Positions 1-64,000 of a stretch of DNA of 64,000 nt are shown piece by piece. Below the pieces are notes generated by a model, which worked only from the letters and a program-made list of their open reading frames with translations, had not been told where the DNA came from and did no database searches. Source of the stretch: Novakomyces olei (lineage: Eukaryota); NCBI GenBank assembly GCA_016906335.1, contig JADEYG010000009.1, forward strand, positions 310,001 to 374,000. The letters are read 5' to 3'. Numbering within the stretch: the first letter of the stretch is position 1; every line of letters starts with the position of its first letter. The position numbers and the translations under genes were made by a program.

Positions 1-813
1 AGTAAAGGCAAGCAAAAAAAAAGTCGTTGAAATAGAACTCGTAAAGCAGATAAACAATCACAAAAGTAGCATTGATTACACAAAGCAGCCAAATTTGTAA
101 ATCGCTTACCAATGAGCAAAGTCACTTGAGACCACAAACGTATTGGCTGGATCATCAAGGTAAGAGGCCAGCAGTTCTCCGTACTCTTGTTCTTGCCTTG
201 CTGTTATTGCGCCAACTAGTATAGGCACAACAGTAATATCGTGCTCTGCGAATATTTTACGAATGTAGGGCAAATGCATCTCGATCGAATGCTCATCCTC
301 ATCCACATCCAGGGCCATTTGCGAAAACTTTCCGGTCTGCAAAAGTTCTCCTTTTACTATCTGTAAGTAAACTAAGCTTCAATCGTCTCTCACCCTTCTC
401 ATCAAGCGGCAAAGGGCCTAAGGGTGTAGCATACGTCTGGCAACGCGATACGGCACAGTCTTCAAGGTAAGCGTGGTGGCTCGGACCGAGAATGAATACG
501 CGCCGGCTTTTATGAGAACAGATACACTATATTTCACAAAAGAAGAGCATACGTGTATCTCGTGTCCAGCCCGGCGTAGGCCCAGGCGGCAGTCGGGCCC
601 GAGTACGTGTACCCAGCATGGCTACCTTCCTTAGCAAATTCGCCACAATGAAACAACTCACGGTGCAATTATGATTCGGCAGTCTTCAATTTGCCTCTTT
701 TCCTCGGGAACGCGGTCCAAGTAACGGTCAAGCTCAGCATTGAGGGCCGATTTTGAGCCTGTGTACCAAGAATCCGCATGCGTCGCCGTCCGTGTTGCCA
801 TCCTGGCTGCCAT
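1..813 (-). CDS. MEMO1: MEMO1/Mho1-family protein, multi-exon, 3' end runs off the left edge of the window
   Basis: Spliced translation from ATG 813: MAARMATRTATHADSWY...RIIIAP|HAGYTYSGPTAAWAY...|RRVFILGPSHH...|...DEDEHSIEMHLPY...VVSSDFAHW. These are hallmark MEMO motifs. Introns are ~40-nt GT-AG (e.g. 661-622). Confidence 0.95.
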
Positions 814-866
814 TGTGGAGTAGTATGATGTAAGCGTCGTAATTAAATAATTAAATAATTAATTAG

Positions 867-1041
867 TTGAATAATTGAATAATTGAATAATTGAATAATT
901 GAATAATTGAATAATTGAATAATTGAATAATTGAATAATTGAATAATTGAATAATTGAATAATTGAATAATTGAATAATTGAATAATTGAATAATTGAAT
1001 AATTGAATAATTGAATAATTGAATAATTGAATAATTGAATA
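867..1041. repeat. (TTGAATAA)n 8-mer tandem repeat, about 22 copies
   Basis: Perfect tandem array read directly from the MEMO1/MIC60 divergent intergenic region. Confidence 0.98.
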
Positions 1042-1230
1042 GCCAACTCTGAACTGCTCAATATTTCAAACCTCATTAAAAGTGTTTTTTTACAACATAT
1101 TCGCAATACATTAGTTTATTTCATTATTTTATATCATTATTCATTTATGCTATTACATGAGAATTGTCTGCAATCCGTACGACAGAAGGCCCATAAAATG
1201 TTGAGCCTTAACTATGAGCTTAATAAACGT

Positions 1231-1313
1231 ACAGTAAAACAGTAAAAATTATAGTCAAAAGTACAGTAAAAAGTATAGTAAAAAGTATAGTAAAAAGTAT
1301 AGTAAAAAGTGTA
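1231..1313. repeat. Degenerate 12-mer tandem repeat (TAGTAAAAAGTA)n
   Basis: Read directly from the sequence. Confidence 0.9.
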
Positions 1314-1455
1314 TAGGAGAACATATAAAACAGTAAAATGTCGAATTATAGTGGAGTAGAAACTTACAGAGGGCATACTGACATTATTTATCGTCTTTTT
1401 TATAGTAATAAGGGAAATACTGTACACATTACGGGATCACTACAGCCTTCACGAG

Positions 1456-3542
1456 ATGCTGTCGCGAGCTGTCCGGCGGCCATTGGCTCCGCGCCGGCGC
1501 ATATACGCGACTGGAAACGCCATTGACGTAAGATCTTTGCGCAATAGCACCGTCATACTAACCGTGTCAAAATGCAGGTACGAGCATTTACAAAAAGTGC
1601 AGTATACGCAAACTTCCGGCCGAGTCGCAGCTTAAACGCCTCTGGAAAACCCGCAGATGTTGGTGCCAATGGCGTCAGCACTTATGGGCTCGGCCAAGAG
1701 CACGAGGATGAAAGTGCAGGCAAGACTGAACCTGCACCGGTTCCCGGTCTAGCTATCGGAGCGAGGAACGAGGCCCCTACGACAAGTCGCCCGGAACGGC
1801 TGGAACAGCCTCGTCCAATTGCTGATATCGAGCCAGGTTCGCCGGCAATAAACCGAGTAGAGGGCTCCTTAAAGCCGGGCGGCGATGTTTCTCCGGCCGA
1901 GTCTGTCGCTTCTGCCTCCTTCCCTGCTCCTCCTGGGCCTCAGCCAGCTAAACGCCGATTTCGATTCCGAAATTTACTGCTAGCGGCCAGCTTTGTGGGC
2001 GCTGCTTTTGTCGGGGGCAGTTACTACGCTACTCAAGACGAAACGTTTGCCACTTTTTTCGTCGAGTACGTTCCGTACGGTGAGAGGGCCTATAATACGC
2101 TGCAGGAACGTAACTTTGCCCGCAAGTACCCTGACATTAACCGTCGACTAAACACACGGGACTATGTTCTTGTCGGTACGGAGCCCCTAAAGAGTCACAG
2201 ACTGTTGGACCAAGAGCATAAGCAGGAACAGCAAAGCCGGGAATTGAAACGGGAGGTAAAAGCAGCTGACAAGAAACCAAAGGAATCCGGCAAGGAGGAA
2301 AAGAGCACGGGTCCCCACGTTTCTGCTCTAGCGGCTGCAGAAACATCGGCTGCTTCTGGTGGTGCTGCTACTGCTCCAAGTGTTGATGCGCCAGTTACCT
2401 CGGCAACTGTACCCAATCCTGTGCCTCAATGGGTATCGCCTTTTGCTCTAGAGTCGGATGCAGATCCGATAGTGGCAAAGATAGGAAAGTCCCTAAATGG
2501 CCTTATTCAATTGGTGAATGAAAAGGGACAGGCGGATAATTTCCGCCCTGCTATTGACACCTGCAAGTCGGAACTTTATGCTCTGAGCTCTCGTATTAAT
2601 GATATCCGTGCGGACACGAGCCAAAAGGCCCGTGTAGAATTCGAAAAACAGATTGAGCTCATGTCGACTCAGCAATTGGCCCTTGAAAAGCAATTGGAAC
2701 GGGAGCTGGGCGAGCAGCAGCAAGAGTTCAACAAGTTACTGGAACACGAACGTCATTCGCTAAGTAATGCTTTTAATGAGAAATTGGCCTACGAAATGGA
2801 AGCGCAAGCACGGCTGGCAGAACAAAAATACCACAATGAATTGATTGATCAGATAATCAGCCTTCAGCGCCGCTGGACTCGTGATATACGATCACGGGTG
2901 GAGCAGGAGCGTGGCGGCCGACTGGCCAAGTTGGATGTTTTGCAAAAGAAATTAAAAGAGCTAGAAATTGTGGGCGAGAAGTCTGCTGATGCGCTGGAGA
3001 CAAGTCATGCTGCTCATGATGCCTTTGTAGCTGCTGCAAGTCTGCACAATGCTGTTGATTCCGATAGTAGAAAATCTTTTGAAAAAGAACTATTAGCACT
3101 GCGTGATTTGGCAGTTAAAGATGAATTGGTTGCAGTTGCCCTCGCCTCGATTCGTCCGGAGTCTTTCCAAGACGGAATTGTTCCAGCAAGTGAGCTGGCG
3201 GATAAGTTTAGTGCCGTAGCTGAGGAAATTAAAAAGGTATCTCTCCTCCCTGACGAAGCTGGAGTAGCTGGTCATGCTGCCAGCTGGCTGTTTTCTTCCC
3301 TGCTGTTCTCTCCCCGGGGAATGGTCACTGGATCAGATGTTCCTTCTATCCTTGCACGTGCTGAAACGAGCCTGGATCGTGGCGATATTGACGGGGCTGC
3401 TCGTCAACTCAACCAGCTTCAAGGCTGGGCCAAAGTGCTTGCAACTACTTGGCTGGATGAGGCTCGCCGACATTTGGAAGCAAAGCAAGCTGCTGATATT
3501 ATTCAGACAAATATTTTGCTGGAGCAATTGCGCTATCTATAG
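1456..3542 (+). CDS. MIC60: MICOS subunit Mic60 (mitofilin), 2 exons: 1456-1527 and 1578-3542
   Basis: TM segment (LLLAASFVGAAFVGGSYYA), then FFVEYVPYGE, a coiled coil, ER.GRLAKL and a C-terminal mitofilin domain (ARQLNQLQGWAKVLATTWLDEARRHLE). An upstream exon MLSRAVRRPLAPRRRIYATGNAID joins in frame through the GTAAGA..CTAAC..CAG intron at 1528-1577. Confidence 0.93.
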
Positions 3543-3633
3543 AGGGCAGTTGAGCACTGTGTATCTCAATATACCTTGATCATCGTATTTTCGTGAATAA
3601 TTGTAGCACGTAGTCATACTAGTTGTACGTAAA

Positions 3634-3732
<99 letters not shown>
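3634..3732. repeat. (ATT)33 microsatellite
   Basis: Read directly from the sequence, just upstream of RIC8. Confidence 0.98.
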
Positions 3733-3774
3733 TTATTTTTTTGATCTACTCATGCACAAATCGCGCGTGGGGTA

Positions 3775-5712
3775 ATGCCGGAGGAGACTGTAGGTTCATT
3801 ACTGTCTCAACTCGAATCGCTTTGTGAGAAGTTGGATGGTAATTGCGCTTTCAGATCCAATTGCAAACCTGAATTTTAGATGCAGCTTCGTTGAACCGTA
3901 TTAATTCAATACTGCCGCCTTTGGTTCTGGCAAGTCGGGATGCTAGCAACGCTCGACAACTATTTCAGGTAGATTTATACTGATTCTTCTTTGCTTACAG
4001 AAAACAGAAAATAAATGTTTTTTGCTGTCTTGCCTTTTGCGTGGACGGCAGTGCTGTCGAAGAAAAAACGAGCGATGAGGCTATTCGCTGTGTCGCCAAT
4101 TCTCTATTCTACATCCACGGCACGTCCTCACTCGAATGGTCTCGTTGGGGTTATTTAATTGCATCAAAGTTTGCAAGGGTTTGTCTAAAAGGGAGCTTTT
4201 ATTTCGCGTTTGTTTTATTTGCACTTTATTTAAATTCGTTTGTTTGTATATCGACATAAAAGCGCTAAGCTTGCAGTTGAGCAGATTACCGTTCGGGAAC
4301 AGCCTGTTTTACATTTCTAGAGCAATTTTCCTGCTGACGGTCAACCCTCAGCACGTGAAAGATTTTGGGAATGGCGGATTGGAACTCGTCGTTCAGCGAA
4401 TTTCAGAGGTAGGTGTTTGCCAATATTACTTTGCTTATAATAATAGCTCGTTCCTTACCTTCGACAGAAGACTATATCGCATTTGTCGGGGGTAGAACGT
4501 TCGATTTTCAACGATAATTTAAAGACTTTATACAACGCTAAAGCTCATGTTTCATTGTCGTGGTATGGAAAAGCAGTGTGCAAGCATAAAAGCCTTAATT
4601 TTGATTGTGTTGTTGCTTTAGACTTTATCTTCTCTCTTTCCTGACTTTCTAATTTTGTTTTACATTTTTTTTTGTATTAGTAATTTTATGATCACACTCC
4701 TAACCATACAGTGAAATAAATTGCAATGAAGTACTGCGATACTGGTTCACGACGGATGTCGCTTCTTGTGCGCAAAATTACTTAGAGCACGACAACATAG
4801 TGCAAGCAGTCTTGGTCGTAGCGAGTCTTTCTCTATTTGCCGGTGAAAGCATTCACAATGACGGATTTTGCGATAGATCTGATCTAATAATGACTTTGCG
4901 CCTTACAAGTCTTGTATTCCCAAAGGTCTTTACTGATGAAAAACAAGACCTCGTCAGCCGTATAATTATTTTATTGACGCGATGCAGTCTGATTATGAAC
5001 TTAACAAATTCTATATTTGGCACGGATTCTGAGCTGGACCAATTCTTTGTTCCAAGCACAAGGTAATAAGACTTTGAATATGTCATGTTTAATAATAGGG
5101 ATATTCCTCTTGGACAAGACGGTAGCTTTATCGGACTATTATTAAGATACTGCCAGCAAGAGCCATTGAGCTCGTTGGCCTCCAGCATTTATCGTATGCT
5201 TTACCAGTATGCGGGCAATGGTATGAATAATCTATTAATAAATAAATTGCTTATATATGTTTTCTTTGTTCATTTATTTTATTTTATTTTATTTTATTTT
5301 ATTTTATTTTATTTTATTTTATTTTATTTTATTTTATTTTATTTTATTTTATTTTATCTACTAATGACGACAGGTCGGCGATACATTGAGATGGTAGGAT
5401 TCGGTCATGCGGCAGGTTACCTACATCTCATCCGTGAGAGTGAGCAACTGGAAAACATGCCACGCGCCTATGAAGATTTTAATCTAGTTACGGGGCAAAA
5501 TTGGTCAAAAGCAGAGGAAAGTAGCATTAATTCGCACATTTCAGAAATGACAGAGGAAGAAAAAGAGCGTGAGGCAGAGCGGCTTTTTGTTCTTTTTGAA
5601 AGGTAAATAATGATACATATTTATAAATCTAACATAAAACAGACTGGAAAAGAACGGGCTTTTAAGAGCAGAAAATCCAGTACGCGCAGCACAGCGAAGA
5701 GGCGAGCTTTAA
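3775..5712 (+). CDS. RIC8: Ric-8/synembryn G-alpha GEF and chaperone, about 9 exons
   Basis: Exons join via GT-AG introns to give EAIRCVANSL..., VGFGHAAGYL, NLVTGQ and EMTEEEKEREAERLFVLFER|LEKNGLLRAENPVR, the diagnostic Ric8 C-terminus. The start codon is inferred. Confidence 0.9.
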
Positions 5713-5905
5713 AGCACCCGAATCGATTGATCATAATACAGTTGAAATAATAGACTTACATAGAGATTGGACGTTGTTTTAGCGATAAATGTATTGTTTT
5801 GCTCTTTCTTATTTAATAGCCGTGTTTTAATCATCTTACATGTCCTTGATAAATTATACTTTATTATACATAAATTCATTATTTTACTGTCATACTTCTA
5901 ATATT

Positions 5906-6030
5906 GTTTTTTTTTTTTTGGTTTTTTTTTTGGTTTTTTTTTTTGGTTTTTTTTTTGGTTTTTTTTTTTTGGTTTTTTTTTTGGTTTTTTTACTTTTATT
6001 TTTATTTTATTTTATTTATTTATTTATTTT
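5906..6030. repeat. Poly-T/(GGTTTTTTTTTT)n low-complexity tract
   Basis: Read directly from the sequence between RIC8 and SLC1. Confidence 0.9.
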
Positions 6031-6242
6031 TCTCATGATACTACACTTTATTATTTGCTCATTAATTATTGTTCTTTTTGTTGTTCTTTTTGTTGTTCTT
6101 TTATCAAAGTTCTTTCATTTTTCTTTTACACGAAATCTGTGTAAATATAGACACGGTTTCAAGCACAAGGTATTTGTACTGGTCCAATACGATAATTTTA
6201 TTAATCCATATTTAAATAAAACCACATGAATCCGGACATTGT

Positions 6243-7611
6243 ATGATGCTCCTCATCGTCAAGGTGCTTTTGTACTTTACCTTGTGGACCGCATCAATGT
6301 CGGTTCTTGGAAAATACGTCCAGTTCTTCCGTTTCTACTTCCGGGCCGGGGCCGGACTTGCCAGTATTATTGCTTGTGCTTCTTACGGGGTTTGTGCTTC
6401 AATTGTTCTTCGTATCGCTGGCCGCCCGGGAATCGCGCAATGGGCTACCGCTCGAGCTTTCAAGACTCTTGCCTCACCTCTTGTCGGGATAAGGTTTGCC
6501 ATTGAGGGTGAAGAAAAGCTCGCTGCCCATCGGCCATGCGTATTCATCTCGAACCATCAAACAGAATTGGATATTCTGATGCTGGGATGGCTTTTCCCAA
6601 AGTATTGCAGTGTTACTGCTAAAAAGAGCTTGAAGTATATCCCTTTTCTCGGGTGGTTTAGTATGTAACGCTTGGATCTATTTTATTATTTTATTTTTCT
6701 CCATTTTTTTTTTTCTTTTTTTCTTTTTTTCATTTTTTATTTCATTTTTTTTGATTATTTAATTATTATAATTTACTTTCTTTTATCCTTTCTCTGTTAT
6801 TTGATTTGTGTTCTTTATACTTTCCAGTCTCCATCTAATTTGATATTGTATTACATCGTTACTCTACGATATAAAAAGTTCATATTTGCTAAAACTCAAA
6901 AAGTGGGACTCAGCGGAACTGTCTTTATCGACCGTGCGAATCATGCTGGCGCTATGCGTATTTTTGATAGAGCCGTTGACCATATGCGGTCACAGCGTCA
7001 GTCAGTGTGGATCTTCCCCGAAGGCACTCGATCCTATTTCACGATTCCTGACCTACTTGCTTTTAAGAAAGGTGCTTTCCACCTGGCTGTACAGGCCGGC
7101 TGCCCTATTGTCCCTATAGTGGTTCAAAACTATTCGCACTTGTTTAACATTCGGGAAAGGCGGTTTGAATCGGGAACAATTCACGTTAAGGGTAGGCCTT
7201 TTGTGTTTCATCACAGTCTTACATTAAACAAGTCTTTTTGTCTGTAAATTTGACTTGATATGTATACTGATGTTTTAACATTAATTTACTCCACTTGTTG
7301 GCAACTACGTGTGATAAATATCGCTCAAATGATTTATCTCATTCTATGTTCATTTCATATTCATTTTTCTCAATCATCTTCATTATATCTTTTAAAATTT
7401 CCAACAGCTTCCGGACTGACTCTAACGAACAGTGCTCGACCCCGTAGAGACAAAGTCGGCCAGTACAGCAACTGTGGATGAACTGTGTGCCGAGGTTCGC
7501 AGTAAAATGCTGGAAGAGCTGATCGAATTGAACAGGGAAGGACCAGACACGACGACAGAGGAGACGCCTTTGTCTGCCAGCTATGAGCGCCTGGTAGAAA
7601 CCCGAGACTGA
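6243..7611 (+). CDS. SLC1: 1-acyl-sn-glycerol-3-phosphate acyltransferase, 3 exons
   Basis: PlsC motifs NHQTELD, FIDR, IFPEGTRS and FKKGAFHLA. Splicing restores WFMGLSGTVFIDR and VKVLDPVET. Stop TGA at 7609-7611. Confidence 0.95.
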
Positions 7612-7993
7612 GGTGACGATCGGTCTTGAGAATTGTAAACTTTGTTTCACTACAGTAGCAGTTTATTTGAAACAGTGGCTATCGATAAATAATATACAAG
7701 AAACTGGAAATAATAAAAAAACATTATATGTGGATAAGAATATACGTCAGCCATAAAGTGTCGTCGTAACCGTTTATCGATACTAACAGCAAATAGCTTT
7801 CTGTTCATACTAATTTCATCTGGTGTAGATACTCATCGCTAATGTATGGGCGGGCTATATCTGGACCCGAACGTATTGCACATCATTTCACGGATACAAA
7901 AATAATTTTAATATAAATAATACAATATATATAGACAAATATGCAATAGGAGCCCTGCCCTCTATAAGCACAGGCAATCTAAGTCGCACGGCT

Positions 7994-10900
7994 TCAAACT
8001 CCGTCCCACTCTCCGCTACGTAAAAGATTACGGAAAACTCCCGATTGTGTACTGAGGCGATCAAACGAGCCCTCTTGAACAATTCGGCCCTGATCAAGAA
8101 CGACGATATGCTGAGCATTCTGCATTAAAGCGCTCGAGTGCGTGACGACAATTACAGTCACATTGCGCAAAGCGTTGATTGTCTGCCTTATTATGTCTCC
8201 GGATTCTGCGTCCAGGGCAGAAGTGCATTCGTCTAAGACTAAAACTTTAGGGTTAGGGTAAAGAGCTCGGGCAATACAGAGCCTCTGCGCTTGGCCCCCA
8301 GACAAGCGGGTGGAATCCTGCCCGACAATTGTCATAAAGCCCTCGGGTAAAGACTCAATATACTCGCGAATATTTGCCTGCTCCGCAACCCGCTGCAGCC
8401 TGTCCATATCGATCTCTGTAGAAGGGTAAGCAATATTGTGTGCGATTGACATTTTGAAAATTGTGCAGTTTTGTGGAACGACCGCGATGGAACAGGATTT
8501 TTCATTTGAATTATAATCAACGGAGTTTCCGTCCAGTTGAATTGACGAATTGCTGCTCAAAAGGCTTTTGGAGTAAAGGCCCAAAAGGCTGGCGACAATT
8601 GTGCTTTTTCCCGAGCCAGACGCTCCTACAATGACGCACTTTGAACCTGCTTCCACACGGAAAGTAATATCGTCCAGCGCCAAACTTGCTTTGTCTGGAT
8701 ACCGGAAGGAAACGTGTTCAAAGGAAATCGCTCCTTTTCCGCCTGCCGATAATGACGTGGAGGGATCGTCACTTGTTACTGAATGCCTTTCTCCAGAAAT
8801 GCCTTCTATTCTCGTTTCTTTTCGATCATTGCCCACAGACGCTTTACCCATACAGACACCATTCGCAAAATCGTTACTGTACAAGGCGACAATACGACGA
8901 CTGGCGACAAAAGCTTTTTCTATTTGTGGTACAAACGAAAGAAGCTGTGATGATGTTGTCATTGAAAATAAGATTAAACTGAACGTTGTCAGCATTTTGT
9001 TGACTGTGTATTCGCCTCTCAAAACAAGGATGACTCCAACCCATATTACAAGCGCTGAGATTGTTAATCTTAATTCAATATAGCTATTTTCGTCTTTTGA
9101 CTTATTTTCTTATTTGCTTATTTAATAATTTCGCCATCATACTTCTGTTCGTGTCTTCATTTCTTCATCACACTACTCACCTTTTGACCAATGGCCCATT
9201 GCTTCCAGTAAAGCATAGCATAGTGCACTACACAGTGCTCTTCTTTGCCCTTCGTTATAACAAAGACTATACAGCAAATCTACTTTATCATAGACAAGCT
9301 GCTCTAGATATAAGCTTTTAATCGTACACATTTTGAGAATATATTCTTGCGTAGTAGCAGAGCATTTGTCGGTGAGAGACTAGGCTATTAGTATCTTAAA
9401 GAAAGCAAATTAATTGGAAAGGTTAGTAGCGTGACATAATGTAAATTATTAAACATTTAATTGAATAAAAATGAAAGTTCCTACCTGAGTCCTCTCCTCG
9501 GTCCAATTAGAAACCCAAGAAAATAATTTGCTGCAGGCTAAAAGCACAGGTGCGACGGCAATCATGACCAGCGAAAGTTTCCATCCAGAAACAAATCCCC
9601 ATACGAGACCGACGAGGGCCATGAAAACTGCGACAAGAATATTGCCCAAAAATTTCCCCAAAATGTTACGCATTTCTTCCGTATCATTAACAACAAGTCT
9701 TGTAAGCACTTGAGGCGAAAGGCCAGCGTCGTCAAACACAGACAGATCACAAGCTAAAATACGGCTAAAAGCTCCGTTGCGTAAAGACTCGATCCACCGA
9801 GCGGAAACGTATTCCAAACAGACAATCTGTAAAAAAGAAAAAACTCCGCTAAGAATAGCAAGCAAAAGCACACAGAGGGCCCATTTCACTGAGGCCTTCG
9901 AGTCCATAGCGTGGAAAAATAAATTGAGAAGCTGTGATAAAACAAAGGCAAATATGGGTGTCATGGCTCCCTCACAAAGGCACATTGCAATGCCCAGTAC
10001 AAGAAGCCATTTCTTTTTCTTCTGAATTTGGTTAAGAGCAAAATTGAACAAGGCGAGCAACGATATTTTATCGGTTTTTTCCCGGTCAGAAAACAGTACA
10101 GCACTAACTAGACCGTATTCTGTATCGCTGCTGCCCGCTGCGACGGGCTTCTCCTTGTCTGAAACAGGTTTGCCTCCTAATTTTCGTTTTGTTTGAGCCA
10201 TATTGCCCTGTTCAAGAACCCCGTCCTCATCAAGGTCTCCATGTTTTTGCCAGAAAGTTGCCTCCTCGTCCGTTGCTCCAATCCACCATTGTCCGAAATT
10301 CTGTGGCGTGATTTTGCTCTGATCATGTTGCAAAGACACTTTATCCGTACCAGTATCGTTTGTTTCCCAGCTCAATGTGGACTCCAGTATTGACTGCTCT
10401 TTTTCATCATTATTCTGATTTAATTGTCCATCCCTTATACTCCCCTGGTCGACAATTTGCAGGTTCTGCAGCTTATATACCATTGAATCCGTGTTGCTTG
10501 CCAACTGAAATGCGTAGCCTTGTTCTCGAATCTGTCCATCTTGAAGGACATAGACAAAGGCATCGTCTTCAATCGCAGGCAGATCGTGAGTTATAAAAAT
10601 CGTCGATTTGCCACGCCGAAAGGCTTTGATAGCATCCATACAAAGCGACCGGGCCACATTGTCCAGAGCAGATCCAATTTCGTCAAGTACAAGAACTGGA
10701 GGGTTTCGGTACAAAGCTCTTGCTAGTGTTATTCTCTGCTTTTGCCCTCCAGAAAGATTTGTTTGGGGTCCAATCACAGTATCGCGCCCGTTTTCGAGTC
10801 GCGAAAACACCTCGGTGCACATTGATATGCGTATAGCCTCCTCTGCCCTTGCGACCTGAATCTCATCGTTTGCGTCCCACATTGGGGACCAAACAATATT

Positions 10901-12572
10901 CTCAAACGCAGTCATGTTCTCGAACAATATGCCATTCTGCTCAACGTAAAGGACGTTCTCCCGAACGTACTCGTCTGAGATCACAGTTGAAGGATGATCG
11001 TCATACGAAATTGTGCCTTCAACAGGTTCAATAAGACCGGCGATCAACTGCCCTACGGTTGATTTTCCAGAGCCAGATTTACCAATCAAATAACAGTTTT
11101 CAAAGGCAGGGAAGAACATGGAAATATTGTGCAAAACACCAATGTCAGGCCTTTCGTCGTAGTAGAAGGATACCTAAAGTTAGAGGGGCTGATAAATTTG
11201 AAACAATAATGATGTATAAATAATGAATGAATAAATAAATTAAATTAAATTAAATTAAATTAAATTAAATAGAATCAATAACGATAACAACAAAAATAAC
11301 TAAAATCACTAAATCGGCAAGTATAAACCAAATTATTCGACTTACATTGTACAAGCAGACGTCTCCCTGTAGCGAAAGCGGAGGCTTGATGGTCATACCG
11401 TCATTAGTCTGCCGAGTCTGTACAATCTCCTTTAGATCTCGAGCTGCGCCCTTGCCTCGCTCTAAAAAAGGCATTTCAGGCAAGAGAGCATTCAACGCAT
11501 TTGCGGCATTCAAACAGGCCCAAAAAACGGTTATGGTATCACCAGCATTTAATTCACCACGAGAGACCAAATGTGCTCCAAACCAAAAGCCTTGCACAAA
11601 CATGCTCAGAATTATAGCTTTAACCAGGCCTTGTTGTAGGCCAAGACAAGTCATAAATGCAGTGTAAGAGTGTGACGCAGTACTGAAAAATTCAGCAGCC
11701 AACTTTGTATGATACGTAGCAGATCGAAAGCACTTTATAACAAAAATGGCTTCTATAGATCGGCAAACAAAATCACTGCCGTGCTCGGTCGCATCTTTCT
11801 CTGCGTCCAAGCACCTTATACTCCGTTGAGACGTAAGCGCAAACGCAAGTAGCACCACGGGGAAAGACGCCATAATTACTAGAGTAAGCTTCCAGGAAAC
11901 GGCAAAAGCCAGGACCAGAGAGGCAATAAACTCTGTGAAAGCACGAACAGCGTACGCAAACGGCTGTGAAAGCCCTAATTTAAGGTCTTGCAGATTTCTA
12001 AAGTTAGATTTACAAATAGTTTATTGATTAACGAATAATGGCACTCTTCAAGATAGAGAAATCAATTTTTTGCTTTCTCTTACTCCTCCATCATTGCCTT
12101 CTTTTCCTTACTTGTCAACGCGAGCTAGGTGGCCTGCAAGGCCAGCAGCTGCCCGAAACTGTTTATTAAAAAAAGCACGAGGCACAGACCGTTGGCATCG
12201 ATGGAAGACACGTTCGCCCGTCAAAAGGCTAAAGTACAAGAGTGAGAAATTTGCTAAAAGGCTAATAAGCCCTAGACAAGCAATCCCACTCGTGTACTGT
12301 GTCAGTTGGTGCCGCATATGCGCCTTTGTGGTTCGGCCTTGAGAGTATTGAGAAAGGGCACCAAACACGAGACCGAGCAGTTTAGTCAATGTCGGGTCCA
12401 CGAGCCCCACCACCACTGAGCTCAAGGCGGCCGGAGCGGCCGAGCTCTTGGCATATTTTACAAAATATAGTAAATCTGACCACGTCGACGGAGGAGCTGC
12501 CGTCTCATCGGCACCGTCTACAGACACAAATGAAATAGTCGCACTTTTGTTTGGTGCCGAGGGCTCTGACAT
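7994..12572 (-). CDS. STE6: Full-length ABCB transporter, Ste6/Mam1-like lipopeptide pheromone exporter, multi-exon
   Basis: TMD-NBD-TMD-NBD layout. Walker A motifs GKSGSGKST and GASGSGKST, signatures LSGGQKQR and LSGGQAQR. Ste6-family features include MFVQGFWFG, ITVFWACL, LDECTSALD and the GEW C-terminus. An internal exon (SLTDKCSATTQEYILKMCTIKSL...) is recoverable at ~9181-9380. Confidence 0.85.
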
Positions 12573-13059
12573 TCGCCGTGCAAAGTTCCTACAAGAGCCT
12601 CGCTCAATCGGAAAAGGTACAAACGGAAGTACAAACGGAAAAGGTACAGACGAAAGAGGTACAGACGCTTAGAGCTTGCAATTGCGCAAGGCCGAGCCTT
12701 TTTATCTTTTGCATCTCTTGTGCCTTTGCCCATTCACGAAGCCCATTCACGAAACTAATAGCATTTTCAAGGCCGATAAATAGTGCACAAGTGCACGAAC
12801 TATAATGACGCTCAAGTGTCTGTCTGAGAAAGTCGCTGATAGCGAGTATCGAGGCCAGTTTGCTTGCTCATCTCCAATGCAATGCCAAAGTTACTCATTG
12901 CCGTCGCATCGATAGACAAAATGATGGGCAATCATATTATCGATTTAATATAAGGGTGTTATACTGTCGTCATTTATATTTGATTTGGTATATATATTAG
13001 TCTATGTAGTTTATTTATTATTATATTCTTTATCGATTACATGCCGTGCTAGTCTTAAT

Positions 13060-14752
13060 ATGGACGAGCAGACGGCCGGTCGCGGTCGTCGAGCTGTATT
13101 TCTGGATATAGCCTTTTGTGTCCAGGGCATCGGTGTACTGTGGCCATGGAACTGTCTTATAACTGCTTTTGATTTTGTGAGTAAAAGCTGTTTATTGATC
13201 GTGATCTAACTGGCAGTTTCGGCAGAGATTGAAGCAAAGTCCGTTAGAAACACGGTTCCCGTCAATGGTCGCGACGAGCTACAATGTTGCTACATTATTG
13301 ACTATTCTGTTTGTTACCGCAATAGACGTTCGTCATTTTCTCAATGGCCGCATAATATGTGCGAACGCGTGTATTGCTCTCGTCTTTATCTACATTACTC
13401 TGCTGACCACATTGGAAATGGCAAACAGTGGTAATTCCTTTATTGACTTTTTATTCGTTCTCGGCTCCGATAAAGAGCAAGTTGAATTTCGAGTTTAGTC
13501 GGATTCTAATATTAGCCTTTGCCGTACAAATGCTGGTTGCAAGTGTAGCACTAGCTGCCGCTTGCTCTGTAAGCCAAAACGCCGTGTTCGAGGTTGCCGG
13601 TGCTTTTGAATCGTCCTGCATTCAGTCATTGGTCGTGTAAGTTGTCCAAGTTTGCTCTTCTCTTTAAGTTTAGCTTTATCGTTTTCGTTTGTATTTGCTT
13701 CCGGAGCTGTCTTCTTTTTTAATTTTCATTCATTTTGGTCTCCTGCTTCACTTCAAAATCTATTCAGTATTTTATCCCAACATTTTTCTCCTATGTGCTT
13801 TCTAACCATCAGAGGTCAAGCTGTGTCTGGCGTACTTGCAGCCACTGCTCGTCTCTTGACTAACGCTGTACAAAAGAACGATACGGACGGCAAATCATCC
13901 GAATATACTGCTACATTCGCCTATTTTATAGCTGCAGCTCTCGTTTCTATCTCGTGCATTTTTTCACAGCTGTTCATTTCTCGTTCCTCGGAATTTTCAA
14001 AGCTTTTAGGGCCGCAAAGGCAGCAGTCTGGAGAATACGAACGGCTCCCAGGTGGTGAAAATGGTGTTGAGCCGGAGGCAGATAATATCGGCTCATCAGA
14101 CAATTGGCTCCAACGGCTACAACGTCGAATTGCTCCTGATTTGTTGATTATTCGGGCGTACAAGTACCTTTTTCTTGCCATGTTTTTCACTTACCTTGTC
14201 TCCATCGGCCTTTTTCCCGCAGTGACGTCATTTGTGCGATCAATATCTGAGAGCAAGGGAGGCATCTGGAGCGACAAGATTTTTGTTCCCGCTGGATTTC
14301 TCGTATGGAACTTGTTTGACATGATTGGACGAATGGGGGCCGGTCGCCAGTTATTTTTAGGGGATAGAGTCTTCAAGTCTGGCGGTTACCTTTTCATGCT
14401 AACACTGATCCGATTTGTCTTTGTGCCGCTTATTTGGCTGTGTAATTTGGACGATAATAGCGGTGCTATAGTTCCGAGTGATTTGTATTTTTTCGCAGTG
14501 ATGGCAGCTTTTGGAGGAACTAATGGTTGGGTAACGGGCCGTATCTTTCTCTTGATTCCGGAGCAATTGCCGCTAGTGGTTAAGGCAAGAGCTTCAGGCT
14601 CACTTTTCTCTGGGCGTGATAATGCAAGCAGTTTTGGGCCTGTTGAGGATGCTCGTGTAATTGAACGCACTAATGCTTTAATGGTCTTTGTATTGATTTT
14701 CGGTGTGGCCGCCGGCAGTGTTGTTTCGTTTGGGTTTGTCGCATTAGCTTGA
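13060..14752 (+). CDS. FUN26: Equilibrative nucleoside transporter (ENT/Fun26 family), 4 exons
   Basis: GIGVLWPWNCLITA, GQAVSG, FLVWNLFDMIGR, RFVFVPL and FGGTNGW motifs with multiple TM helices. Confidence 0.9.
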
Positions 14753-15210
14753 TGCTTCTAGACTTGGGCTACATTTTGCATCTAATATTAGTTATTAAGT
14801 ATCTTGATTATAGACGGGGATAGCATTTGTAAATGCGACCTTCAATTGTGCGTTACTACTCCCCGAGTATTGTATTTCTCATAATTTATTCCGTTTAATT
14901 ATTTTAATCATATACATTATTTCATTTACCTATTCATTCACTATATCCATCATCTTGATAATACATTATATTATTCCTTCATTATTAGGGTTTTCTAATA
15001 CGCTTTCGGTGCGAAACGGTTAGTTTAGCCACGAACGGATAAACGGGGTAAGGCAGACAGAGTGCAAGGCGAGATCATAGATCATAAAGTTCTTTGAGAT
15101 CTCTTCAAATATTTCTGGGAAAGGTTTTGAAGATCACGTCTTCTTGTCCGCCGAGTCAAGCTTTGCCAAAAAGGTCAAAAAATAATATTTGACAGTCTTT
15201 GAGTATCGCA

Positions 15211-16046
15211 ATGTCGAGAGTATCGTCATCAGCAGACCATGCGACAAAGCCCGCTCCTCAGGTATGTTTGGCCTTTTCATTGGATAATAAATAAAAGAGC
15301 ATTTGCTTTTGGCTCTGCAGTTTTAGTTGCTCGACTTGCACTGGTCTGGTTTGCATTACAATCTTGTTATGTCTTTTGCCTCTCCTATTCATTCGACTAT
15401 TCATGATTCCTTTCGATATTTTGCTAATAATGGCCAGTTATTTTCACAGAAATTGGTGCTTTTAGGTGAATCCGCTGTGGGCAAATCAAGCTTGGTTTTA
15501 CGGTTTGTCAAAGATCAATTTGATGATTATCGCGAAAGCACAATTGGAGCTGCCTTTCTCACACAGACTGTTGCACTTGATGATGCCACTTCTATAAAGT
15601 TTGAAATCTGGGATACTGCGGGACAAGAACGGTACAAATCGCTGGCGCCAATGTATTATCGAAACGCTAATTGTGCTGTCGTGGTTTACGATCTGACTCA
15701 GGCTGCCTCGCTGGACAAGGCCAAGGCTTGGGTGAAGGAGCTTCAGCGCCAGGCCCCTGAAGGCATTATAATTGCTTTGGCTGGAAACAAACTTGACTTG
15801 GCTCAAGACAAACGTACCGTTGAGACTGCGGAGGCAGAAGCCTATGCTCGGGAAGCTGGACTGCTCTTCTTTGAGACTTCTGCAAAGACTGGGCAGAATG
15901 TTAATGAGCTTTTCCGGGCTATTGCAAAGAAACTCCCATTAGAAAAGCTTCAGACCAGTCGGGGTCGAGCTCCAGGCTCAAGGGGTGTTGATCTTGCCCG
16001 TTCACAGTCAGGAAATGCGTCGGCCGCAAATTCTTGTGCGTGCTGA
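15211..16046 (+). CDS. YPT5: Rab5-family GTPase (Ypt5/Vps21), 2 exons
   Basis: [38 protein letters not shown] and a C-terminal CAC prenylation motif. First exon [17 protein letters not shown] is followed by a GTATGT donor. Confidence 0.95.
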
Positions 16047-16509
16047 ATGTCAATGTGGGCTATGGAGGAGAGATTATTGGGTTTATGACTTTTGTGGGGT
16101 TGATATTTCTGGCCAATAGTAATTTAAATGGAATTTTTGCTTGCTTGGTCGATAGTTTGCAACTAGATACATCGGATTTGATATTGACCTTGGATCGAGA
16201 ATAGTATTTCCGTGCTGTTTTATTTTCTTTTATTTTCTTTTAAATTTTTTGAATTTTGTTCTATTCCATTAGCTCTTGTGCCTTAGCTTGAAAGATCCGT
16301 AAAGGTGGGGGGAAAGGTGCCGAGGATGAGGCAAGGAGCGAGCAGACACTCTAACGAAACGGTATTGCGCGCAACTATTTAACTCATATAACGCTTATCA
16401 AATTTTGCCGGCAGCTCAAAGCAGGTCCGGTAACGGTGCTCGACGAACAGCATCCTTTCAATGCACCCTTGAAAAACAAAAGTAATAGTTTCGATTCAAT
16501 TTGTGATAA

Positions 16510-19049
16510 TTATATTTGTACTGAATAAAGTCGTACATAGATAGTCAGTACTACCACGAATAAGATAGTCGAATACGCTGAATAAAGAGGACGATTACTG
16601 TGAATTAGCATCTAGCAAGTGTCAAAGTAGACTTACAAAAGCACATCAGAAGTATACGATGCGCATAAAAGTGTCCATAGCGTTGATTGACCCGCGCCTA
16701 TTTGCGGCGATACCCAAAACGTAATTAACGCCTTACACCGGTTAGCACATTGAGACTTAATCCGTATTGAAATGTGGATTAGATTTTGTATATCAAAAAG
16801 ATCGACACTTCTCGTAAACAAGAACAGGAAAAGACCCACAAATACACAGAGAGAGAGAAAGCAAGGTTGGGGTTAAAGTATATGAAAATAAATACATAAA
16901 AAACAAACGTAAATCAACAACAGTATATACCCTCAAGGCCATGGAGAACGGGACGAACTTAAGAGTGAGGGCCCTTATAGCCATCTGCAACAAACTCTGT
17001 CTGGCTTGCGGAACAGCTAAAACTGACCCCGGCCGAAGAGGGTAGATTGTAAGCTCTTTAAACGTCGGGCTCAATGCCCATTCATCGACACTGCTCACGG
17101 GCTTCGTTGTCGGTTTAGGCGCTTCATGGCTTGTTGTAACATTTGCATTACGACCAAAAGATGGGTGATGCGTTTCGGGTTGCAATGAAGAAGGAGAAGA
17201 GTCGTTAATGTAAGGCTCCATTCTGGACAAACACGCTAAAACCTGCTGAATGTTCCATCTTTCCATTGGGTCTGGTTTCAGCATATTTTCCAACAAATTT
17301 GTTATAGCCTCAGGTAAGTCTTCGTGGTGGTTTTGTAAGCCTTTCCAGTCTCGAATTTCTTCAGCGAGAGCTTCATAGTTTTCACTTTCATCGTACGACC
17401 AAGGCAGTTCGCCCCTGTGGACTAAAAAGAAGAGAATCATTCCAAGCGAGAAAATGTCGCTCTTGAACGAAGGTTTTCTGTCGCTATTCAGTATCAAGAG
17501 TTCGGGGGCTGTAAATGGAAGAGAAATGCTCAACTTTGAAGCCTCTGTTATATCATCAAGTATCTGACCTAGACGAGTTAGTTTCAGGGTAAGCACTCAA
17601 AGCCGATTAAAAAATAGAAATCAAGAGTCGATATTTGTTTAAACAAAGCTGATAAAAAAAACTTTAAAGACTATTATAGACTTACCTTCGCCAAAGTCCC
17701 CCACTAGCGCCTTTGGGCGATCAAGGCCTTCTTCGTAATGCAAGAGGCAATTTGAAGGTTTCAAGTCACGACTATAGGTCAGTTTCAGTCAGCATACTGT
17801 TTCGACATTGTACAAAGCAACAAAACACGGTTAAGGCATAGGTCAGTTCAGTGTGAGCTGTATGCGCATCACAATCAACTGGCCTACTACTTTAAATAAC
17901 ATAATTGAACAAACTTACTGAACGACTCCACGGGACTGTAAAAACTCTATTCCATCCGCAATATCACGAAACAAGGCAAAAATGAGCGAGGGCGGCACTT
18001 CTTGTAATCCCTTACTGACCGCACGACGGGCGGAAGAACTAAGCGTACGGGACTTGCGAGCAGCTCTTTTCCTCTCTTCAGCAGAAGCATACGCGCCACC
18101 ACCCGCACTATCAGACGTCTGTCCGAAATGAGCGCGGATAAACTGGTCAAGAGTGCCTCCGTTGCAAAACTCTTGCAGAATATACAGAGTCGGTACGCGT
18201 GGACCAAACTGTGTCAGCTGCGTATGCTCGAGCCATACGTGATTGTAATTCACGATATTCGGGTGCCTCAGGCTCATGAAACGGACTTCCTTTAGGACGC
18301 GTTCTAGCCAAGGGTGCGAATCGCCGACGGCTACTAGCTTGAGTGCATAAGTGCCGATAGTGATCCCGTCCAGCACGTGATGAACGAGCACGACTTCCGC
18401 CTTTGCGCCACGTCCCAGCGATTTGTCACGCAAAAAGAACCGCTCAAAGTACCCGTCGTTGAACGCGGTATTAGACACGCCTCCCCTGGCTGTTTGAGGC
18501 AGGGGACTGGTGCTGTTTTTGCCGCCAGAGTAAACGCCATTTAAATCATTGGCTCGGGCCGAGTGCCGTGTCCCTTTTCCCACTGCGCCTGTACCTTTGT
18601 CTGTGCCTGTATATTCATCTGTATATTCATCTGTGTCCTTGTCTGCACCGTTAGAGGGCAGAGCGTTTACAATAGAGCGTCCTTCTTCACGGAAGTACTT
18701 GTCCAGCAGCTCGAAATAGTTTGCTGCCGAATCGCCTTCGTCTGTGGGCGGAGAGAGCACTGCTTCCGCCTCTGCCGAACCCGACGAGCTCTCTGTGCTG
18801 GAAGCAAAAGCTCGGCGGCAGAGCGGGCAGATATTGTCCCGCGAATGGCTCAGAGCCGCCTCGCTGGACTGTGCCGGCAGCGTTACCGGCAGATTGCGTG
18901 CAGAGTACACAGAGAGCTGCTTGAATCTGGGTTCGTGGACCACGACGATTTCTCGGTGCGGACTGCGTCTAGTTCGTTAGAGGCAAAGAGCTTTAATGTG
19001 CTTTTATTACGTACAGGACGATCTCGCCACGCCTTCCGGGCCCGTCCAT
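16510..19049 (-). CDS. IKS1: IKS1-family Ser/Thr protein kinase with C-terminal hydrophobic tail, multi-exon
   Basis: N-terminus GEIVL|RSPHREIVVV, CPLCRR, GYFERFF...LGRG, VGDSHPWLERVLKEV, HVWLEHTQLTQFGPRVP, spliced H|RDLKPSN, DFGE|G and APE. The terminal exons encode TM-like segments. Start and end are inferred from splice signals. Confidence 0.85.
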
Positions 19050-19137
19050 CGCGCGCCATATGGGTGAGCTCTGCTCGGTGCTGTCATCTGAAATATGGGG
19101 AAGTTGGGTATGTAGTATTGCACGCAATATTGCTGAG

Positions 19138-19216
19138 AATTATTGGTAATAAAAGGAGAATTATTGAATTATTTGAGAATTATTGGGAATTATTGGAGAA
19201 TTATTGCTGAGAATTA
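19138..19216. repeat. Degenerate (GAGAATTATT)-type tandem repeat
   Basis: Read directly from the sequence upstream of IKS1. Confidence 0.75.
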
Positions 19217-19600
19217 AGGGCGAGTGAAGGGACTCACACGTGCGCGCACAGATAATTGCACGTGTGCTTACGCGAACCGTTAGTGTACTCTTACACAACT
19301 CTCCTGTATGTTAAAAGTAAAAGCGCGCAATGCGAAACTACGCAGCTGTACACTATACGCCGTCTGCCGATATAGTCTGCTACTTTAGCTGTCTGTACCA
19401 TTCATTGTTCCGACTGTTGTACGCTACAGTGACTCGACTGGTGTGCGCGCGTACAGTAATCTTCAAGCAGCCTGTCAAGTAACCCAGCATGCTCGTACCA
19501 CGAACCTGAACAGTTGCGCGTTATCTTATTTGACAGTCTACTACTTTCAGTCTACCACTTTACTGTCTACCAGTTGGCAATTCAACCAAATTACAATTTT

Positions 19601-19668
19601 TTCAAGTAATAAATTTGACATAAATTTGGCAATTCAAGTAATAAATTTACAATTCAAGTAATAAATTA
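19601..19668. repeat. Three copies of TTCAAGTAATAAATT
   Basis: Read directly from the IKS1/AGO1 divergent intergenic region. Confidence 0.8.
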
Positions 19669-20213
19669 ACAGGACGTGAACGCGGAAGGTTATTCGGCCT
19701 CGCGATTCGGGCACAATGTGCAAACCTTAATACCTTTACCTATGATTTTCTTGAGTGCCGTTGAAAGAAATTTGAAAAACAATTGCTACTCCCTAACTTT
19801 ACGCACGTGATGCCCATTGCCTTTTGAGCCAAACTTGTAAATAAACGAACGTCACGGCAAATCCTCTCTCATATCCATCCACCATCAGTGTACTTTATAT
19901 TCGCCGTAGCGGCACACAATGTGATGCGAATACAGTAAAGCAACAATAATAATCCATAATAAAAAATAATAATCAATAATAATCGCACTAGACGAGCCTG
20001 TCGCGTTGAAAATGGTTGGTCACATTTGCGCAATATTACTTTATTTAATTAAGCTCTCGACCAGTAATATGTGCGCCCGTACAAGGGGGCGCACAAGAGA
20101 AACGGGAAACAGCAAAAGCAGGAAAACGGATCTCTCCACACGAGCGTACACGCATAAAGAGGAGGTCAGAGAGCCGCAAAGCGTCAACGCGTCTCAGTAA
20201 CGAATTGGTGGCA

Positions 20214-23005
20214 ATGTCTTATGCTGCTGTTGAAGGCGCGGCTCCGCGTCGCCCGGAAATTGGCACGGCGGGTCGGCCATTGAACCTGATTGCGAACCAT
20301 TTCAAGGTGACAAAGTTACCAGACTATAAGATTAGTCAGTGGGCGGTAAGTGGACAGGCAAGAGGAGGGGGTTGCACCGGCAATGAATAATAATATGGGA
20401 AATATGGGCAGTGCACTGGAAAGGGTGGTAAACTGGAAAAAGTGGTGAAAAGTGTGGGGGGACAAGTAAAGCGGCATACAAGGCGAAATAGGATCTGGTT
20501 TATGAATATTGCTTTGGCTAACTGGCAAGGTTAAAATCGCAGAGGCAGATGGCACTGATCTTCGCAAGACTGAGGTTCTTCAGCGCGTGTGGCAGATGGA
20601 CGAGGTGAAGGAGTTGCTGAAAGGCTTTCACTCCAAGTTCATTTATGATGGTAAGAAATATTAGCATAAAGCCTGGTTGCCGTGATTGAATGCTTACGCC
20701 AGGGCGCTCAATGGCCTGGGCAATGGCGTCTGTGGATGTCCCGGAAAAGGTCTCGACTAGTTTTGAAATCCGGGGTAAAAAGGCGCGTACGCTAAAGGTG
20801 GACGTGACGCGTACAATTTCCAGTATTAATATCGCCCTTATAAAGGACTACGTCGAGGGCAAAATCGAAAAGAGTGCTGCCATCGATGGGGCAGTAATGT
20901 TTCTCGATGTTCTTCTTTCTCAGAACCCTAAATCTTCGCAAACAAACTTGGGCCATTCGTTTTTCAGTACTGATGAGCGCAGCCATTTCGAGATTGACGC
21001 TGGTCTTTCTGCGGTTATTGGCTTCTACCAAACTATCAGCTTGGGGCCCTCCAATGTCAATGTCAATGTCGATACTTCGGCGGCAGTTTTCCATAAACCA
21101 GGAAACATTCAAACCATTTTGGCCCAGTACCTGGGCTGCCGGGGACTTGGAGACCTGGAACGTGCTCTCAAGGACGACAGAGCTCATCGTGCTGCCACCC
21201 GTTTCTTCAAGAACCTGTCTTTTGTCGCTGGTCATCGTAGCCCTGGCAAAAACAACAGGCAAAGGGAGCACAAGATCTTTGGATTCTCCCGTGTCGGTGC
21301 GGCCGATGATATCTTTGAGATTACCGACGGAGAAAAGACGCGCAAGTCGTCCGTGGCCGACTACTTTTTGGAGCGGTACAACATCAAGTTGGAGTACCCC
21401 AATCTGCCGTGCATTGAGACTACTCGCAAAGAGAAATTCCCACTGCAAGTTGTCCAGCTGGTTTGGGGACAAAAGTATGGTCCGAAGCTCAGTGGAGATG
21501 CTACTGCCAAAATGATCAAGGCAGTGTGCATGAAACCGGCGGACAAGATTGATTACATCAACGAGAGTGTCCGTCGGCTGAATTGGTCAGAGGATCCCCA
21601 TTTGCTCGAGTTTGGTATCGCTGTTGATAGCCAGATGATGTCGCTCAAAGGCCGTGTCCTTCCAGCGCCCGAATTGCTCTATGGAAAAGACTCTAAAGAA
21701 GGCGAGCGCCTTCGTCCTGTCGGTGGCAGATGGAACCTGCGTGGCCGGACTTTTGTCAATGGCAAAGTCATCAAACGCTGGTGTGTCTCTGTCTTGCCCG
21801 GGTACAATAACAACCCGAGGAACCAGATGAACAAGGGAGCAGTTGAGCGGTTTATCGCTGAGCTCGGCCGCACTCTCCACCTGCAGGGGATCCGGGTTGA
21901 GCAGCGTAATCCGAGCATTACCTTTGGCAATCCGAGAATGAGTATGGACGAAGTGTTCCAGCAGATCCAGGAAGCTTCGCCCGACAGTAAACCTGATCTT
22001 ATCGTCTTTCTCGTGCCGGACAAGACGACAGAGCCGTACAATTCGCTCAAACGTATCTGCGATACACGACTGGGCATTGCCTCTCAGGTGTGCATTAGCC
22101 GCCATGTTCTGCAGGCCAAAACGCAGTACTGTGCCAATGTGGCCATGAAGATCAATGCCAAACTCGGAGGCACCAACCTGTACTTGACCCCGGCAGCTCT
22201 GCCGATCCGCGATGTGCCGACAATAGTTCTCGGTGCAGATGTATCCCACCCTGGAATTGGTGCACAGGGAGGTGCTTCTATTTCCTCCCTGGTGGGATCA
22301 ATTGACCGTGATTTTTCGAAATATGTGGGGGTCGCACGTGCTCAGGAAGCCAGGCAGGAGATGATTACAGACATGAAGGCCATGTTCAAGCAGACCATGC
22401 GTAGTTTCTACCAGAACACTCGAGCCAAGCCTGCCCGCGTCATTTACTTCCGGGACGGAGTAGCTGAGACTCAGCATCTGCAGGTCCTGGAGACGGAAGT
22501 AGCGGCCATGCTCTCCGCCTGCGAGGAACTTGAGCCCGGTTATAGGCCCAAGGTTACTGTCTGTATCGCCCGTAAACGCCACCATACCCGGTTCTTCCCG
22601 GCTAATCCTCACGACGGTGACAAGAACCATAATATTGTGCCTGGGACGATTGTCGATTCCGGTGTTGTCCATCCGACAGAGTACGACTTTTTCATCAGTG
22701 CTCATACGGCACTACAGGGAACTGCCCGCCCCACTCACTACCATGTCATCAAGGACGAAGTCGGGCTGCCTGTTGATCAGTTCCAGCAGCTGGTGCATAA
22801 CCTGTGCTACATCTATCAGCGATCCACAACATCTGTCAGTATCTGTGCCCCCGTTTATTATGCCCATATTGTGGGCAGAAGAGCCCGCTGCCATGATGTC
22901 ACAGATACCAGCGATGAGGTTTCTGTTACTGTCGATGAGCCTAACCAGGTGCTGACTTTGCCGGAAGTTGCTGATCCATTACGCCAGAGCATGTGGTACC
23001 TCTAA
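20214..23005 (+). CDS. AGO1: Argonaute (N-PAZ-MID-PIWI), exons 20214-20345, 20530-20650 and 20703-23005, about 851 aa
   Basis: RP..GTAGRPLNLIANHF, FIYD|GRS, PAZ (SVADYFLERYNIKLEYPNLPCI), GRWNL, KINAKLGGTN, GADVSHP, RQEMI, YFRDGV, KRHHTRFF, GTARPTHY, PVYYAH and the MWYL C-terminus. Confidence 0.97.
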
Positions 23006-23096
23006 GTGGCCTCCAGAGTCAACAATCGAGGCGAGTGAGTGCAGATAAGAGGGGGAATATTTTAATACAGATGGAAAGAATAGGCTAAAAAATAAA

Positions 23097-23119
23097 GGGG
23101 GGGGGGGGGGGGGGGGGGG
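23097..23119 (+). repeat. G23 homopolymer downstream of the AGO1 stop
   Basis: Read directly from the sequence. Confidence 0.95.
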
Positions 23120-23469
23120 ATCAAGAGAAGCGACAAGAATCTTAAATTATCATCAAAGGACATTGGCAGGTCAGTGACCGGGACCAAGGCGGGGAGCGAG
23201 AGTGCAAAGGTCAGTAATAAGAAATCTGACAAAAAGACAGCGGTAAATGCAGCGGTAAAAGAGTTGGAGAAATAAGCTGGACAATGCAAGTAGCCATTGG
23301 GGACACGACGTACCTTGAGAAAAGGCTTTTGATAGTGTGGTCAAAAGCGTGATGATAAGCAAGCAATACAGCGAGGTGAAACGTGTACACAAGACACCCT
23401 TCTAATTGTGTTTCGGTCTTGTCTCCAGGCCTTAATATGGCCAATAATATTTATTTATCTAATTTATGG

Positions 23470-26400
23470 CAGTAATCTATGGTTATTTAAAGCAAATCAG
23501 TGGTGCGGTCTTGATAGAAAATCTGTAATTGCCAGTAATGGCAGTATTACGTTTCAGTCCCTTGTTATTTTCTGCTATATTTGCTTTTTCCCTAGTCATA
23601 AATGATGGGGGCAGGTTATTGGGGGAGATATGGCAGTATGCACACCACGTGCTTGCCCTGTCCTGTCATCGCAAACTTGTGCGACTACGCCACCTGGTAC
23701 CCTAACCCTAACTCTTATTGCATTAAATAAGATTGCAGATGATTTACTAGTGCCTATAGGCTCTCGAGTCAAACCCTCATTTCTTTCAAGCAATGTTCGA
23801 ATTCGCTATTGCCGTCTTTTTGACTATATTAATCTATATCCTCAATGCATACTGCGGACAGGAACGCGTTCAACTTAAAGCGGGTCGTTCATATCTTCTA
23901 AATGCTGTTATCGAATTTTTATCAGATAAGTCTAAATCTAATCAGTCTATTTCCTACGTATTTCCTTGCCTAATCCGATTGCTCTTGATGGCTTGTGAGT
24001 ATCGTGACAAGGCATCAATCATGTACGGGACGACTGCCATCTGGTATCCCACCTGGGATGGAAAACTATACCGTTTCTGCCTTTAATTATAATTCAATAT
24101 ACAGATAGGTTTCCACCCTTTTCAAGATCGCGAGAGGTGTCGTCGCGTACACACTTGAGGACGTTTCATTAATTCTCCGATCAAGATTGATTGGGCTGCT
24201 CGATATGATTTGTTGAATTGCTACGCTCGTCGTATGTGATTGAGAAATTGGATACCAATAATGCAATGCTGATCATATTATGCGTGTATGGTGCACTATA
24301 TGTAACGTACTTGTAGAAATATTGTATTCCTACTTGGCAATTTAGACGACAGGCATTGCAGGAATGAGTGTCAAGTCTGTTAGTCTACAGCTGCCACGAA
24401 CAGTCCGTCATAAGCTCATTGGAATTCGAGTTGAGATATCTCTCTCGGTACACTCGACAACTGCCATCGAGGCTTGGAGATCAGTGGTTAGTATAAGGAA
24501 ATAATAGAGATAATCGCCCCGACTTTGACAGATTTATTATCGATACCTAAAACAGAACTGTCATGGACATTTCAGCGCACAACGCCTTTTTGACAGGCAC
24601 AGCATATAGTCCGAATCTTTTAAATGCGTAATCTAAATTTTATTACAGAGAGCATAGCAATCATGGCTTTTGCGTGTTTTGAATTTTATTGAACCGGGTT
24701 TGACGGTGATTCCCTGTATAGCGACATTGAGAATACAATACTGGAAGACGGTTGAAGCTGTGATTTCTCAAATTTTTCTAAATTGCTTCATTGACAATGC
24801 AAGGATAAACTTCATCGCTGCATAATAAACATGTAATTGGGCCGGTAATATTACTAGATTAATATTGCACAAGCAAAACATTATCGAGTTATCGCGTATA
24901 GAAATGGCCCATTACATGTTCGCTGTCGCAGAAAACAGAATAATGGTATTTACTAATGATACTATTAATGAGGTTACGACGGTGGAAAAAATAAATATCC
25001 GCCGATCTTGGGCGGTTAAAGAAAAGAAAAGACGACGAGGCAAGCGGCATTGAATTGATGCAAGCAATCTTTATTCTCCGATTACCAGAAACACCGCCTT
25101 GCTTCACTGATAAGTAGCTGGGGCAACTGATTATTCACATTAATTCAAGTCCGTTTTCCTGATTTCAATGTTGACAGCGGACGGCGTTGACAGGAGTGTG
25201 ATATCTATATTGCTGGAGGCACAGATAGTGCGGTGGTGATTGATACAGAATCACTTTAAGCGCAGATAACGCAATTGGATGTAGCACTACAAATCTTGGA
25301 GACACTGGCCGGCTATCTTTAAGATTGACACCCGTATCGATAAGTCTATTTTGGTCAGTACCCACCCAAGAAATTGCAATATTCAAAAGTGAATCAGTCT
25401 ATCATGGGTAAATGAAAATAATTGTTCTATCTGTCTAGATTTATGCAACCTTATTGATCCCGGTTTTGCATATCAAAACCTAGCCTTAAAGATAACATAA
25501 CCTGTTATTCAAAAATATCCATTAAACAAGATAGCGAAGCTTCGGCCGAGATTAGTCTCAAATCGGCACAAACCTGCTTACGTCACAATCTGCGGTCAAG
25601 CATTACCGTTTTTGGTCAGGAATGGGCGTAACGAAGAGTGAATGATCGAGAGCGAATATAAAGCAAATATTACATACCGGTTGGCTCCCTTATTATGCCG
25701 GAATTGCTCCTTAAATCTGGCCCGACTGCCGAATGATGTCCGCTTTAGAAGGGCTTGACGGAGATGAACGATCTTGCCGTTTTAGGCATGTAGTGCTGTA
25801 ACTAGAATGACCAAAGAAGCTTAAGACTCATTAGTCATCCAATAGAAATAGATCTGTATTCGAGACAAAACGTTACTCCTTCCTTTTTGATAAAACCCAC
25901 ACACCTCTTACGATACCGAGCATCCGGCCAGCCAATTAAATGCCATTGAGAGGTTCTAAGCGGATCTCACCTTTCCGCCTTACCCGTCAATTACGCATCG
26001 GCGAATAAGATCATAGATGAGAAGGATCGGCGTGCCCACGCAAGTCAAGGGGAAAAAAGGTTATTTACCAGATATTCGAGAAAGCACGTGTCAGAGTCTA
26101 TCCTCTTAGAGATTGGATTCCCGTGCCGAGACCGTCGTACCAGCATTCTGGACCAGGCTCAACATGCCGGAGCCTCTGTCGCCGAGCAAAACAGCAATGC
26201 AAGTTCTTACATTTTGATATTTACAAAGCATCATATTAAATGCAGTTTGCGAATGACGGCAAGGGCAGTAGGCAGCGTACAATACAAACAAGATCCTTAA
26301 TTTACACAATATAATAAACCCGAATTGGCGCAATCAGCAAGAATTGTATTTCCAGGTAGCTCCTTCCGCCATCGTAAAATGCCGAGCAATATATACGTAC
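23470..26400 (+). ncRNA. Candidate telomerase RNA (TER/TR), ends approximate
   Basis: Template-like CTAACCCTAAC at 23702-23712 lies 3 nt after a 14-bp long-range helix (23496-23510/23683-23698). More than 12 further nested helices with G-U pairs run to at least 26263. No credible protein gene is present in this span. The pseudoknot and CR4/5 were not firmly identified. Confidence 0.68.
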
Positions 26401-26850
26401 AATAATGACAGGTGACAGATATGCTATTTTTTCAATTTATCCCGTGCAATATCGGCAAATCTTTGGATATACAATTCTTAAAGTATAATTAAAAATCCCG
26501 TTACGATCCAAAACGGTAATTTGGCACATGTCATATGTATCCAATGTCGATGTCTATGTAACAGGCCATATATGTTATATATGCAACAAAAGAGGGGTGA
26601 GAGATATCGCAAAACAACTGGCTCTCAGATGGAACAGCACTAACCTCGAGCTTATCCTACCGCAAAAATAGACCGGTTCCAAACAAAAAAAAACAAAAAA
26701 AAATCTTTCACCATTCTTTCTCTCGAGCCAGCCCTATCCCCGAAAGTGCCGTTTGTGGGCGTGCACATTCATCTTCTGCACGAATGCCGGTCTTTGTCTC
26801 GTCGCGTTGCGCATTCACCTCAAACAAACGAATCGGCTCATGAGCTGATC

Positions 26851-28925
26851 ATGAGCAACCGTCTTCCGTCTCTATACGAGGTATGATTTTATCAAGACAA
26901 AACCGTTACTGATATATTCTTTCTTTGCCGCAGATTATTCCCGAGCTTAGAGACGCGCGGTCAGGCAATGCCGATTCGCCGACGCCTCTTGTCCAAACCC
27001 CGACTTATCAGCAGTACTCTCGTCGCGCCACTGAGCCACCACAGGAATGTAAGCAACTTGACAAAGACCTTTTCTTCAGTTTGCTTTTTGTTTGTTTGGC
27101 TTTATAATTACGAGTTCAATGGCCTATGAATGATCTGTGGCAGCGCTGCTATGAAAGAGCGGCACCTACAGTTCGTGTGCTTTCGCTTGGTTGCCCATAT
27201 ATTTGTGATTTGTGATAAGCGTTACCAATGCAAAGGGGACACAAATATTACACATATGACCAGTCGAAAGCCTGTCTCTCCCTGACTCGTGACAATTATT
27301 TGCTATTTTTTTTTGACCGACTGGACTTGTCTCACACTTGCGGATACATTTCGACTCTTTCCACAGCGTACTTTACCTTTTTTTTGTTTTGCTTTTGTTT
27401 TGTTTTGTTCTATTTGTTTTGTTTAAGTTAGTATTATATATTTTTATGCCCAAGCTTTAGTTTCCATCATTTGACACTCATCATTTGACCTTTATTTCCG
27501 TATTTCAGGAGATACTTACTTTCAGGGTCGCCGCATAACAGCGCCACTTTTGGCACTGAGGCAAATGATTATAACCGAGGCCGTCGGTTTTCTGCTGCCA
27601 GTGGCAGCGACGCGTCAGCTCAAGCGCATCGCGTATCTGTTGCCTCTCTAACGAGCTTTGGAGACTCTTTAATTGGGACAGCATCAGACGAGAATGCTAG
27701 TAGCATTGCTTCTCCTCCACACTCATTTGGCCGAGGGGAACACGCCTCGAGTGTTGCTCAGCAGCAGCAAACACCACAGACACAGACACAAACGCAATAT
27801 CAGTATAGTCCTCGTTCTTCGTGGATCGGAGCCTCACAATCTTTCTCTGCCCGAGGTCGTGCTCCCTCATCTGCAGGCGGCACCGATAGACGCTTCAGCG
27901 ATATTGGACCTATTCCCCTATACAGTGCTCCTGAGGCCCGTCTTACATCAGCACAATCATCTCTCTCTGAGGCAGCTTCTTCATCAGTCTCTATTGGAGA
28001 CACGAGCGGAGTTCCTTTGTCCTTTTACTCTCCTTTACTGCAACGCCAAGCGCAGCAGTCGGCAATGTACCCTTCACAGCCAGGGATGTACCATCAGCCA
28101 GGGCCACAGCAATTTTATTATCCAAACTACGACGACAAGGGCAGTACTTTTGATGAACAACAGAAACGAGTTGCACAGAATGCTTTTGCCCAGCCAGTGA
28201 GTATTCCACGTCGAAGTACAGCTGAATCCTACTTTCAAGGGTTTTCTCTGGCTGCTAATCCAGGATCAAACGTAGCTGCAACAAGCTCGTCAACAGGTTC
28301 AGGAACAGCAGCAGTGCCTGAAACAGGCTCTGGCTTTAGCGGTGCTACTGCTGCTCCGACTTCTTCTTCCTCAGCTGCAGCATCAAGAGCGATTGATTCT
28401 GGGGAAGGCTCTCCTCGGAGCAAAGTAGCACCAATTGCGTCCGAGTACGAGTTCCGATCTCTCTCTTCTTCTTTTCTGGCGGCGGCAGCAGCAGCAGCCG
28501 CTTCGTCTTCCTCTACGGCTCCCGTTTCTTCTGCCTCAACGCCTTTAAGTGCTGTTGATCCAAGATTTTCCGAACTTGAATTTGGCAGGGACAATAAAAA
28601 CGTAAAGGGGTCTAGCCGGAGATCGAGTAGAACGGACGAACCAAGTGCTGAAGCAAGACGGTCCAGTTCAGAGTCACCAAACAAGACAGAAGAGCGAAGA
28701 CGTCGGGGCAATCTACCTAAATCCACAACTACACTATTACGCAATTGGCTCACTTCACATGCGAGCCATCCATACCCCACGGAGGAAGAAAAGCATAGTC
28801 TGGCTAAACAGACCCATCTTTCAGTTAATCAGATAAGCAATTGGTTTATAAATGCCCGACGTCGGATTTTGCAGCACAAGCGGACGACAAGTACTTCCAC
28901 AGCAACGGCTTCGAGCGATCGATAA
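26851..28925 (+). CDS. TALE-class (TGIF/Cup9/Tos8-like) homeodomain transcription factor, exons 26851-26880, 26934-27048 and 27526-28925
   Basis: Homeobox_KN domain [33 protein letters not shown]...[12 protein letters not shown]. The N-terminus is [15 protein letters not shown]. Splice sites keep the frame open into the 28017 ORF. Confidence 0.9.
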
Positions 28926-29501
28926 GATAGAGAGCAAGAGAAAAAAATGAAAAACTGAAAATCAAATAATGAAAAATAAAATATTAAAACAAAAAAAAAA
29001 CCGAAACGAAAAACCGTCGAGACAGAGACTTGGAGGACGCGCTTAGATCCTCGAAGCTATGAATTTTTTTGTTCACTCATTTTATTACTATTTATTATCA
29101 TTTTCCTTTCTCTATTTTCCCCACATGTGTGTTGCTGCATTATAATTCGTTACACATGTTTTGAACGATGGACTAAAAGATACAAAAGAAATGTATCAAA
29201 ATTGTATTAAAACGGTAGTTGACCTATCGAGTTACTGTGTCGATCTGTACTATTATCTGTACGCATAAACTTTAATTTGTCATGTTGGCGCTAGAAGGAG
29301 GACATAGTTACAGAGTAATATGGACTGGACTTTGAATGACGCTACTCACACAAAGGCTCTACGCCACAGTATACGTATTCTACTGAAGTCTCTGCCGCAC
29401 TAGTCGGCGTTGAACGGTAGTTTTTAAGGCATGTTCCGCTATAACCTGGCGGCCTGGCCTGGCCATGCCCAGCCAGGCAAAAAGCGTATCCAGACCATAA
29501 C

Positions 29502-30034
29502 CTAGTTGTCATTAGTCGCAGCCTCTGGAGCCCCGTCTTCGTCTTGTTTCGCATTCCGGCCATAACCACCACGGCCCGCGTCGTACTCTGACCTGTGCTC
29601 GTCGCGTATTTGCCCACCAGATTTGCCTCGACCATACTGCCGCCCTTCTTTGAAACCAGGATCAATATCACACCGAATTGCCCGCTCATCCAGCTTTGTG
29701 CCCGAGATATAGAGCAAAGCAGCCAGAGCGGCCGATCGTGTCCTATAGATAACAAAGCAAAAGCCGCAAGGTGTCTTTGAAAACCTGTCAAGGCCCATTA
29801 TAACCCGTTCTAAAGGCCCACATTTCTGAAATAGCTCGATTATTTGTCTAGCTGTTAGATGGTGAAGGATCAAGGTCCACAGGCTTACTCTTCTGTCGTG
29901 TAAAAGGACAAGTTTCCAACGTAAAGAGTGCGGCTGGTTTTAAGCGCTTCAAACTCTTCTTCTGGAAGCCGACTACGCGAGGCATATGGACTCGGCCGAT
30001 CAAGGCGGTGGACGAGACGCAAATCCGTCTCCAT
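29502..30034 (-). CDS. CBC2: Nuclear cap-binding protein subunit 2 (Cbp20), 2 exons
   Basis: [46 protein letters not shown] and [24 protein letters not shown]. Confidence 0.96.
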
Positions 30035-30620
30035 GAAACTGAGCCAAATCTGTGACGCTGACTGCTCCTGCTCCTATATGTATATTTATCAATTTATTTA
30101 TTTATCTATCTATATTTGTTCATGTATTGCAACTAATATACTGGAATCTTTTATATACAGTAGGTAAAAACGTATAAGCTTTATTAATATGGCTGTCTGA
30201 CGGCGTTCAGAATCGTATACAATAACAGTCTTAGGCATTGCCGGGAAAGCTTCCGTTCTGTAGAGTACTGATTTTTCAATTAGGTTCGTGCAACAAGTGC
30301 AACACACAGATACAGATTGAGGTTATAATTGCGCTTGAATGATTCACAAGTTTGCGATGGCTTAAAAGCGACCGACACATGTACGATGATTATCACAGTC
30401 GCGATTAGCAATAATTAGAAAAGAAAAACGTAAAAAAGTAAAAATATAAAAATAATTAAATAATTAAATAATTAAATAAATAAATAAATCAGGACCACTT
30501 CGACTAGTATGCTTTTTAAGCTATAATTAATACGTATAGCCAATATAGATAATATACGTACGTGCTGGCACCGCACAGCCAAACCAACTCGACTGGTTCA
30601 ACTAGGACAAGTCCTGCGGC

Positions 30621-33600
30621 ATGGCCGCTGCAGGAAACTCACATTTGCTACAGCGCCTGGAGACGCATCCAATATTCAAATCCGTGCTTGGACCTACAAG
30701 TCTAAGTGCAAAGGATGCCGGGGAAAATAATACGATTGATGCTGGCGCGTACAATCAAATCGCCTTGGCGGAACATGACCTCTTTGTTGTTGTAAACAAT
30801 GAAGTTCGCTACTTGAATTTAGCTGCAATCATCAGTGACTCGTTATCATATCATGTATGCAAAAAAAGGGAGAGGAAATTGTGCTAGAATGAAATGGACG
30901 CTCAAACGAATCTAATTCTCCACAAAACTGTCATCTTCTTTTCATATATTCTGACCCTATTTTCAGGTAATCACCGTACCCGAACTGAAATTTGCCGTTC
31001 ACAAAGTACTTTTGTCGCCAAACCGAAAGAAGCTCGCCCTTTTAGGAGAGCGAGATTTGTTATACATTAATATTCCTTCACGGACGGCACAGCCGACTCG
31101 ACAGAATTTGGACACTACAACAAAGTAAGATCAACAGACGAAAAACAATTTCGAGTTTATATTTTCATTTATTCTAAAATGACGTAAAAGCAATTAAAAT
31201 CGTACCCCAAAAATGAAACAAAAGATTCCTTTGCGCTGACTGTAAATTTCATTTGAAAGAGGCCACTTTGTAGGTTCACAGACGCGCTCGCGTATCGTCG
31301 ACGTGCAATGGCACCCATTTTCACGAAACTCTCAATCGCTTTTTCTATTATTTGACGATGGTTTCTTACGCACGTTTGAGCTGGATACTTCGTGTGAGAT
31401 TGCGGATCAAGAAATACAGGTGTCCCCTCGAGCACGGCCTGTGAATTCGCAGGGCAGCTATTCTCTATCGGATGAGTATACGCCTTCCAGTTTTGCCCTC
31501 TTCAACGTTTTGTCAGGAGGCAATAGCAGCGGCAACAGCAACGGCTATAATGGCGGCTGGAACGTATTGGCCGTGCGTGTTGCCATGCAGGACGGTAGTT
31601 TGTATACAGTCTGTCCTGTTTTGCCAGCTTACAGTCTTGTGCCCCGATCTTTTATAGAGACACTGGCTTCTATTTGCCAAGTTTCTCAAAAAGCAGCCAA
31701 AAATAGTGAAGAACAATTGCAGTGCAAGAAGCAAATTCGGTGGATTGCAGATATCTTGGGACAAGTTTCAATGAAGGATTTTGGCCTGGATACTTTGAGC
31801 AGTATCGGCTCTACCGATCGTGAGTCGGCCACGGAACTTGTTGTTTTCCGCCGCCCTTTAGGTGTTATTAAAGAAGCTCTTGCGTTACAAGGACCAGCAC
31901 TATTTAATCATGGGACAAGTGATGATGAGGCTACTGATCTGTCTACAGAGACAGTGATATTTAGTATTGGATTTGGTTTAATTAATTTGTTGATCGTTGC
32001 CGGCACAAGTGGGCGGATTGATGTGTGCCTTGATACACAAATTGTTGATACGCAGTGGAAACCGGTATGCCCAACACGCTAGATTGTTTTATACCTTTTT
32101 AAGGGACAAATTGTTTTTTTTTTAGTATTTGTTTTGGTTTATTTATCAATGGATGTTCCATCTTCAAGAATATCATTGAATGTTGCCCTTGTTTTTTTCA
32201 TGTTGTTTTTGTCTCTTTTCGCCTTTTATTCTTTCGTGTTGTCCATTACAATTTATAATGTTTTGGAAAGACTAGCCTTTTCCCTGCCTTTAAAACTTCT
32301 TTTTGAAGATTTTTTCAATAAAAATACTTACTTTGCAGACTGCACAAAACGACTATCCACGACTGGCTGTGTATGAAACGATCGAATTACCTCACAAAGA
32401 CGATGATGAACTGCCACAAGTGATGCAGGATCAGATTGTACAAGAAAAGCTTTACATTGTCTACTCGAGCAGCGTCTATATTGTAGACATGCAGGACTGG
32501 CTGTCCAAGTTTAATGATCCGGAGGCTTACTCTAGAAATATTAACGATATTCTTGCGGAAACTTTTGGATTGGGGATATTGTCAAAAGTATCACGCCTTT
32601 TAGATACAAATCCCTTGAGATCGTAATGCATTACTCTACGGTTTATTTTTATTTTTATTTTTATTTTTTTCAATTCAATTCAATTCAATTCAACTCAATT
32701 TGATTTTATCTAGTCTTGTATCCATTGTCCTGTTCTTTTTTTCATGTTTCCTTTCATGCTGAATACAAACTAACCCAATAGACGGGAGTACGATAAAATC
32801 GTCGGGTTTACAGTCCTGTCTGATCCTCTCTTTGGCCATTTTGCACTATCATGCACGGCCTCTGGCTCAGTGCAAGCTCAGGTCCTGGACGATTTCTGTA
32901 TCAACGGAGGACAAGGTAGGACGAGCAATGCCAATGCTGGACCCCTTCCTCTGTCAGGATCTACGGCTGAAAAAGAAGAGCAATGTAACGACGCTTCAGG
33001 CCGGCATATCATGTATACTTCTCTCTTGCCTCGGCCTGTTTACCAGGTTCCTGCAGCCTTTTCACATGGGACCGCTTCGCAGACTCGGGTTGTTACACCG
33101 ACAGCTCTTCGTTCTTATATAAAAGCAGACCCGGATACGCTAAGGTTCTTGGGCAAAGCGGTGGAGCAGATCCGGCAGACGTTGAAGGAACAACACTCGG
33201 CTCTTTGCACGCTTTATTTACGTCTTGAACTACAGTCAAAGGAGACGCGTCGTCAGATAGAAAAGTTTAAGGATTTAGAGGAACGGTTACACCGGCTCGA
33301 CGGCCAAACTGAGGGCAATGTTGACCGGATTAAAGCAGTTCAAGAAACCCAAGCTAGCCTTCAACTGAGAGCGAATGCCTTGCTTCAAAGAGTTATGACA
33401 GCAAGCTCGCCTTGTCTCTCTGAAGACGAGAAGAAATGGGCAGCTGAATTGAAAAGAATACAGCAACGAGTGCAAGGGCAAAATGGGTTTGCGGACAGAA
33501 TTAAAGCCGTGCAAGATCGCGTTTCAAGGAAAGAGGAGCCAGTGCCCCTGCTAAAGGATCCACAGAGCAATACTCCCGTCAAATTAAAAGAGATCCAGCA

Positions 33601-33750
33601 GTTGAAGCAGTACCTCGACCGACAGTAAGTGAAAGAGAACGACAGATAATTTAATTTACAATCTAACTCTGTAGGACAATTACGCTCAATGCATGCAGGA
33701 GCCGGCTGAAGAAAATGGTAAACCTCGTTTCCGACTCACAATTGGACTGA
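30621..33750 (+). CDS. NUP82: Nucleoporin Nup82/Nup88 family, multi-exon
   Basis: N-terminal HPIF and a beta-propeller with LLSPNRKKLALLG, QWHP and AMQDGSLYTVCP. LAVYETIEL is followed by a C-terminal coiled coil (LSEDEKKWAAEL). Introns are canonical. Confidence 0.85.
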
Positions 33751-33822
33751 TCGGGTTTGTGAGACAACTTTCTTTTCAATATTTCCTTTATTTTCTATTA
33801 GTTAATGACGATTGTGCAACAG

Positions 33823-34686
33823 TCACGCCTCCTCTATATCGCGTAATGCCAGTTTTATAATTTCCGCAGATTCATGCTCTGCTTTCTCGCCGCCTATTGT
33901 GCAAACAGCAGCATAGATATTAGGCGCAATGAGAAACATACTGCACACAACGTTCTGATTAAGGATTCCCTCTTCCCATAATGTAGCAATGCCTGTGTGC
34001 AGACGGTAAATGCCATCTTGAGCGCGCAGAAACCGGTCGACACGGAACTCGAGCGCCCGTAAATCTGCGGCAATTCCGACGCCCAATGCTTTAACATACG
34101 CTTCCTTAAGTGCCCATAGCTGATAAAATCGCGATAATCGGCCGTCATCGTCAGCCAATTTATTTGTGTTTTTTTGACGATGATAATCGCTGTCATCCCC
34201 TCCTTCATTGCCTTCGACAGTAATCTGTGCCCATTCAAAAGTCGAAAAAAAGGGATTAAAATCACTCAAAAATTCATCGACCATTGCCGAGTCTAACGTC
34301 CCACCGCTAATATCAACACCAACACGTGCATTAGTATTATGTACAGATCCCAGGAGCACATGACCCGAATGATGAGATATATTGAAATCTAAAGCGCCCG
34401 GGAAGAAAGGCCGGCCTGTTCCTATTTCCCGGAGTACATGCACATTGTGAAATGGAATATTGCAGGCACGAGACACGTGGTACCGGGCTACAATGGCAGA
34501 ACCGAGGGACATTGCGGCATCGCGGTGGAAATAGTACTTTTTTATTTGATCGATCCTTACATTATCGTCCACCAAGGCACTGAGACAGCGTTCAAACTGA
34601 AATATATTAGATTCAAGTGCTTTGTTGTCTGTTTATACCGTCACATGATCCTCAAAGCAGCTGCAGTCGAAACAGAGCAGTTTCAT
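33823..34686 (-). CDS. LYS5: Sfp-type 4'-phosphopantetheinyl transferase (Lys5/Ppt1), 2 exons
   Basis: RDAAMSLGS, GRP, DFNISHH, VGVDI and FYQLWALKEAYVKALGVG motifs. A short first exon MKLLCFDCSCFEDHVT is inferred. Confidence 0.9.
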
Positions 34687-34761
34687 CTATTGTCATCCGG
34701 CTGGAATTTGATCTTAAAAATATTAATAATAATTACAAATAAATAAATAAATATGATATTC

Positions 34762-34817
34762 AAAAAAAAAAAAAAAAAAAAAAAAAAAGAAACACACACA
34801 CACACACACACACACAC
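34762..34817. repeat. Poly-A run followed by (CA)n in the 200-bp LYS5/ESF2 divergent promoter
   Basis: Read directly from the sequence. Confidence 0.95.
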
Positions 34818-34885
34818 CCACACAAATGACCAGCAATAAATAAAAATAAAAGTTAAAGTCAGATAGACCTCTTTCTACAGCAGAG

Positions 34886-36071
34886 ATGGACTCTACAAAG
34901 TTCTTGTTGGGACAAGACAGCGAGTCAGACGCAAACAGTAATACTTCAGAAAGAGACAATGACGAGTTTGATACGTTTGAGCCTCGTAAAGGCGCCGTAA
35001 AGCGAAGACGCTTAAGTGCAGACGCGAGCGATGACGAAGGAGAGGACAGCGCAGACGAGTCGGACAGTGCAGAAATAAGAGATGCAGAAACGAAATCTGT
35101 ACTAAAACCGACTAATCAATCTAAGCAGCAGGAAAAAAAGGCGGCAAAGAAATTAATAGTCACTAAGGAATCAGCTGAGGAAGCAAATGCTGCTCGACAC
35201 CAGTCTGGCATTATATATCTATCATCAATTCCACCTTATATGCCTCCAGCGAAAATAAATAGTCTACTTTCACCGTTTGGCAAGCTGGGCCGGATTTATC
35301 TTGTACCGGAGGACAGCAAACTACATCAGCAGAGGGTACGTAACGGTGGCAATAAGAAGAAAAAGTACGTTGAAGGCTGGATCGAATTCAAAGACAAAAA
35401 ACGAGCAAAAGAGGCGGCTCTGCGATTAAATGGTGAGAAAGTGGGTGGAAGTCGTGGTAGCTGGTGGCGAGAAGATATTTGGAATATGAAATATTTAAAA
35501 GGTTTCAAGTGGGATCATCTCACGTCACAGATGGGTATGCTTATTCCAATTAATTACAGTTTTATTCAAGTGTCTACCATTTGGTTTGCCGCAGATCTTT
35601 TTGCAACCATCTCTCCAGTTTATTTTTATTTTTACATACGGCTGGATTTGAAGAGAACGGCTCGCTTGTTTTTGTTTAATCTGTTTATGAGCCTATTGAT
35701 ATGATTATTTGCACAATTTATTCTCGAGGTTTATGCTTTAGTTTTTTATTATTTTATTATTTTATTATTTTATGTTTTTTTATCCTTGTTTGTTTTGATT
35801 TTAACAAGCAGCGGCGGAGAGGCTTGAACGAGAAGCCCGATTAAAGGCATCAATTTCACAGGCGAGACGCGAAAACAAAGAGTACCTTGCTCAAGTAGAA
35901 CGGCATCGACGAGCACAGGGAGCAGAACGGACGCGGAAGGAAAAAGGGAAACCCGCAAAAGCGCCTACTCGCGAATACACAGACGGACCGCGCCAATTTG
36001 AGCCTAAGCGCAAGGAGAATCAGCGGACAGATGAAAAGGCTCTTAACCAAGTGCTGTCTTCAATTTTTTAA
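34886..36071 (+). CDS. ESF2: Pre-rRNA processing protein Esf2/ABT1, 2 exons
   Basis: GIIYLSSIPPYM, GRIYLVPED, EGWIEF and DIWNMKYLKGFKWDHL. The second exon reads AAERLEREARLKASISQARRENKEYL...VLSSIF*. Confidence 0.95.
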
Positions 36072-36647
36072 TATTATGTTTCTGGATTGTAGGCAACTAT
36101 AAAGTTTTGGAGTATCAAAGACCAGACAGAAATGCTACATTGCCTGATTAAATAACATTAACATTCCCCTAAAATTACCACAAAATTACCATAGAATTGT
36201 AGCTTATTTATATTCGAGGATCTGATCAATAAAATTTAAATTATTTCTTCTCTTCTCTTTTCTAATTTTTTTTTTTTAATAATTTTTTTGGGTAACATTT
36301 CTTTTTTGCATCGTGTTCAAGATGACTCCGGCTTTTTGCATGATTTTCAATTACTATTAATCCATTTAGCAATAGCGGAATAGCGGTGTCACTGTATCTC
36401 AATCTGATGAAATTCTTTAAGACGACTCAAAAATATAACAATTAGTCCTTACCAGTAATGCAATATATCAAGCTTTATGAGCAAAGAAAAGCAGAACAAT
36501 TAAGCAGTTAAATTATTAAATTATTAAATTATTAAATTATTAAATTATTAAATTTCTAAATTTCTAAATAAACCTATCAACATTGATATTCAAGTAAGAA
36601 TTGACCAGATAAAAAGAAAAAATAACGTGGCCTAGTTCAGATCAAAC

Positions 36648-37382
36648 ATGTCTTGCTGCCGGAGACTTGTATCGCACTGCTGCGGTCGACTGACCGCGGC
36701 AAATCGGCCAATCAAAACTTTTGCAACATCTTCTAAATCGTTTCAGACTTTTGCAACCGAAAGATCAGCCGATGAAAACAATGATAATGCCTCTGCTACA
36801 ACCCTTCACGATGCACCCAAAGAAATACCACAAGAACTGCTAAAGCTCCCTCCGAACGTGATCGGGACTTACTTGGCACCTTTAAAAAGGCCTAAAACGC
36901 ACGGTCACCGTGTAGCGCAAATTCAATTGCGCAGTTACGAAGCAAAAGCCGTCGAATTTTATGCTGATTTTGTGCAACGAGCCGGATACTATTTGAATAT
37001 ACCAATGTCGGGCGTTTTCCCGTTGCCGCGGCAACGCAAGCTATGGACATTGAACCGTTCGCCTTTTGTACATAAACGATCTCAAGAAAACTTTGAGCGG
37101 ATAACTTACTCCCGACTTATCACCTGCTACGATGCAAACAAAAGTGTGGTGCTTATGCTCCTTGGCTACTTGAAGCAAAACGGATTTCCCGGTGTGGGTG
37201 TAAAGGCAAACGTGTTTGTTCGCGAAGATTTGTCCACGTTGGAGCACGTGGACGCGGAATCTAAGGCCCACCGTTTGCATTCTAGCAAGGAAAATAAGGA
37301 AACGGCAGAGATGGTGAATAAGATACTCAGCAGTCCGGAATACGCTTCCCTGCTGAAGGAGAGTAAAAAGATCACGTCTTGA
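36648..37382 (+). CDS. RSM10: Mitochondrial ribosomal protein uS10m
   Basis: N-terminal presequence-like region and an S10 domain (IQLRSY...FYADF...PLPRQRKLWTLNRSPFVHKRSQENFERIT). Confidence 0.93.
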   Translation: MSCCRRLVSHCCGRLTAANRPIKTFATSSKSFQTFATERSADENNDNASATTLHDAPKEIPQELLKLPPNVIGTYLAPLKRPKTHGHRVAQIQLRSYEAKAVEFYADFVQRAGYYLNIPMSGVFPLPRQRKLWTLNRSPFVHKRSQENFERITYSRLITCYDANKSVVLMLLGYLKQNGFPGVGVKANVFVREDLSTLEHVDAESKAHRLHSSKENKETAEMVNKILSSPEYASLLKESKKITS

Positions 37383-37770
37383 CTGTGATACGAGCATGGA
37401 TAGATAAAATTACACAATATTGCGCTTGCTCCTTTTTGCTTTCAATCATTCGCTTAACGTCTAATACGATAGGATCAATTGCATTGTATAAATAATTGTA
37501 TAAATAAAAATAAAATACGAGCAGAAGACTCGTGACCCGTTTGCTGGAGTGTAGCCATCCAAGCCTTTGGCACGCCGCTCTACTTTACCCCATCTAACAT
37601 GGACCGTCTGGTTTGTGAAACAACTTTAGCACAAATCTAAAATGCCACTGGCGGCGACAGACAAGAGCAATTCAGAATATTGTCACTGTAGAATTAGATT
37701 ACTATTATAAAGCTTTAGAGGCCAAGTGCGCAACTGCGACAGGTCAGCAAGTGCTGTACGAAGATCCTAT

Positions 37771-38436
37771 TTATTCATAGACCCAAGCGGCAGAGGCCTG
37801 CTTGTACGAGATAACTTCTTCCGGCTTGAACCAGAGAGCAATCTCCTTCTTGGCGTTCTCCACAGAGTCAGAGCCGTGGCAGATGTTGCGGCCGACATCG
37901 ATACCAAAATCGCCACGAATCGTGCCTGGAGCAGAGGCAAGAGGATTAGTCGCTCCCAGGATGGCTTAAATTCACGGTTAGTGTAAAGCCAGCTGATTGC
38001 ATAAACTTACTGCGGCCAACACGGACAACGTCCTTGCCTTCCCAGACCATAGCGGCAATTGGGCCGCTCAGCATATACTTGATGAGCCTAGAGAAAGGGT
38101 TAGTTACAATTTGGAGAGCTGCTTTCGGCTGGAATGGAGGATTTTCCTCAAGAAAAAAATAATAAATAAATAAATAAAACCCAACAGCAATCCGTACCCA
38201 GGGAAGAATGGCTTAGAGCTCAAGTCCTCGTAATGCTTCTCCAGCAGCGATTGAGGAGGGGAAGTAAGCTTAAATGCAGCCAGCTTGTAGCCCTTGTTCT
38301 CGAAGCGGGAAACGATGTTGCCAACAAGCCCGCGCTGAACACCATCCGGCTTCACGGCGATAAAAGTCCTTGGGAAATTAGCAATTGCACTCTTACAATC
38401 GCGAATGTCGCTTTAGACCTACTTTTCGTCTGCCAT
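37771..38436 (-). CDS. NDK1: Nucleoside diphosphate kinase, 4 exons
   Basis: [46 protein letters not shown] and PGTIRGDF...RNICHGSDS (catalytic His). C-terminus WVYE*. Confidence 0.97.
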
Positions 38437-38836
38437 TTCGATAGAATTGGATCAGTAAGTGTTTGGTTTTACGGTTTGTGTTTGATTCGTTCCTTTTTTC
38501 TTCTTTTTCTGTGCGGAAAATTATGTTATGTCCAAGTTTTTATTCTTGAGGGCTAGTTTACTTTAACGTGTTTTTATTGGGACCTCAAGGGTGGGGGACC
38601 TTGCGCCTTGGGACCTTTACTAAGCAATATTATAAAGCGTTATAATATCTCTACTATATACCATCTCTACCATATATTATCTAAACTATATTATCTAAAC
38701 TATATATTATTTAAACTATATATTATCTACATTATATTGTATGATTTGCCTTGACGACCACCGTAGTAGATTCGCGATTCAACCTTCACGCCAGTGTACG
38801 AGTCAACAATGCCTTATGTGCGGCTCTAAGAATAGC

Positions 38837-42825
<3,989 letters not shown>

Positions 42826-42864
42826 TGCAACGGCCGACGGGACACGACAAGTTTTGAGTCTCCG

Positions 42865-42917
42865 TCGCGTCGTCTGTTCTTTGTGCAATTAATTATTGTT
42901 TACGTGACAGAACGCGT
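42865..42917. promoter_or_regulatory. MCB-like elements (ACGCGA, ACGCGT) upstream of SMC3
   Basis: TCGCGT at 42865-42870 and ACGCGT at 42912-42917, 40-90 bp upstream of the ATG. Cohesin genes are known MBF targets in yeasts. Confidence 0.6.
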
Positions 42918-43307
42918 CTTTGCTGTAATTCTGTTATTAATATATATTTTATATACGCAGAATCAGTAATATAAGACTATATGAGATTTTTACAGGTAAA
43001 ATAGGGCACCGTTCCTTAGAACATGGTACAAGTAATTGCGTTAATTCATTTTTAGTTTAGAGGATATATTTTAGTCAGTTCAATAGCTCAATATTTGAAT
43101 AATTTATAATTTAATGCTCTGATTATCTGCTTGTCAAAGGTTTTACAATGTGTCCAGCTATGGCCAGTCAAAACTGTGCCGTTCTCTGTCGCGAACACTT
43201 TTCATCAAACTAGCCACGAAAAGAAATGCTTGCGCTGACCTTTTATAAGGCATATTCTACAAACATTGATTTCACACGTATTAATGAATCTCGAAGGAAT
43301 GGCTAGT

Positions 43308-44452
43308 TTAGTCTCTGAATTTGAGACAGAGCTGTTTCATGTTGCGCGTATCAATTACACCGTGCACGCTGCTATCGTAAATAGCTTGAACTGTTGCGAT
43401 TGCAACAATTTCAGTGGGTAAAGCTTCAATCCCCGCGCTACCAAGAAGCTTTGATAGCGAACGGCCTGTGAGCCGATTAAGACCGGATGATACCTGGATT
43501 AGACGGCGCAAGGGCATTGATATGCTGCGGTCCTCCGAGTACATGAAGCCTATAACGTCAGCCCCATCTAATAATACATGATAGAACTCAAACTAAAAAT
43601 AATCAAAATTATCAATAATAAAAAGGCCACTGATGGTATAAACGATCAGTTGATTGACAAAGTAATTGACAGGATCACAAGATATCTAGCTCACCTGGCC
43701 GCATAAATATTGACCTTAAATCAGGTAACTTAGCAATTTGGTCCTCTGCTTCGCGTTTCGATTTCACGTATCTCTGTGGCACCAAAGGGAAATGACTGGC
43801 CGCAGAAATATAGGCATAAGCCTGTGTTCGTGACGATCTGCTCGCCTGCTCTGCCACTCGTACAGCTAAAAAGAGTATTTAGCAAAAGAATAAATTGGCA
43901 TAGTGTATATATAAGATTAAACCCAATTTATATAATTAATGAATCTCATTTTAAAGCCTTTAGCTTTTCATACACATACCCAAATCACGATTAACCGACT
44001 CGTACGTAGGCCGTTTTTCATCAGCTGGTTTGAGGGGATTCTCGCCTACCAAGAGCGACTTCAACACACTTGGCGCGTATAACAGATTCCCCCGGACAAG
44101 ACGCTTGTAATCGGCTTCCAATAATATTCCAGCCGTGTTTACTACCGCATCGTGCGAATTTACATAGCGAGCAAGAGTTTCCGGATCATTAGCGTCTCCA
44201 GTTTCCCATTCTATCCGCGGAGCCCATCGTTCCGCGGCAAATTCGTTCGACACGCCAGACCGACTATAAAGCGTATTAGTCGGGTATTTTCTTCCTTCTC
44301 TCTTGTTTTTGGTCGTTTTGTGGCTTTAACTTTTTGCTTTTTGCTCCATACCTAAGTGATGTGACTTGCAGTCCTTTAACAAGACCGGCGCGGCAAATAT
44401 GCCGACCTAGAAAGCCGCTGCCTCCTATAACTAGGAGATTCTTTATCGGCAT
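43308..44452 (-). CDS. COQ11: Atypical SDR, Coq11/NDUFA9-like, 4 exons
   Basis: LLVIGGSGFLGRHIC, SL|SRSG, GILLEADYK, TYESVNRD, YISAA, RYVKSKREAE and RPG|FMYS. Confidence 0.85.
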
Positions 44453-44673
44453 CTGTTGCGTAAATTGACATACGAGTTTTATCTATATTGTTTTATAATT
44501 TACTGTATAATTATTTTATTTTATTTTATATTATATTATATTATTTTTTTGTCACATCACACGCTCCAGAATATTATTATTTGCTATTAAATTATTAAAT
44601 TAAATAAATAGACGAATAATCTGTGATTGGCACGGCGCACGCTAATGACAGGTTCGAGCAGTTGAAGGCTCCA

Positions 44674-47201
44674 ATGGTCCTACAGCGGCTGTTGCGCCTT
44701 GAAAATTCAAGAATATGCCACTGGAAATTTTATAGGACTGCAAATTGCTCTACCAGACTTTTAGATGGTTCGATTTGTCAAAGGCTAAACCACACAAGTG
44801 CAAAGGCCAATGTTCCACTGTCAAAACTGCTGCGGCAGCGGCTGGGCATTGATCCCGGCACGAATGCTGGACAGGATGTGAATGACACGATCATTGGGGA
44901 AGAGACAAATGCTTTTGATTTTGACGCTTATACTGGGGAAAAGGGCGCGAGTCTTTCGGAGTCAAGGCAGGTCGAAGGTATGTCTCGGTACGAGTCGCAA
45001 AAGGTATTTCTTTATCGATAATAATTTTTTTATCAGGCTGCTACATGCGCTGTTTGTTTATGTACCTAAGATTTAGTTTTGAGCATGGTAATGTGATTCC
45101 GTTGCCAATGCCAAACGCTCGTGTCTAATACTGCCTTGCTCTTTTCATGTTTAAAAATTGATTATTATTTCATTTGATATTTATTTATTTGTTAAATGTT
45201 TATTTATTTTTTGAGTATTTATTGATTTATTAATATCCAACTTTTATTATTTTTTGGTATAAAATTCTAAATTCTTATAAACAGCTCTTCAGTGACTTGG
45301 AAAAGTACATTGATAACAAGGATGAATTACGGATTCAAAGATTGTTTTCACGGACTTTAGAAATGCTCCCGTCCGAAGGAAACTGTTCAGGAATGGCGCG
45401 GGTCATTATTCGAGACTGTTTTCGCCGTGGCCAACCCCAGATGGCTATAAACTTTTTCACAATATTTCTACTAGAACACGCGTGGCCTCGATTATCGTTT
45501 GATGATATGAGCAGTATCGCTAATGTTGTCTTGAGTTTCTTGAACCGGGTCCCCGATAAAGCCGGAGTAACTGACGTCATGAACGTTATAAAAGCCATGC
45601 CGCGACGGTACGGAATGACCTCTTACACAAAGAGCACACTGGTGTGCCTTTTCCGATATTATCTGCGTAGTCAAAAATTTGAAGATGCCCTTGCTATTCT
45701 CGCCCAAGCTCAAAAATCACGAATCACATTGGGAACAAGCCATATTGCTGCTTATTTGAGATCAGCTCTTGCTTTTGATTTGACCAGGCAGCAAAGAGAC
45801 ACGAGTCTGCAATATTTTTGCAATGAGTCGTCCACCCAAACCTTGAAAAAGCAATTAACAAGTACAGTAAACGCTTCCTTTCCAACTGCTCTAGCAACGT
45901 CTCTGCAAGGGGGAGCCCTAGCAAATTTGCACCATTTAATTTCAAGTAGCGGCGGCAGCAGCAATTCATTTGGAACAGAACTGCGTTACTATCAAAGAGG
46001 TTTGAAATACGTGCCTCTGAGCCACAGCAGTATTGCCCTGTTTCATGTACAGTTACAGGGCTATTTTGATACGTGTCATTTCGAATCATTTCGTGATTTA
46101 TGTGTACAAATATTGGACCTTCCAAAATCTACAGTTGAGCAATTGGCCCCCAGTATGATTGAAGCGGCCAGGCGGATTGGCATTGCCGCTGTAGCCCGTG
46201 GAGATCGTACAGAATGCCTTCGGGTCTCTGCTTTACTCAATCAGCTTTTGAAAAGGTTCGAGAGGAAATTGTTCGCCATGCAAGACGACCAGCAGCAGAC
46301 GGCCAAAAGCCGGTCAGGGCCAAAGATATACACAGACATAGTTACTGAAATCATTGTGGCTCAATTGAACATTGGAAACTATTCGGCCGCGCAAAAACTG
46401 CTCGTAACCCAGCTGCTTCCCGCTGCCGCTCGGGATGAACTTATCCCAGACTCGGTTTACATTAAACTAGCACGAGCTTTACCTAATCGCAATGGGTTCC
46501 AGTTTTTCACAAACGCGGCGGGCAAAAGCAAAAGTGCACAATTTGCACTCTCACTGCAAAATGCCAGAGTTTTCTCCAAAATTCTTTCACAAAACTTTGT
46601 GCTCTCCTCGCCAGCGGCAATAACGTCACAGATTCGTCTGCTGGGCAGATTAATGGACGCCGTAGCGGTTCAGGAGACGGCAATTTCTCTACAGAAATCA
46701 TTAAATCAGCGTCAAAATTTGGGCAACATTGACGAAATTTCTACTCTAGTCTCCGCCACCCTGCGCTCACTTGCCATAGCTGGTTGTGTGGACGAATTGA
46801 CGCGGCAAGTTCCCGTATGGAGTCGGGCGATACCGGAACATGCTCAAGCTTTTGTTACAAAAAGTATGGTTTCTCTTGAGCACTTCAAAGATTTTGAAAG
46901 GCTTTTGCCTACACTGAGTAGAAGCCTGGTCCAGTTTGCTCGGCCACGACTAGAAGAAAAGGCGTTGCAAACTGCAATTCTACTCGTGGTTCGCCGATGT
47001 CGGGCGCTTTGTTTTGCTCCAGCAAGAGCAGAAAATTTTAATGATCCAAGGAGCCTTTGGCAGAGGGAAAGAGAAGAGGTTATTGTTCGGGCGGCTGCTT
47101 TATATGCAAAGGAAATAGAGTCTCTAGCGGCGCTCGTTCGGACGGGAGTGGATGCTAACGAGGCAGAATTGGTAATTTTGGAGCATTTGAAACGTACATA
47201 A
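44674..47201 (+). CDS. Uncharacterised ~748-aa alpha-helical protein, probably mitochondrial, exons 44674-45003 and 45285-47201
   Basis: Long ORF 45297-47201 joins an upstream exon in phase 0 (AAG|GTATTT...AAACAG|CTC). The N-terminus is rich in R/L/S. No family was recognised. Confidence 0.75.
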
Positions 47202-47733
47202 ATCGGTAATCATAGGTAATAATAGGTAAATAATAGATAATTAATAAATAATAAAATAAGTAATAATTCAAACATTATTTAACAATAGAAATCTAACGAG
47301 CTCTTTCTAACACTGACCCTACTCTAAAAAAATCTAATATGCAAAAGTTTTAATGTGCAAACAACAGTCAAGATTACCCCTCGCCCATTATATTCCAAAA
47401 TATACATACAATCATATAATGCCTCTAATTCAGGCTCCAAAAATACATCGCGAGGTACATTGTACAATTAAAACAAATGCCTTGTCCATTGTTTCTCTTC
47501 CATACTGGCTTGCGCCTTCCTTTTAGTCATCTTTTTATATCCCTCCTCTATCATGCTTTGTATACCGAAAAATTCCCCTTTCTGGTGCCCTCCTTTTAAT
47601 CATATCGGTTTGAACCCTTCGCAAGGCCGCAAGTTTATTGTATCATGTCCTCCTTCAAAACATCGTCATATACATTTTTGTTCCTTTTGTCATCAAAGGA
47701 TTCATTAATTATGTTTTTATCCTATTTTTATGA

Positions 47734-50700
47734 TTATCCTCGTTTGCTGTCACCAACTGCTTCAACGTTTTGCCCGGAGGGACCTTCGCTTGCCGGTAGC
47801 TGTGTCTGTATTTGCTGAGTCGATTTGCTAGAGTCTTCATCGAATACAGCAGAGCATTGCTCCACCAGCGTTTTTACCACTTTTTGCGCTTTTGCAATAT
47901 TCTGCATTTCTATTGCAAACGAATTCGCTCCTTCTGGCTTGAGCAGGTTCGTGCTAAACACGATGGCCAAATTGTAAGCATACATCTGGTTCTCCGCTTC
48001 ATGTTTGGTGACACTATACTTAGTATGTTTCACAAAAGACGGCAGATCGAATTTAATAAGTTTCAAGGCATGTAGTCCAAATTGAATGAAATATTGAATG
48101 AAATACCAAAATGATATTTTTGTGAGCAAGTCCAAATTTTTACAGAAAAACTAGGCAAATTCAAAAAATACAAAGAAACACCTACGTTGTCAAGTGCGTT
48201 ATAATCCGTTTCAAAGTAGCAAAATTCTCTGTACTCAGTTGTGAAACACAGTGTCGCAAGTGCAGTATATTCGTCTCGCTATCTTTACCCATGCCTAGTC
48301 GAATTAGCATCATGCCGTGCAATACAATATAGACAGGAAAAATAAATAAATAAAATTCGAAGCCGAATGCCCTCCCAACTTACCATCCACAAACTTGTTG
48401 TAGTATCGAGACGGAATAACTGGGTCCGGTAATTCCCGAAGCCATAATTTCAAGAGACCAGAAACGGCATTAATGTCCAAATATTTCCTGGCCTTTAAAT
48501 CGACAGATTCCTTGGTATCGTATTCTTCGCGCAGCTGGTTTACAAGTGACACTGTGCCCGAGACCCGGTAGATCCCCACTTCGTTCAATCCGCGGCGTTC
48601 AATTTCCTCGATTAATTCATCCACAATCGACGGAATGTTTCGGTTTTGTCGGCGGCAGGTGTCCGACAAGGGCCGACCAAAAAATAGCCCTAACCCTTGC
48701 TTGGGACTTGGTTTAGACTCCGGCTCGGCGAGGTATTTGCTGGCAGAATCAAGGTGCCGGACCCAGTCACTCGCATCTGCCGTGTTACGTGCCTGCATAT
48801 GCAGCTCAATGCCGTTCGCATGTGCTATTCGAATGACATTTTGGCATTTTAAGACTGCTCGAGTCATCCGGACATTTGACCTTAGGAGATCAAAAACAAA
48901 TGTGGGCTTTGTCCGTGGGGCCACTGACTGCTGCGTGGGCAATTCGCTTGGCAAACAGATTTTGGATGGGCCGTTTGAGCTCGAAATGTTATGGTTATTG
49001 TTATGATTATGGCTGCTGCCCGACCCGCCAATGGCCACAGAGAGCGGTCTTACTGCCTTTAAAAAGGCAGACATGCCTCGTTTACCCGAAATTCCACCCG
49101 TAGAACTCGTTGTTCTAACCATCCCTTCCTGCCGGACAGGGCCACGTCTTCGGGAATCAAAACTGTTGCGGTAAGCCGTCTCCCTCTGAATCTGGTCTCT
49201 ACGAAACTTTTTCTGTTCTTCTGCAACTATATCTGCAAATGGCCGTCCTGGTTTCTTTCCCCCTGACCCACGAGCATTTTGATTCTCGCGGTTAGCATAG
49301 TCACGTAAAGCCTTCCACTGAGACCCAGACATGCTGGGGTTAAGTGGGGGTTTAGAGACAATCTGGCCCCCACCTGGGCCCCCACCGGGGCCCTCACCTG
49401 GGCCCTCACTTTGCGGGTCCAGTACACTATTATCGCCCCCACTATTCCCCCCAGTTAGGTGAGAAACAACATTGTACACGTAGCGGTACTTGTCGAAATT
49501 TACAAGTTCTCTGCCGGCATCAACGAGGGGCTGTGTCATGTTTGGCACGTAGCAGCTGATCTCGAGAAATCGTTCAAACAGCCAACTGACAGAAGCAGCC
49601 AAAGGCCGTGCTGGACGGTCTTCCGCTACAGCAGGAATCAAAGCCAGTAGAGAATTTAAAGGCGAAAAAGACGTAGACTGAGGGCGCCGGCAAGCGTCCC
49701 GTCCTACTTCAGCCCAGGCTTGAGCAAACAGCCTCGACTCTGGCCGGAGCACTCCAGCAGCAACTGCAGTAGTAATAAAAGCAGGAACACTGTACCTTTG
49801 CTGCGTCGTATGGTCCGGCTCAGTTGATTCATTCAGAATAAAATCGAGCATCGACATTCGGTGACGAGAGAGCGCCAGCATATCGAGGAAGAAGCGGATA
49901 CGATCAGCCCTTTCTTCTAACCCAATCTTTGTATCCGCTATGGAATTGCACGTCCACATGACAATTGCCTCGTGCAGATTGAGCAAATTGCGTACAGGTT
50001 TAGGGAAGTTTCTGGCCAGTGGCTCTGTGCTATCGGCCCTCGTGACTTTACCAAACAGTGAAAGAGGGTCGGCAATTGGCATTTCGTCCTCAGACGGCTG
50101 CTTTTCCGATGACAGGGAGTAAAAACCAAAGGGGTCCACACTCTGCCTCTCCAACAGCTCAAAGCTCTCGATCCAGTCAGGGACAGAGACACGGTTTGTT
50201 TGAGCGGCAATGACTACATCAACAGCATCAAGGCACTCGTCCACTTTGTCCAGGGGGACACTGGCGGCTGCCGCTGGAAGAGCTGGAAGCCGTCCGTAAA
50301 AATGCGAAATATCCAGCTCAGGCTCAGGCTTTGTCATAGCCGGAGAATGGCATTTGCCACAGTAGAGAGTGAACAAATTGCTCGCTGATTGCGTCAGTGA
50401 GGCCGCTATTGATTGAGCCTGAGCCAATTGCTGCTCAATTTTGTGCGAGTTTTCTCCTACACTTTGCTGCCTTTTTTCCTCTGTCGACTCGCCTCTGCCA
50501 GACAAGTCTGCCGCTAAAGTCCTCCACTCCTCTACGCACAAATCAACTGCCCGTAAAAGCACATCAAAGTCCCTATGCAGCTGCGTCACACTGCGAAAAT
50601 CACTAAAGTAATGTTCAACCCAATAGTGGACAGCCTCAACCACGTTTGACTGTGCTTTAAACGTCAATCCTGCGTCAAACCGGGCGGGTAATCCCGGAGC

Positions 50701-53700
50701 CGACCAGTCCGGGAACTCGGCAGCCGCTGGGACAACCGGCTTTGCAAATGCAGAGCGAGCGCTCTGCAGTCTGCGTAGCAGGGAAGCAAAAAGCTCTGCC
50801 GGAGTACAAAAGCTGCGAAAAGTAGCGAAAAAGGAGGCCCTATACTCCTCCGAGTCCATTGTCAACGAGGAAGATTGCAATGACAATTGCGAAGGAGTGA
50901 AACTGGCAGGAAAAGTCGGGTTAGTAGACGAGTGTTTAAGGCTCCGTTCCTCGCAAATCAGGCCACGGAATTCGGAGATATCGAGCACGAGCAGGTCGAC
51001 CAGCCTTTCAAAAGTAGCAGCTTTTATTGCCACTGGTTCGAGAGAGACATGGCCAGCATTGGTACTGCCGGCCAGAGTATTAGCAGTATTAGCAGTATTA
51101 GCAGCAGCAGCTGCTGCTGCTACATTACTACTCGCCTCTTTGCTGCTGTTTCGTTTGCTCTGGTTTGGACTCATTGTTGCAGAGTACCGCGAGTTTGGCA
51201 CTGTCCCTGATCCTGAGCTAGCAAGTCCCGCTGAGCTGGATCCCAAGCTTGCCGAAAGCCGTTTTGAAGACGTCTCAATCAGGCTCGCTGGGCGTGAAGC
51301 TGCCCGAGACGAAATCTGTGACCTTTTCACTACCAAAGAAGCGTCCTGAGCAATAAACCTGATCTCTTCGACTCCCGCTAGATCACGTAAGCTGCGTAGC
51401 AACGGTTTGTTTTGGCTCCGTAACCCGGCAACGCGCATTCTTGCTGCATGATCTACTTCACGGTACATGTTTGTTATTGCCGGAGGGTACGATTTAGAGC
51501 GCGTAAGTGGCTGTGAGGTTAGGGTTGAGGGATAAGTTGCGTTCCCTGTTGTTGGTGTAGTTAAAGCATCAGAGGAAGCAGTTGATGCATCGAGCAGCTC
51601 GCGATCACGAAACAGCTGATAAGAGTTTAGAGTTTTCGTAAATAGCAGAGGGATGTACGATCCGTTTTGAACAAGAGAGCTCTGGCTGGCTCGGTCACGG
51701 CGAAGAGCATAAACTGCCGGCGCCATTCGAGGCGGTTCCATTCTGGCAGAAGCGAGAGCAAGAACGTCTGGCCTTTGCATGTCCAGGTAAGCAGGGTCAC
51801 TGCACGCTCTAAATACAAGAGTCTTGAAGGCAGTTTGAAGACTGAGTAAAGGCTGCAGTGGACCCTGGCCCTCAGTGACATTACGCAGCATTTTATCCAC
51901 CTGTGCAGTGGCAAAAGACGCGTGCCAGTCGCGTAACGCGTTACGCGTTTCGGCAACGAGTTGAGCATACTTTTGCAAGTCTACACTGCCGCTGTCATTG
52001 GCCAGAGTGCTCTCCGCCATTAAAACAGACAAATCGCTGAATAGCGGAATCGGTGGCAATGGTACATTTGGCATTTGCGGAGAAAGCAAAAGCACTGCTG
52101 GTCTCAGCTCCCCTTTATTGTCCATACAGAAACTGCCACTGCGAGCGTGCCTGTCAATGTCTGTTATGAGAGGAACAAAAACTTGCTGTACAAACGCACG
52201 ATCAGATAAGCCGACATTGATCCAGAGACGGTCTAGGCGGCTCACGCTAGGATCGGTTAGGGCAAAGGCAATTGCTACAAGCGTAGCAGTATCGCCCTGT
52301 GCTTGCGCCCGACGAGCAATTGCGATCCACCGCTCTACAATTCGAGGTTTAATATTAGCACTATGCTGAGTATTGCCCTCGTTGCCTTCTCGATCCGATA
52401 CATCCACGGGGCCCACTTCGAGCAGATGCGAAAGGATGAGGCACGTAACGAAATGAGGGAATCGAGGACTGAATACAAGAGGGTTTATTGCCCCTGCGTC
52501 TTTTATACCGTCCATAATACTGTCTTTTTCCGATTGCCCGTGCTTTTTTCTATGGGCCTTGGCTGATTGAGCGTTGCAACTATCCAGCCGCGCCCGATCA
52601 GATACCCATAAAAAGGAAACATCGTTATTGTCAGACAGAGAAAGCGCAGCTAAAACTTGACGCAGGCAGGCAGAGTGAAGTAGATGTAATTGCGAAGCAA
52701 ATACTTCAGCCGGTAGGTCAAGAAAGGCTTTGGGGGAGAGCAAATCTCTGTACCCTTCTGTGTTATCGTTGACATTCGTGTACTCTGACAAAGACGATTG
52801 CTGCATGGTTATAGAACTATTGAAATTTACAAAGGAAAGCCGGGTTAGACGTGTTCGTCTGTTATCCAGCTCTGCCAAAAGCTCATGAACTTTGGCTTTT
52901 CCCTCGGCATCTAGAGCCTCTCTGGCTCTTTTTACCATCTGGCAAAGGCCCTCGTAGGCTTCAGTATTGAGCAAAAGACTGGGCGCCTTGTTTATGACGA
53001 TTTTTGCCACATAGAGACAGAGATTGGTATTGGGAATTGGGTCAAAAATGGCATTCTCAGCTCCATTTTTTACATTTGCAGCTCTCTGTTTGGCCTGTTT
53101 GCCCTCATCAAAGATAATTGTCCCCAGTAACCTGAAAAACTTACCGGCCGGGCCCGACCACAGGCACAGTGTTGAAAACACAATATCAGCCAAAATAACT
53201 GAATGCTTTTTAGGGGTCTTAAATTGGACGTTAGTGGCAAGGCCCAATAACGTCTCTGTCCCGGGTTCCTGCAGGCCGTATCCACCACTGAGCCTGTTGC
53301 TACAAAGCCCACCGCCGGTCGATAAACGAACGCTGCTGCGGTTCCCATTGCCCACAGTCGAGACCAGTCGTCTGGCGCTTGACAAAGTACTAAAGCTCTG
53401 CTGGCAAAGCTCTTGAGCACTGGTGAAGGTATACTCCATAGACGACGATGATGATGATGCAGTACTGCTCTTAGCATACGGATCTCTTTCCAGTTTCTCC
53501 ATAGATGAAGGAGCTAGATGCTCTTTAGTGCTTGCATTCTGTGCAAGTTGCTGCAAGTAACTTGCCACTAGTCCGCAGTCACCGTTACAAGCAGCCTTGA
53601 ACTCCCTAACAAAACCGGGACGGCCAACTCCCTCGCTAGAGCGCTGCCTAGTACTTCCCGCCTCGGGCAAGTAATTTCGCTGAGAATAAGATAGCACGAG

Positions 53701-55197
53701 ACTGTCTGGCGACACTGAGCTTACGGTAAAAGCGGACAAAAGAATCGTTGACTCGAGGGCCCATAAATCGGTCTGTTTTACGGCCCAGAGACCTCGCTGC
53801 GCACTTCCCCTTTTACATATTATAAGCCTGTTGTCAAGGGCAAATAGCGCAATATTAAACCCATTAGAAAAATCAAGATCGGTATCGTTGGCCCGTGCAG
53901 GCGGCGTCATCGCCTCTTCAAACAGCGATTGTGCTACTGAAGGAATTTGAGGTAAAAGACCAGGCGACGAGGGTCCATTGCTGCTCCGATGATTTGCTTC
54001 TTGCACATCAGCATCTTCTTCTGCCGTAAAAAGGCCCACAATGACCGCCTTCATAGTAGGAAAATCGTCTCCCCTTTTCACGAATAGCATCGTCTGCAAA
54101 TCTAAATTAAAAGTCGTGTAATCAATCTGCGAGGCAAATTTGGCAGGTAAAACTTGCTCTGCCGAGACTGACGGTTTTCGAAAAGGCTCACGCTGCCTCG
54201 AGTTCAATTGGCCCACACGTAAATCCATTACACTGTCCTCTTGAGCAGGTAAGCCTTGCACTCCACTTTCGCCTGTCAAAGGCAGACTTTCTTCTATGCT
54301 ATAAGGATCAAACTGTTTTACTTTGGCGTCAATTGTGGAGGCGTAAAGGTACAGCTTGGAAGAGTGCAGGACTGCGTAACGCAGTCGCCAGTCAGACACG
54401 GATTCGACAGAAAGAGCTGGGCTAACATCTGCCAGAGACGAAGTGCCCACATTTACGTACCCTGCACGCTGAATAGATTCGGTGGGAAAAGGAGTATCAA
54501 AGTTTGCCGAGGCAGATCCGTCTTCCCCGTTGCCATTGGGGTACTCTGAATGAACGGGTAGTACGCTCGTTGCCCCAGACGACGACTTGCTGGGCAATCG
54601 GGCCAGAGCAGCAGTTGAGTATGACGAAGCAGAAGCAGTGCTTGATCCTGGAGACTGAGAATTGCTGCTTGTATTTAGATAATGATTATTATTTCCTGGG
54701 ACTGGTGAAGTAGACGCTGAGCGTCCAAACAGACTCAGATCGCTCATTGACCGGGAAAGTGCACGGTAACCCCTATCAAACACGTTTGTTCGGTGTGCAG
54801 GACCGTTTGGATGGTGATGGTGATGACGAGAGCTGCCAGGCTGAGACTCGTCGGCCGTTGCGTTTCGTCTGCGAGCGCCGATGGGTAATGGCTCAACTGT
54901 AGACGCAGACGATTGAGCATTTTGATTGATTATTGACCCACTATTATCAGCAGTATAATTGGCCGTGTTTGCGTCTGTGAGACGCGGTTCTGGTGATCGT
55001 TTACTGCTCGTGAAAAGTCGACCTGTGTGTGAGGATTTCAGAGTTCTCGAAGAAGAATCACGCGGTAAACGCGTCGATGCAGTTTCTGTAGAATTGTCAT
55101 TGTTTGTGTTATTGCTGTTGACTTTTCCACGCTGTGAAAGATCGTGTGGCTCGGAAGGCGTAAGCGTGGACACTGACGCCTTCTTTGAGAGCCGCAT
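47734..55197 (-). CDS. BEM2: Large Bem2-like RasGEF-like/PH/RhoGAP protein, 3 exons
   Basis: REM motif IKAATFERLVDLL...FFATFRSFCTP, degenerate RasGEF segments (LVNFDKYRYVYN), a PH domain (QARNTADASDWVRHL) and a RhoGAP with arginine finger (GIYRVSG, LLKLWLRELPDP, NQMYAYNLAIVFSTNL). Confidence 0.82.
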
Positions 55198-58171
55198 GAA
55201 TTACAGGGGAAAGTGACACGGTAATTATAACCAAAATTACCGGCCGTTTCCGTTCAGTTTAAGGTTTTGTTTCAGCGTTAATATGCTCGCGTCTTTCAAT
55301 GCTTCAATCTCGAGCAGCTTAAAGGGTAGATTGGACGCGTATATGGCTCGTGATTATGCATATGGAGTCATGCTGCCGTTAATCATGAACGCGTTTATGT
55401 TAGACTGCTGTTGGAATATGACTATATCCTGCACGCTTGAACTCTATTTGTATTATTTACGTATGGTTGTGTGGCACTTTACATATGAAGCTTTTATATG
55501 TATCTAATCTTAAATGAATTTTATATGCATATTTGTCTAGTCGATTTATCTCTTCAATTCTTCGTCCATATATATTTCTAGTAGCCATTGGTGATTTTAG
55601 CATATCAACGTCGACGCGAGTTTTGAATTGTAGACAGCCCCACAAAGTTTGTGTACTTGTACCTACAACCGATGTTTATATTAACAATATTCATGAGCGA
55701 ACTCGTGTATTTAATATTCTTGTTCAAAAACTTTTTTCTTCCTACGTTGACGAGCCTGTACGAGGAATCCCTCCTACTCATCGAATTTAGCTGGATCTTG
55801 TGCTATTATAAGTTTGAGCATGTTAGACACCACTTTTTCCCGATTATAGCATTTTTGCTAGCTTTAGCCTCAGATACAAAAGAGATTTTTAATCCTTGAT
55901 TTCAGTTGAATAATGGCTTATTGCCGACCAAACAGGAAAAATATTTATCGGCATTATATAGGTTCAAAGAGACAGGCTCGTCTAATTGTACGGGCAGTTT
56001 TAAGAACAATAATCGTGTTAGTACGTCCACTTTGGCATATTTACGTAATTCTATTTTTCCGCAAGCTGTGGCTCTATAAATGTTCAGGCTAGATGGGAGT
56101 TCGAATTATGTGAATTAATCCATAATTTGTTTCAAAATGCTTGTTTCAGATCTGATTTTACGTCTGGGTTGTTTTTTTTCCCTAAAAGAAAAGAAAAGAA
56201 TTTCATGAAATAATCAAAATAATCTTCTGAAACACAAAGTCTTTTTTTTCATTCTTGATTTAGAAACATTATTGTCGTCATGATTCTTCATCTTGTTCAT
56301 GCATTGAATGAAGCGTTTCCCAGCAAGCTTTATATTACATAGCTCGACGATCAGCCTTTCCAATCTGTTATTGAAGCACGAACACTACCTTTAATGCTAT
56401 CTCTCAGCTATAATACAAATTACAAATTTTTCTATGTCTAACGCCGAGCGTATATTTTCTCACATTCACTTTTGGACGCAATTGTGCAATTCTTTTGGGA
56501 GAGTGCTATAGCGGCCTCGGCGTTAAAGACACAATTATTGCTTTATAAACATTGATTGCATAATCTGTACCAACGATAAATATTTATCATTTCTTAATCA
56601 ATTCTATTTAATTGCGTATACACATTATAAATCTTCAACAACGCTAGAATCACGCCGTGAACACACCTCGACTAGGGTTCATTATTTTGCTCTATTCCAA
56701 AAATTTGGCCTGGCAAATTTTCGTATATGGCTTTTTTTGGCGGCCAGCAAAATAAGGGACAAGGGAGCCTAGAATCACGAATGGTGCCCTGGCCGCACGG
56801 GATGACGACCCTTGTGAGAAGAAGGCGTCGCATTGATCTGCACACATTTTTAATATAACTCCTCAACGAACCGGGAAGGGTTCTGGTAAACTGCCCAAAA
56901 GGGACACTAAAATTCTCACGGCGCATCGTAATTGGTACGCTAACATTTTGGCCAATATGATTGGCTCATTTGGGTTTAGGACTTCACGTGTCGTCGCTTT
57001 GAGTGCGCGTCGTCCCTTGACGCATCCCATCTGATGATAGGTTGCAGCGGAACAAGACGGTACTAGCTCAGCCATTAGCACGGGCAGTAGAATATGAACA
57101 GTACTTGCGAAGCACAAGAAAGATCAGTATAGAATAATTGTTTGTTACAAAGCTAAGTATAAAATACGATACATGACACGTAGGCGTGTCGTGCCAAGCG
57201 TGAATTCTCATCCGCATCCACGATACGTGCCCGACGTTTGTACCGATACAGCCATCAGGCCACATACCGGAACTCTCGGCACGAACCCCGGTCCGATCCA
57301 TAACGGTCCCGATCGGTAGAAGGTCAAGTAATGTAACAGCAGCGATTAATTATCCAAGCAAGCGTACGGTGGAGGAGGCTTTACAAATATGTTGGGTGCG
57401 TGGCATGCTCTTGCAATAAACATGTAATCATGTACATTTACAGTGTGGCAGCGTGAATTTGCAACACGGAATCCCGAGACTAGTTTCACGTAAAGTTGCG
57501 AAGAGTATACGATTATGAATTTCAGTATAGCCAGAGCACGATCTGCAGCCTGAAAGCGATAGCCTTACTTGGAACGAGCCGCCAGATTGCTTGTCCATTC
57601 ACTGCTTCCCAATGTTCCATTCGCTTGGCGGAGAAATTCTGTGCCCCCAATTTTCTTCTTTGGCTTCCACAGCGCGTTTGTGTCGCGATTGATCGTACCG
57701 TAATTCTTTTCGGCAGTAGGCGGCAGACTAATAGAAACAAATACTTCTATCCGACTTCCTCGACGGTGAAACGAGGGATACCGAAACGGGCACAGCACAG
57801 AAAGGGATGACAGGATGAATATTTATAATTCTTAGTAATTGCAAAACTCGGAATCGCTATGTATAGATTTTGGCACAGTGCAGGCAGACAATATCGTGCC
57901 TTATAATAATAGCGTGACCCCATCTATCGTAAATTTACTGTATTATTATTATTATCATCATTATTATTATTATTGTTATAATAATGATTTAATAGCCAAA
58001 CATAGGCAGGCACGCACCACATTTTCAAAGACCTCATAGGTCTTGTTCAGATCCCGCTACTCTGTCCGCGCGGCCATTCGGGTTAGGCGCCAAGCGGAAG
58101 AGAAGCCGTTAGAATATAAAAGAACAGGCGGCTTTAGATCTGTGCAGCCGCGTCCCGTGCCTTGAACATTT

Positions 58172-61100
58172 ATGGCCGTTCTTTCGGCGGCGGCCGCTCC
58201 TGAGCCGCGTCCCCCTGCTACTGCCGCCGCCTTTGTCAGCCGTCTCACGGGACCCGGAGAAAGGGGCGGGCAAATGCCGAGGGCACAAGGGGACAATGGG
58301 AAAGACCAGCGCCAGTCTCAGCCGCCACTGGCACAGGACGGGATACTGACCAATGGCTATACTCGATCTGATTCTCACACAGGCAAACTGCCCACTTCTC
58401 CGTCTCCACTCTCATCGGAGCCACCGTCGGCGATGGACAGTAAGCCGGCAAATGACGATCCGCCGAGGCCCTTCCGTATGATCCGCAAAAAGTCGGGTGA
58501 GCTGGTCAAACCGTCTCTCAAATCCGAATCCTCTCAGCGCCACCATCGCCGACCAAAATCTCTGCCCTGTACGCCTGTCTCTGACCTGGAAGCGACAGCG
58601 GCGGCTATGGATACGGATGCTCTGAGCAAAAATGTACACTTCTCCTCACAGTTAGAGCATATACGGCACTTTTTGTACAATGACAGGCCGGAAGACGTCT
58701 CCGTTCAGCCTTCGCCGAATGAGGATTCTCCTGCCGACAGCGCCGGCGCTTCTCCCCGGCAATTGCCGAGACGAAGGATGCGTAATGATAATGATATTGA
58801 TCAGGAGGACGATGATTACGACTACTCTTACTTTGGCGCTCGCCGTAACAATACCCTTTTACCTTTTGCGGCCGCCCACAATTCATCTACCCCACAAAAG
58901 CAGAGCTATGATGTCAAGCTGTCCCTCCCCAACTATACCCCAGAAGCACAGGCTCACCCGGTCAATGGGGCTTTTGCTCCCGTGAGACTGGAAACGGTCT
59001 ACCTTTCCCCTGATCGCACACGGCTGATGGGCCGAGTTGCCGTGGCCAATCTTGCCTACCAAAAGGACGTGCGTGTAAGGTACACGGCCGACGATTGGGC
59101 TACTACCTCTGAGGTACATGCCTCTTTTGCTGCTCCATATACAAGCTTTGTACGGGTCCTGGGAAATAATAATAATAATAATAAGAGCAACACCAACAAC
59201 AGCAATTGTACTGATGAACTCGAGGATAAACGGGACAGGTTTGCCTTTTCCTTGGCATTGCCGGATTTTTCTCTAATGAAGGAGAAGGAGATTTCTCGAA
59301 TTCGGCTGTACCTGTGCATCTGTTTCAAGTGCGATGGCAAGGAGTATTGGGACAATAATGATGGCCATAATTACACAGTATTGTTTACGCCTAAACGTGT
59401 TACACTGTCGCCTACTTCTGCCGCATTACCGCGTCGAAGGTCTACGGTTCATACGACTAGTGGCAGTGATACTGCGTGCCTTTTCCGCACAGTATCGGCA
59501 GAGGACATTGCTTATCAAAACAGTGGCAATAAGAATAGTGACAAGGGCCAAATGGCCGACGATGTTGATCGCAGTATCCGTCAAGAATTGCTGGCTGACC
59601 GAAGCCGAGCTGACCCAATGTCCTGGCTGCGTTATATTAATACTAAACTGAACGATGCCTCTGGAGAGTCTACGACACCGGCAGAGAATGACACTGGGAA
59701 TTCTGCTGGAGTTAAAATTGCGGTAAATGGACGATTTGAACCTGAATCGGAGTCATCAACAGCCGGAGCAGGCATGCCCCGCCGATGGCTGAGCGATACC
59801 AACTTTGGTCACAAAGTTGCAAAAGATGCAGATGAAGACGACGATATGATTTCTCTGCGCTTGAAAAGGCGCAATGATGTAATGAAGGGATTAAACACCT
59901 CTTCGACGGGCAGTGGAGCCATAAAATTTGGGAGCACAGGTCCAAAAAGCTTGGACAAAGGACAGCAGGACGATGAGGATACAGTTATCAAAGGCGCCCG
60001 TCGGGTGGATGATAATATAAGTCCCGAGGCTAGTGCACGTCCTTCTCCTCTATCGAGCTCTCACCAAACGCAAAAGCAGCCTCTTTACAATCGGTACAGT
60101 TTTGTTTCCAGTCTATCTACCGCCCTGGCCGATGCTCGACGAAGACAGCCCAATTTCGCCCAGTCTAAGGAGGCAGCAGCAACACTGCCTAAAAATATGA
60201 ATCTCTCAGCAAACGGAGTCGGAGTTGCTGGAGCAGACAAAGCATCGAAGCCTTATTTGCTTCCACACTATCCGTATGGTGGTGGGAACTCGGAGAACTC
60301 TGGAACCCGTCCGGCAGTCGATTCAGAGCAGTATCGCCGTATGGTACAGTCCTGGTGTTTTGCAGGCAATTCGGATGAATCCGGTTTGAATGGCTCGTTG
60401 AACTCTTCCAATAACAGCAGTAAAGAAGGCTCCTCTTGCCAACCCTCAAAGACGTCTTCTCCGCTCGCTCCTCTTTCGCCCTCAGAGTTCCCGAATCGTT
60501 CTCGGAACGATTCGTTTGCTCCACTGCCGGGCGGCAGTATCGATTACATGTCAAGCCGGTACTTTCTCCAGCAGAGACCGAGTGCATTGGCGCCCAGTCA
60601 ATCGAGTTCAAGTCCAGACAAAGCCCGAGGGCTGTTTGCAGAAAACGATTCTTCCAGCAATACACTAGCTAGTGACGCAGAGTCAAAACTGGGCAACGAC
60701 TCGGGAGAAAAGCACGCTATAAACCGCACCATAAACCCGGGCGAGGCAGCAGAGCAATGTCTGGTCGATACTAGTACTAAATACAATAGCAAAGCCGGTA
60801 ACGGCTCAGACTCAAATGGCAAAGTATCGGCTGCGGTTGACAGTAAAGAAAAGTCTTATTCAAGTGGATGGCTTGAGGATTCTAAAGCAGAAGAGACTCC
60901 AACTCCGCTTGAATCTCCGACTCCACAGAGGTCGTCTTCCGGACTATTATCTTCGAACAAGCAAAAAGGCTCTGTTGCCTTTCAATTGCCGCAGCCTTCC
61001 TTCCAATTGACCAAACTGCCAAACGCTAAAGCGCCTGAAACCAAGGACTTTTTGCCTCCGTCCACGTCGAATTCCTTGGCTGACTTGGATAAAATGCACT

Positions 61101-61378
61101 CAAATTCTGCTCCCAGTTCGCCTTCAGAGAAAATTAACAGCTCTGGGAAGCGTCGTATTAATATTGCTTCGTTTCTCCGAAGCCCGAGTGCTGACAATGC
61201 TCCAACTCTGGGAAACGGAGCAGGGAATAGTAACTTGTTGCCGTCGCCTGGACTTCATTCTGGATACATTGCCGACCACACGAACAGTACTCAGAACGGA
61301 TCTAGCTCGGCTAGTTCAGGGACGCCTTCGCCTTTTCTTGGCAATTCTCATTTTCCCTCGCCTTCGATAAAAATCTGA
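58172..61378 (+). CDS. Glycogen-targeting PP1 regulatory subunit with CBM21 domain (Gac1/Gip2-like)
   Basis: RKKSGELVKPSLK, RVxF-type KNVHF, CBM21 motifs (VANLAYQKDVRVRYTADDW, YWDNNDGHNY) and a long disordered C-terminus. Confidence 0.9.
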   Translation: MAVLSAAAAPEPRPPATAAAFVSRLTGPGERGGQMPRAQGDNGKDQRQSQPPLAQDGILTNGYTRSDSHTGKLPTSPSPLSSEPPSAMDSKPANDDPPRPFRMIRKKSGELVKPSLKSESSQRHHRRPKSLPCTPVSDLEATAAAMDTDALSKNVHFSSQLEHIRHFLYNDRPEDVSVQPSPNEDSPADSAGASPRQLPRRRMRNDNDIDQEDDDYDYSYFGARRNNTLLPFAAAHNSSTPQKQSYDVKLSLPNYTPEAQAHPVNGAFAPVRLETVYLSPDRTRLMGRVAVANLAYQKDVRVRYTADDWATTSEVHASFAAPYTSFVRVLGNNNNNNKSNTNNSNCTDELEDKRDRFAFSLALPDFSLMKEKEISRIRLYLCICFKCDGKEYWDNNDGHNYTVLFTPKRVTLSPTSAALPRRRSTVHTTSGSDTACLFRTVSAEDIAYQNSGNKNSDKGQMADDVDRSIRQELLADRSRADPMSWLRYINTKLNDASGESTTPAENDTGNSAGVKIAVNGRFEPESESSTAGAGMPRRWLSDTNFGHKVAKDADEDDDMISLRLKRRNDVMKGLNTSSTGSGAIKFGSTGPKSLDKGQQDDEDTVIKGARRVDDNISPEASARPSPLSSSHQTQKQPLYNRYSFVSSLSTALADARRRQPNFAQSKEAAATLPKNMNLSANGVGVAGADKASKPYLLPHYPYGGGNSENSGTRPAVDSEQYRRMVQSWCFAGNSDESGLNGSLNSSNNSSKEGSSCQPSKTSSPLAPLSPSEFPNRSRNDSFAPLPGGSIDYMSSRYFLQQRPSALAPSQSSSSPDKARGLFAENDSSSNTLASDAESKLGNDSGEKHAINRTINPGEAAEQCLVDTSTKYNSKAGNGSDSNGKVSAAVDSKEKSYSSGWLEDSKAEETPTPLESPTPQRSSSGLLSSNKQKGSVAFQLPQPSFQLTKLPNAKAPETKDFLPPSTSNSLADLDKMHSNSAPSSPSEKINSSGKRRINIASFLRSPSADNAPTLGNGAGNSNLLPSPGLHSGYIADHTNSTQNGSSSASSGTPSPFLGNSHFPSPSIKI

Positions 61379-62093
61379 TGGAGACCCAATACATTCACGC
61401 CGGGTTAAGGATCAATATCCACTAAAAACGCAACGTCAATGATAAAAATGCATTTATACTTGAGAATTGTGCAATTGGGAAACTGAAATTGCTTTTCAAG
61501 CACAGCATTCAATTCTTGGTCACAGAAAAAGTTTGTCCGTGTGTACAAATATCTTTAAAGCATTTTAAATTTGCAATTCAAAAGGCTGATTTCTTTTTGG
61601 TTCTATTCAACACTCTTATTATTACTATTTTATTTTCAATTCAATACTAGGACATTTCATTTTCTTCAGGGGTACAGTACGGGATTAGATATACTGTTTA
61701 CAGGGTGGTGGAATGGCTTTTACGATCAAATTGACCCGTGAGCCCTTTAAATATACAATTCTGTGCTCACACATATGGGCATAGAGACGTGCGGTTATGG
61801 AAAGGATTTTTTTTTGTTTTCAGAAATTTACTCGCTCGTGTGCGCCAATTACTACCGTCACTATCGCCGTATCACTATCGTCATTATTATTTTCTATTTT
61901 CGCTATTTTCGACATTATTTTGGTCGAAATTAAAAAGGGGTTCTCGTGAAAGCGGCAGTTCCTTGATTGCAGTTTTACGGTCGTTTCATGAAACTATTTG
62001 GATCGTTGGTTTATGGTTTTTATTTTGGGAGCGAAGGATGGGTTCATTAATATTTCCGGTATCCGTCCGGGTTATAGATAGGTGGCGCGAAAC

Positions 62094-62168
62094 AGCAGAT
62101 ATTCAGCAAGCAGATATTCAGCAAGCAGATATTCAGCAAGCAGATATTCAGCAAGCAGATATTCAGCA
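62094..62168. repeat. Five perfect copies of the 15-mer AGCAGATATTCAGCA
   Basis: Read directly from the sequence. Confidence 0.97.
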
Positions 62169-62378
62169 TAGATGACATTGTATTTATACACAACTTGCTG
62201 CACTATTTGTGGATGTTTTGTTTACGAAGAGCAGATTAGAATTGAGTAGTGATCGTCTAGTTGACTAAATAAATCAAAATGGATTAACAACGTTTATACA
62301 CATTGGTCAAGAGAATTAGACTTGCGGGCACACGCTGCAGCATAGATTCGTGTCGCGAATCTCGAGAGCGACTGACAA

Positions 62379-62471
62379 TAACCCTATCCTCCTTCTAATA
62401 ATAATAATAATGATAGTAACCCTAACTAACCCTAATAGTATATATAAAGTATATCTAACAAGCTAACCCTA
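62379..62471 (+). promoter_or_regulatory. Four TAACCCTA telobox-like motifs flanking a TATA box upstream of ATG17
   Basis: TAACCCTA at 62379, 62417, 62427 and 62464, with TATATATAAAG at 62439-62449. Confidence 0.6.
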
Positions 62472-62540
62472 GGGTCGAGCTGGTATATAGCTCGATAATA
62501 GTCAGCGGCCGATATCGACTGGTGTACAGTGTCTCCATGT

Positions 62541-64000
62541 ATGGCTTCTTTGCCAGACGAGTTGCAAGCGCCTCAGCCCCACTCGCCTCCGAGCGTTGTG
62601 GCAGCGTCACAGACACTTATTGAGTGGACAATTGCAGCCAAAAGAGCACTGCAGACGGCGGAGCAGCAATGCTCACGGGCAAACACGCGAATGCTCTCGG
62701 CGTGTTCCACACTGTACGTCATTCACGGCGGAGCTGATGAGGACAATGATGACGTAATGCGAGTGCCCAAAGTCGCTGTTGAAGGCGAAAATTTGCCGCT
62801 TGAAAAGCAGGAGGAGCTTTTCACGCGGTCGCAGTTAGCGGACGTATCGGCCTTTGATAATAATCGCAAGATAATCGAGCACAGTCTGGCCGAAATACAC
62901 GCGACGTTACGCGACGCAGATTCACGGTTACGCGCGTGCGATGACGCGTTTGAGCGTGAGATTTCTAAACTCGATTCTCACGATCTCGAGCTGAACGAGT
63001 CGCTGGGCGCTTTGAAGGCAATCTATGTCGCTCCAGAATTAGGGTTAATCTCTGCCAGTTCTGCCGGCAATAATAATAGCTATGGCGCTAATAACGGTTC
63101 TGCCAGCAGCGGCAATAATAACTATGGCGCCAAGCACAGCTCGAGGCCGTCGGCGGGTAAACGTGCTCTGTACTCGTTTGTGGACGACGAGGGAATAGAA
63201 ACGCTAAAGGCACAGATGAGACACGCTATTGACGCAGCAGAATCTCTGCACGACTCTGCCGCTGCAAATCTACACGACTGGCAGCAAAAAGCCAATGCTC
63301 AAGTCTTGGAAGCTGACGCAGTTCCTCGTGCTCCACTGCTGGAGATTCCCTTTGTCTCAGAGGCTCCAGTGGATGATAACTGTGTATTGCAAATGGACGC
63401 CCACGCTCATTCTATGGCTGATCTGCTGACACAACTGGCAAACCATTACGGACAGTGCGTATTTGCTCTCAAGGAGATGGAGCGACTGGATCCTGAGGCG
63501 CAAATAGAATTGCGAGAAGTTTTGGCCCGCGATACTGAGGAATTGGATGCTATACTGGAAGAGCTGCAAATACGCTTGGAGGAGGTGGAGGCAATGGCTC
63601 AGGCTGCTGATGAATACAGAGGCAAATACACCAGCGTAGCAAGGATGCTCGCACAGAAAACAGAGACGATTCATTACTTTGTCACCCACGAACTTTGCTC
63701 TGTACTGACACGCGTGAAGGCGTACGAGGAGGAGATTCAGGGTCTGATCCTTAATGTCCAGGACATGGAGGCAAATCTGATTGATCTAACGCAGCACTAC
63801 CGCCAATTTGCACACGCATATGACGCATTATTGAGCGAAGTCGACAGGCGCAACAGAGCCCAAGCGCAGTTGCGGCAGTATGCGGAACAGGCTAAAGCCA
63901 GTTTGGCTTCTTTTGCCCAGGGTAAGATTTGGGATTGGCCTTGTATACTATTGCCCTTTATTTACTAGTCGTAAACTATTTTTTTCGCTCTATCTCACAG
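62541..64000 (+). CDS. ATG17: Autophagy scaffold Atg17, truncated by the right edge of the window (intron 63922-64000)
   Basis: WTIAAKRAL..A...CSRAN, LYSFVDDEGIETLK, MADLLTQLANHYGQC and YDALLSEVDRR match the APG17 family. GTAAGA donor at 63922 and CAG acceptor at the window end. Confidence 0.85.

Follow-up and report, generated by a model that had tools for sequence, protein, structure and literature searches.

Gene context and a telomere-complementary tract

We analysed a window of 64,000 nt, the whole stretch of DNA under study, in which an intergenic gap of ~3.8 kb extends from the stop codon of an Argonaute gene (23005) to the ATG of a homeobox gene (~26851). The gap holds no supported ORF: none of the nine ORFs tested was matched by Pfam at E<=0.01 (the best value being 0.04), and their codon-usage scores range from -0.17 to 0.07, compared with 0.054-0.19 in the ORFs that we read as genes. 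ORF 23793-24083 has a codon score of 0.027 and no match at E<=0.01 in Pfam and none in the Atlas; its sole match among 1.84 billion representatives, involving a 15-residue stretch present 17 times in one protein, was read as a repeat artefact. Further ORF-poor gaps of 2-4 kb are present in the window. The elements considered in this gap are as follows.

23441-23492, + strand: CCAAT (23441-23445) and TATTTAAA (23484-23491) within an AT-rich stretch, which may be a promoter judging from its sequence
23485-23494, + strand: 5' strand of a model-only, AU-rich 10-bp helix at the core-enclosing position (constrained fold)
23496-23510, + strand: ATCAGTGGTGCGGTC, the 5' side of the proposed boundary helix, which pairs with 23683-23698 in the minimum free energy (MFE) fold
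23530-23543, + strand: GUAA-capped hairpin in the enclosed arm, 7 bp when extended, in the MFE folds of 23450-23760, 23496-23732 and the 621-nt context
23632-23657, + strand: hairpin of GGCAG/UUGCC and GCAC/GUGC in the enclosed arm (sequence, and the MFE folds of 23450-23760, 23496-23732 and the 621-nt context)
23683-23698, + strand: 3' strand of the proposed boundary helix, GACTACGCCACCTGGT, adjoining the candidate template tract (MFE pairing and pair probability)
23699-23712, + strand: 14-nt tract complementary to (TTAGGG)n, ACCCTAACCCTAAC, an exact match and candidate template
23713-23732, + strand: 7-bp hairpin UCUUAUU/AAUAAGA directly 3' of the tract, in every fold
24675-24684, + strand: 3' strand of the model-only core-enclosing helix (constrained fold)
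25348-25359, + strand: ATTTTGGTCAGT, an Sm-like AU4GG sharing one G with the 5' splice site GUCAGU, a candidate 3'-end processing signal

The initial annotation had read a putative template here, preceded by a helix with the geometry of a template boundary element. Within the window, the tract is the sole non-coding exact match to CCCTAACCCTAA; the other exact match lies inside an ABC-transporter ORF (..ALYPNPKVLVLDE..), and we therefore regard it as a coding coincidence. The tract complements more than one telomeric repeat, as is expected of a telomerase RNA, and at 14 nt it is slightly longer than the templates of fungal telomerase RNAs, which contain at most two repeats according to extracts of PMC3603654.

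The same tract also contains two TTAGGG units, as is expected of a promoter telobox, and we see a substantial chance, short of even, that it is a telobox acting at the DNA level, or else a telomeric 14-mer, interstitial or arisen by chance, in the DNA between genes or in the Argonaute 3' region, with the neighbouring helix and the downstream Sm/5' splice-site signal (both described below) being fortuitous. A binding site for a Myb factor of the Tay1/Teb1/Tbf1 type, for which two TTAGGG units are needed, would be an example. As described in extracts of PMC12449055, Teb1 requires two TTAGGG units and works at promoters, Tay1 also binds promoter-internal TTAGGG, and the double telobox of Teb1/Tay1/Tbf1 consists of two contiguous units in non-coding DNA, just as the tract does; moreover, a telomeric 14-mer in any of its six registers would be expected by chance about once per 30 Mb. 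Unlike a promoter telobox, however, the tract has no supported gene downstream within promoter range: the nearest candidate, ORF 23793-24083, is unsupported, the ATG of the homeobox gene is 3.1 kb distant, the upstream gene has its end here and not its start, and no downstream snoRNA or other family was matched in Rfam, although a non-coding gene lacking annotation may be present.

The candidate region shares the strand of the Argonaute gene and starts 490 nt past the stop codon of that gene, and coding signal is absent while local hairpins are predicted reproducibly, all of which would also suit a transcribed non-telomerase RNA, either a lengthy 3' UTR of the Argonaute gene or some other lncRNA, in which the tract does not serve as a template. 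We hold this to be improbable, since it accounts neither for the perfect 14-nt telomeric complement nor for the Sm/5' splice-site composite.

The helix adjoining the tract

The long helix proposed in the initial annotation was recovered with both strands, ATCAGTGGTGCGGTC (23496-23510) and GACTACGCCACCTGGT (23683-23698), and by hand pairing it indeed comprises 11 Watson-Crick and 3 G-U pairs, one C/A mismatch and one bulged C. Its end was also correctly placed 3 nt before CTAACCCTAAC, but the run complementary to the telomere is 14 nt long (ACCCTAACCCTAAC, 23699-23712), so that no spacer is left and the helix adjoins the run directly. The named duplex has an energy of -15.7 kcal/mol, and the helix is part of the RNAfold MFE structures of 23450-23760 and 23496-23732, which are short contexts. 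Within the enclosed arm, the GNRA hairpin TGCCA-GTAA-TGGCA (23530-23543) and the hairpin GGCAG..GCAC-ACCAC-GTGC-TTGCC (23632-23657) are present as described, both of them in the MFE structures as well, whereas the helix drawn between AGAAAAT (23516-23522) and ATTTTCT (23567-23573) has its letters in place and forms in neither short-context MFE structure. The 7-bp hairpin following the tract (23713-23719/23726-23732) is likewise present. As for the single-stranded state claimed for the tract, it is unpaired in the short-context MFE structures but paired with 23613-23624 in that of 621 nt, and its mean unpaired probability ranges from 0.50 to 0.93 depending on the folding context.

We then compared the helix with chance. 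The best duplex between the 20 nt preceding the tract and the 373 nt upstream has an energy of -18.1 kcal/mol. When the upstream region was shuffled 1000 times with dinucleotides preserved, 36.9% of the shuffles gave a duplex as good or better, and 12.8% of 3000 random 20-nt anchors within the window matched or exceeded this energy. The helix also depends strongly on its context: its mean pair probability is 0.86 in 251 nt and 0.70 in 311 nt, and it is 0.02, 0.05, 0.01 and 0.29 in the long contexts of 621, 1101, 1521 and 1881 nt, respectively. The fold of 23450-23760 has a z-score of -0.89 (17 of 100 shuffles being as stable), and that of its minus strand -0.14 (38 of 100). The span 23496-23732, which was picked to begin and end on helices, reaches -1.56 (11 of 200 shuffles as stable), and the whole candidate RNA -2.31 (19 shuffles), values that resemble those of the reverse complement of the candidate (-1.63), a coding control (-2.12) and another gap (-1.05). 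We therefore see no distinctive global structure in the candidate, which is also what the telobox or chance explanation would lead one to expect.

Thus, the boundary helix can be drawn, yet it is at chance level and unstable with respect to context. The initial annotation had named a folding energy no better than that of shuffled sequence as its first ground for rejecting the helix, and this is the outcome, because neither folding energy nor duplex strength surpasses that of the shuffled or random controls. It had further argued that a telobox acting simply as DNA could do without such a geometry; this is true, but the argument has no force, because chance alone would yield a helix of this kind in 13-37% of cases, and the fortuitous explanation gains accordingly. 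An imperfect helix of 15 nt drawn by hand beside a motif thus carries almost no weight alone, while the distal Sm/5' splice-site signal does carry weight.

A candidate downstream processing signal and the search for other telomerase RNA features

The Sm-like AUUUUGG and the 5' splice site GUCAGU form a composite, ATTTTGGTCAGT, ~1.65 kb downstream of the tract on the same strand, with predicted cleavage after 25353. An Sm site abutting GTCAGT occurs only once in 128 kb (both strands of the window), and an Sm site combined with any of six 5' splice-site hexamers occurs three times, the ATTTTGGTCAGT site among them. Based on the density in the window itself with the ATTTTGGTCAGT site removed, the number of composites expected by chance per 1.7 kb ranges from 0.027 for abutting sites to 0.08 for sites within 30 nt. 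The TER1 of S. pombe has an Sm site that overlaps the 5' splice site by one nucleotide, an arrangement for 3'-end cleavage in fission yeasts, and the 5' splice site of S. cryophilus and S. octosporus TER1 is GUCAGU, which no more than 3 of 5702 and 1 of 5350 introns, respectively, carry (extracts of PMC4299874). The Sm consensus is given as AU5-6GR in yeast and GAU3-4G in Candida (extracts of PMC3603654). The occurrence of this composite downstream on the same strand therefore raises the odds of a telomerase RNA gene, and with only 0.03-0.08 expected at a TER-like distance, it speaks against a telobox or a chance 14-mer, as a DNA element leaves the signal unexplained.

No canonical CUAAC branch site was found 3' of GUCAGU, only UUGAU and AUAAC. 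A look-alike, GTTTTTGGTCAGG, near 25608, which follows a GAGA-UUAG-UCUC hairpin at 25548, was rejected as the primary 3' end because its leading A is missing and GUCAGG is unfavourable as a 5' splice site. An ab initio intron catalogue, compiled to assess the rarity of GUCAGU in the organism, yielded 292 candidates and was too noisy, with few introns obvious by eye.

Rfam includes an ascomycete telomerase family. Rfam 15 returned neither telomerase nor any other credible family, whether for the whole window at gathering thresholds or at E<=10 for 22000-27000, 23400-24400 and 24400-25700. VrrA, which scored 31.9 bits at 23525-23620 where its gathering score is 50, was rejected as a chance match, and so were a few models of snoRNAs, miRNAs or introns at E-values of 3.5-8. 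Our strict search for a triple-helix (U-A.U) pseudoknot downstream of the tract found none, and the relaxed search gave 81 combinations in ~5 clusters, compared with 31.8 +/- 35.6 in shuffles, 10% of 40 of which reach 81; such searches on a single sequence are weak for this feature. Five P6.1-like hairpins (4-bp stem, NUNG(N) loop) occur in 23713-26800 and none in 25100-25345 before the Sm site, and the fold of 25100-25353 has a z-score of +0.22. The missing P6.1 junction is not decisive, because budding-yeast junctions lack that motif. The possible core-enclosing helix 23485-23494/24675-24684 was obtained only when the fold was constrained and has no statistical support, and in duplex tests of the 5' leader against three downstream regions, 60%, 92% and 71% of shuffles were as good. 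That the pseudoknot, the three-way junction, the core-enclosing helix and Rfam support were all not found favours a telobox or a chance 14-mer.

Interpretation and comparison with known systems

Protein searches found no close relative, with identities reaching at most 35% (Argonaute) and 48% (SMC3). In a quick tree, SMC3 was compared across 22 rows hand-picked from the matches; this tree, with no rows from Taphrinomycotina or Saccharomycetes, placed the query inside Ascomycota, between Lipomycetaceae and Pezizomycotina without resolution, on a branch of length 0.88. A scan of metagenome DNA with a 23-mer gave no matches, and one with an 18-mer gave 17 loci, about half of which are degenerate telomere arrays and none of which aligns to 22901-26900 beyond 32 nt. 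Neither of the two papers found on telomerase RNA in Mucoromycota, early-diverging fungi without relevance to an ascomycete, describes such an RNA. Canonical TTAGGG is absent from all known budding yeasts as stated in extracts of PMC12449055, and the organism may belong near the budding yeasts and likewise lack TTAGGG telomeres, a point in favour of the tract being a telobox or a chance 14-mer.

Taken together, the most likely reading of the locus is a candidate TER gene of an unplaced ascomycete, to which we assign a probability of roughly 0.5; the absence of a supported ORF from the gap, the exact 14-nt complement and the Sm/5' splice-site signal speak for this reading, while the helix, being at chance level and context-unstable, adds almost nothing to it. 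Under the TER reading, transcription of the + strand would run from ~23480-23496 to ~25353, giving an RNA of ~1.86 kb, in which TTAGGG synthesis would be aligned and templated by ACCCUAACCCUAAC (23699-23712). [quoted passage not shown] The 3' end would be produced by the first splicing step at G|GUCAGU (25353|25354), beside the putative Sm/Lsm site AUUUUGG. A helix adjoining the 5' end of a locally unpaired template matches the yeast and Aspergillus boundary elements as described in extracts of PMC3603654, and the candidate agrees with fungal TERs in size and in how its elements are ordered (extracts of PMC11870620 and PMC3592445). If the locus is a TER gene, the helix is probably its boundary element; that both hold together is rather doubtful.

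Telomerase RNAs evolve fast and are missing from most fungal annotations. If confirmed, a TER without a close sequenced relative would be a data point on how the boundary element has changed across Ascomycota, and it would also inform the evolution of the three-way junction and of the spliceosome-made 3' end. A bolder version, for which we see only a very slim chance, is a TER of a deep, unsampled ascomycete lineage that combines a TTAGGG template, a yeast-type arm of ~200 nt and a GUCAGU-Sm spliceosomal 3' end with the lack of a P6.1 junction, and that may derive from the Argonaute transcript, namely from its 3' portion. Such a template would be of the vertebrate type, and the origin from an Argonaute transcript can be likened to the Ustilago TER, which is reportedly released from an mRNA by cutting (PMC9564094).

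Among known systems, the budding-yeast TLC1/TER1 RNAs have a boundary helix that closes an arm of a few hundred nt, Ku/Reg2, which extends out of the core beside the template (extracts of PMC3603654), and the candidate is alike in this respect. However, budding yeasts have no canonical TTAGGG template according to extracts of PMC12449055, whereas the candidate has the TTAGGG complement, and no Ku-type or Est1-type element was recognised in it.

The telomerase RNAs of Aspergillus and Neurospora (Pezizomycotina) resemble the candidate in their TTAGGG-type template, their length of ~1.5-2 kb, and an Sm-like site followed by a 5' splice site. Their boundary element is a yeast-type helix of ~8 bp that mostly lies at a distance of 2 nt from the template (extracts of PMC3603654), and the proposed helix of the candidate would likewise be of the yeast type. 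They differ in using AUAAGU or AUACGU, where the candidate has GUCAGU, and a conserved GCUAACU branch point, where it lacks CUAAC (extracts of PMC3603654 and PMC4299874), and in a compact P6/P6.1 junction, of which none was found in the candidate; no Rfam telomerase model matches it either.

In comparison with fission-yeast TER1, a P6.1-type junction was not found upstream of the candidate's Sm site, neither a pseudoknot nor a core-enclosing helix is supported, and the candidate has no canonical branch site for its 5' splice site; moreover, the Schizosaccharomyces repeats differ (PMC7857110), while the candidate template is a perfect TTAGGG complement. On the other hand, the candidate is predicted to be a kilobase-scale RNA as TER1 is, and its proposed boundary helix precedes its candidate template, as in the TER1 core (extracts of PMC11870620). 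It also shares the one-nucleotide overlap of the Sm and 5' splice sites with S. pombe TER1, and the rare 5' splice site GUCAGU is identical to that of S. cryophilus and S. octosporus TER1 (extracts of PMC4299874).

The helix beside the telomere-complementary tract

Both strands of the helix proposed as a template boundary element (TBE), 23496-23510 and 23683-23698, read as the initial annotation had them, with 11 Watson-Crick and three G-U pairs, one mismatch and one bulge, and all its other sequence statements are likewise correct on reading the window. The telomere-complementary run that would serve as the template, ACCCTAACCCTAAC, is actually 14 nt long (23699-23712), so the helix adjoins it directly. 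Three hairpins, the GUAA (GNRA) one, that at 23632-23657 and the 7-bp one 3' of the template, exist in the sequence and, together with the named helix, are contained in the RNAfold MFEs of 23450-23760 and of 23496-23732. The strands of the AGAAAAT/ATTTTCT pair are both present, but their helix is absent from these two MFEs. The template, described as single-stranded, is indeed unpaired in the same two MFEs, but it pairs with 23613-23624 in a 621-nt MFE, where the strands of the named helix each take other partners.

The proposal that this region folds better than shuffled sequence did not hold, as fold energy and duplex strength both lie within chance. The fold of 23450-23760 has z = -0.89 (17 of 100 shuffles equally good) and that of its minus strand z = -0.14; the exact span 23496-23732, whose ends were chosen on the helices, gives z = -1.56, and 11 of 200 shuffles do as well. 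When the 20 nt before the template were used as an anchor against the upstream 373 nt, the best duplex (-18.1 kcal/mol) was equalled in 36.9% of 1000 upstream-region shuffles; of 3000 random anchors from the window, 12.8% reached it too. Folded in contexts of 251 and 311 nt, the named helix has mean pair probabilities of 0.86 and 0.70, against 0.02, 0.05, 0.01 and 0.29 in folds of 621-1881 nt; constraining a 1874-nt fold to the helix with template and Sm site free costs 7.4 kcal/mol. The helix is correct as sequence and has no significance as structure.

A 23-nt pattern (helix strand plus template) had no match in metagenome contigs, and an 18-nt pattern matched 17 loci there, about half of them degenerate telomere arrays, none extending past 32 nt when aligned to 22901-26900. 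One metagenome locus (positions 2001-2031 of that locus) is identical to the window at 28 of 32 nt over the template and the next 14 nt with nothing beyond, and was read as unrelated.

Genomic setting of the tract

The window is of fungal origin. Its ORFs include mitofilin, ABC transporters, SMC3, RasGEF/RhoGAP, ATG17 and others, as well as the gene preceding the tract:

20690-23005, plus strand: Argonaute gene, a 771-codon ORF matching Piwi/PAZ clusters in the Atlas

This Argonaute is highly divergent, its closest relative, the best match among 5.8 billion protein clusters, being from Ascodesmis at 35% identity. Since SMC3 likewise reaches at most 48% among known sequences (46-48% for Limtongia and Lipomyces, 42-46% for the Pezizomycotina listed), the collections searched contain no sequenced organism closely related to this one. 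A quick SMC3 tree of 22 hand-selected rows places the query inside Ascomycota (SH-aLRT 100%) on a long branch (0.88), in a position not separable from Lipomycetaceae and Pezizomycotina.

The tract lies in a gap of 3.8 kb, bounded by the stop codon of Argonaute at 23005 and by a TALE homeobox gene that starts at about 26851. Nine ORFs tested in the gap gave no Pfam match at E<=0.01 (best E 0.04), and codon-usage scores within it range from -0.17 to 0.07 versus 0.054-0.19 for ORFs read as genes. Stretches of 2-4 kb poor in ORFs are nothing unusual in the window, so the gap alone says little. The ORF at 23793-24083, starting 80 nt past the tract, found no match in an Atlas search; its sole match among 1.84 billion representatives, one protein in which the same 15 residues were hit 17 times, was read as a repeat artefact. 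A run of 23 uninterrupted G (23097-23119, plus strand) lies about 92 nt past the Argonaute stop, between Argonaute and the candidate RNA. On the minus strand at 8247-8258 the window has another exact CCCTAACCCTAA; it falls within an ABC-transporter ORF, where it encodes ..YPNPK.. in a ALYPNPKVLVLDE stretch, and was rejected as a telobox, being a coding coincidence.

By chance, we estimate, a telomeric 14-mer in any register should turn up about once in 30 Mb. According to extracts of PMC12449055, double TTAGGG sites in promoters are bound by Teb1/Tay1/Tbf1-type Myb factors, so that the tract might instead be such a promoter site; however, no target gene was found near it. Given this chance rate and these Myb sites, the tract, taken by itself, would be the template with a probability of perhaps 1 in 4 or 5. 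Canonical TTAGGG occurs in most other ascomycetes (PMC7857110) and, in the extracts of PMC12449055, in no known budding yeast; the odds of a template would therefore be lower if the organism were a budding-yeast relative.

The Sm/5' splice-site composite and other possible telomerase RNA elements

The candidate telomerase RNA (TER) would run on the plus strand from about 23480-23496 to about 25353, ending within a composite signal 1.65 kb downstream of the tract on the same strand:

25348-25359, plus strand: Sm/GUCAGU composite, ATTTTGGTCAGT, an Sm-like AU4GG and a 5' splice site GUCAGU with one G common to both

[quoted passage not shown] In 128 kb (both strands) GTCAGT occurs 29 times and AT4-7G 113 times, and an Sm site abuts any of six 5' splice-site hexamers three times, 25348-25359 included, and lies within 30 nt of one seven times. 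About 0.03-0.08 such composites would be expected by chance in the 1.7-kb target zone. The composite is to be taken with caution on two counts: it came from a directed look for such a signal, and the branch site after GUCAGU is weak (UUGAU and AUAAC only), whereas CUAAC prevails in the handful of clear introns that could be read by eye in the window. TTTTGGTCAG is present twice on the plus strand, 260 nt apart (25348-25359 and 25608-25620); the second copy (GTTTTTGGTCAGG) comes after a GAGA-UUAG-UCUC hairpin (25548-25559) fitting a P6.1-like stem-loop.

According to extracts of PMC11870620 and PMC3592445, the fungal TER core comprises a core-enclosing helix, boundary element, template and triple-helix pseudoknot, to which fungi other than budding yeasts add a P6/P6.1 junction (4-bp stem, NUNGN loop). 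A strict search found no triple-helix pseudoknot, and a relaxed one gave 81 combinations in about five clusters (shuffles 31.8 +/- 35.6; 81 reached by 10% of 40 shuffles). Five P6.1-like hairpins occur in 23713-26800, but the 250 nt leading up to the Sm site, which fold no better than shuffles (z = +0.22), contain none of them. No significant long-range duplex arises from the leader 23440-23497; the constrained fold alone yields one pairing:

23485-23494/24675-24684, plus strand: possible core-enclosing helix, 10 bp, AU-rich

The whole-candidate fold (z = -2.31, 19 shuffles) resembles its controls (reverse complement -1.63, coding control -2.12, another gap -1.05), thus its global structure is not distinctive. 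No Rfam telomerase family gave a match at any threshold tried. The bacterial VrrA model matched 23525-23620 (plus strand), covering the GNRA hairpin and a U-rich stretch, at 31.9 bits against a gathering score of 50 (E 0.0027 to 0.014), and was judged a chance match, the genome being fungal.

The odds of a telomerase RNA rise several-fold with the composite, and slightly with the abutting helix and the lack of any gene that a promoter element could serve; they are lowered somewhat by the lack of a junction, pseudoknot or Rfam match. The boundary-element and telomerase RNA interpretation has one independent support, the composite, and is plausible, but it is unproven and its helix is at chance level. 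We put the probability that the locus is a telomerase RNA gene at about one half; granted such a gene, the helix would be a reasonably probable boundary element.
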